A DNA stretch of 32,000 bases from the NCBI RefSeq assembly GCF_000253055.1, contig NC_016070.1, forward strand, positions 510,001 through 542,000, read 5' to 3'. The DNA is from Thermoproteus tenax Kra 1. Its GTDB lineage: Archaea; Thermoproteota; Thermoprotei; Thermoproteales; Thermoproteaceae. The notes under the pieces were generated by a model, which worked only from the letters and a program-made list of their open reading frames with translations, did not search any database and was not told the DNA's origin. Shown here in pieces: positions 1 through 32,000 of the stretch (the first letter of the stretch is position 1; every line of letters begins with the position of its first letter). Both the position numbers and the translations under genes were made by a program.

Positions 1-273
1 ACCATTGTGACTGTGGTAGCAAGCTATGTGGAGGCCACCAGAGCCAGAGCTGTGGAGCCGAAGATAGTCGGCGTGATAAAGCTCGACGTCCCCGGCTATA
101 AGTTCGACGACCACTTCTTCCCAGGTCTGCTACACTACATCTGCGGAGCTACCGATGAGGACGTGAAAAGCATGAGGCTGTTCGGCGCCAGAGTGAGGGC
201 TAGGTTCAAGCCTGAGCAACAAAGGACCGGCTCTATCACAGATATAGAGTGCTTCGAGGTGGTGAGGACATGA
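1..273 (+). CDS. DUF35-type OB-fold protein, C-terminal part (5' end outside the window)
   Basis: The frame is open from the window edge. Its C-terminus ...GSITDIECFEVV parallels ...GSVTDIEYFEPV of the next ORF, so the two are tandem paralogues. The stop overlaps the next start (ATGA at 270-273). Confidence 0.6.
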   Translation, partial: TIVTVVASYVEATRARAVEPKIVGVIKLDVPGYKFDDHFFPGLLHYICGATDEDVKSMRLFGARVRARFKPEQQRTGSITDIECFEVVRT

Positions 274-701
274 GGCGCGTAAAGACCTTCCCAGAGGTGA
301 TGGAGATAGAGGCCTATATATACACTGCAGGCCCCGTGGGCACCAAATGGTTGGAGAACCTTAAGGCCGGCAAATTGACCGCCGCGTATTGTCCCAAGTG
401 CGGGCGCCTCTTCTTGCCGCCCAAGATGTTCTGCCCCTACGACTTCGAGGAGGTCAGAGAGCTCAGAGAGATCGGCCAGACGGGTGTCGTCGAGAGCTAC
501 ACAGTTATAGAGAGGGATCTCTCAGGGGAGAGGTTGCCCGAGAGGAAGATCTTGGCGTTCATAAGGTTTCCGGGCGTCGAGGGAGGAATTATACACTACG
601 TGAAGGCAGAGGGGCTCGCCATCGGAATGAAGGTGAAGCCTAAGTGGAGGTCTGAGAGGAGGGGCTCGGTGACCGACATAGAATATTTTGAGCCCGTATG
701 A
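270..701 (+). CDS. DUF35-type protein (Zn-ribbon plus OB-fold, acyl-CoA-associated family)
   Basis: N-terminal Cys ribbon CPKCGRLFLPPKMFCP followed by an OB-like C-terminal half. ATG 270 is coupled to the upstream stop, and the stop overlaps the acyl-CoA dehydrogenase start (ATGA at 698-701). The ORF track offers an alternative GTG at 249. Confidence 0.7.
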   Translation: MRRVKTFPEVMEIEAYIYTAGPVGTKWLENLKAGKLTAAYCPKCGRLFLPPKMFCPYDFEEVRELREIGQTGVVESYTVIERDLSGERLPERKILAFIRFPGVEGGIIHYVKAEGLAIGMKVKPKWRSERRGSVTDIEYFEPV

Positions 702-1840
702 GCCTCTTGACCCAAGAGCACGAGCTCGTCAGAAAGACTGCGCGCGATTTTGCCGAGAAGTACGTTGGGCCTATAGCGAGGAGGATGGACAGAGAGAACT
801 ACTATCCCCGGGATATATTACGGGACGCCGGAAAGCTCGGCATATTGACCCCGACGGTTCCCCCAGAGTATGGCGGAGGAGGCGGCGATCTGAGGTCCGT
901 CGTTGTTATACTTGAGGAGTTAGGCAGAGTGAGCGGCGGCTTCAGCCTCCTAGTGGAGGCCTACGGCGTGCTTTTCGCGGACGCTCTGAAGAACTTCGGA
1001 AGCGCTGGGCAGAAGGAGGAGGTGCTGCCCAAGGTCGCCGCCGGCGAGAAGATCGGCGCCTTCGCTCTCTCCGAGCCGTGTTGCGGCAGCGATGCGGCGG
1101 CTATACAGACGAGGGCCGAGAGGAGGGGCGGAGAGTGGGTCATTAACGGCGCAAAGATGTGGATAACCAACGGGCTCTACGCCGACTACTACCTTGTGGC
1201 CGCTAGGACTGGCCCAAGGGAGGCGCGGCACAAGGCCATAACGGTCTTCCTCTTGAGGAGGAGCTCTTGTGTGGAGGCCTCGCCTATTGAGGTCATGGGC
1301 GTCAGAGGCACGGGGACTGCGGAGCTCAAGTTCAACGACTGCTCTGTGGGCGAGGACGAGATAGTGGGCGAGTTGAATGGAGGGTGGAGGGTCCTCATGC
1401 ACACGCTCGATGTGGGCAGAGTTGCCATATCGGGAGTTGCGCTGGGGATAGCGAGGGGGGCCTTCGAGGAGGCGCTGGCCTGGGCGAGGAGCAGAGAGCT
1501 CTTCGGCAAGAGGCTCGTTGAGTTCCAAAACGCCCAGTTCGAGTTGGCGGAGATGTTGGCCTCCATAGAGACGGCGCGCGCTCTCACGTACTATGCGGCT
1601 TATCTCTACGATGTAGGCTCGCCCGAGTTCCTTCTGATGTCCCACGTGGCCAAACTACAGGCCGCCAGGCTCGCTGTAGATGTAACGCGCAGAGCGGTGC
1701 AGATGGAGGGAGGATACGGATACAGCAAGGAGAGCAAGGCTGAGATGTTCTATAGAGATGCCAAGATCTTGGAGATAGGGGAGGGTACTAATGAGGTCAT
1801 GAAGTACGTCATCTATAAACTGCTCGAGAAGAGCTCTTAG
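698..1840 (+). CDS. acyl-CoA dehydrogenase
   Basis: 380 aa with typical ACAD segments: FALSEPCCGSDAAA, GAKMWITNG and the C-terminal ILEIGEGTNEV. Confidence 0.9.
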   Translation: MSLLTQEHELVRKTARDFAEKYVGPIARRMDRENYYPRDILRDAGKLGILTPTVPPEYGGGGGDLRSVVVILEELGRVSGGFSLLVEAYGVLFADALKNFGSAGQKEEVLPKVAAGEKIGAFALSEPCCGSDAAAIQTRAERRGGEWVINGAKMWITNGLYADYYLVAARTGPREARHKAITVFLLRRSSCVEASPIEVMGVRGTGTAELKFNDCSVGEDEIVGELNGGWRVLMHTLDVGRVAISGVALGIARGAFEEALAWARSRELFGKRLVEFQNAQFELAEMLASIETARALTYYAAYLYDVGSPEFLLMSHVAKLQAARLAVDVTRRAVQMEGGYGYSKESKAEMFYRDAKILEIGEGTNEVMKYVIYKLLEKSS

Positions 1841-2085
1841 TCGGCCGTCTGAGCCACTATATCAACGAGCTCCTTAGGACACATCTGGGCCATCATGGCC
1901 TCGGCCCTCCTTCCCACCGTCTCCGTCACGAGGCCCACTTTGTACAACTTCACTATCTGGTAGAGGGTTCTGCACGCCATCGTCCTCTCCAAGCCGTACT
2001 TCTCAACCGCAGACCTGAGCTTCTCGTCTGCCAGATAGTACACGTAGCTCCATCTCCACTTATTAAAAAAGGTGTATTTTTGCAA
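1837..2085 (-). CDS. hypothetical small protein (82 aa)
   Basis: ORF in the gap between flanking genes with ordinary amino-acid composition. No motif recognised. Confidence 0.4.
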   Translation of the reverse strand: MQKYTFFNKWRWSYVYYLADEKLRSAVEKYGLERTMACRTLYQIVKLYKVGLVTETVGRRAEAMMAQMCPKELVDIVAQTAD

Positions 2086-3070
2086 CGTGCTCTGGTACAG
2101 AATAGGGAGGGGGCCGCCGCGGGAATATTTCTATTCCAACGTAGATCTCCTTCGGGTCTCCCAGATCTCCCTAGCTCTCTCCCTCCTCCTCTTTGCGGCG
2201 GGCCTGGCGGCCCCGCCTCTCTCGGCGAAGGTTCACGGCTTCTTGATGGTGGCCGGCCTCCTCTCCTTCTACTTCTCCGTGATGTACCTCCAACATCCGG
2301 CCTTTACTAACACTATGCCGCGGAGGCCCCTTAGCTATATCCTCCTTGCCCTCTTCCTCTACGGCCTGTTGGCAAGCTACCTCGGCGCGCCGCTCCCGTG
2401 GGCTCCCTTCTCGGCGCTCTATATACTCCTCTACCTCCCCGGCCTCAGAGGGGCCAACGCTCCGCCCAACGTGCTCACAATGGCGGGCCTCGCCGCACTG
2501 GCGGTTGCCTCAGAGCCGTGGCAGATGGTCCTCTCCTTCCCCGCCGCATCTGCGTTGAGCCTAATTATGCGGGTCGACTCAGCCAAAAGGCACTTGAGGC
2601 TGAGTCTGTCTGAGGCGCTCGCCTTTTCGGCCGTGTATCTAGCCTTGTTCTTCATCCCCGTACCTCCTCCGGCTGCAATCGCGGCGATCTTCGGCGGCTT
2701 CCTGTTGCTTGTGAGAGGCACCTACGTCTCATCCGAGCCCTACTCCTGGGGCACGACAATCGGCAGAGTGCTCCCCATCCTCGCGCCCTTGGGCTATCTG
2801 GGGCTGCCGGTCTACCACTTCTTGTACATGGGAATCGCCGTCATCATGTTCAGCCTCTGTATCCCGTGGTTCACGCCCTCAGTATTTCTGAGGGCCGTCC
2901 CCCGGTGGCCGCGCTATCTGCCCCTTGTACCCGCCGTTGCGGCCCTGTTGAGGCTCTCCGGCTACGGCCCCCTCGTCGCGCTCTCCTCTGTAGTCTTGCT
3001 CGCAGGCGCCGTATACGTCTCAGTGAAGGTCCTCAGAGAGAGGAAGTTCCCGCTCGGTCAGCCTCCTTGA
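2072..3070 (+). CDS. polytopic integral membrane protein, function unknown
   Basis: 332 aa dominated by hydrophobic stretches of L, A, F, Y and P, roughly 8-9 predicted TM segments by eye. A TATA-like ttattaaaaaagg lies at about 2060-2072, so GTG 2087 is an alternative leaderless start. Confidence 0.65.
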   Translation: MYFCNVLWYRIGRGPPREYFYSNVDLLRVSQISLALSLLLFAAGLAAPPLSAKVHGFLMVAGLLSFYFSVMYLQHPAFTNTMPRRPLSYILLALFLYGLLASYLGAPLPWAPFSALYILLYLPGLRGANAPPNVLTMAGLAALAVASEPWQMVLSFPAASALSLIMRVDSAKRHLRLSLSEALAFSAVYLALFFIPVPPPAAIAAIFGGFLLLVRGTYVSSEPYSWGTTIGRVLPILAPLGYLGLPVYHFLYMGIAVIMFSLCIPWFTPSVFLRAVPRWPRYLPLVPAVAALLRLSGYGPLVALSSVVLLAGAVYVSVKVLRERKFPLGQPP

Positions 3071-3428
3071 TTAGAGGGCAGGCATCCTCGGATGCTCTGA
3101 GGAGCGCCTTGTAGTCGCGCCAGAAGGCGGCGTTGTGTGGCCTGAGCGCGCCGCTTGTAGTAGTAGGTATGTGGGCGAGCTCGTGGGCCAGGACTTTGGC
3201 TTTTTCGGGGCATTGGAGGCGCCAGAACTCCTTGAGGAGCTCTATCACGTAGAGAGGGCCTAAGTCGAGAGCCTCTTGGAGCGCCTTGGAGAGCCCCCAG
3301 ATCCTTGCGTACGCCCTCGACCTAGCATCGGTGGCCACCACGTAGACTTCCACTCGTCTCAAATGCGGCAGGCCCGACCTCTCCGCTATAAACTTGGCCG
3401 CCCTCTCGTATCCTATAAGGCGGGGCAT
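3033..3428 (-). CDS. predicted Zn-dependent metallopeptidase (HExxH)
   Basis: 131 aa with the HELAHI motif in a small soluble protein. It overlaps the convergent membrane-protein gene by 38 nt. Confidence 0.6.
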   Translation of the reverse strand: MPRLIGYERAAKFIAERSGLPHLRRVEVYVVATDARSRAYARIWGLSKALQEALDLGPLYVIELLKEFWRLQCPEKAKVLAHELAHIPTTTSGALRPHNAAFWRDYKALLRASEDACPLIKEADRAGTSSL

Positions 3429-3441
3429 ATGTTATCTTTTA

Positions 3442-5322
3442 ATGCCATATTTTAGCGCTCTCGTGGTCGTGGCTTGTACGCGCGACTGCTACGACACGTG
3501 CATCTTCACCCCCAAGGCCGCGGGCGGAAGGCTGTTGGATCTGGCCCCTACACGCTCCTTCCCCACCCTCGGCTTCACTTGCGCCAGAGGGAGGGCCGAC
3601 GTCAAAAGGCTGTACTCTAGCGCCAGGCTCAAGCGGCCGTTAATGAGGAGGGGCGACCAGTTCGTCGAAATCAGCTGGGAGAGAGCCGTCCAAGAGCTCG
3701 CCCTCAGGCTGAGGGCTGCAGATCCCCAGAGGGTGCTCCACATAGACTACGATGGAAATCAAGGGCTGCTCACATGGTACTATCCCGCTCGTCTGTTCAA
3801 CGCAATTGGGGCCTCCTCGACGGACTACTCTATATGTAGCGCCGAGGGCCACTCGGCACTTAAGCTACACTGGGGGAGGTCGTGGGGGCTCCTGCCTGAG
3901 GAGCTCGCTGCTGCCAGAGCCGTGGTGTTCTGGGGCGTCAACGCGCTCGTGAGCTTCATACACGGGTGGGCCTTGACCAAGAGAGCCAGAAGGGCTGCGG
4001 TGGACGTCGTAATGACGGAGACCCTCAAGGCCTCCGATCTGCCGGTCGTAGTAAGGCCGGGGACAGACGTCGTATTGGCGTTGGGGATCGCGCGGAGGAT
4101 AATAGATGCCGAGGCCTACGACCGACGCTTCATCGAGAGGTACACCTACGGCTTCGACGAATTTAAGAGATACGTCCAGAAGTTCACCGACCAAGTAGTG
4201 GAGGAGGAGACTGGCGTTACCAGAGATGTTCTCGATGGACTGACCGAAATATATCTGTCGGGGGCCAAGACGGTCATTGGCTTCGCCTTAGGGAGGACTC
4301 TCAACGGCGGCGAGGCGATCCGTGCTATCTCATTGATCCACGCCCTGCTGGGCGATCCCCTGGGCTTTTTCTACTCTAACTCAGGCGCGTGGGAGATCGA
4401 CTTCGACTACTTGAGGGGGTACCACGTCGGCAGACCCTCGAGGGTTGTGCCCATGGGCTTGGTGGGGAGACAGATAGGGGAGTTCGACGTAGTCTACGTA
4501 TGGAACGCAAATCCGGTGATGACGTTGCCTCAGGGGGACAGAATATGCGAGGCTGCCGCAAGGGGCGACATCTTCTTGGCTGTGCACGACATAGTTATGA
4601 GCGAAACGGCGCAGTGCGCCGACTTAGTGTTGCCGGCCCCCACATATTTAGAGAAGGACGACGTGGTCTACAGCTACTGGCATCAGCTGCTCGTCTACAA
4701 CAAGGCAGTCGTAGAGCCCATAGGAGAGAGCAAGCCGGAGCATTGGGTGGTCAGAGAGGTCGGCAAAGCCATGGGCTTGGGCGACCATGTCCTCCTCTCG
4801 GAGGACCCCTGGCGCGCCGTAGATATCGCCTTGAGGAAGACCGGCGTATCTTTGGACTTGCTCATAAGGAGGAGGGTGCTCGCCATGAGGAGGGGGGATC
4901 CCCTCGAGTTTCCGACTCCGACGCGTAAACTCGAGTTTTACAGCACTCAGGCCGCGAAGGCAGGCCTTAGCCCTCTCCCGTCCTATGAGAGGCCGAGCGG
5001 CCGGCCGACATTAGTCTTTACCTCAGATCCCAAGTATACGAACACACAGTTCTTCGACGAGTACGGTGAGCCCGAGCCCGTCGTCTACTCCAACCCGAGG
5101 CAGGCGCCGGAGGGTGTAGTGTGTCTTGAGCGCGATGGCGTAGCCGTCAAGGTCAAACTGAGGTGGGACCCTGAGGTGCCGGAGGGAGTCTTGTTAGCCA
5201 GAGGCATCTTCAAGGACTTGGCGGGAAGGCCCGTGAGCTCTATTGTCGATGGGACTCCCAACCCCTACGGAGGGACTCCCAGGATTAACTCCACTGTGGT
5301 CGCCGTTAGGAATTGCGAGTAA
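3442..5322 (+). CDS. molybdopterin oxidoreductase family protein (MopB catalytic subunit)
   Basis: About 626 aa with an N-terminal Cys cluster [10 protein letters not shown]...FTCARG typical of Fe-S-binding MopB enzymes, and family-like length and segments. The start is uncertain: ATG 3442 or GTG 3463. The track's 3394 would overlap the divergent gene. Confidence 0.8.
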
Positions 5323-5333
5323 TTTTTATAAAC
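5322..5333 (+). promoter_or_regulatory. TATA-like box for rpl44e
   Basis: aatttttataaa is centred about 27 nt upstream of ATG 5354, the spacing expected for a leaderless archaeal transcript. Confidence 0.5.
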
Positions 5334-5353
5334 GGTCGCCAGAAGGCGTTGAC

Positions 5354-5629
5354 ATGCGTTTTCCGAAGAAGGTCATGGCGTATTGTCCGCGGTGTAATGC
5401 GCATACTGAGCATACGGTATCTATATACCATCAAGGCAAGAGGAGGGAGCTCTCCGAGGGCCAGAGGAGGTACAACAGGAAGCTGAAAGGATACGGCTCC
5501 TCGCCCAAGCCTAAGCAGAAAAGGTTCGCAAAGATAAACAAAAAGGTCGCCCTAGTGCTCACATGCTCTAAATGCGGCTATAAGCTCCACAAGACACTAG
5601 GCAGAATGAAGAAGGTCGAGCTGGTATAA
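5354..5629 (+). CDS. rpl44e: 50S ribosomal protein L44e (eL42)
   Basis: [22 protein letters not shown]...CSKCGYK: a four-Cys zinc ribbon in a basic protein of 91 aa. The track's 5243 start is an upstream extension overlapping the previous gene. Confidence 0.9.
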
Positions 5630-5630
5630 T

Positions 5631-5834
5631 ATGCCGCCGCGCTTCTCGAAGATCTTGATACCGCAGCCCCGGTCTAAGTTCTTGAGGGTGCGCTGTCCCG
5701 ACTGCGGAAACGAGCAAGTCGTGTTCAGCCACGCGTCTATGGTGGTCAGATGTCTAGTATGCGGCCGCGTATTGGTTCAGCCCACTGGAGGCAAGGCGCA
5801 GATCCAAGGGAATATACTTAAGGTGCTGGATTAG
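5631..5834 (+). CDS. rps27e: 30S ribosomal protein S27e (eS27)
   Basis: 67 aa with [24 protein letters not shown], a C4 zinc ribbon. It directly follows rpl44e, the usual archaeal pairing. Confidence 0.9.
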
Positions 5835-5836
5835 CC

Positions 5837-5856
5837 GCGACCGCCTACGCGGTCGC
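5837..5856. other. perfect GC hairpin just after the rps27e stop
   Basis: GCGACCGC-CTAC-GCGGTCGC: an 8 bp perfect stem with a 4 nt loop, starting 3 nt after TAG 5832-5834. Confidence 0.6.
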
Positions 5857-5971
5857 CCTGTATATCAGCTCCGTGGCCGCGTCTATGTCTGCTCTGTGCA
5901 GATCCCAGAGCTGCGGCAGACGATGTACAAATTTTAGTTCCCTCAACGTTGGTGGCGAGACCCTTGCCAGT

Positions 5972-6014
5972 ATGACTCCCTCCCCGCCCTAGAGGGCGAG
6001 GCCTTCGGTTGTAA
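5972..6014 (-). repeat. conserved hairpin element, copy a
   Basis: The plus strand reads atgactccctCCCCGCCCtagaGGGCGAGGccttcggttgtaa (stem 5982-5989 / 5994-6001). On the minus strand it folds as CCUCGCCC/GGGCGGGG with one U-G wobble. It lies about 15 nt downstream of the stop of the minus-strand GINS-like gene. Confidence 0.8.
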
Positions 6015-6028
6015 GCCAGGTGAGCTCT

Positions 6029-6508
6029 CTATAACAATCTCAGCCTCTTTACGATGCCCTTCGCCTCGAGCTCTCTGGCATCCTCGGCGGGTATCTTTGC
6101 TAGATCGCCCCTATTGAAGGGCCCAATCTGTTTAAAGTCGGACGTAGACATTGTGGCGGGAAATCTGTCTAGGAAAACGACGATCTCGTATCTCCTTCTT
6201 TTATCCCTCGCCGGCGCCTCTCTGATCTTGAGTATCGGCGCCAAGAGCCTCTCCTCCTCCGCCGTCAAGTCTCTGGGCTCTCTCCCTTGTTGTACTTCCC
6301 AGAGTATCTTCCTTATCCGCAACTCCATAATGGACGCTATCACGTGCGCCATGTGGGCGCGCACAGTCTCCTCCATTGAGGGCGGTAACGCAACTCCCTT
6401 CAACTGCTCGTTTATCTCGTTGGCGAGCTCCATGTAGGAGGCTACGGGGGGCTTCGTCAACAGCTTTGTGTCCAGCTCGGCCGACAGCCACGAGTACGCC
6501 CTGCTCAC
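6029..6508 (-). CDS. GINS-like replication complex subunit (Gins15/51-like), tentative
   Basis: A 159 aa helical protein immediately downstream of priS in the same operon. This is the arrangement described for gins15-priS in Sulfolobus. The sequence assignment itself is weak. Confidence 0.5.
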   Translation of the reverse strand: MSRAYSWLSAELDTKLLTKPPVASYMELANEINEQLKGVALPPSMEETVRAHMAHVIASIMELRIRKILWEVQQGREPRDLTAEEERLLAPILKIREAPARDKRRRYEIVVFLDRFPATMSTSDFKQIGPFNRGDLAKIPAEDARELEAKGIVKRLRLL

Positions 6509-6538
6509 AACTCCCCCAAAGCGTCCACCTATAAATTT

Positions 6539-7489
6539 TCAGCCTCTTCGCCGCCCTCCCTCTACATCCAAGATCTCGGCCTTCCCTTGCAGATATAGGT
6601 ATATAGCTAGGTAGAGGGGGAGGACGGTCTGCTCTCTGTCTATCCTCACTCCGAGGACTTCCCCGACCCTCTCCTTGAGCTTAACGTAGACCTCGCCTCT
6701 GGTGAACGCTATCGCTTTATTGAGTATATATTCGGCGTCTCTCTCTAAGTCCGACTGCGACAGAGGAAGCGTTATGAAGCCCGTCTTGTTGTTCAGAGAG
6801 CCGGGCGCTCTGATCAGTCTGTGGACGTCCGTGGTGACCACCTCGTCGATTTTGATGAAGTAGTTCCCGTCATGGAGTCCTCTAAATATACGTAACAGAC
6901 TCCCCACAGGCTCCTCTTGATACAGTTTGACGGTCCTCTTACCAACTCTGGTCTCCAATTTGGCGAGGTCGAGGTTGCGGGCAGTCAGGAAGTCAACTAG
7001 GCGCCTCCGCTCGGCCGATGTGAGATCCATGACCTCCTTGGACCTCACGTGGACGTGAAAGCCTCTGTGGCCGGAGTAGACGGGCTCCCCGTTGAGCGCC
7101 AGCTCGTTCCTCAGCGCGTCGAGGAGCTTCAAAGCCTCCTCGCGAGCGTCGTCTAGACACTTGAGGTTCAAGAGCTGCATCCCTCTACAGCTCTCCGTAT
7201 CTAGGTGGTCGCCGTCTATATCGAACACAAGGTCGGCCCCCTGCCAGCCCTTGGCCTCCATGTCTCTCTCGTCGGGCCTCTCGTAGTATGCAACGGAGTA
7301 GTACAAGCCGAGGGGCGGCTCGGAGATACACGCTCTCCTGAGCTCATCTATAGAGGGGAAGGACTTGTGTCGCAACACCACGTTCTCCATGGTCAACATG
7401 CCTATCTCCCTCCTCTCGATATTGGGTATAGATAGTGTGGCCCTCCTATAATGGTTCCTGAACAGAGCCTTGAGCCAAGCCTCCGCCAT
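6539..7489 (-). CDS. priS: DNA primase small (catalytic) subunit PriS
   Basis: 316 aa with the catalytic DLVFDIDGDH and SGHRGFHVHV motifs of archaeo-eukaryotic primases. Confidence 0.9.
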   Translation of the reverse strand: MAEAWLKALFRNHYRRATLSIPNIERREIGMLTMENVVLRHKSFPSIDELRRACISEPPLGLYYSVAYYERPDERDMEAKGWQGADLVFDIDGDHLDTESCRGMQLLNLKCLDDAREEALKLLDALRNELALNGEPVYSGHRGFHVHVRSKEVMDLTSAERRRLVDFLTARNLDLAKLETRVGKRTVKLYQEEPVGSLLRIFRGLHDGNYFIKIDEVVTTDVHRLIRAPGSLNNKTGFITLPLSQSDLERDAEYILNKAIAFTRGEVYVKLKERVGEVLGVRIDREQTVLPLYLAIYLYLQGKAEILDVEGGRRRG

Positions 7490-7493
7490 TAAA

Positions 7494-8252
7494 TTAGGCC
7501 TGCTCTATGTGGGGCGCCACGTAGTAGGCGAGCTTGCCTCCGGCAGGTATATCGAAGGTCAACGATATAGGCTTCGCGGTCGCCAGCTCTATGGTCACAA
7601 TGTCGCTGACCTTCGAGGCCTTGCCCGTAATGTCCACTAAATACTCCAACGTGAACGATGCGCTGGCCGGCTCCTTGACGTCAAACTCATACACAAGTTC
7701 CCCTCCCTTATCTAGCTTGACCTCAACCTCACCTCTGTCGCTGGAGGCCCGTATATAGAGGGCCTCCTCGTCTACGTCGAATTTCACTGTGTCAGCCACG
7801 GCGTCCGCGTCCTTCATAGCTTGATCTAACACATCGCTGGCAGTCTTCACCATCGCAGTATAGACCACCTTAGGCGTAGGTAGCTCTTCAGCTGGAGTCT
7901 CAAGGTACGGCAGAGTGATGGAGCGCGTGGACTTGCCTATCAGCTTCACCCTCAGCTTAGATTCCTCTACCTCAAATGATATCTTATCGCCCTTCTTGAG
8001 CCTCCTCAACAGCTTCTTGAAGTCCTTGAAGTTGAGACCTATTCTGAGCTCGGACTGTAGCTCTGGATACTCCTCGAAGCCCTCCTTGGGTATAAACAAA
8101 TCCACCATGGCGGTCCTCGAGGGGTCTAAGGATCTTAGAGCCATGCCGTCTTGTCTGAAGACGAGGCCGGCCTCCTCCACTATGACGGCGATGGCGTCGA
8201 TGATGTAGGTCCACTCCTTGGCGTCGCTGTAGGTGATAATGTATTTGTCCAT
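7494..8252 (-). CDS. pcn: DNA polymerase sliding clamp (PCNA)
   Basis: About 252 aa with the two-domain PCNA-like pattern (MDKYIITYSDAKEW... to ...LAYYVAPHIEQA). ATG 8252 fits a TATA-like box at 8271-8283. The track's 8267 start is an alternative. Confidence 0.85.
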   Translation of the reverse strand: MDKYIITYSDAKEWTYIIDAIAVIVEEAGLVFRQDGMALRSLDPSRTAMVDLFIPKEGFEEYPELQSELRIGLNFKDFKKLLRRLKKGDKISFEVEESKLRVKLIGKSTRSITLPYLETPAEELPTPKVVYTAMVKTASDVLDQAMKDADAVADTVKFDVDEEALYIRASSDRGEVEVKLDKGGELVYEFDVKEPASASFTLEYLVDITGKASKVSDIVTIELATAKPISLTFDIPAGGKLAYYVAPHIEQA

Positions 8253-8270
8253 AGGTGTATGTCTCACTCA

Positions 8271-8283
8271 GAAAATTTAAGCG
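8271..8283 (-). promoter_or_regulatory. TATA-like box for the PCNA-PriS-GINS operon
   Basis: The minus strand reads cgcttaaattttc, centred about 25 nt upstream of ATG 8252. Confidence 0.45.
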
Positions 8284-8509
8284 TGAATGCATATTACATA
8301 GCAGAGTAATGAGGGGAGGGCGGCGCGTCCCATGGGCAGGCCATCCTAGGCACAGATCCCGCCGCAAAGGGGAGGCTCGGCTAACCCCGACGAGGAACAC
8401 GCGAGAACCCGCGGTGGAGACCTCGCCTTCTAGGGCTGAGAGGAGGCCATATCAGAGACGTTACGAGGAGCTTTGAGGGCTTGTGGCGGAGGTCCCGCTG
8501 GCCGAGACC

Positions 8510-8839
8510 CTAGGCGTATTCGCGCCAAGTGTATCCGCATTTAGTACATCTATAGAACCTAGTGGGAGGCTCGTCGGCCGCCCTAGTCTGTTGCATCCAC
8601 ACGTAGGCCTCTTCGTTGCCGCACTTGGGGCATACAACCTTGGTCTTAGGAAGCGTCTCAAAGGCCTTGTCGGCCACCAATAGGGCTTCCCTCCTCTCTA
8701 TGGAGCTTCTGGATCTGTAGGCGTTCTTAGTGGTCTCGTTCAAGGGCTCCTCGTAGCCGCACTTGGGACATCTCAAGACCGTCGTTTCGCCCCTCCTCAC
8801 AGGCATGAGGAGAGAGCCGTCCTTGGGACAGAACCGCAT
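8510..8839 (-). CDS. tfs: transcription factor S (TFS, TFIIS/RpoM-like)
   Basis: 109 aa with an N-terminal Zn ribbon (CPKDGSLL...CPKCG) and a C-terminal TFIIS-type ribbon carrying the acidic loop CPKCGNEEAYVWMQQTRAADEPPTRFYRCTKCG. Confidence 0.9.
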   Translation of the reverse strand: MRFCPKDGSLLMPVRRGETTVLRCPKCGYEEPLNETTKNAYRSRSSIERREALLVADKAFETLPKTKVVCPKCGNEEAYVWMQQTRAADEPPTRFYRCTKCGYTWREYA

Positions 8840-8856
8840 TGCCTCGCTGTCGTTGC

Positions 8857-8868
8857 CTATATAAAAAC
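8857..8868 (-). promoter_or_regulatory. TATA-like box for tfs
   Basis: The minus strand reads gtttttatatag, about 23 nt upstream of ATG 8839. Confidence 0.5.
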
Positions 8869-8887
8869 TTTTAACAACGGGGAGAAA

Positions 8888-8898
8888 GTTTTAAATAG
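8888..8898 (+). promoter_or_regulatory. TATA-like box for rps19e
   Basis: gttttaaatag is centred about 25 nt upstream of GTG 8918. It is divergent from the tfs promoter. Confidence 0.5.
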
Positions 8899-8917
8899 CG
8901 CGCCAAAAGGGGATGTC

Positions 8918-9394
8918 GTGGTTTCAGTTAAAGATGTGCCTGCGGATCTGCTCATAAAAGAGCTCGCGGAGTATCTGAAGGCGAACGTCCCTCAGGTTAA
9001 ACCGCCTGTCTGGAGTATATATGTTAAAACGGGCGCACGGAAGGATAGGCCTCCCATGCAGGAGGATTGGTGGTACATCAGGGCAGCCTCTATAGTCAGA
9101 CGTCTGTATTTGGACGGCCCCGTCGGACTCTCCAGCCTCAGGACGTACTACGGATATAGAGCGAAGATAGGCTCCGGGATGAGGAGCGAGAAGACGAGTA
9201 AGGCCGGAGGGGCCATAATCAGGAAGATCCTGCACCAGCTTGAGCAAGCAGGCATTGCGGCGCGCACTAGGAAGGGGAGGGTCCTCACGCCTGAGGGGAG
9301 ATCTCTCGTCGACAGAATTGCGACTAAGATCGCAAAGGACCTCGTCAAGGCCAGGCCAGAGCTCGCTAAGTATCTGGCGCCGCCCAAGGAGTAA
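8918..9394 (+). CDS. rps19e: 30S ribosomal protein S19e (eS19)
   Basis: 158 aa: [18 protein letters not shown]...[20 protein letters not shown], typical of S19e. GTG start. Confidence 0.9.
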
Positions 9395-9723
9395 TGGCTG
9401 AGGACAGCAACGACGAGGAGCTGGAGAGACTCCGCGAGAAGAAGTTGAGGGAGCTCCAGGAGCAGGCGGAGGCGCGAAGACGCGCCGAGGAGCTGGCCGC
9501 CCAGAGGAGGTTGGCCCTCAAGCGCATCCTCACTCCCGAGGCGATGGCCCGGCTGGACAACCTCAGAATTGTCAGACCGGAGCTCGTGGAGGCGTTGGAG
9601 CAACAACTGTTGGCGCTCGCCTCTAGCGGGAGAGTAAAGTTGCCGATTACCGACGAGGATCTCAAACAGATCTTGGCCCAGATCTATGAGAAGAGCCGGA
9701 GGGAGTACAGATTTAGGTTTTAG
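9394..9723 (+). CDS. PDCD5/TFAR19-like double-stranded DNA-binding protein
   Basis: 109 aa with a charged coiled N-terminus followed by [28 protein letters not shown]. It shares a TAATG overlap with rps19e and occupies the conserved position between rps19e and rpl39e. Confidence 0.8.
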
Positions 9724-9780
9724 CCCCAGTTCCCCTTATGTGCCGCCGGAACGCTTAAATAATAACCAATATAGCCGCCC

Positions 9781-9936
9781 ATGGCCAGAAACAAGGCGTT
9801 AGGGAGGAAGCTGAGGCTTGCGTCTGCGTTGAAGTCCAATAGAGACCCGCCGGTCTGGGTCAGAGTCAAGACTAAGAATAGAGTGACGCGATCTCCTGCG
9901 AGGAGGAATTGGCGTAGGGTCAAGTTGAAGGCTTAA
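9781..9936 (+). CDS. rpl39e: 50S ribosomal protein L39e (eL39)
   Basis: Not in the ORF track because it is only 51 aa. My translation is [56 protein letters not shown]-like cttaaataataa lies at 9754-9765. The position between the PDCD5-like gene and rpl31e is as expected. Confidence 0.85.
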
Positions 9937-9959
9937 AAACGCGGTCTTTGAGAGCCACC

Positions 9960-10235
9960 ATGGCCGAAGAGGTCAAAGTCTTGGCCACAAGGGAGTACAG
10001 AATAAGTCTCAGAAGGGCCTACTACGCCGCCCGTACGCGCAGGGCGAGGAGGGCAGTGGCGTTAATCAGAGAGTTTGTATCGAGGCATATCAAGGTGGAC
10101 CCAAAGAGTGTAAAGCTTGATCCGGCCCTCAACGAGTTCGTCTGGTCGAGGAGCCGGGAGAAGCCGCCTAGATACGTCGACGTAGTTGTGGAGAAGCGTA
10201 GCGACGGCACCGCTCTAGTCAAGCTCAAGCAGTAA
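9960..10235 (+). CDS. rpl31e: 50S ribosomal protein L31e (eL31)
   Basis: [23 protein letters not shown]...[17 protein letters not shown], typical of L31e. ATG 9960 is preferred over the track's TTG 9948. Confidence 0.85.
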
Positions 10236-10585
10236 TGGATCCAATAAAGGCGCTACGGTACCGGTTCACTAGGTATTGTGTAAATAGGGCCTACGTCAAC
10301 ATAGACCTATCAAACAAGTCGGCTGAGTTCATCAACTTCCTTGACGACCTAGTGGAGGACATCAGGGATTTGGAGAAGGTCCTAGAGGAGGATCCCTCCA
10401 AGATCGACGAAATATTCACAGTCACCCTGTTGGAAAAGTTCAATGAGCTCAAAGAGAGGGATAGAGAGGTCGCCAAAGCTTTCTTCAGCAATATTCTGAG
10501 AAACTGCCTAGATCTTGAGGAAGTAGCCGAGAGCCCTCTGGGAAGAACCATATACGAGCTCTTGGCCAAGATCGAGCAAAGTTGA
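10235..10585 (+). CDS. hypothetical acidic helical protein (116 aa)
   Basis: The ATG overlaps the rpl31e stop (TAATG at 10233-10237). GC is about 50%, below the background. No motif recognised. Confidence 0.5.
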   Translation: MDPIKALRYRFTRYCVNRAYVNIDLSNKSAEFINFLDDLVEDIRDLEKVLEEDPSKIDEIFTVTLLEKFNELKERDREVAKAFFSNILRNCLDLEEVAESPLGRTIYELLAKIEQS

Positions 10586-10605
10586 TTTTAAAGATGAGAC
10601 TGTAA

Positions 10606-11826
10606 GTGCGGACGCTGTTGCAGGCTCCCCCAGGTTTCGGCAAAACTCGAATCCTGGCCCGCCTTGCCGTTAGGACTGGGGCAAAAACGGTGTTCTTCGT
10701 CCGATCCCATGGGGAGGCTCTACAGGCCCACCGCTATATCTCCGAGCTCGGCGGCCGCGCATCGCTCGCCTTCGGTCGTGCAACCTTGTGTAAATATGGA
10801 GCTAGAACTCTGGGCGACTGTATATCTTTAAGGGAGAGGGGCATCTGTAAAGTAAAATATAAATACATAAATAAAATATTTTATAATTTTGAAGAAATAT
10901 ATAAAGAGAAAATATGTCCATATGAATATTTTCAATCTATAAGTAGACAAGGCAATATTACGATATTGCCAATGTCATATTTAGAGAGCCAAGAGTACTT
11001 GGCTGGGGTGGCCGACTTAATCAGAGAGAGCGAGCTCGTGATAATAGATGAATTTCACAACGTGCTCCTTAATGATCTGACCGCGGAGAGGGATCTGCCA
11101 TCAAGCGCCTACTGTGATTATGGGCTGAAGCGGTGCCTCCTGATGCCGTTTCTAAGGGAGCTGATAGGGGATAGAGATCTCTTTGCGACCACAGCGTCTA
11201 TACCAGAAAAATTTTCAGAGATATTTGTAAATTTCTTTAGTTTAGAATATATAAATAAAGATAATATTTTTTATGAAAATTTAATAATTGATATTTTTCC
11301 AATAAAAATAAGATATAATAATAGAAATAAAAATCAAATTATTAATATAATTTATAAAATAGTTTCAAAAATATTCAATGACTATAAAAAATTAATTATA
11401 TTTATACCTAATAAAAGCCTCTTGAGCTACTATAAGGCCAAGTTCAAGCATCTCCCCGTGTCTGAAGTCCCATTGGGGGATGTTCCCCAAGTGATTTTGA
11501 CCTACTATAACAGCCCTCTTTCCGAGGGCCTTAATATAGATGTGGATTCAGCCGTCCTAATAGGTTTTCCCTTCCCCAATATAACAGATAAATGGCTTAA
11601 AATAAAAATAAATTTTATTGAAAAACTTGGATATAATGGATTTAAATATGTTTATCTTTTCGCTGCTGTCAGCTCCGCAATTCAGGCGATGGGTAGAGCC
11701 ATGCGCGAGCTAGATAGGCGCGTCAAATACATAGCTGCTATCGATGACAGGTTCTGGCACTACCGCAACTATATGCCCGATTGGTTCAAAAGGACGGCCG
11801 TACTGAGGGATGCTCCCAGTTTATGA
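10606..11826 (+). CDS. minimal XPD/Rad3/DinG-family SF2 helicase with a putative Fe-S Cys cluster
   Basis: 406 aa. Motifs seen: Walker A QAPPGFGKT; four Cys (C-x9-C-x8-C-x22-C, ending in CPYEYF) between motifs I and II; motif II IIDEFHN; motif IV-like LIIFIPNKSLL; motif V SPLSEGLNIDVDSAVLIGFPFPN; motif VI QAMGRAMRE. It is much shorter than canonical XPD and contains three AT-rich in-frame patches. Confidence 0.75.
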   Translation: MRTLLQAPPGFGKTRILARLAVRTGAKTVFFVRSHGEALQAHRYISELGGRASLAFGRATLCKYGARTLGDCISLRERGICKVKYKYINKIFYNFEEIYKEKICPYEYFQSISRQGNITILPMSYLESQEYLAGVADLIRESELVIIDEFHNVLLNDLTAERDLPSSAYCDYGLKRCLLMPFLRELIGDRDLFATTASIPEKFSEIFVNFFSLEYINKDNIFYENLIIDIFPIKIRYNNRNKNQIINIIYKIVSKIFNDYKKLIIFIPNKSLLSYYKAKFKHLPVSEVPLGDVPQVILTYYNSPLSEGLNIDVDSAVLIGFPFPNITDKWLKIKINFIEKLGYNGFKYVYLFAAVSSAIQAMGRAMRELDRRVKYIAAIDDRFWHYRNYMPDWFKRTAVLRDAPSL

Positions 11827-11831
11827 CATCG

Positions 11832-11866
11832 CAAACGGCAAGCCTCGCCCTTAAGGGCGAGGGTGA
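11832..11866 (+). repeat. conserved hairpin element, copy e
   Basis: caaacggcaagCCTCGCCCttaaGGGCGAGGgtga: a perfect 8 bp palindromic stem (11843-11850 / 11855-11862). The element begins 6 nt after the helicase stop codon (11824-11826); the stem itself begins 17 nt after it. Confidence 0.8.
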
Positions 11867-11884
11867 ATTTAAGCATCTATATTT
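11866..11884 (+). promoter_or_regulatory. TATA-like region upstream of the island operon
   Basis: aatttaagcatctatattttt lies between hairpin copy e and ATG 11888. It is the only AT-rich stretch before the GC-rich block. Confidence 0.4.
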
Positions 11885-11887
11885 TTC

Positions 11888-12313
11888 ATGGCGGAGCTAG
11901 TGAAGACAGCGAGAGGGGGGAGCAGGGGCGAGCCCCAACGAGGGGCGGCCCAGCGGTGGATGGGGCGGCCCAGACTAAGGGCGTCCTGGAGGACGGGGGA
12001 GGGGCGCTGCGGATATACGGCGATCGGAGGGCCCGCCGGGATGCTCCGGGAGGCCGCGCCGGAGGTCTACGCGGGCTATCCCAAATGCGCGGCGTATGAG
12101 GGGCTGAGCGAGTACAGAGCCGACGTCTGGGGCCGCCGAAGGCCTCTGCAGAGGCCTGGGGAGGCGCTGGCCGGGCGCTGGATAGGGCTGTACGTCGAGG
12201 GCGGATGCAGCACGTCCACGCCGAGAGGGATAGAGGCGTGCCGCCCGGCGTCGGGCGGGTCAACCACGAGGGGGGACAACGGGCGAGGTCGCAACGGTGC
12301 GGATCCCGCATGA
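11888..12313 (+). CDS. GC-rich (about 75%) ORF encoding a Gly/Arg-rich 141 aa product; coding status uncertain
   Basis: This frame shows codon-like periodicity (G-rich first position, G/C third position). Its stop overlaps the ATPase start as ATGA (12310-12313). However, other frames on both strands also carry long ORFs here because stop codons are rare at this GC, and the product is R/G/P-rich. Confidence 0.35.
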   Translation: MAELVKTARGGSRGEPQRGAAQRWMGRPRLRASWRTGEGRCGYTAIGGPAGMLREAAPEVYAGYPKCAAYEGLSEYRADVWGRRRPLQRPGEALAGRWIGLYVEGGCSTSTPRGIEACRPASGGSTTRGDNGRGRNGADPA

Positions 12314-13224
12314 GCGGGGATGGGGTCGTAGACCTCTTGCTTCTCCCGCTGGTGCTTCTGTTGATCTTGACACTACTCTGGAGGGAGGGCGAGGTCTTAA
12401 TAGGCATCGGAGGCGCTGGATTACTATATCTGCCTCTAGATAAACATATAACGATAATTGGTCCCACTAGGTCGGGTAAGACGAGGCTCGCGAAAAAGAT
12501 AGCAAAGCGGTCTGGCGCAAAGGTCATAGTACTTGACTGGAATGGGGAGTATGATCTAGGGCTGAGGGTCAAGGCCCAAAACCTAAAAATTAATATAAGT
12601 AAATTAAATAAAAAAATATTGGTAGAGCTAATTGGATTATCTATAAATTTAAATGAACCATCAATTTATTTTATGTATAGAGCAATTAGAGATTACCAGA
12701 TAAAGAGCCCCCGGGACCTTATTAGGGCGTTGGACTCCTATTTGACTACGACGAAGAGCGAGACTGAGATGAAGGCTGCAATACTTAGGCGCTTGGAGTA
12801 CGTCTTCGATATAATTAGTAATGGAAAAATAAATGTAGAGAAAATAGTCAAAAGCCGTAGGAGCTTCACGATCGATCTCTCAGACTTATCCCTTGTGGAG
12901 GAAAAGGTTCTTATATCTTCATTGATTTTAACATACATATATAATTACTTTCGAAAATCAAATATAAGTAAAAAAATAAAATTGATAATCATAATGGAGG
13001 AGTCTCAAAACTTAGTCAATGCGGCAATAATTCGACACCTGTTCGCAGAGATCGCAAAATATGGAGTACGTGTGGTCATGGTATCAAACGTGATACCTCC
13101 CCCTGAGATGATCGTGCATTCAAACGTAGTTATTGTGAAGCCGCATACACTATATGATTTAAAAATAAATAAATCTTCAATAATAATAAATGATAAAATA
13201 TATAGAGTTTATAAATTTTTATGA
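12310..13224 (+). CDS. membrane-anchored HerA/FtsK-like (DUF87-type) P-loop ATPase
   Basis: About 304 aa. It has an N-terminal hydrophobic helix VVDLLLLPLVLLLILTLLW, Walker A IIGPTRSGKT, the HerA-like VIVLDWNGEY segment and Walker B LIIIMEESQN. ATG 12310 is preferred over the track's 12205, which lies in the GC-rich block. Confidence 0.7.
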   Translation: MSGDGVVDLLLLPLVLLLILTLLWREGEVLIGIGGAGLLYLPLDKHITIIGPTRSGKTRLAKKIAKRSGAKVIVLDWNGEYDLGLRVKAQNLKINISKLNKKILVELIGLSINLNEPSIYFMYRAIRDYQIKSPRDLIRALDSYLTTTKSETEMKAAILRRLEYVFDIISNGKINVEKIVKSRRSFTIDLSDLSLVEEKVLISSLILTYIYNYFRKSNISKKIKLIIIMEESQNLVNAAIIRHLFAEIAKYGVRVVMVSNVIPPPEMIVHSNVVIVKPHTLYDLKINKSSIIINDKIYRVYKFL

Positions 13225-13436
13225 TAAAATCAAATTATAAGAAAATATATGAACAAATTATAAAAATACTAGAGGAATTGAACGTAGATATAGAGGAGCT
13301 TTCGCCCTGTGAAATATATCTAAATTATTTAAATTATAAGCTTTCATATATAGAAAGAATTCTTTATAATTTAATGGAAAAAATTAATTTTATTGAAAAT
13401 AGATGTGATAAGAATAGAAAAGAAATATATAAATAG
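13221..13436 (+). CDS. hypothetical small helical protein (71 aa), very AT-rich
   Basis: ATGA overlap with the ATPase stop (13221-13224). The composition is K/N/I/Y/E-rich. Confidence 0.45.
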   Translation: MIKSNYKKIYEQIIKILEELNVDIEELSPCEIYLNYLNYKLSYIERILYNLMEKINFIENRCDKNRKEIYK

Positions 13437-13447
13437 TACTTATATTA

Positions 13448-13819
13448 TTGAGCAATATGGAGGGCTTTCGTACAATTTACAAATACTCTGAGAAACTAGA
13501 CTCCTATGCAATAAAAAGAATCATTATTAAATTTTTGCAAGATCAAACTAAAAATGCAAAGGGAAATCTTATAACATTTAGGCCATCTAAAATCGCCCAA
13601 GATTTAAGCATATACAGCCGAAAGGATGTCCGCGCTAAGACTGTGATGATTAGAGGATTTTTGGACGAGCTAGTCCACCGCGGCTACATTGCCGTCATCA
13701 AAAGGAGCGCTCGGGGCAAGGTGTACGGCCTCTATAGAAGCGGAAAGCTGTGGGACCTCTTAGACAAATACGAGACAGATAAAGTCCTCGAGATCTTGGA
13801 GTCGGAAAAGCTACAATAA
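13448..13819 (+). CDS. putative winged-helix DNA-binding protein
   Basis: 123 aa. The segment FRPSKIAQDLSI...VMIRGFLDELVHRGYIAVIKRSARGKVYGLY resembles helix-turn-helix plus a beta wing. ATG 13457 is an alternative start. Confidence 0.5.
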   Translation: MSNMEGFRTIYKYSEKLDSYAIKRIIIKFLQDQTKNAKGNLITFRPSKIAQDLSIYSRKDVRAKTVMIRGFLDELVHRGYIAVIKRSARGKVYGLYRSGKLWDLLDKYETDKVLEILESEKLQ

Positions 13820-13854
13820 TTGCTTCCAATTTATTCTCAGAAGTTTTTTCTACA

Positions 13855-14832
13855 GTGTCCTACGGCGGCCGAGCGATCGAGGAGAGTCCAACTGAGGATA
13901 AATCTATTATAAATTTATTAAGATCTAAAAAGTTAGATAAAGTCTTAATATTAACAGAACTTCGTAAAATTGTACAGAGAGATAAATATAATGTAGCAAT
14001 TGTTGGGGTCTGGAGCAAGGGGCGTCTTGTCGAGCCCCGCGAGTTCAAGATAAACCCAGTGGTGCTACTATTGCCTTTCATCATCTCGATACCGCCCACG
14101 TTGATACTACATCATTTATACTTCCAGATGATCTCAGGCATCTCTGCAATAATATCTAGTAATATATTTATATTTTTTTATTTAAAAAATAAATGTATAA
14201 TTCCTGATTATATTACAATAATAAAAACAAATTATAACGATTTTGAATTTTTAAGGAAAAACAAAGAGAGGATTTTGGCCGATCCCGAGATCTTGGGCAC
14301 CGAGTTTGAGGTCTACCACTTCAAGCCGAAGAACTTATGCTTAGTCAAAGATAAGGCTGCTAACGCCATGGCCTATGAGTCCCCTATGGGGAGGCTCATC
14401 GTCGTCACCACCGGCCTTGTGGCCAAGCTGGCGCCAGAGGAGTTGGAGGCCGCCCTGAGGCACGAGGAGGGCCACATCAAATATAGACATATGTATAAAC
14501 TCATGGCCTTCCTTATCAGTGAATATATCCTAAGGGTCTATCTGCTGAACCTAGTATATACTAACATCTCATTCTACCTCATCGGGATCCATCTGTTGGG
14601 GGCCTCCCTGCTCTATACCTCCCTCGTCAGGCTCTACGAGTATGAGGCCGATAAATACGCAGCATCTCCACACTTGGCCAGAGCGTTGCTCAAAATAGAT
14701 TGGAACAATATGGTTGATGATGTATTACATCCGATTTACTCAAGGCTCAGATTTCTGGTGAAAACTCACCCTAATACGTTGGATAGAGTAGTGAGGATAT
14801 GGACTTTATCAGAGATCTCGCCAAAGCGTTAG
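13855..14832 (+). CDS. membrane-bound M48-family (HtpX/BlaR1-like) Zn metalloprotease
   Basis: 325 aa. It has HEEGH in ...ELEAALRHEEGHIKYRH, a downstream EYEADKYA (the third-ligand Glu motif of M48) and a C-terminal THPNTLDRVVRI. Hydrophobic TM stretches lie before and between the motifs. GTG start, with an AT-rich aatttattc about 23 nt upstream. Confidence 0.75.
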   Translation: MSYGGRAIEESPTEDKSIINLLRSKKLDKVLILTELRKIVQRDKYNVAIVGVWSKGRLVEPREFKINPVVLLLPFIISIPPTLILHHLYFQMISGISAIISSNIFIFFYLKNKCIIPDYITIIKTNYNDFEFLRKNKERILADPEILGTEFEVYHFKPKNLCLVKDKAANAMAYESPMGRLIVVTTGLVAKLAPEELEAALRHEEGHIKYRHMYKLMAFLISEYILRVYLLNLVYTNISFYLIGIHLLGASLLYTSLVRLYEYEADKYAASPHLARALLKIDWNNMVDDVLHPIYSRLRFLVKTHPNTLDRVVRIWTLSEISPKR

Positions 14833-15167
14833 CCGAACTGGACAGACTCTCAAGGAGGTACGACGATAGAGAGCTGAGCGAGGTGGTGCAACGCGTGATG
14901 GAACAGATGGGCGCGCTCATCGAGATCTTGGGAAGGCTGTCTGGCGTCTACGAGGAAATGGAGATCATAATGAAGGGCCTTCTGCGGTTGGACACGCCTG
15001 TTCTACACGATATCGAGCTTAAGGACGGCGAGGATCTCCCCTCGTTCTTTGAGAGAGCCCGCGGAGCTGGCGCAGATCCAAACAGAGTGCTCGCCTATCT
15101 TTTGGGCATCAATAAGGCGAAGCTATCTGTAGAGGGCCAGAGGGTCGTGATAAGGCTTAGGCGTTAG
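14799..15167 (+). CDS. hypothetical protein (122 aa)
   Basis: ORF with ordinary composition and background GC. It overlaps the protease 3' end by 34 nt. No motif recognised. Confidence 0.5.
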   Translation: MDFIRDLAKALAELDRLSRRYDDRELSEVVQRVMEQMGALIEILGRLSGVYEEMEIIMKGLLRLDTPVLHDIELKDGEDLPSFFERARGAGADPNRVLAYLLGINKAKLSVEGQRVVIRLRR

Positions 15168-15205
15168 TTATAACCGCCTCCGCGCCTTAAAGGGCGATGC
15201 TAGTT

Positions 15206-15250
<45 letters not shown>

Positions 15251-15301
15251 TTTTAAAAGGGGGCCTAAGTCCGCTCCGTGGTATATCCGATAAAGACGTT
15301 G

Positions 15302-15454
15302 ATGGTGGGGCGGTGCCACAGATGCGGGAGGAGGCTCTACCTCTACGAGGATAGATATCTGTGTAAAAAGACTGGCCACCTATTCTGTGAAGTCTGCGCC
15401 AAGAAATATCAATACAGATGTCCTAATGGCGTCGACCAGCTCGAGAGGATCTGA
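15302..15454 (+). CDS. small Cys-rich zinc-finger protein (50 aa)
   Basis: Not in the ORF track. My translation is MVGRCHRCGRRLYLYEDRYLCKKTGHLFCEVCAKKYQYRCPNGVDQLERI, with CxxC...C-x4-H-x2-C-x2-C...C spacing. Confidence 0.45.
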   Translation: MVGRCHRCGRRLYLYEDRYLCKKTGHLFCEVCAKKYQYRCPNGVDQLERI

Positions 15455-15896
15455 AGTCCTCCTCTCTGTGGTCTCTAGCCCCTTCGTTAAATCAGTCTCG
15501 ATTTTCGCCGGCGATAAGGCGTTTCTGACGCAGTACTACAAAGAAACCAAGAGCGTCTATTCGGCCGTAGTTGAAAAGGGCAGAGAGACCCGCATCGACG
15601 ATGAGGAGCTGTTGAGGGCCAGTAGAATTCTAGTGAGGTTGATGGCTATGGTCGGCAAAGCCGTGAAGTCCAGATACTATTCCTTCACGGGAACTCTCGT
15701 TTTGGGCGACGAGCTTGTCTTCAGGCCCTACGTATCGCCCACGTCGACAGCCAGAGTACGTATAAGGGGGCACGATATATTAGTCGATGCCGGCGAGGCG
15801 TTAAGGAAAAAGATAAAGACGAAGACAGATATCGAGGCCGCAGTCAGGAGGATATTGGAGTTGCTCCGTGATGAGACCAGGCTGGACGATAGATGA
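15426..15896 (+). CDS. hypothetical protein (about 156 aa)
   Basis: ORF with ordinary composition. ATG 15426 (MASTSSRG...) is preferred over the track's 15387. No motif recognised. Confidence 0.45.
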   Translation: MASTSSRGSEVLLSVVSSPFVKSVSIFAGDKAFLTQYYKETKSVYSAVVEKGRETRIDDEELLRASRILVRLMAMVGKAVKSRYYSFTGTLVLGDELVFRPYVSPTSTARVRIRGHDILVDAGEALRKKIKTKTDIEAAVRRILELLRDETRLDDR

Positions 15897-15915
15897 GCGC
15901 GGTTAAAAGCGCTGA

Positions 15916-16995
15916 TCAGGGCAACATCGAGCCGTCAGGCACGTCCTCGACTACCTCCCTATTTGGTCCGATGGCTGAGCCGCGGCCTACATAGACTTCG
16001 TCCTTTATATAGACGCCGTCGGCCACAACGGACTCCAGGACGCGGGCCCATCTGCCTATATAGGTCTCCTCTCCAATTATGGACCCGGAGATATAGGCCC
16101 CCGGCTCCACTGTGGCCGCCCTCATTAACACACTGTTTTTCAGCCTGGCGTATCTCCCGACTTTGGCGCCCTGGCCCAACACCACATAGGGGCCCAACGA
16201 GGCGCCCTCCTCCACTATGGAGCCCTCGCCTATGTAGACCGGCGGAGTGATGTCGATGCCCGGCTTGTCGACCTCCTTGCTCCCCCATTTGTCTAGAGCC
16301 GCGTAGTTGGCCTTAAGATAGTCGGCGGGCGTCCCTATGTCGTGCCATATCCCTCTATGTATAAACGCGTATATATCTCCTCGCCTCAAGAGCTCGGGGA
16401 TTATATCCTTCGCTATCTTCACTTCCCCCCGCCTTCTAGGGATGAGTTTGAACACCTCGGGCTCAAAGACGTATATCCCGGCGTTTGCCAATCTGCTACC
16501 GGCCGGCGGCTCCTTAGGCTTCTCGACAAACTCGATCAACCTCATGGAGTCGTCTAATACGGCTATTCCGTACTTGCTGACGCTCTCTGGCGACACCTCT
16601 ACGAGCATCATCGTGGCCACGCCCCCCGCGCGTTTGTGGGCGTCCAGGACGGCGCGATAATCGGCGTCAGTGAAAACGTCGCCGTTGACCACCATCACAG
16701 CTCCCGATATGTTTAAGCTCTCTGCCACGTGGGCCAGAGCCCCTCCGTCGCCCATGGGCCTGCTCTCCTCGACAACGGTGGCGGCCCCGCCCCAACGCCG
16801 CGAGATGTGTTCTCTTATCATGTGCGCCAGATATCTCGCCGATATTACGGCCGGCGCAATGTCCCTCGCCCTCTCCAGTATCCAGTCTATCAACGGTTTG
16901 TCGAGGATTGGGAAAAGCGGTTTGGCCCTCGTGTAGCTCAACGGCCTCAGCCTAGTGGCAAAACCTCCAGCCAACACTACAACTCTGTCGATCAT
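15916..16995 (-). CDS. sugar-1-phosphate nucleotidyltransferase with C-terminal left-handed beta-helix (GlmU/ST0452-like)
   Basis: 359 aa. N-terminal VVLAGGFATRLRPLSYTRAKPLFPI (the GxGTR-type loop) plus C-terminal hexapeptide-repeat-like segments. Confidence 0.85.
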   Translation of the reverse strand: MIDRVVVLAGGFATRLRPLSYTRAKPLFPILDKPLIDWILERARDIAPAVISARYLAHMIREHISRRWGGAATVVEESRPMGDGGALAHVAESLNISGAVMVVNGDVFTDADYRAVLDAHKRAGGVATMMLVEVSPESVSKYGIAVLDDSMRLIEFVEKPKEPPAGSRLANAGIYVFEPEVFKLIPRRRGEVKIAKDIIPELLRRGDIYAFIHRGIWHDIGTPADYLKANYAALDKWGSKEVDKPGIDITPPVYIGEGSIVEEGASLGPYVVLGQGAKVGRYARLKNSVLMRAATVEPGAYISGSIIGEETYIGRWARVLESVVADGVYIKDEVYVGRGSAIGPNREVVEDVPDGSMLP

Positions 16996-17681
16996 GCAAG
17001 AACCTCCTCAATGTATTTATTTATCAGATCCAGCGGCCCGATCCTCCTCCTCAAGATGTTCCCGCCGATACCCCTTATGACGACGACCTCCTCCGACTTC
17101 CTCGAAAGTATATTGAAGTATATCTTCACTAAAACGTATTCGTTGTCGTGCCTCGATAATATTTCGACAGGCATTGGACCTAGACGGCACGAACACGTCA
17201 GAGTGGTCTCCCCAAAGCCCTTGAGCGCCAGGAGGACATTTAAGGCCGTCTCTATACGTCTCCGGTCCGTCAATGAGGCGTTGATGTGAAACAAGGCGCC
17301 CGCCCTCGATGCGCCCAGGGCCAGCGCCCTCTTACCGCCTCCTATTATCAAGAGCTTGTTCCACGCGTCCTCCCACTTGCCCACCTCTCTATTCCTCACA
17401 GACTGGATAGTGACCTTCATTCTCTTCATCCTCCTCAGCCCTGCCGCGTCCAACACGTCCACATCGCCGTCTACCGCCACGGCCTTGACTATCGAGGTGG
17501 ATAGAGACGCCATTACTAGGTGGGATCTGAGTTCAGATCCTTGGATGGAGAGCTCGGCCAAATCCACGCCCTCAATGGGGTACGACATATCGTGGAACTT
17601 GTCCGCCTCAACGTAGTAGAAGCTGAGCCTTCCTCCTCTCTGGCCTACTGCCACTGTGGCGGGCGTCGGAAGAGTTATCAC
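16992..17681 (-). CDS. hypothetical protein (229 aa)
   Basis: The stop overlaps the nucleotidyltransferase start (ATGA at 16992-16995), so the two are probably co-transcribed. No motif recognised. Confidence 0.5.
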   Translation of the reverse strand: MITLPTPATVAVGQRGGRLSFYYVEADKFHDMSYPIEGVDLAELSIQGSELRSHLVMASLSTSIVKAVAVDGDVDVLDAAGLRRMKRMKVTIQSVRNREVGKWEDAWNKLLIIGGGKRALALGASRAGALFHINASLTDRRRIETALNVLLALKGFGETTLTCSCRLGPMPVEILSRHDNEYVLVKIYFNILSRKSEEVVVIRGIGGNILRRRIGPLDLINKYIEEVLA

Positions 17682-17765
17682 GTGAGAGTTGGCGCCTCTA
17701 TTTATAATCGATGGAGGACACTGAAGCTAAACGTCGCCTACAAATATCGGTGCGCCCGCAATTAC

Positions 17766-17981
17766 ATGGATCTGAAGGCTTTGGCCAAGTTGGTGTCCTC
17801 TAAAGTGGAAAGATCCGCCGATCTAGACGCACTGTTGAGCCAGTACGGAGTGACCTTGAGCTTTCGCGAGAAGGTCAAGCTGATAGAGCTCCTCCCCGAC
17901 GATATCTCGGTGGTGTACGACGCAGTCACAGACAGGTTTATAGTCTACAAGAATCTGGCGCGTTCAGCCCACACTGTTTAA
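17766..17981 (+). CDS. hypothetical small protein (71 aa)
   Basis: This ATG is the first start that clears the divergent gene. The upstream part of track ORF 17520..17981 overlaps ORF 16992..17681. Confidence 0.35.
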   Translation: MDLKALAKLVSSKVERSADLDALLSQYGVTLSFREKVKLIELLPDDISVVYDAVTDRFIVYKNLARSAHTV

Positions 17982-18000
17982 AAAGCCCCAACTAAAGCGA

Positions 18001-18489
18001 GTGGTGTCACCGTTCCGCATCGTGGAGACTCCTTGGAGGTACAAATACATCGTCAGCTCTGTTGCCGCTCGATCTAACAGCTGTTTCTTCTGTGAATATA
18101 TACAAGATCCAGGACGCGACCGCGAGAACTTGGTGTTCTTCAGGGGGAAGTACTCCATAGGCTTGCTCAACAGATACCCCTACACCTGGGGGCACGTCAT
18201 GGTGGCCCCCTATAGACATCTGAGGGATTTGGCCGAGCTGAGCCCCGAGGAGCTGGCCGGGCTGATAAGGGAGACCTATATGATCAAGAGGGCAGTCGCA
18301 TCTTTGACCAAGTGTCAAGACATCCTCATGGGCGTCAACGTCGGAAGGGCCGCCGGAGCTGGCGTCGAGGCTCATGTACATATACATATAATACCCACTT
18401 GTCAGACCATAGATCCAAATATTGAGCCGGATAGGCTAGAGGAGCTACTGAAGGAGTACAGGGATAAGCTATCTAGGCTATGGAGCTGA
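18001..18489 (+). CDS. HIT-family (histidine triad) nucleotide hydrolase/transferase
   Basis: CFFCEYI..., GHVMVAPYRH and the triad motif AHVHIHIIP. Confidence 0.85.
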   Translation: MVSPFRIVETPWRYKYIVSSVAARSNSCFFCEYIQDPGRDRENLVFFRGKYSIGLLNRYPYTWGHVMVAPYRHLRDLAELSPEELAGLIRETYMIKRAVASLTKCQDILMGVNVGRAAGAGVEAHVHIHIIPTCQTIDPNIEPDRLEELLKEYRDKLSRLWS

Positions 18490-19529
18490 GAAGGCTCTGC
18501 GTCAGCGGCTTCAAAGCCTACGATAGATGTATAGACCTAGAGGGGAGCACATTGATATACGGCCCTCCCAACTCCGGCAAGTCCTCGCTCCTCGAGGGAC
18601 TCTCCATGTTGATGCAGAGCAGGGGGGAGCAGTGGATTCTGCTCGAGGGGCCCTTGCTCATTGTACATGAGGCTGAAGACGTACACAGAGGGGGCGATGT
18701 CGCCTCCCCGTTCACAATAGAGGCCCATTGGAGCTTCGGCGAAAGGATATACGGCTACAGCTACACCTATGCCACAAAGGGGGGCTACGTGGAACAGACG
18801 GTGTTTGAGGACTTCAAGCCCGTCTTGACAGTGGCGAAGAGGGGCCAGAGGGGCGCCGTTATCTATCCGCCCGACTTATCAGCGGAGCTGTGCACTGCGC
18901 CGTACGCAGTCTTGAACGAAGACGTGTTGATACCGTGCGGCGAAGTTGCAGACGAGAGATTCAAGATGGCGGAGAGGATATTGCTCGAGCTGAGAGTCGG
19001 GCTCAAGGACACGTTCTATTACATCAGCGGGAGGAGGCTCGCCGCATGGAAGTACACCTACGAGACGCACGTGGATCTACTGCCGGCGACCAGCGTGGGG
19101 CCCGAGGGGCAGTACACTGTGCACCAGATCTCCCGCATACTGGCGCATCCTCAGTTCGAGCCCCTACGAGATGAGCTGTACAGAGTGTTGAGACAAGCGG
19201 GCATAGATGATGTTAGAGTGGGGCTCATCTCCACGGGGAGACTGGCCATGTACGTTAAATCGAGGGGGGGCTGGACAAATGCCTATAACGTAGGCAACTT
19301 CACGAAGTCTGTCTTGCCCGTCCTAGTACAGCTCGTATTGTCAAACGAGGGCTCCGTTGTGGCGATCGACGATGTGGATCTGGCTGTGCCGGAGGAACAT
19401 GCCGAGGGCCTCTTGTCGATATATCTGGACATAGCCAAGAGGAGGGGGCTTCAGCTGGTAATGGCCGCGAGATCTAGATCCTTCAAAGAGGCAGCGCGTA
19501 GATTGAACGCCACAGTTGTCGAGCTTTGA
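18480..19529 (+). CDS. ABC/SMC-like (AAA_15/21-type) ATPase
   Basis: 349 aa. N-terminal LRRLCVSGFKAY...LIYGPPNSGKSSLLEGL (Walker A in a RecF/SMC-like context) and Walker B GSVVAIDDVDLAV near the C-terminus. The start overlaps the HIT gene by 10 nt. Confidence 0.7.
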   Translation: MELRRLCVSGFKAYDRCIDLEGSTLIYGPPNSGKSSLLEGLSMLMQSRGEQWILLEGPLLIVHEAEDVHRGGDVASPFTIEAHWSFGERIYGYSYTYATKGGYVEQTVFEDFKPVLTVAKRGQRGAVIYPPDLSAELCTAPYAVLNEDVLIPCGEVADERFKMAERILLELRVGLKDTFYYISGRRLAAWKYTYETHVDLLPATSVGPEGQYTVHQISRILAHPQFEPLRDELYRVLRQAGIDDVRVGLISTGRLAMYVKSRGGWTNAYNVGNFTKSVLPVLVQLVLSNEGSVVAIDDVDLAVPEEHAEGLLSIYLDIAKRRGLQLVMAARSRSFKEAARRLNATVVEL

Positions 19530-19867
19530 AGATAGTGACAGATACCTCGTCGCTCGTCTACCTCGTCGAGAGGAGGCTAGGCCTAGGACCTCTCGAGGAA
19601 CACGTCGTCTTCGTGCCGTATCCCGTCTTGGAGGAACTCTTGGCGCTTGCGCCCTTTAGGCGTAACTTTCGCGTCGCTCTGAGACTGGTGAGAGTACTGG
19701 GCCCCTTTGTGGCGGAGGGCAGGGGCTCCGCCGATGAGGCGCTATTGAGCGCGGCGGCCAAGCTGGGCGCCGCAGTCTTGACGGGCGACAGGCAGATAGT
19801 CGCTGAGGCCAAGAGAAGGGGTATCCCGGTCGCTCTGCTCCACGATAGGGAGATAGTGGTAGTATAG
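19526..19867 (+). CDS. PIN-domain nuclease
   Basis: 113 aa with MKIVTDTSSLVYL (N-terminal acidic Asp) and a distal AVLTGDRQIV, giving a PIN-like layout. The TTG start overlaps the ATPase stop (TTGA at 19526-19529). Confidence 0.65.
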   Translation: MKIVTDTSSLVYLVERRLGLGPLEEHVVFVPYPVLEELLALAPFRRNFRVALRLVRVLGPFVAEGRGSADEALLSAAAKLGAAVLTGDRQIVAEAKRRGIPVALLHDREIVVV

Positions 19868-19998
19868 CGGAGAGGTAGCGCCGAGGTGGCCGTTGGATGG
19901 GCTTCGACATTGGCGGACAGTTTAAGGCTCTGTCCACGACGGCGGGGCTGGATCTGAACCGCCCTAGAGGCAGAGCGCTACAAAGGGGGCGAGGAGGA

Positions 19999-20009
19999 AT
20001 TTATAAAGT
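19999..20009 (+). promoter_or_regulatory. TATA-like box for rpoE/spt4
   Basis: aatttataaag is centred about 23 nt upstream of ATG 20027. Confidence 0.5.
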
Positions 20010-20026
20010 ATAAGTTTCGATAGTGC

Positions 20027-20596
20027 ATGCCTTTTCGTCTTGTGGAGGCAGAGGACTACATCAGGGTTCCTCCCTCCGACTTCAACAAGCCGCTGGAGGA
20101 CGTCGCACTGGGACAGCTCAGATCCAAATACGAGGGCAAATCCTTTAGAGACCTCGGCTACGTTGTCGCAGTCTTAGACGCCAAAGTCAACAGAGAGGGC
20201 GTGATAATCTTTGGAGACGGGGCAACCTACCACAAGGCCATCTTCCACATATTGACCTTCATGCCGCTCGACGGAGAGGTGGTCCACGGGATCGTTGAGT
20301 CGGCGCGCGAGGTAGGAGTCATGGTCAGAATAGGGCCTGTATTGGGCTTTATAAACAAGATACACCTAATGGACGAGCCCAATGTATTGTTTGACGCAAG
20401 CACCAAAAGCTTTATAGGAGAGAGGACGAAGAAAAAGCTCTCCATCGGCGACGTAGTGAGGGCGCGTATAACCGGGATAAGCTACGTAGCTCAGAAGGAG
20501 GGCGTTGACTTGGCTCTGAGGATAACGATGACCATGCGTATGCCGGGGCTTGGCAAGCTCGAATGGCTGAAGGAAAAGAAGGGCAAGAAGCCATGA
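20027..20596 (+). CDS. rpoE: DNA-directed RNA polymerase subunit E' (Rpo7)
   Basis: 189 aa. N-terminal MPFRLVEAEDYIRVPPSDF... and an S1-like C-terminal half, GDVVRARITGISY. Confidence 0.85.
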   Translation: MPFRLVEAEDYIRVPPSDFNKPLEDVALGQLRSKYEGKSFRDLGYVVAVLDAKVNREGVIIFGDGATYHKAIFHILTFMPLDGEVVHGIVESAREVGVMVRIGPVLGFINKIHLMDEPNVLFDASTKSFIGERTKKKLSIGDVVRARITGISYVAQKEGVDLALRITMTMRMPGLGKLEWLKEKKGKKP

Positions 20597-20814
20597 GCAG
20601 AGCTAAGAAGACTTTGTCGGGATATAAGGCCTGTAAAAACTGTAAACTGATCATCCCAGAGGACGCAACTCAGTGTCCGAACTGCGGATCCACCGAGTTC
20701 ACAAACAATTGGCGGGGGATGATAGCGGTCATAGACCCTGAGAAGTCGTGTATAGCTAAGAGGCTGGGCATCACTAAGCCTGGGGTCTACGCATTGGAGT
20801 TGGTGGAGGAATGA
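20593..20814 (+). CDS. spt4: transcription elongation factor Spt4 (RpoE'')
   Basis: About 73 aa with the zinc ribbon CKNCKLIIPEDATQCPNCGS followed by W.G. ATGA overlap with rpoE (20593-20596). Confidence 0.85.
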   Translation: MSRAKKTLSGYKACKNCKLIIPEDATQCPNCGSTEFTNNWRGMIAVIDPEKSCIAKRLGITKPGVYALELVEE

Positions 20815-21371
20815 CCCTCTCCCCGCCTTGAAGGGCGAGGCTTTCGGTTGTAATCTGGGCAGTTCCTCTCAGCCTCCCTCAACAGCTCGCCCAACTTAAA
20901 CAGGGCGGACCTGTAGACCTCCAGCTCCCTCAACAGAGCCTTATAGTCGGCCTCAGGTAGGTCGACCTCTTCGCCGAATGTAAGCTTGGCGAGGGCAGAG
21001 AGGGCCCCTCCTGTCAATTTCTCGTAGAACTCTACCAACGATTTGATTCTGGACTCAAATATGTAGTAGTCGTTGAGTAGCCTCATGACTTCGCTCTTGC
21101 TCAAGACTACGCTGCATTCATACGCCTGGAGCAAAGTCCTTATGGCCTCTGCCGTAGTCTTGCCGACAGCCTTGATGAAGCTCGGGCTCTCCAACTTGGA
21201 CTTGAGCAAAGATGCCGCGTCCTTCGCATTCATAGCTCCATTCTGCGGCGTTGGCCCCCTCCGAGGGGAGCCCGCCCGCCGCTCCCGTCTTGCAACTGTG
21301 GACGGAGGGTCCCGGGCCACTGGGGGCCCGTGTTCGTCCCCAGCTCGCCGGGACCCGGGATAACGGCTCAT
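20787..21371 (-). CDS. hypothetical helical protein; N-terminal 46 codons are GC-rich and of uncertain coding status
   Basis: The helical core runs from ATG 21233 (MNAKDAASLL...). The upstream in-frame part from ATG 21371 is R/P/G-rich. A TATA-like gcttaaaagc at 21390-21399 fits a transcript starting near 21371. The last ~25 codons (about 17 read through hairpin copy c) overlap spt4 by 28 nt. Confidence 0.5.
   Translation of the reverse strand: MSRYPGSRRAGDEHGPPVARDPPSTVARRERRAGSPRRGPTPQNGAMNAKDAASLLKSKLESPSFIKAVGKTTAEAIRTLLQAYECSVVLSKSEVMRLLNDYYIFESRIKSLVEFYEKLTGGALSALAKLTFGEEVDLPEADYKALLRELEVYRSALFKLGELLREAERNCPDYNRKPRPSRRGEGHSSTNSNA
20811..20859 (-). repeat. conserved hairpin element, copy c
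   Basis: The plus strand reads atgaccctctCCCCGCCttgaaGGGCGAGGctttcggttgtaatctgggc (hairpin 20821-20840). The copy starts in the last 4 nt of spt4 and lies inside the 3' end of minus-strand ORF 20787..21371. Confidence 0.8.
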
Positions 21372-21440
21372 GTCAATAGAGTTCCACGAGCTTAAAAGCT
21401 AGACAGTTGGCCGACCTATCACTCGTCCGTTTGACTGTAG

Positions 21441-21478
21441 AGACGGCGGGCCTCGCCTAAGGCGGGGAGGGGGTCGTA
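21441..21478 (+). repeat. conserved hairpin element, copy f
   Basis: agacggcgggCCTCGCCtaaGGCGGGGagggggtcgta (stem 21451-21457 / 21461-21467). The element ends 7 nt upstream of GTG 21486. Confidence 0.75.
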
Positions 21479-21485
21479 CTTTTCT

Positions 21486-24200
21486 GTGTGGGAGGAGGTA
21501 CCCACTCTGTTGATAGCGGCTGCGGCAATCATTTTGGCCATAGCGGCAGTCGTGCTCGGCTACTTCAACCCCCAGGCTCCCGCAGACTACGCATACGCCG
21601 AGGTGGCCCCCATCGTTAAACCGTACAATTCGACGTTCGTCTACATAGGCGCAGTGGGCCGCAACGCCACTGTGACCGAGGTGTCGTACATATACGGCGG
21701 CAGAACCTACACGTTCGCCGTCGACAGACTCGCTCCCCCCCCCCCCCCCAACGGGACATGGCTCGCGGTGGTTCCGTGCGGGGCGAACGTCACCGTCGTC
21801 GCGAGGTACGGCGTAGCCACAAGGGCGCAGACCTGGACTCCCGTGTGTATAAATAGGCCGCAGAAGGTCGTGAGCTACAGCGAGGAGGCCATCAGGGAGC
21901 TTACGGAGTTCGCCAGCTTTGTGGCTCAGTACACGCTCTACAAGTCGATACCTGTGTTGGGCGCATACCTCCGTTTTGGCTCAGTGGAGACGTGGATAAA
22001 GAACATAGGCCCGTTCCCCTACTGGGCAGCCATACCGTCGCGCAATATACCCACTCTCATACTAGAGCCGGGCGAGGGCTTCAGGCTGGACGACTTCACA
22101 ACAACCGTCACCGGCACAGTGTACCGCTGGGTCTACACAGCCGGCATACTTGAGGGCAACCGCCTCACCCTATGGATAAACGGCGTACTCGCCTATAACG
22201 GCACAGTGACCAACGGCATGACGATATATGCGCCGCAGGGATATGAGCTAAAATACATCAACGGCTATCTGGTACCCATCTATAACGGCGCTCCGATCTA
22301 TAATGGCACTTCAGTCAAGAGCAACACCAGCAATACGGTGATCTATAAAACAACGATCAAAGGCTCAGTGATATCTACGCCGCAGGGGTACAACGTAACA
22401 ATAATATTGAGCACGCCCCTTGGTATCGCCTATTTCTATAACGGCACGGCGATATATACGTCACAGGGGTACGAGATAACAATCGACGTACCTCTTCTCA
22501 CCCGCATCCACTCCGGACCACCGGTCGTCGGATCGCCGATCGGTGGATCACCAGTTGGTAACACTGGCAGTGGAGCATCACAGCCCATGATAATATGTAA
22601 CGTGATGATATATGCGTCATCGTATACGCCATCGAATTCTCCAACCTATGTGGCGATACCTGCGAACGGAAGCTGGATGGGCTGGCTCAAATTCGATAAT
22701 GCCCCACTGCCGGTTTCGCCGTTGAGCGAAACGTTGAACATATACGTCATGCCCTCCTCGCCCAATTACACAAGCTCCCTCTTCGGCCTCATACCGCCGT
22801 GGAGGACGTACATGCTCACCGTGAACCCCACGACCGGCGAGGCCTCCTGGTACGACCCCCAGTGCAACGCGATTAACTACTCATGCCTCCGCACAGCCTA
22901 TGTCTCGAACAACTCCGTCCTCTATATAAACGACATGCCGGGCGGGGAGGTGGTGGCCATCGGGAAGTACTTCGTGGTGGGAGTCGGACAGCTAGTGTCG
23001 TATCGGGATACCTATGGCAACGTCCATTATGGAGTCACTATACTGTGGTATCCGTGGGGCGGCGCCAGAGAAGTTATAAATGATGGTAACTCGTTGTGGA
23101 ATGATTTCGGCAACGGCCTCTACACGTGTTACTATAGCGCCTATTACCCAGACCAAAATATTGTGTTCTTCGATGGATTTGAGAGAAACAGCTATACCGT
23201 GGTCTGTGCGATTGGAGGACTGTGGATACAGGGCGGCCTCTTTGGGGGACAGCATGTTGTATCGTTTACTGCCACAGCCTATCCCAACTACACTCTGGTA
23301 GTTACAGAAAACGGCAAAGAGATAGGCTCTGTTACATTCAACCCGAGCCAGTTCCCGCCAGCCCCGCCTATGTTCGTGACATATTCGAAGCCCGCGTCGA
23401 ACTCGCTCCCTGTGGCCGTCCGGTTTGGATCAGACAACTACGTCCAGCTTGTGCCGTTCACCGATAGCAATACTTACGCAGGCTATATCTCCGATGCCAC
23501 CGGCAACTACGGCCTCGGCACGCTCATCTACAAACAGACGTACGACCTCACCGGCGCGTACAATTACACCCTAGTTTTGCAGGGCTATGAATCAAGAAGA
23601 CTCATTAAGACGTATAGGGAGTACGGCGAAGTCGATATACCCCTCAATTTTGTACCTGCAGGTCCTCAGGTCACGATTCAATACAATGGAAAGTGGATAA
23701 CTTGTCCTGTTAAAGTGAAATATTCCCCTGGTAGTATATATCCTCAATACTACTGTGCAATGTATGGATATTATAATGTCTATGTCTATAACATCACTGT
23801 AGTCGAGCAATTGACGCTATACCTCTTCGGGAAGCCTGTCGCGTACGACGCCCTTATGGGCTCTTACGTGTACACTACAGAGACGCCGGTTCCTGTGAGA
23901 CCGCTACAAATAACGATAAAGCCGATCTGTACCCCCACGAAGAGATTGCTTGGCGGAGCTGCGGTGTCCCGATTGGAGGGCAATAATACGTTGGTGACGT
24001 ACTTCAACGAGACGATACAGGTGACCGGATGCGGGCAGGACTACACGTATTATGAGCCCGTGAAGGTCGCTACCTCTATGGTAAACGGTGCAGACTACGT
24101 TAGGGATCCCTACACCGGCCAGCTGTGCAGTTATCCGTATACGACGCAGGATAATCAAACTGGTTGGCTAACTTGCAATAACGGGCGGAGACCAACCTAA
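21486..24200 (+). CDS. large N-terminally membrane-anchored surface glycoprotein candidate
   Basis: 904 aa with an N-terminal hydrophobic helix TLLIAAAAIILAIAAVVLGYF. It is rich in Y, T, N, G and V, with about 19 N-x-S/T sequons by hand count. Short recurring motifs are present (PQGYELKY, PQGYNVTI, SQGYEITI, IYNGA/IYNGT). Confidence 0.7.
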   Translation: MWEEVPTLLIAAAAIILAIAAVVLGYFNPQAPADYAYAEVAPIVKPYNSTFVYIGAVGRNATVTEVSYIYGGRTYTFAVDRLAPPPPPNGTWLAVVPCGANVTVVARYGVATRAQTWTPVCINRPQKVVSYSEEAIRELTEFASFVAQYTLYKSIPVLGAYLRFGSVETWIKNIGPFPYWAAIPSRNIPTLILEPGEGFRLDDFTTTVTGTVYRWVYTAGILEGNRLTLWINGVLAYNGTVTNGMTIYAPQGYELKYINGYLVPIYNGAPIYNGTSVKSNTSNTVIYKTTIKGSVISTPQGYNVTIILSTPLGIAYFYNGTAIYTSQGYEITIDVPLLTRIHSGPPVVGSPIGGSPVGNTGSGASQPMIICNVMIYASSYTPSNSPTYVAIPANGSWMGWLKFDNAPLPVSPLSETLNIYVMPSSPNYTSSLFGLIPPWRTYMLTVNPTTGEASWYDPQCNAINYSCLRTAYVSNNSVLYINDMPGGEVVAIGKYFVVGVGQLVSYRDTYGNVHYGVTILWYPWGGAREVINDGNSLWNDFGNGLYTCYYSAYYPDQNIVFFDGFERNSYTVVCAIGGLWIQGGLFGGQHVVSFTATAYPNYTLVVTENGKEIGSVTFNPSQFPPAPPMFVTYSKPASNSLPVAVRFGSDNYVQLVPFTDSNTYAGYISDATGNYGLGTLIYKQTYDLTGAYNYTLVLQGYESRRLIKTYREYGEVDIPLNFVPAGPQVTIQYNGKWITCPVKVKYSPGSIYPQYYCAMYGYYNVYVYNITVVEQLTLYLFGKPVAYDALMGSYVYTTETPVPVRPLQITIKPICTPTKRLLGGAAVSRLEGNNTLVTYFNETIQVTGCGQDYTYYEPVKVATSMVNGADYVRDPYTGQLCSYPYTTQDNQTGWLTCNNGRRPT
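21735..21749 (+). repeat. C15 homopolymer tract (encodes five Pro in frame)
   Basis: 15 consecutive C inside ORF 21486..24200, starting on a codon boundary (gct ccc x5 aac). Confidence 0.95.
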
Positions 24201-24215
24201 ATCAGCAAACAACGG

Positions 24216-24239
24216 TTTTTTACGCTCTCCCTCTTTTTT
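24216..24239 (+). terminator. two oligo-T tracts after the first surface-protein gene
   Basis: T6 at 24216-24221 and T6 at 24234-24239, between stop 24200 and ATG 24243. Oligo-T is the usual archaeal termination signal. Confidence 0.4.
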
Positions 24240-24242
24240 CTT

Positions 24243-26828
24243 ATGAGAACGTTGTTGCTAGCGATGTTGCTGACGGCGGCTCTGGCGCTGGCTACGACGT
24301 TCCAGATGTACGAGTTGGGCGGTCCGAGGCATCTCGTTTGGGTGACCATAAACGGGCAGACGGAGAACATATTGGCAGTTCTGCAGGAGTTCTGGCCGAA
24401 CACAGTGCTGTTCCCTGTAGGAGGTATCTACTGGCTCAACACCACGAACCCGACCGAGGCGAGGTACACCATCTTCCCTGCGTACGCCGTCTCACCGTGG
24501 CTCCCCAACGGCAGCCTCATCAATGTGACGTTCACGAGGGCCGAGGCGCTGTTCAACGTCTCCGGCGACCTCCTCAAGAGAGTGAGGTGGGGGATGTACA
24601 CCTTCATCTACAACATCGCCACCCAGGAGGGCACCAGCCCGGCGGAGATACTCCAGGAGCAGAACCCCTTCGTCTCATATGGGCTACAGGTCGTGCTGAA
24701 GGAGGAACCGCAGAAGCCGATACTGGACTGCTTGAGCTACGTGGGGAACAACAGCCTGCCGAGCTTTTGGAGCAGTCCGGGGACGGTCTGGTCCCGCTAC
24801 CACATTCCGTTTAAGCTGTACAATGTGACCTGCCCGGGCAACACGTCATATATAGACATCATCGACGTGGAGTACCGCTGGTGGTACGACGGAGGGAGCA
24901 TGTTGTGCCTCGATTGGCTCTGGTTCAGGCAGAGGGAGTGGTACCTCTCGGGCGGAAGGTATGACATCTTCGGAATCTACCTCCCGAGGTGGGAGGCGCT
25001 GATAAACCAGACAGAACAGCTCTTCAGCGAGCTCTTCAGTGAATCCATTAAAACTACCAACCAAACGCTCAGCCAAGAGCTGTCGAACGAAGCGATACAG
25101 CTCATTTATAAATTACGTGCCATGGAGTCGGCCTCAGACTGCGTCAACTTCAGCGGACTCCCGAGGAACATCACGGCCGTCGTCGGAGGCGGGCATCTCA
25201 GGATCTACGTGGACGGCCAACTTATATGGACGTTGAACGTCTCCGGCGTCTTTATATCGCAGCCGTATTCGGCCGTCGACTGGTTCGGCCCATCTCTTAT
25301 GTCCGGCGCCTACTTCTACGTCGACGAGCCGGCGATGGCCACAGCCCCGCTGGGCTCAGCACTGCTGTTCATAGGGAACGACAGCGTCGTCGCCCCGCCC
25401 AAATACGCCACCAATCTGATATACAGCATCGTCTACTTAGTCGCCTCGACCTCCTTCAGCTGGGAGGGAGGGCTCTCGGTGGGCCCGGGCGAGACGAACG
25501 AGACGTACGTCTACGTCAGGCCGGACGTGAACGCCACGATATACGGCCGCCCCGCCCGCCTGCCCTACATGGCGATAATCTCGCTCGGCTGGCTCAGGGA
25601 GAGGTACTGCCCGTACGGCGACCTGGTCCTCTCGGGCGCGTACAGGAGGATAGGGGGCTCCATCGAGGTGCTGGGCCCCGTCTCTATATCGTGCACCGAG
25701 TACCCAGTGCGCTTCATACTGCCGAACGGCTCCTCGGTCCCGGTGGTCGCGAGGGCGAACTCCACCGTCCGCCTCCCGCCTCTGGCCGTGGACCTGGGCA
25801 ACGGGACGCGTTTGGTCACAGCCGAGGTGGAGGTCAACGCGACGGGCCCCGCGGACGTCGTAGTGCCCGTCGCCCAGCGCCTCTACCGCGTGGAGGTGGA
25901 GACGCCCGTCGGCGTAAACGCCACCTGGGCCCCGGCCGGCGCCGCGATTAAGCTGTCCACCGTAACGCTCCCCAACGGCACCCGGTACGTCCCCATCGCG
26001 CCTGTGGCCGTGAACGTGACCGGGCCGATCGCCGTTGCGCCTAGGTACGAGAGGCAGTACCTCGTCCGCCTCATAGCCCCGGCCAACTCCACGGAGGAGT
26101 GGGCGGACGAGGGGGCCCTCTTCAACGTAACGCTGGCCGACCCGTGGATAGTCGGAAACGGCACCATGTTCTCCGGCCTCCTCGTGAACGGGACCGGGGA
26201 GAGGAGCTGGCGCGTCGTAAAGCCGATAACGCTCGTGGCGGGCTACGCCGAGGTCTACTACTGGGTCTCCGTCGAAACGCCCGTCAACAGAACCGCGGGC
26301 TGGATGCCCAAGGGCGCGGTCCTCGCCTTCCCGGACGTCCTCGACCTCGGCAACGGGACGCGCCTCGTGGGCCCGTCAGTCCAGCGCGTGGTGGTGGAGG
26401 GGCCCGCCAACGTCTCGGTCGCGTACGCAGAGAGGCAGTACTACGTCCAGATAGAGGGCGTCGAGGAGTGGAGCGGGTGGGCCGACGCTGGCTCCGCGCT
26501 GAGGCTGAACTCCACCGTGGTGGACGGAGTGGTCTATAGGCCGCTGGAGGATGTGGTGGTCTCCCGCCCCGGCGTCTACAGGCCGGAGTTCCTCGCCTCC
26601 TACGCGCACGAGTTCAGAGACCTGCTGGGCGTCCCCGACCCGGCCGCGTCGGTGGAGCTCTGCGGCGTGAGGGCCGGCGCCGACCTGGCGGGGAGGGCGT
26701 ACGTGGAGGCCGAGACGGACCGCCTATGCGCGCCGGCTCTCTCGGCCTGGCCCGTCAGCCCGTACACGCTGGCCGCCGTCGCCGCGGCGGCCGCTGCCGC
26801 CTACGCTGCGATCAGGCGGAGGAGGTAG
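24243..26828 (+). CDS. large secreted surface glycoprotein candidate with C-terminal membrane anchor
   Basis: 861 aa. It has a signal-like N-terminus MRTLLLAMLLTAALALATT and a C-terminal PYTLAAVAAAAAAAYAAIRRRR (TM helix plus basic tail). I count about 30 N-x-S/T sequons by hand. The C-terminal half contains repeats of roughly 70-80 aa (Y.V.VETPV..N.TW...GA......LGNGTRLV....V.V.GP..V...Y.RQY). Confidence 0.75.
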   Translation: MRTLLLAMLLTAALALATTFQMYELGGPRHLVWVTINGQTENILAVLQEFWPNTVLFPVGGIYWLNTTNPTEARYTIFPAYAVSPWLPNGSLINVTFTRAEALFNVSGDLLKRVRWGMYTFIYNIATQEGTSPAEILQEQNPFVSYGLQVVLKEEPQKPILDCLSYVGNNSLPSFWSSPGTVWSRYHIPFKLYNVTCPGNTSYIDIIDVEYRWWYDGGSMLCLDWLWFRQREWYLSGGRYDIFGIYLPRWEALINQTEQLFSELFSESIKTTNQTLSQELSNEAIQLIYKLRAMESASDCVNFSGLPRNITAVVGGGHLRIYVDGQLIWTLNVSGVFISQPYSAVDWFGPSLMSGAYFYVDEPAMATAPLGSALLFIGNDSVVAPPKYATNLIYSIVYLVASTSFSWEGGLSVGPGETNETYVYVRPDVNATIYGRPARLPYMAIISLGWLRERYCPYGDLVLSGAYRRIGGSIEVLGPVSISCTEYPVRFILPNGSSVPVVARANSTVRLPPLAVDLGNGTRLVTAEVEVNATGPADVVVPVAQRLYRVEVETPVGVNATWAPAGAAIKLSTVTLPNGTRYVPIAPVAVNVTGPIAVAPRYERQYLVRLIAPANSTEEWADEGALFNVTLADPWIVGNGTMFSGLLVNGTGERSWRVVKPITLVAGYAEVYYWVSVETPVNRTAGWMPKGAVLAFPDVLDLGNGTRLVGPSVQRVVVEGPANVSVAYAERQYYVQIEGVEEWSGWADAGSALRLNSTVVDGVVYRPLEDVVVSRPGVYRPEFLASYAHEFRDLLGVPDPAASVELCGVRAGADLAGRAYVEAETDRLCAPALSAWPVSPYTLAAVAAAAAAAYAAIRRRR

Positions 26829-26864
26829 GAGGAGAGTCCTGCGTAGCAGCGCGTCAGAGCCGCC

Positions 26865-26882
26865 GAAAAACACGCGTTTTTC
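26865..26882 (+). terminator. hairpin plus T5 tract downstream of the second surface-protein gene
   Basis: GAAAAAC-acgc-GTTTTTC: a 7 bp stem whose 3' arm is a T5 run, 37 nt after stop 26828. Confidence 0.4.
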
Positions 26883-27094
26883 CTTCCGCCGAGATCCAGG
26901 GCCTCCCCATTTTTGGGTGGAGCTTGTGGTCGATGGGGAGCGGAAATTCCGCCTAGAGCCCGGCGGACTACGGGCGGCCCTGCGTCCGACATCCCGATAG
27001 GGCGGGGCAGCTCCCACTTTAATTTTGAAAACGTTCGCCAACGGCCACGGGCTCGGATAGTGAGGCCCGCAGGTTGCTCGGCGCTGGCTGGGCA

Positions 27095-27139
27095 GAAGGC
27101 CTCGCCCTTTAGGGCGGGGTCATTCGGTGAAATCTGGGC
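27095..27139 (+). repeat. conserved hairpin element, copy d
   Basis: gaaggCCTCGCCCtttaGGGCGGGGtcattcggtgaaatctgggcc (stem 27100-27107 / 27112-27119). It shares the extra flank tcggt.g.aatctgggc with copy c. Confidence 0.8.
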
Positions 27140-27312
27140 CTGCTCTCGCCCTCGATCTCATCGGCTTGGACAACGTCGTTCTGACCGGCCGACTCTATTC
27201 TCTTGGGATGTTTATGACCGCCACCTTGCTCCCAAGGGCGAGCTCCTCGGTACCACCTTGATTCGAGGAGAGACAAAACCTAGGAAATGTTGTCTCCCCT
27301 TGCGCGAAAGAA

Positions 27313-27324
27313 TTATATTTATAC
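27313..27324 (+). promoter_or_regulatory. TATA-like box for glmS
   Basis: ttatatttatac is centred about 25 nt upstream of ATG 27343. Confidence 0.5.
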
Positions 27325-27342
27325 CGACGCCACCTCCATAAC

Positions 27343-29148
27343 ATGTGTGGAATATTCGGTATAACGCTGGATTCTGAGACCAATCTGGGCGCTCTCCTCC
27401 GGCGTGCTCTGGAGAGGTTGGAGTACAGAGGGTACGACTCGGCGGGGATTGCCGTGGTGGCTCCAAGCGGCGTATTGGTCAAGAAGGATGCGGGGAAAGT
27501 CGCCGAAGTGGCCCAGAGGCTGGGCTTCGATCACGTAAAGGGGGCAACAGGTATTGCGCACACGAGGTGGGCCACTCACGGGAGGCCCACGCAGACTAAC
27601 GCGCATCCACACGTCGATTGCACAGAGACTATAGCGGTCGTGCACAACGGCATCATAGAGAACTACGAGGAGTTGAAGTCAGAGCTTATCGCAAAGGGAC
27701 ACAAGTTCAGGAGCGAGACCGACACGGAGATCTTTGCGCACTTAATGGAAGAGTACGAGAGGATGGGCTTGAGCCCTTGGGAGGCCTTCAAGAGGGCTCT
27801 CTCCAGGATAAGAGGCGCGTACGCCCTCGCCGTAGTAGACTCCAAGGAGCCCGACAAGGTCTTCTTCGCGAGGAACCTATCGCCGCTCATCGTCGGTGTA
27901 GGCGACCGTTTCAATCTGGTCGCCAGCGACGTCCCCACTGTATTGGACCACACGAATAGAGTGATACCCCTCAGAGATGGGGAATACGGCTTCATAACAT
28001 CCAGAGTCATACACGTAGAGTACGACGGAGTTCCGGTGAGAGTAGAGGAGAGAGTGCAGACTATCCCGTGGTCTGCCGATCAAGCCATGCGCGGTGGCTA
28101 TCCCCACTTCATGTTGAAGGAGATCCACGAGCAGCCCGAGGCCATAGCCTCAACTATCGCAGGTCTGGAGCCCAGGCGGTTGGCCGAAATTGCAGAGATG
28201 TTGTTGAGCGCCCACAAGATATACGTCGTAGGCGCCGGCACGTCGTACTACGCCGGCCTTGTCTTTCAACTGGGCCTCGTCTCATATAAACTCGCCGCAG
28301 TGCCCATAATAGCCTCAGAATATGGAACCTACGAGGGCTTGTTCGACAAGGGCGATACGGCTATCGCGATATCTCAGTCTGGGGAGACCATAGACACAAT
28401 AAGGGCGGTCAGAGCCCTCAGAGAGAGAGGCGTGAGGGTAGTAGCGGTGACTAACGTTGTATCCAGCACTCTGGCCCGCGAGAGCGACCTAGTGTTGTAC
28501 ACTAGGGCCGGGCCCGAGATAGGCGTCGCTGCGACGAAGACCTTCACAACGCAGGTCACGTTGTTGTCGGCTCTACATATGGCAATAGGCAGGGCGTTGG
28601 GCGTCGATGTTTCCCCTCAAGAGGCGGCCTTGAAGAGATTGCCTGAGGTCGCCAGAAAGACTTTAGAGTTGAACGAGGGAACAGCCAAGGAGGTCGCAGA
28701 AAAGATGGCGGCCAACCAGAGCGCCTACTACCTCAGCAGGGGCGTAGGGATGCCCGTGGCCCTAGAGGGCGCCCTCAAGATGAAGGAGATAGCGTATATC
28801 CACGCCGAGGCGTATCCTGCCGGCGAGTCCAAACACGGCCCAATAGCGTTGGTCGAGAACAAGTTCCCTGTCGTCTTTGTGTTCTCGGACCCGTCACTGA
28901 AGGAGAAGCTCTTGAACAACGTGGCCGAGATGGCCGCCAGAGACGCCACGATAATAGGAGTGATACCGAGGGGCGACGACGTTGCCAAGAAGCTCAAATA
29001 TGCCTTTGAGGCGCCCCACCTAGATCCCATGTTGAACGCAGCCACCTTCGTCATACCTCTGCAGTTGTTGGCCTACTACACGGCCATTAAGCTGGGCAGG
29101 GACCCAGATAAACCGCGCAACTTGGCCAAGACCGTAACAGTGGAGTAG
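27343..29148 (+). CDS. glmS: glutamine--fructose-6-phosphate aminotransferase (isomerising)
   Basis: 601 aa. N-terminal MCGIFGI (Cys nucleophile), two SIS-domain-like halves and a C-terminal ...LAKTVTVE. Confidence 0.95.
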   Translation: MCGIFGITLDSETNLGALLRRALERLEYRGYDSAGIAVVAPSGVLVKKDAGKVAEVAQRLGFDHVKGATGIAHTRWATHGRPTQTNAHPHVDCTETIAVVHNGIIENYEELKSELIAKGHKFRSETDTEIFAHLMEEYERMGLSPWEAFKRALSRIRGAYALAVVDSKEPDKVFFARNLSPLIVGVGDRFNLVASDVPTVLDHTNRVIPLRDGEYGFITSRVIHVEYDGVPVRVEERVQTIPWSADQAMRGGYPHFMLKEIHEQPEAIASTIAGLEPRRLAEIAEMLLSAHKIYVVGAGTSYYAGLVFQLGLVSYKLAAVPIIASEYGTYEGLFDKGDTAIAISQSGETIDTIRAVRALRERGVRVVAVTNVVSSTLARESDLVLYTRAGPEIGVAATKTFTTQVTLLSALHMAIGRALGVDVSPQEAALKRLPEVARKTLELNEGTAKEVAEKMAANQSAYYLSRGVGMPVALEGALKMKEIAYIHAEAYPAGESKHGPIALVENKFPVVFVFSDPSLKEKLLNNVAEMAARDATIIGVIPRGDDVAKKLKYAFEAPHLDPMLNAATFVIPLQLLAYYTAIKLGRDPDKPRNLAKTVTVE

Positions 29149-29150
29149 CC

Positions 29151-30233
29151 ATGGACATAGTCCCCATAGTCGTCGCCAACGAGCGCCATAGCTCCTTCGA
29201 GCCGCTGACGGGAGGCCTCAAATCCTCGATAAGACTGGGGGGTAAACCGCTTTATCGTTATGTCGCAGATATCCTGTATAAAATTTTCGGTCGCGTCTTT
29301 ATAGCATCAAGCGAGTATATGGAGGGGCCCTATAACTTCTTGGAGGTCAAGGGAACTTCCGCCGAGGAGGCCATCGTAGCAGCTGAGGAGCTCATGGCGA
29401 GCGCCGATAGGCTGTTGATAGCAGACGGATCGATCATAGTCGAGGAGGGCGCTGTCAAGGCGTTGATAGAGACTATGATGTCCGCAGGGGTTGAGAGCGG
29501 GGCGCTGGGCGTCCCCACCAGAGGCGTCCGGGGCCTCCCCCTGGAGGTAGGAGCCGGCAACCTCCTCAGAGGCGTCGGGGGCGAGAGCCAGTTGCTCTAT
29601 GGAGGGATCGCCATACTTCCTCGGAGGGCTGTCAAATTGGCGCAAGATGGACTTAAGTTCTCCTCGATATTACGCGAACTTTCGTCGAACGGCGTCGCCG
29701 TGGCCGTCTGGAGTGGCAGATGGCTCAAGGTCGAGGAGCCCGTGGATCTGATAGATGCCCTAGAGCTTGTGGCGCCGAGCTCCACCTTCATCTCCTCAAA
29801 GGCCAAGATAAGCCCCACGGCAGTAATAGAGGGGCCCGTCTTTGTGGACGAAGGCGCTGAGATAGACCACTATGCGGTCATCAAGGGGCCCGCCTACATT
29901 GGAAGAAACGCCTTCGTGGGCGCCCACGCTCTGGTCAGAAATTTTGCAGATCTTGAGGAGGGGGCCGTGGTGGGCAGTAGCGCGGAGATCACACACAGCT
30001 TAGTGGGTCCCGAGGCCACTGTGGGCAGAGGCTCCTTCGTCTCCTACAGCGTAGTCGGCGCAGGCGCCGTATTGGAGCCCAATGTGGCGACCAGATCTGT
30101 GTTGAGGGAGGGAAGGACGCGTTTACGCCCAATAGAGGTAAGAGGGCGCGAGTTCTACAAGCTTGGGGCTCTGATAGGGCGGGGCGAGAGGATAAGCGCT
30201 GGGGCAGTCTTGGAGCCGGGCAGGGGCTTCTGA
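29151..30233 (+). CDS. nucleotidyltransferase-fold / left-handed beta-helix protein (GlmU-like, divergent N-terminal domain)
   Basis: 360 aa with C-terminal hexapeptide-like repeats (IEGPVFVDEGAEIDHYAVIKGPAYIGRNAFVGAHALV...). The N-terminus PIVVANERHSSFEPLT lacks the G-x-G-T-R loop present in the paralogue at 15916..16995. Confidence 0.6.
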   Translation: MDIVPIVVANERHSSFEPLTGGLKSSIRLGGKPLYRYVADILYKIFGRVFIASSEYMEGPYNFLEVKGTSAEEAIVAAEELMASADRLLIADGSIIVEEGAVKALIETMMSAGVESGALGVPTRGVRGLPLEVGAGNLLRGVGGESQLLYGGIAILPRRAVKLAQDGLKFSSILRELSSNGVAVAVWSGRWLKVEEPVDLIDALELVAPSSTFISSKAKISPTAVIEGPVFVDEGAEIDHYAVIKGPAYIGRNAFVGAHALVRNFADLEEGAVVGSSAEITHSLVGPEATVGRGSFVSYSVVGAGAVLEPNVATRSVLREGRTRLRPIEVRGREFYKLGALIGRGERISAGAVLEPGRGF

Positions 30234-31183
30234 TGAGGCGCTCCATAGCAGACACAAAGGTTGAAGTAACTAGGCTGATCGCGCCGCACCATGTGAACCC
30301 ATTGGGGACTCTCTACGGAGGATATATGCTACATTGGCTCGTCGATGCGGGGTCTATTGTGGCGACAGACCTGGCTGAGGCCAATGTGGCTCTAGGCTAC
30401 CTCGACAGAATGCACTTCGTAGAGCCCATACGCGTCGGCGATATTGTGAAGTTCAGGTCTTGGGTCGTCTACGTAAGAAGAAGCAGTATAACTGTTCTAG
30501 TAGAGTCCTACGTCAAGAGGGGAGATAAAATGCCCTTGGCGACTATTGCGCGTATGATCTTCGTGAAGCTTGGTGAGGACGGAAGGCCTGAGCCCGTCGG
30601 AGCTGAGGTCTATGCGCAAAGCGAGTGGGAGCGCCTCCTCTTGAGCCACTTCTCGGAATGGAGGAACTCAATGGAGCACTTGTTGAGGGAGGAGAGGCCG
30701 GCGGGCGATCTGCCAACTCTCGGCCACCTATTGGTGATGCCTGAAGATACAATCTACGGCAATATCATGTACGGCGGAAAGCTGCTCTATTACTTAGATC
30801 AGCTGGCGGCCATAGCCGCCATGAACTTTAAGCCGAATATATACGTCACAGCGAGCGTCAACTCCATCAACTTCAGAAGGCCGATCCTGGTAGGTGATGT
30901 AATCGAGGTGCAAGCCGATGTGGACTACGTGGGCCGGACGAGCCTTGAGGTCGCCTTTAAGGTCTACGCCAAGGGAACTAGAGGAAGACGCTATGTGGCC
31001 GGAGGATATATGACCTTTGTAAATATGACGGGCGGCAGGCCGACCCCCCTGGGCGAGGAGCTAATAAAAGATCCCGACGCCCTGAGGAGGAAGGAGATCG
31101 GTGTTGCGGAGGCGAAGGCCCTTAGGGCAGTGTACTACTCTGAAGAGGAGCCTGCGTATGCCGCTATGCTTCGAAGGTCTTGA
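30233..31183 (+). CDS. acyl-CoA thioesterase, tandem hotdog domains
   Basis: 316 aa with two similar halves, each carrying a hotdog-type segment (HHVNPLGTLYGGYMLHWLVDAG and NIMYGGKLLYYLDQLAAIAA). Confidence 0.75.
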   Translation: MRRSIADTKVEVTRLIAPHHVNPLGTLYGGYMLHWLVDAGSIVATDLAEANVALGYLDRMHFVEPIRVGDIVKFRSWVVYVRRSSITVLVESYVKRGDKMPLATIARMIFVKLGEDGRPEPVGAEVYAQSEWERLLLSHFSEWRNSMEHLLREERPAGDLPTLGHLLVMPEDTIYGNIMYGGKLLYYLDQLAAIAAMNFKPNIYVTASVNSINFRRPILVGDVIEVQADVDYVGRTSLEVAFKVYAKGTRGRRYVAGGYMTFVNMTGGRPTPLGEELIKDPDALRRKEIGVAEAKALRAVYYSEEEPAYAAMLRRS

Positions 31184-31835
31184 TAATGTCCACTCCGTGG
31201 CTCGAGCCTATACGCGTGGCGCCCGCCTCTATCAACGAGAGGGCTTGTCTGGCGTTTCTAATGCCTCCAGCCGCCTTGATGCCCACGCTGTCGCCAACAG
31301 CCCTCTTGATCAGTTTGACGTCCTCGACGGAGACGCCTCTGGGGCCGTACCCTGTGTTCGTCTTTACAAAGTGCGCGCCGCTCTTGACGACGATCTTGGA
31401 CGCGTGGACGATCTCCTCTTGAGTGAGATACCCGGTCTCTATTATCACCTTGAGGATCACCCCGTAGTCGCGCGCCAGAGCGGCCAGAGCTCTTATATCT
31501 CTTTCAACTAACTCGTAGAGGCCCGCCTTGAATGCACCTATGTTCATCACCATGTCGAGCTCGTCAGCTCCGTCCTCTATAGCGGCCTCCGCCTCAGCCA
31601 ATTTGACTGAGGTCCTTGTTGCGCCGAAGGGGAAACCGACTACCGACATGACTTTGGCCCTACTACCTATGATGGACTTGGCCAAGGATACATACGCCGG
31701 GTTGACCATCACGCCCCAGAAGCCGTAGGTGAGGACCTCTCTGCAATATCTCTCTACGTCGGACGGCGTGGCGGCGGGGTTAAGTATTGTGTGATCTATC
31801 AACTTGGCCAGATCTTCGGCACTCTTTATCTCCAT
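31164..31835 (-). CDS. deoC: deoxyribose-phosphate aldolase
   Basis: 223 aa with LIDHTILNP, KVIIETGYL, FVKTNTGYG (Schiff-base Lys context) and IKAAGGIR. Confidence 0.9.
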   Translation of the reverse strand: MEIKSAEDLAKLIDHTILNPAATPSDVERYCREVLTYGFWGVMVNPAYVSLAKSIIGSRAKVMSVVGFPFGATRTSVKLAEAEAAIEDGADELDMVMNIGAFKAGLYELVERDIRALAALARDYGVILKVIIETGYLTQEEIVHASKIVVKSGAHFVKTNTGYGPRGVSVEDVKLIKRAVGDSVGIKAAGGIRNARQALSLIEAGATRIGSSHGVDIIKTFEA

Positions 31836-31850
31836 AGTTGAGTAGTGAAT

Positions 31851-31866
31851 CTTTAATATTTAATGC
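31851..31866. promoter_or_regulatory. AT-rich bidirectional promoter-like element
   Basis: ctttaatatttaatgc is centred about 23 nt from deoC ATG 31835 (minus strand) and about 21 nt from GTG 31879 (plus strand). Confidence 0.4.
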
Positions 31867-31878
31867 GTCGGCAGCTCG

Positions 31879-32000
31879 GTGCTAATCGACTCCGTACTGT
31901 CGAATCTAGTGGTCCTCGCTCTGGTCTACAACAACGCCCTAGTCGTGTTGGGGCCCACTGTGTGGAGCGGCCTCAATCCCAGAAGGGCCTTGGTGGTCGC
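31879..32000 (+). CDS. possible start of a membrane protein (3' end outside the window)
   Basis: The frame from GTG 31879 is open to the window edge and gives a hydrophobic VLIDSVLSNLVVLALVYNNALVVLGPTVW. Only 40 codons are visible. Confidence 0.3.
   Translation, partial: MLIDSVLSNLVVLALVYNNALVVLGPTVWSGLNPRRALVV

Follow-up and report, generated by a model that had tools for sequence, protein, structure and literature searches.

An uncharacterised operon of Thermoproteales that may encode a protease-regulated complex for DNA unwinding and translocation at the membrane

Do the genes TTX_0586 to TTX_0593 of Thermoproteus tenax Kra1 work together, and if so, at what? The window that we analysed is a 32,000-nt stretch (genome positions 510,001-542,000), and a preliminary description of it had singled out this block of eight plus-strand ORFs. 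A literature search found no paper mentioning the genes of the block. The ORFs, overlaps and motifs were all found where the description had placed them: the stop codon of the L31e gene overlaps the start of g1 (TAATG at 10235), ATGA couplings occur at 12310 and at 13221, and g6 and g7 overlap by 34 nt (14799 to 14832). The features are as follows.

10235..10585, plus strand: g1 (TTX_0586, arCOG05696), a 116-aa helical protein
10606..11826, plus strand: g2 (TTX_0587), a reduced XPD/Rad3-like SF2 helicase of 406 aa with a predicted four-Cys Fe-S cluster
11827..12309, no strand assigned: a 483-bp insert of 71% GC found only in T. tenax, a repeated element at the helicase/ATPase junction
11834..11862, plus strand: palindromic hairpin CCTCGCCCTTAAGGGCGAGG, just 3' of the helicase stop
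12310..13224, plus strand: g3 (TTX_0588, arCOG00285), a HerA/VirD4-type P-loop ATPase of 304 aa
13221..13436, plus strand: g4 (TTX_0589), a 71-aa coiled-coil protein
13448..13819, plus strand: g5 (TTX_0591, arCOG05697), a winged-helix protein
13855..14832, plus strand: g6 (TTX_0592, arCOG01333), an HtpX-like M48 zinc protease
14799..15167, plus strand: g7 (TTX_0593, arCOG05698), a 122-aa helical protein whose gene overlaps that of the protease
15165..15244, no strand assigned: a tandem pair of 36-nt palindromic units marking the 3' end of the operon

Between the palindromic units and the next gene lies an AT-rich stretch. We place g8 and g9, the genes downstream, outside the block because Pyrobaculum has them inverted. 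Seven of the eight ORFs are conserved genes, whereas the eighth (11888-12313, 141 aa, WP_052883092.1) lies in the GC-rich insert, so that only three of the four small ORFs first counted belong to the system. This ORF had no counterpart in 18 related loci (L001-L018) and falls in the same 90% cluster as CCC81635.1, encoded elsewhere in T. tenax; the insert is a repeated element with at least one further copy in the genome. The original annotation shows a 511-bp gap here. ATGA stands at both ends of the insert. Five other Thermoproteus loci have this junction, and three of them show an ATGA in which the helicase stop overlaps the ATPase start. No full-length Rfam match was found for the insert, and its fold z-scores were -1.2 and -1.4. 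The hairpin is a member of a repeated intergenic element family and gives a weak Rfam match to the 3' end of sot0042 (23 bits, E 6e-4).

We asked whether the remaining genes belong together. Of 6 Thermoproteus loci, 5 carry g1 to g7 in this order, as do 8 Pyrobaculum loci. Vulcanisaeta thermophila and two related MAGs carry g1, helicase, ATPase, winged-helix, M48 and small ORF in that order, and in another metagenome lineage (L036) all six families persist in a rearranged form. L019 has the ATPase, winged-helix, M48 and small ORF without the helicase, with a calcineurin-like phosphoesterase upstream, and in the distant L022 the ATPase is paired with a full-length XPD that includes the HBB/Arch domain. 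In P. oguniense the operon is split, with g1 still adjoining the helicase. At least four different arrangements keep the six families together, and no member of the small families g1, g5 and g7 was found outside this gene context. Housekeeping genes for SurE, CTP synthase and deoxyhypusine synthase recur as neighbours across genera. No tRNA was found in the window, no integrase family match among the block ORFs (Pfam, NCBIfam) and no direct repeats flanking the block; in IMG/VR the winged-helix protein had no relatives, and the ATPase had only matches local to the P-loop. These results demonstrate that helicase, ATPase, winged-helix protein and M48 protease co-occur across genera of the Thermoproteales as one system, as had been suspected. 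The block is an uncharacterised six- to seven-gene operon, vertically inherited across the Thermoproteales, and the gene set is therefore core, not a defence island or an integrated element. The labels accessory, defence island and cryptic integrated element, all raised at the outset, do not agree with the cross-genus synteny, the housekeeping neighbours and the missing mobile-element and viral hallmarks.

The call of an XPD/DinG-like Fe-S helicase stands. Both Pfam DEAD_2 (28.7 bits, cutoff 21) and Helicase_C_2 (53.7 bits, cutoff 25.3) match g2 above cutoff, and the family profile aligns with Sulfolobus tokodaii XPD (PDB 2vl7, E 2.5e-23) in two blocks, residues 3-164 with XPD 29-198 and residues 238-386 with 361-525. 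Cys62, Cys72, Cys81 and Cys104 do not vary among 9 sequences and line up with the Fe-S region of XPD; g2 is predicted to carry an XPD-type 4Fe-4S domain at this putative metal site. As in XPD/Rad3, there are two SF2 motor domains with the four-Cys domain inside the first, but g2 is shorter (406 aa vs about 550-600 aa in XPD) and lacks the Arch (HBB) domain, in place of which about 70 residues, vs about 160 in XPD, separate the aligned blocks. The Pfam search gave no HBB match, and the TIGR00604 (rad3) score of 44.2 bits lies below the cutoff of 246.95 for that curated family. T. tenax has its canonical XPD elsewhere (TTX_1449), of which g2 is a paralogue. The g2 family is very small, with 11 representatives at E <= 1e-30 among 1.84 billion. 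Its neighbour g1 shows an invariant YRFxRYCVNxAY motif and two invariant Cys in the family alignment and is recognisable in Vulcanisaeta (hhalign 99% probability, E 3e-18), and Pfam and PDB searches with it gave no match.

The HerA/FtsK-like ATPase is recognised in g3 by a DUF87 match (E 2e-11), a Walker A motif GPTRSGKT, the segment LDWNGEY and a Walker B motif IIIMEESQN, where most relatives read D-E-A-Q-N, so that Asp is replaced by Glu in T. tenax. In the AlphaFold model (pLDDT 91.7) a helix at residues 6-23 precedes the P-loop domain, and a helical insertion occupies residues 101-166. As a caveat, the N-terminal hydrophobic helix is absent in two Pyrobaculum loci. The best structural matches were DndH-C, HerA, TrwB and VirB4, the nearest solved fold being DndH-C (E 1e-11, TM 0.69). 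With HerA-NurA, g3 shares the DUF87/HerA ATPase core and the association with a DNA-processing partner, but it lacks the N-terminal HAS-barrel, the P-loop domain of the model following directly on the N-terminal helix; no NurA-like gene was found in the block, and a HerA/NurA-like pair is encoded separately in T. tenax (TTX_0186, TTX_0187). By analogy, the parts list of membrane anchor, ring ATPase and winged-helix DNA-recognition unit would recall FtsK/SpoIIIE. However, the T. tenax protein has no Pfam FtsK_SpoIIIE match (the L022 relative has a weak one, E 1.7e-4), its anchor is one N-terminal helix rather than multi-pass, and the winged helix is a separate protein. For g4, which is kept in Thermoproteus and Pyrobaculum, no match to known families was found; its resemblance to the tails of long-form ATPases (hhalign 62% probability, E 7e-5) tentatively suggests that it is the counterpart of the C-terminal coiled coil fused to the ATPase in Vulcanisaeta-type genomes.

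No gene of the block is better conserved than g5, whose tblastn identities are 86-94% among the Thermoproteus loci and 57-72% among those of Pyrobaculum. Its predicted model (pLDDT 83.4) has winged-helix topology in the Foldseek run, and its matches to winged-helix Pfam families are weak but consistent, in agreement with the original call. The membrane M48 protease was likewise correctly named: g6 scores 59.8 bits against the Pfam M48 cutoff of 20.3 and has HEEGH flanked on both sides by hydrophobic segments, with EYEAD downstream, and these motifs are kept in Vulcanisaeta and in L036. It resembles HtpX (M48) and BlaR1 (M56) in its HEXXH and downstream Glu between hydrophobic segments, but falls below every NCBIfam HtpX equivalog cutoff (best 31.8 bits vs 275), has no sensor domain and is encoded among DNA-related genes. 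PDB and Pfam searches with g7 gave no match; it has positional counterparts in Vulcanisaeta and L036, with weak similarity (E about 0.01).

The genes from helicase to protease (g2-g6) also contain nine AT-rich patches inside their reading frames, seen only in the genus Thermoproteus, where GC falls to 8% per 100 nt. The span that holds them is called 'low G+C region 2' in the T. tenax genome paper, one of only three extended low-GC regions in that genome.

10816..14285, no strand assigned: span of the nine patches
10816-10988, 11188-11449, 11554-11675, 12557-12710 and 12792-12869: patches 1-5
12884-13033, 13114-13594, 13875-14008 and 14111-14285: patches 6-9

What could such a gene set do? We propose tentatively, with a probability of roughly 0.4, that the operon encodes a membrane-associated complex that unwinds and translocates DNA under the control of a protease. 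We infer that the proteins form one complex, that it acts on DNA and that it serves a housekeeping process. The reduced XPD-type helicase with its partner g1 would open or track DNA, and the HerA/VirD4-type ring ATPase, usually tethered by one N-terminal hydrophobic helix and with g4 as its coiled-coil tail, would supply the translocation force. The winged-helix protein may recognise DNA or a partner, and the HtpX-like protease with g7 may regulate or process a component. Housekeeping candidates would be chromosome handling at the membrane or DNA processing for exchange. The proposal is supported by the conserved gene order, the sub-modules in L019 and L022 and the recurring housekeeping neighbours. 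Further support comes from the ATPase, whose fold is closest to DNA translocases (the four matches given above) and whose best curated family match is the DNA-import ATPase CedD, and from the alignment of the helicase with XPD over both motor domains and the Fe-S domain. Against it count the split operon in P. oguniense, the ATPase helix absent in two Pyrobaculum loci, g1, g4 and g7, which match nothing, and, in T. tenax, the Walker B substitution and a helicase motif II that reads DEFH. Also against it, FtsK/HerA-type ATPases can move proteins too, as in type VII secretion, and to our knowledge M48 proteases are not parts of DNA translocases.

Of the other readings, we consider it unlikely that the block is an unlinked accessory module of Ted DNA exchange, a relaxosome-like unit feeding single strands to the Ted pore. 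CedD, a DNA-import ATPase, is the best curated match of g3 (E 4.5e-20), and g3 shares with VirD4/TrwB and CedD/TedD the N-terminal membrane helix, the HerA/FtsK-type nucleotide-binding domain and the helical insertion. Archaeal transfer systems have no known relaxase, and where their single-stranded DNA comes from is still an open question (PMC9905601). The phyletic range of the block overlaps that of Ted. However, the Ted locus of Thermoproteales has its own orthologue of CedD, TedD (PMC11823120); g3 is therefore not that component, and the Ced/Ted-like import link first suggested was rejected in this form. The NCBIfam CedD equivalog score of g3 is 71.8 bits, far below the cutoff of 600, no pilin, VirB6-like or VirB4-like genes lie alongside, and TedA, TedB, TedC, CedA and CedB were absent from the window and from the flanks of the related loci examined.

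Rather less probable still is a lineage-fixed antiviral defence, in which the ATPase and the DinG/XPD-like helicase would sense or attack foreign DNA with the protease as effector or switch. PADLOC gave single-domain matches to type IV CasDinG (E 2.9e-29), mad8 (E 1e-9) and HerA models, and the nearest ATPase folds include DndH of DndFGH, TdpA and the HerA of the Nezha (SIR2-HerA) system. On the other hand, no complete PADLOC system was matched, which, with the CedD score, agrees with the original remark that no named system fits. The block contains no nuclease, Sir2 or other known effector, its chromosomal position is fixed with apparent vertical inheritance across an order, and the strong conservation of g5 within the genus is unlike that of fast-evolving defence genes.

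Could the protease be a switch? In a scheme like BlaR1-BlaI or IrrE-DdrO, a signal from helicase and ATPase would make the M48 protease cleave the winged-helix protein and so turn on a stress or DNA-damage response. The winged-helix gene lies directly upstream of the membrane zinc protease in every lineage but L036, where the protease is divergently placed, and the Vulcanisaeta protease gives a weak M56 (BlaR1) match (E 0.002). We nevertheless regard this as improbable, since the protease lacks a sensor domain and no repressor family matches the winged-helix protein, whose extreme conservation points to a structural role involving several partners. Just as improbable are adjoining but functionally independent housekeeping genes, namely a repair helicase paralogue, a HerA paralogue and a membrane quality-control protease: each large protein comes from a broad family with stand-alone members and the operon can be split, but the constancy of the six families and the restriction of g1, g5 and g7 to this context argue otherwise. 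It is highly improbable that the block came from a virus or plasmid and is now a cryptic or domesticated integrated element. The low GC and the frequency of HerA-like ATPases in archaeal mobile elements (PMC4158269) suggest such an origin, but the synteny across genera and the negative searches reported above speak against it, and the low GC is confined to patches within Thermoproteus genes whose Pyrobaculum counterparts are of normal GC.

The eight ORFs that the preliminary description had placed on the plus strand at 10235-15167 were all found in the window, together with their couplings: TAATG at 10235, ATGA at 12310 and 13221, and a 34-nt overlap at 14799-14832. Adding 510,000 to a window coordinate gives the gene's position in Table S8 of the genome paper (PMC3189178). 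The features of the block and its neighbours are listed here.

Upstream neighbours: primase, PCNA, TFS, S19e, dsDNA-binding protein, L39e, L31e
10235-10585, + strand: g1 (TTX_0586)
10606-11826, + strand: helicase (TTX_0587)
11827-12309: GC-rich insert
11888-12313, + strand: ORF of 141 aa
12310-13224, + strand: ATPase (TTX_0588)
13221-13436, + strand: g4 (TTX_0589)
13448-13819, + strand: winged-helix protein (TTX_0591)
13855-14832, + strand: M48 protease (TTX_0592)
14799-15167, + strand: g7 (TTX_0593)
Downstream neighbours: zinc-finger gene, NTP-transferase, HIT protein, Rpb7, Spt4

We sought a homologue of ORF 11888-12313 in the other loci and found none; lacking homologues and lying inside the GC-rich insert, this ORF was dropped as a member of the block. 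The upstream neighbour differs between genera (SurE in Pyrobaculum versus L31e in Thermoproteus), and the next two genes downstream are inverted in Pyrobaculum. We therefore took 10235-15167 as the extent of the unit.

The domain calls made earlier from sequence inspection held up in profile searches and structure models. The 406-aa helicase scored above the Pfam cutoffs for both DEAD_2 and Helicase_C_2, and the four cysteines of its cluster (Cys 62, 72, 81 and 104) are all invariant in the family. A nine-sequence helicase profile matched S. tokodaii XPD at E 2.5e-23, with residues 3-164 aligned on 29-198 and residues 238-386 on 361-525; the site of the Arch domain holds about 70 residues where roughly 160 were expected. 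T. tenax encodes a second 'XPD/Rad3-related' helicase, TTX_1449 (589 aa), which shares its arCOG with the helicase of the block and is its paralogue. An exhaustive HMMER search of 1.84 billion proteins found only 11 representatives of the family at E <= 1e-30, and the hits past these grade into general XPD/DinG helicases. At 11047-11058 the T. tenax helicase reads DEFH versus DEAH in its relatives.

The HerA-like ATPase has a DUF87 match and the segments GPTRSGKT and LDWNGEY. Its model (pLDDT 91.7) shows a helix at residues 6-23 and then a P-loop domain into which a helical segment is inserted, and the protein resembles DndH-C, HerA, TrwB and VirB4. In its Walker B segment (12997-13005, IIIMEESQN), Glu replaces a near-invariant Asp. 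The 123-aa protein downstream was modeled as a winged helix, as proposed, and the protease scored above the M48 cutoff, with HEEGH and EYEAD between hydrophobic segments. None of g1, g7 and the winged-helix protein had a meaningful match in PDB profile searches, and no member of the g7 family matched Pfam.

To compare gene order, we used each T. tenax protein as a tblastn query on the fetched loci. Five loci of Thermoproteus and eight of Pyrobaculum share the order g1-helicase-ATPase-g4-winged helix-M48-g7; one further locus, L008, shows only g1 to the winged-helix gene. Searching with an ATPase profile extended the family to longer relatives; around those of Vulcanisaeta thermophila and two related MAGs, six genes lie in order: a g1 homologue (hhalign, 99% probability), a helicase of 527-544 aa, an ATPase of 438-467 aa, a winged-helix homologue, an M48 protease of 424-426 aa and an ORF of 132-147 aa. 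The added length of these ATPases consists of a linker and a C-terminal coiled coil. The tail aligns weakly with g4 (62% probability, E 7e-5), which suggests that g4 may be a separately encoded version of it.

Other arrangements were also found. Locus L036 keeps all six families, with the M48 gene and its small partner placed divergently and with g1 on the opposite strand; L019 has ATPase, winged helix, M48 and small ORF without the helicase, preceded by a calcineurin-like phosphoesterase; L022 carries a full-length XPD with the HBB/Arch domain beside a related ATPase; and in P. oguniense the winged-helix gene lies apart from the site that g1 shares with the helicase. The linkage therefore survives rearrangement. 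The genes behave as two sub-modules, g1-helicase and ATPase-winged helix-M48-g7; the ATPase is the shared component. For XPD evolution, the block shows a canonical XPD, which is the partner of the ATPase in a distant relative, cut down to a 400-aa core.

Found directly for the block are the identities of its domains and the linkage of its genes; that the products form a complex and act on DNA, and which cellular process they serve, is what we infer. In the main reading, to which we give a probability of about 0.4, the products would form a membrane-associated complex that unwinds and translocates DNA, one of its parts exerting proteolytic control. Against this we weighed an accessory role in the DNA-exchange system Ted, a protease/repressor switch, defence, an origin from a mobile element, and genes that are simply neighbours. 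The parts are members of known superfamilies. The block failed the defining tests for CedD/TedD, as the protease did for HtpX orthologues, and likewise those for PADLOC systems, for integrated elements, and for XPD proper, HerA-NurA and FtsK. A viral origin was rejected: with the ATPase and winged-helix profiles, scans of IMG/VR returned nothing beyond Walker-A-local matches, or no match at all. We rate the block as a helicase coupled to a ring ATPase. Its families have arCOG numbers, and a literature search on these and on the locus tags found no paper.

A further reading, which we consider improbable, is a Thermoproteales-specific machine (membrane-tethered ring ATPase, XPD-derived helicase, dedicated winged-helix protein and controlling protease) for DNA clearance at division or for the supply of single-stranded DNA to Ted. 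Such a machine would either move or clear chromosomal DNA at division, or make single-stranded DNA and deliver it to Ted. Thermoproteales have neither FtsZ nor ESCRT (PMC7617429), and the Ted transfer system has no known relaxase (PMC9905601). The operon is a candidate for two gaps in this order, cell division and DNA preparation for intercellular exchange. Given its order-wide conservation and its pairing of a helicase with a membrane ring ATPase, it could be tested against the division or the DNA-exchange question.

The operon has a GC content of 0.43-0.45 versus 0.56-0.60 in its flanks, a pattern seen in 6/6 Thermoproteus loci, faint in Pyrobaculum and hardly present in the Vulcanisaeta-type loci. 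The genome paper lists the span as 'low G+C region 2', one of three extended low-G+C regions, without discussion (PMC3189178). Nine AT-rich patches, of a kind confined to the genus Thermoproteus, lie within the reading frames from the helicase to the protease (10816-14285), with a GC minimum of 8% per 100 nt; across the whole window, 60-nt windows below 30% GC fall almost all in this span, the one exception being 67 nt at 23731-23797. GC3 drops to 0.00 in 20-codon windows of the helicase, ATPase and protease genes, versus minima of 0.20 to 0.65 in other genes. Synonymous codon choice differs inside and outside the patches (GC3 0.07 versus 0.47 for Ile, 0.12 versus 0.67 for Asn). Some patches are common to all Thermoproteus, and others are species-specific where the protein sequence is similar. 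They coincide with the Thermoproteus-specific position directly 3' of ribosomal protein genes. The sense strand has 22 A runs versus 7 T runs, an excess that would fit avoidance of oligo-T terminators. A low-GC donor was rejected, since the protein sequences of the patches are nearer to Pyrobaculum than to Vulcanisaeta and none of the known relatives is equally AT-rich. When substitutions between Thermoproteus loci L001 and L009 were polarised by parsimony with outgroups, patch third positions showed 7 GC-to-AT and 27 AT-to-GC changes, with an implied equilibrium GC3 of 0.32 in patches versus 0.64 outside, all from small counts and biased parsimony. Such patches within conserved, essential-looking Thermoproteus genes are relevant to how mutation and selection act in the genomes of hyperthermophiles.

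The GC-rich insert (483 bp, 71% GC, T. tenax only) sits at the helicase/ATPase stop-start overlap, where the original annotation had a 511-bp gap (PMC3189178). Of the five other Thermoproteus loci that have this junction, three show an ATGA overlap there, and L001 and L009 have GTGATG; T. tenax has one ATGA at either end of the insert. The insert ORF shares a 90% cluster with CCC81635.1, a T. tenax protein encoded elsewhere that is a partial copy of it (roughly 93% identical), and by this sequence evidence the insert is a repeated element. Exact-pattern scans of IMG/VR and exact-pattern and protein scans of JGI metagenomes found no copies. A structural RNA found no support: no Rfam family reached its gathering threshold, fold z-scores were -1.2 and -1.4, and a permissive search gave just one weak 48-nt match, at the hairpin (11816-11863, sot0042 3' end). 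A permuted SRP RNA was ruled out, as the SRP RNA lies between TTX_0683 and TTX_0684.

The palindrome at the start of the insert recurs between genes at several places in the window. This element of about 50 nt (ctcccCGCCCTAAAGGGCGaggctttcggttgtaa) occurs at 5985, 11846, 15183, 15219, 20824 and 27103, 3' of genes at 5/6 sites; the copy at 27103 is within the listed ORF 26913-27341. At 15165-15236 there is a pair of tandem 36-nt palindromic units.

Further downstream, at 15278-15896, a 58-aa zinc-finger ORF (weak FYVE/RING-like matches) runs into the start of a 169-aa ORF, which it overlaps; both are kept in Pyrobaculum as a pair, but inverted. At 21486-27341, between the Spt4 region and glmS, lie ORFs of 904, 861 and 142 aa; the two large ones had no match in a Pfam search, the 861-aa ORF has stretches of 68-73% GC, and L001 has nothing at this position. 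An ATPase of AAA_21/AAA_15 type precedes a PIN-like protein at 18480-19867. Thermoproteus and Pyrobaculum share the synteny of these two, which could form a toxin-antitoxin-like or OLD-like pair.

Follow-up and report, generated by a model that had tools for sequence, protein, structure and literature searches.

Gene content and base composition of the cluster

The window examined comprised 32 kb of the Thermoproteus tenax Kra1 genome (positions 510,001 to 542,000), and coordinates are given by position within it. Five neighbouring genes, all intact and on the forward strand (TTX_0587, TTX_0588, TTX_0589, TTX_0591, and TTX_0592), were found to host a series of extremely AT-rich patches. A two-state Viterbi segmentation of the whole 32 kb, with states of 15% and 55% GC, yielded ten AT segments of 45 to 270 nt, with GC contents of 0.09 to 0.21 and a summed length of 1,271 nt, all within positions 10848 to 14265; no AT-state positions were detected elsewhere in the window. 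In a 100-nt profile, GC content was 0.07 to 0.15 in the patches, and the remainder of the window had a mean of 0.568 (standard deviation, 0.065) and a minimum of 0.31.

TTX_0587 (10606 to 11826) encodes a 406-aa truncated XPD/Rad3-like FeS helicase with four invariant cysteines and Pfam matches to DEAD_2 and Helicase_C_2. Profile comparison with S. tokodaii XPD (2VL7) matched residues 3 to 164 to HD1 and the FeS domain and residues 238 to 386 to HD2, and no Arch-domain match was detected in this comparison. Patch A (10848 to 10983; GC, 0.18) lies in the FeS-cluster domain, patch B (11207 to 11416; GC, 0.10) covers residues ~201 to 271, and patch C (11578 to 11660; GC, 0.16) lies in HD2. TTX_0588 (12310 to 13224; annotated start, 12337) encodes a HerA/FtsK-like ATPase with a hydrophobic N terminus, a Pfam DUF87 match, and a weak NCBIfam CedD match. 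Its four patches are at 12584 to 12695 (GC, 0.17), at 12809 to 12853 (short; GC, 0.18), at 12911 to 12995 (GC, 0.14), with the 3' end at Walker B (LIIIMEE), and at 13151 to 13268 (GC, 0.09), the last running from the ATPase C terminus into the start of TTX_0589. The latter is a 71-aa ORF (13221 to 13436) with a GC content of 0.19, and its remainder, together with the N-terminal third of TTX_0591, is occupied by the largest patch (13312 to 13580; GC, 0.21). TTX_0591 (13448 to 13819) encodes a 123-aa winged-helix (wHTH) DNA-binding protein; an AlphaFold2 model (pLDDT, 83) had a wHTH topology, and PDB fold matches were weak only (E, ~1e-2), with the C-terminal WH domains of kleisins at the top. 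TTX_0592 (13855 to 14832) encodes an HtpX-like M48 membrane metalloprotease (HEEGH; Pfam Peptidase_M48) with patches at the N terminus (13898 to 13992; GC, 0.18) and at residues ~98 to 137 (14148 to 14265; GC, 0.12). The annotations of TTX_0587, TTX_0588, and TTX_0592 are those of Table S8 of Siebers et al. 2011 (PMC3189178).

Codon positions 1, 2, and 3 were all shifted in the patches, with a GC3 of 0.00 to 0.15 versus 0.6 to 0.9 in adjacent sequence, and the borders were sharp, the transition occurring within 20 to 30 nt. Only two in-frame stops were present inside patches, both true gene ends, versus 130 off-frame stops; the probability of the frames remaining open, computed from patch composition, was ~1e-22.6. 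Local GC was 0.44 to 0.60 at Walker A, DEFH, motif VI, and HEEGH, and two motifs lay within patches, namely, the ATPase Walker B (local GC, 0.24) and the FeS-cluster cysteine motif CPYE (0.22). FeS-domain, HD2, and Walker B residues were among those encoded by patches. The original prediction had described a nucleotide-level mosaic with intact frames and K/N/I/Y/F-rich coding, with most motifs in GC-normal segments and the ATPase Walker B in a patch, and this description was correct. Its nine patch intervals nearly matched the ten Viterbi segments, its hand counts were reproduced exactly on recount (17 of 180 G+C at 11221 to 11400 and 92 of 120 at 11941 to 12060), and the sliding-window plots that it proposed exhibited the mosaic in both GC and GC3.

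The same DNA has been published as a single extended region, low G+C region 2, with 43.2% GC over 4,646 nt (519,631 to 524,276; Siebers et al. 2011, PMC3189178, Table S1). This region corresponds to window positions 9631 to 14276, for which a recount gave 43.18%. The passages of that paper on its low-GC regions discuss regions 1 and 3 and offer no explanation for region 2; relative to these passages, the sub-gene two-state mosaic, the collapse of GC3, the genus-wide conservation, and the absence from Pyrobaculum are new.

Comparison with related loci

The 32 kb of T. tenax was compared with 12 to 21 kb per relative. Gene order o116 to o122 was conserved in Thermoproteus and Pyrobaculum, and the upstream ribosomal-protein genes were also common to Thermoproteus. 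AT-state sequence was detected in all seven of the other Thermoproteus loci (840 to 1,360 nt in 6 to 12 segments), most of it at homologous positions. The Pyrobaculum orthologues encoded the same residues at normal GC, except for one ~170-nt AT segment at the centrally placed TTX_0589, the sole part of the cluster that is AT-rich there too, and no AT-state sequence was present at two more distant loci (L017 and L018). No indels were found at patches in the orthologue alignments. The orthologue test put forward in the original prediction hence had a divided outcome, normal GC at the same residues being found in Pyrobaculum and patches, mostly at the same positions, in all Thermoproteus loci; the patches are therefore in-place substitutions of genus origin. 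In the flanks, no 100-nt window fell below 25% GC other than an N run (L002, 1440 to 1637) and a short intergenic stretch (L002, 11922 to 12036).

Individual patches differed in their distribution. Patch B was found in 8 of 8 Thermoproteus lineages, with a similar 5' border throughout and a variable 3' border, and the patch at 14148 to 14265 was present in every Thermoproteus locus having the M48 gene. The patch at 12584 to 12695 was common to most lineages and weaker in two (L001 and L007). Patch A reached its full size in just two lineages, T. tenax and Thermoproteus sp. AZ2 (L006), and the remaining Thermoproteus had only a ~20-codon dip. Patch C and the N-terminal M48 patch were present in T. 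tenax only, and an extra M48 patch at residues ~220 to 250 was present in Thermoproteus relatives but not in T. tenax.

At residues identical between T. tenax and Pyrobaculum, third positions in patches were 7% GC in T. tenax versus 59% in Pyrobaculum; outside patches, the values were 66% and 69%. The fraction of FYMINK residues was 0.62 at T. tenax patch positions versus 0.32 at the matching Pyrobaculum positions, the amino acid changes being conservative (L>I, V>I, and R>K). GC3 of the 28 other window ORFs taken as genes was near 0.70 regardless of local GC1+2, even in windows of AT-prone amino acids, whereas in the cluster GC3 followed GC1+2 from 0.07 to 0.7. Parsimony at third positions gave 0.40 S>W changes per S site and 0.087 W>S changes per W site in patches versus 0.127 and 0.269 outside them, counts that are biased by parallel changes and yield W>S as more numerous than S>W inside patches. 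Transitions accounted for 92% of S>W changes in patches and 82% outside, a gap too small to be meaningful. The segments matching patches were slightly GC-poorer already in Pyrobaculum (0.47 versus 0.56; Spearman coefficients of 0.33 to 0.76 per gene). Identity between T. tenax and relatives was 57 to 64% for the helicase, ATPase, and M48 proteins and 82 to 87% for the adjoining S19e, and TTX_0591 was 86 to 94% identical across Thermoproteus; the identities suggest that the Thermoproteus operon falls within its Pyrobaculum sister group.

These results demonstrated that the patches consist of nucleotide substitutions made in place, within an operon (TTX_0587 to TTX_0592) that is functional and vertically inherited, and that the acting force targets DNA composition rather than protein sequence. 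The AT regime dates from the stem lineage of Thermoproteus and was kept through all sampled Thermoproteus divergence, with patches growing, shrinking, appearing, and vanishing in single lineages, and within the DNA examined it is restricted to this cluster. The patches are neither insertions, nor an assembly artefact, nor the product of recent recombination.

Candidate explanations for the AT-rich patches

We know of no process that accounts for the patches. Our best guess, offered tentatively and with less than even confidence, is that domains of low thermal stability are under a substitution regime that acts at the DNA level, is directed towards AT, and reinforces itself. The patches would represent compositional bistability, in which segments tolerant of AT-rich codons drifted under a local threshold of duplex stability. 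Breathing DNA would undergo increased C-to-U deamination and may evade the GC-favouring fixation or repair bias that keeps GC3 near 0.7 elsewhere; one bias that could be escaped is GC-biased repair of short recombination heteroduplexes, which would not be able to persist in such DNA. Once established, the AT state would be self-reinforcing and inherited, with open frames preserved by purifying selection. Melting temperatures predicted with an empirical formula (0.5 M salt) were ~70 to 83°C for patches and 89 to 97°C for intervening segments, values that apply to naked DNA and leave out reverse gyrase, chromatin proteins, and polyamines; the growth temperature of T. tenax, which we take to be roughly 86 to 88°C, lies above the predicted patch values. 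That this is the fastest-evolving gene set of the neighbourhood and contains a pre-existing AT-rich nucleus suggests why this operon would be affected.

Partial parallels to the patches are known. Reduced endosymbionts (Buchnera, Carsonella, and Zinderia), AT-enriched by mutation pressure, likewise exhibit a GC3 near 5 to 10%, FYMINK enrichment, L>I, V>I, and R>K changes, and ORFs kept open by purifying selection. Their shift is genome-wide and tied to repair-gene loss and small population size, whereas the patches amount to ~1.3 kb of one operon in a free-living hyperthermophile of 55% GC. Repeat-induced point mutation also produces discrete, sharp AT-rich blocks in the GC-normal DNA of fungal genomes, by C-to-T change; it hits duplicated DNA and destroys ORFs, whereas the patches are single-copy with frames kept, and we know of no such machinery in archaea. 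Against a purely physical feedback, it should operate genome-wide at any gene tolerant of AT-rich codons. Just three extended low-GC regions are listed for the T. tenax genome in the tables of Siebers et al. 2011 (PMC3189178).

A close rival, possible though doubtful and also raised in the original prediction, is that selection keeps the patches AT-rich, as DNA or RNA that melts easily or has distinctive intrinsic properties would serve this operon. Candidate roles are binding or loading of a nucleoid protein, or of the wHTH protein and HerA-type ATPase that the operon itself encodes; internal archaeal promoters; throttled expression through oligo-T termination or AU-rich mRNA instability; and a centromere-like mark. 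Several observations fit such selection as well as they fit the thermal regime: most patch positions are common to all Thermoproteus lineages across long divergence, the wHTH gene, although 94% conserved, has AT-shifted synonymous sites in its N-terminal part, and the rates of S>W and W>S change are each altered approximately threefold, a near-symmetric shift that is the expectation for a fixation bias and fits it as well as a mutation bias. Cis-acting selection is also favoured by the total AT-state length, held within 840 to 1,360 nt, by the clustering of patches within ~2.4 kb of the AT-rich nucleus found in Pyrobaculum too, and by the strict limitation of the effect to one operon. However, no repeated motif, iteron, or palindrome was found among the patches beyond low-complexity similarity, nor was A-tract phasing of 10 to 11 bp; borders and whole patches (helicase patch C, the N-terminal M48 patch, and the patch at M48 residues 220 to 250) vary by lineage; and Pyrobaculum has the same operon without patches. 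There were 9 sense-strand T5+ runs versus 22 A-runs, and termination signals are therefore not enriched. The proposal that the patches are relaxed linkers drifting towards AT was only partly supported, as patches are barely less conserved than flanks (0.66 versus 0.72) and include FeS-domain, HD2, and Walker B residues; AT-prone windows of other genes hold a GC3 of ~0.7, and linker drift therefore needs a locus-specific factor.

Patchwise recombination between diverged alleles, as suggested in the original prediction, would make the GC-normal operon a mosaic into which gene conversion had introduced short tracts of a homologous, strongly AT-rich allele of a virus, plasmid, or other archaeon. 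Sharp borders, a patch size (45 to 270 nt) that may resemble that of short conversion tracts, and lineage-specific presence or absence are in its favour, and mosaic genes arising by interspecies recombination, such as penA and the pbp genes of Neisseria and Streptococcus, also carry sharp-edged blocks of distinct character within an intact ORF. Those blocks have their own phylogenetic history and an identifiable donor, whereas patch and non-patch columns gave concordant relationships (r = 0.81) and agreed on the closest pairs among the eight Thermoproteus lineages, and no two of these lineages shared a near-identical patch. A search of 5.8 billion proteins detected the helicase and wHTH families only in Thermoproteus and Pyrobaculum, with one outlier, a wHTH homologue of 50% identity (P0045) on a metagenome contig whose locus (L017) is patch-free. 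No AT-rich donor homologue was found in these proteins or in viral contigs, none of which encodes the helicase, and we know of no genome averaging 10 to 20% GC at all three codon positions. Recombination is thus improbable.

It is very improbable that the whole operon came from a low-GC donor by ancient transfer and then underwent incomplete, patchy amelioration. The patches have a lower GC content (9 to 21%) than any donor genome known to us, and we agree with the original prediction that simple acquisition from a low-GC donor is not the explanation. The 43.2% GC of the region and its publication as a low-G+C region would favour transfer, as would region 1 of the same table, a sugar ABC transporter with best matches to Sulfolobus (Siebers et al. 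2011, PMC3189178), which does resemble a Sulfolobales import. Such low-GC islands are likewise local depressions in an otherwise uniform genome, but they have a uniform composition over whole genes and foreign best matches, whereas the patches are sub-gene features of syntenic, vertically inherited Thermoproteaceae genes. Thermoproteus and Pyrobaculum have the same gene order from o116 to o122, certain patches were gained in single lineages, and uniform amelioration is incompatible with a GC3 of 0.0 next to 0.7 to 0.9 within one gene. Pyrobaculum and deeper relatives are GC-normal, and the AT-richness is therefore derived.

Still more improbable is an origin of replication, or another DNA-unwinding element, inside the operon. 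The DNA is AT-rich and predicted to melt easily, PCNA and primase genes lie ~3 kb upstream, and the T. tenax origin is unmapped in the published accounts used here. Those accounts place the sole cdc6 gene at 1.6 Mb and the sole ORB motif near 58.8 kb, with the present locus at 520 kb; neither ORB-like repeats nor a skew inflection was found at the locus, and ten patches within ORFs do not resemble one intergenic unwinding element. In P. calidifontis, the homologous gene (Pcal_1977) is numbered well apart from the genes flanking the four origins proposed for that genome (Pcal_0001, 0541/0542, 1006/1007, and 1820/1821). Protein-level selection for K/N/I/Y/F-rich segments and an assembly or sequencing artefact can be dismissed, the former, despite the FYMINK-rich peptides that patches do encode, by a GC3 of 0.07 at unchanged residues, beyond what amino acid selection can produce, and the latter by reproduction of the published 43.2% and by seven independent relative assemblies that are patched, mostly at the same positions.

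A GC-rich insertion between the helicase and ATPase genes

The stretch of 77% GC that had been counted as part of the ORF mosaic proved to belong to a T. tenax-specific intergenic repeat insertion, separate from the AT-patch phenomenon. This low-copy repeat (11827 to 12309, forward strand; 483 nt) lies between the helicase and ATPase genes, was unannotated in the original genome annotation, and has 69% GC overall and 73 to 77% in its core. It is absent at loci L001 to L007, where the helicase stop is followed directly by the ATPase start. A 141-aa RefSeq ORF (WP_052883092.1) lies in the insertion and has a paralogue, CCC81635.1, on the same 1.84-Mb record (88% identity over 104 aa); no further homologues of the ORF were found beyond this one. 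The insertion had no Rfam match and a fold z-score of -2.3. Just past the helicase stop lies a GC-rich hairpin, CCTCGCCCTTAAGGGCGAGG (11843 to 11862, forward strand), followed by an AT-rich TATA-like stretch, and five hairpin-related copies were detected in the window versus 0.01 expected.

Composition and gene content of the AT-rich cluster

Two-state Viterbi segmentation of the 32-kb window called ten AT segments between positions 10848 and 14265, totaling 1,271 nt with a GC content of 0.09 to 0.21, and placed zero bases of the rest of the window in the AT state. The lowest 100-nt GC content within the cluster was 0.07, while sequence outside the cluster had a mean of 0.568 (standard deviation, 0.065) and a minimum of 0.31. 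The hand counts made for the original prediction, 17 G+C in 180 nt and 92 in 120 nt, were exact. Composition switched inside genes in blocks of 45 to 270 nt, and GC3 ranged from 0.00 to 0.15 within patches versus 0.6 to 0.9 in adjoining segments, with a shift at all three codon positions. The reading frames were intact, as had been claimed: the in-frame stops in the patches were two genuine gene ends, and 130 stops were present off frame. The probability of the frames remaining open given the patch composition was ∼1e-22.6, indicating that these genes are under purifying selection. Among 28 further window ORFs taken as genes, GC3 was ∼0.70 at any local GC1+2 value, even <0.30; within the cluster, GC3 tracked GC1+2 and rose from 0.07 to about 0.7. 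The force shifting the composition is specific to the patch locus within the material surveyed, which comprised the 32-kb T. tenax window and syntenic loci from its relatives.

The patch-bearing operon was predicted to encode a truncated XPD-like helicase (TTX_0587), a membrane HerA-like ATPase (TTX_0588), an ultraconserved wHTH protein (TTX_0591), and an HtpX-like protease (TTX_0592). The putative helicase contains motifs of XPD/Rad3-family SF2 proteins (Walker A GFGKT, DEFH as a DEAH-type motif II, and HD2 QAMGR), exceeds the Pfam cut-offs for DEAD_2 and Helicase_C_2, and aligns to XPD 2VL7. Residues C62, C72, C81, and C104 were invariant in nine homologs, and this region aligned to the XPD FeS domain. 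The Arch domain is missing, with ∼70 residues (165 to 237) separating the aligned blocks versus about 160 in XPD, and the TIGR00604 rad3 score was 44 against a cut-off of 247. TTX_0588, with its hydrophobic N-terminus, is a HerA/FtsK-like ATPase, having a DUF87/HerA domain (PF01935; 45.3 bits; cut-off, 23.2), a Walker A motif of GPTRSGKT, and a Walker B motif of LIIIMEE; identity with CedD was ruled out by a score of 72 bits versus a cut-off of 600. TTX_0589 is a 71-amino-acid ORF (13221 to 13436) that is conserved, according to tblastn, in almost all loci of both Thermoproteus and Pyrobaculum, the syntenic Thermoproteus locus L001 having no called gene there. The AlphaFold2 model of TTX_0591 (13448 to 13819; 123 amino acids; pLDDT of 83) pointed to a winged-helix protein. 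Its identity was 86 to 94% across Thermoproteus and 57 to 72% to Pyrobaculum, and that of the neighboring ribosomal protein S19e was lower, at 82 to 87% across the genus. A PDB fold search with TTX_0591 gave only generic winged-helix matches, the best being weak matches to kleisin C-terminal winged-helix domains (Scc1, ScpA, and JetA), and no functional conclusion was drawn from these because of their generic nature. Assignment of TTX_0592 as an HtpX-like M48 protease was supported by a Peptidase_M48 match (PF01435; 59.8 bits versus a cut-off of 20.3) and an HExxH motif, HEEGH, at residue 203. The small flanking genes TTX_0586 and TTX_0593 share the conserved gene order and are without patches. 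Searches with PADLOC and NCBIfam assigned the cluster to no defense system and detected only generic DinG and HerA similarity.

Distribution of patches among relatives

Relatives were compared by codon alignment, using L001 (Thermoproteus sp. GCA_038881835.1), fifteen further Thermoproteaceae loci (L002 to L016), and two more distant loci (L017 and L018) found via the wHTH protein. AT patches were present in 7/7 other Thermoproteus loci, mostly at homologous positions and with totals of 840 to 1360 nt. The occurrence of this pattern in seven independent assemblies ruled out an assembly artifact, and the chimeric assembly raised in the original prediction could thus be set aside. The proposed alignment of orthologs revealed that the patches consist of substitutions, with no indels at the patches. 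The possibility that orthologs would have a normal GC content at these residues was borne out in Pyrobaculum but not in Thermoproteus, whose orthologs themselves carried patches. Pyrobaculum had a single AT segment of ∼170 nt and about 20 to 30% GC at the TTX_0589 homolog (for example, L009 8135 to 8304 and L014 8130 to 8302). As TTX_0589 is the sole part of the cluster that is AT rich in Pyrobaculum too, this ORF may represent the patches' ancestral nucleus. Patches were absent from L017 and L018.

Differences were also detected between Thermoproteus lineages. A full-size helicase patch A (10848 to 10983) was restricted to T. tenax and Thermoproteus sp. AZ2, and helicase patch C (11578 to 11660) and the M48 N-terminal patch were found only in T. 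tenax. A patch at M48 residues about 220 to 250 was present in other lineages and not in T. tenax, and the 3' border of helicase patch B (11207 to 11416) varied among lineages. Overall, the analysis showed that the AT-patch state is derived, arose in place, and is confined to one operon within the DNA examined; that it is vertically inherited yet dynamic; and that the affected genes are functional.

Two observations were made on individual loci. In Pyrobaculum oguniense TE7 (L008, 6001 to 7188 and downstream), the o116 and helicase homologs adjoin, and no others were found by tblastn; with the ATPase, wHTH, and M48 genes not following the helicase, the operon has apparently been broken up or partly lost in this genome. 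A segment of L002 (1440 to 1637) scored 0% GC, most likely because the stored contig has masked N bases at these positions and not because of a real patch.

The genome annotation places TTX_0587 at 520,606 to 521,826 (Siebers et al. 2011, PMC3189178, Table S8), which is 10606 to 11826 in the window, and genome coordinates therefore equal window coordinates plus 510,000. The same paper reported positions 519,631 to 524,276 (4,646 nt; 43.2% GC) as "low G+C region 2," and a recount of window positions 9631 to 14276 gave 43.18% versus this published value. The region-level GC anomaly is thus already on record. In the accessible portion of the genome paper, only regions 1 and 3 are discussed in the text and the fine structure of region 2 is not described. 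Literature searches for intragenic AT-rich patches in hyperthermophiles and for the arCOGs and locus tags of the cluster returned nothing relevant. The sub-gene mosaic, the collapse of GC3, the conservation across the genus, and the absence from Pyrobaculum were not found in the searchable literature.

Forces acting on the patches

In order to compare synonymous positions, columns were used in which the T. tenax residue equaled the Pyrobaculum majority. GC3 in such columns was 0.07 in T. tenax versus 0.59 in Pyrobaculum within patches (107 columns) and 0.66 versus 0.69 outside patches (210 columns). Replacements in patches were mainly L to I, V to I, and R to K, and the share of FYMINK residues (F, Y, M, I, N, and K) rose from 0.32 in Pyrobaculum to 0.62 in T. 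tenax, in agreement with the predicted K/N/I/Y/F-rich coding. The force acts at the level of nucleotide or DNA composition. As the patches drive lineage-specific amino acid change, apparent protein divergence is inflated, and phylogenies and selection tests can be misled.

Mean column conservation in patches versus outside was 0.66 versus 0.72 in Pyrobaculum and 0.67 versus 0.71 in Thermoproteus, and the patches cover part of the FeS domain along with HD2 elements and the Walker B motif of the ATPase. The earlier suggestion of relaxed linkers drifting toward AT was upheld only in part, since the patches are nearly as conserved as the rest and contain these residues. Patch positions correlated with slightly GC-poorer Pyrobaculum segments (0.47 versus 0.56; Spearman coefficients of 0.33 to 0.76 per gene), suggesting amplification at the patches of a minor compositional difference that already existed ancestrally.

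Substitutions were polarized by parsimony within three close pairs. At third positions in patches, changes from G or C to A or T (S>W) numbered 0.40 per GC site and the reverse changes (W>S) numbered 0.087 per AT site, while the values outside patches were 0.127 and 0.269, respectively. If the counts are read literally, this roughly threefold and almost symmetric change could reflect a single AT-biased mutation process with a GC-favoring fixation bias missing from the patches or, on the other reading, an AT-directed fixation bias within patches. Changes that run counter to the local bias are overestimated by parsimony, with W>S outnumbering S>W changes in its reconstruction for the patches, and because of this effect of parallel change the counts describe two regimes rather than separating mutation from fixation bias. 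Transitions accounted for 92% of S>W changes in patches and 82% outside, a difference that was not meaningful.

The growth optimum of T. tenax is about 86 to 88°C. Growth has been reported up to 95°C. Using an empirical long-duplex formula at 0.5 M monovalent salt, which treats DNA as naked and leaves out in vivo stabilizers, predicted melting temperatures were 70 to 83°C for patches and 89 to 97°C for intervening segments. At growth temperature, naked patch DNA would be open and the remainder closed.

The cause that we favor, tentatively and at somewhat less than even confidence, is a self-reinforcing compositional bistability tied to duplex instability at growth temperature. Bistability fits because ancestral GC differences have apparently been amplified, because the pattern is two-state with lineage-variable borders, and because no motif was found. 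At growth temperature, domains of 10 to 20% GC would be at or below their melting point; the AT state could then sustain itself via melting-dependent mutation or loss of GC-biased repair. In its broadest form, in which heritable two-state domains of about 50 to 300 bp at 10 to 20% GC persist in essential-looking genes for the life of a genus, self-sustained or held by selection as permanently open DNA, while the proteins adapt around them, the proposal is one to which we give perhaps a quarter of our belief.

Selection for cis-acting DNA or RNA of high AT content ranks next, at a somewhat lower confidence, and would account for the conserved patch positions, the limitation of the effect to one operon, and the AT shift at synonymous sites of the ultraconserved wHTH gene. 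Under this alternative, selection would hold the patches as a permanently open DNA element, and functional patches would be an undescribed kind of archaeal cis-acting site overlapping coding sequence. No repeated motifs or iterons were found in the cluster beyond low-complexity AT similarity, and there was no AA/TT periodicity at 10 to 11 bp (z from -0.3 to -2.0) and no enrichment for terminator-like oligo-T on the sense strand, A-runs being more frequent than T-runs.

Recombination with an AT-rich donor, in the form of the patchwise exchange between diverged alleles suggested in the original prediction, is very improbable. Identity matrices for shared-patch and non-patch columns correlated (r = 0.81 for amino acids and 0.70 for nucleotides), with the same closest pairs and with AZ2 as the most distant lineage in both, and no two lineages shared a near-identical patch. 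Patches thus had no separate phylogenetic history, and no donor lineage was identified among the proteins and viral contigs searched. The donor search retrieved 10 helicase and 35 wHTH homologs from among 5.8 billion proteins, all but one from Thermoproteus or Pyrobaculum; the exception (P0045, a wHTH homolog on the L017 locus) came from a metagenome contig without patches. No helicase homolog was found in viral contigs. Import followed by amelioration has just as little probability, being poorly supported for the same reasons of a shared history, no near-identical patches, and no donor or viral match.

A horizontally acquired low-GC island was also contradicted by the syntenic orthologs present in every Thermoproteus locus and most Pyrobaculum loci, by flanks consisting of ribosomal-protein and housekeeping genes rather than mobility genes, and by low GC that did not extend over whole genes, GC-normal segments retaining their GC3. 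The tRNA scan detected no tRNA genes in the 32-kb window. Published best hits of the cluster genes are to Pyrobaculum (Siebers et al. 2011, PMC3189178, Table S8). The original argument that simple acquisition from a low-GC donor is unlikely was upheld, as blocks alternate inside genes with syntenic, vertically inherited orthologs. The patches resemble islands, mosaic genes, endosymbiont AT drift, and fungal AT blocks but lack the defining features of each.

A replication origin at the patch locus is very improbable and found no support in published T. tenax and P. calidifontis data. The patches are intragenic, contain low-complexity repeats rather than ORB or mini-ORB repeats, and have no adjacent orc1/cdc6 or whiP initiator gene, TTX_0591 having only generic winged-helix fold matches. 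In the portion of the published genome data available, the sole T. tenax cdc6 gene lies at about 1.6 Mb and the sole ORB motif likewise lies elsewhere. The P. calidifontis homolog Pcal_1977 is not adjacent to any of the four proposed P. calidifontis origins.

The cluster provides two composition equilibria, with GC3 of about 0.07 and about 0.7, adjacent in the same frames and cell, under the same gene-level expression, and stable across the divergence of the genus. It is a natural experiment on the determinants of prokaryotic GC content (mutation bias, biased repair or conversion, or selection), and this clean, conserved anomaly makes the question testable within a single operon. It also bears on duplex stability as a constraint on sequence evolution at 85 to 95°C.

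GC-rich insertion and other features of the window

The 77% GC stretch that the original prediction had counted in the ORF mosaic proved to be part of a separate insertion, unrelated to the AT patches. This insertion (11827 to 12309; 483 nt; 69% GC with a core of 73 to 77%) separates the helicase stop codon from the ATPase start, and it is missing in all other Thermoproteus loci, where the ATPase start directly follows the helicase stop. The original annotation has a 511-nt gap there (Siebers et al. 2011, PMC3189178), and RefSeq annotates a 141-amino-acid ORF as a hypothetical protein. The sole homolog of this ORF among 5.8 billion proteins was CCC81635.1 of T. tenax (88% identity over 104 amino acids), and the first 97 aligned residues contained six differences, derived by hand as single-nucleotide transitions. 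As the only homolog is a second T. tenax copy, the insertion is a T. tenax-specific low-copy repeat inserted between two genes and resembles a mobile or repeat element of low copy number. Terminal hairpin apart, no Rfam match was obtained at the gathering or E-value threshold for the insertion, and likewise for the whole window; fold z-scores were -2.3 on the + strand and -1.7 on the - strand. The T. tenax permuted SRP RNA was rejected as a candidate, as its published site, between TTX_0683 and TTX_0684 (Plagens et al.), falls outside the window.

The insertion starts with a GC-rich hairpin followed by a TATA-like AT stretch. Five copies of this hairpin (∼CCYCGCCC-TNNA-GGGCGRGG) were present at intergenic sites in the window (5982 to 6001, 11843 to 11862, 15216 to 15235, 20821 to 20840, and 27100 to 27119) versus 0.01 expected, and those placed against ORFs (4/4) sit just 3' of the ORF. 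The hairpin resembles the 3' hairpin of the Rfam families sot0042 and HgcC and may be a terminator-like or REP-like element. No exact match was found in the loci of relatives.

Two large ORFs of 904 and 861 amino acids (21486 to 26828) were observed between the Rpb7/Spt4 genes and glmS, a site at which L001 has only ∼0.4 kb. Neither had a Pfam match. Each has a hydrophobic N-terminal region and numerous N-x-S/T glycosylation sequons, the 861-amino-acid protein ends in a hydrophobic anchor plus RRRR, and they look like T. tenax-specific surface or S-layer-type glycoproteins. The 3' half of the gene for the 861-amino-acid protein had a GC content of 65 to 78%.
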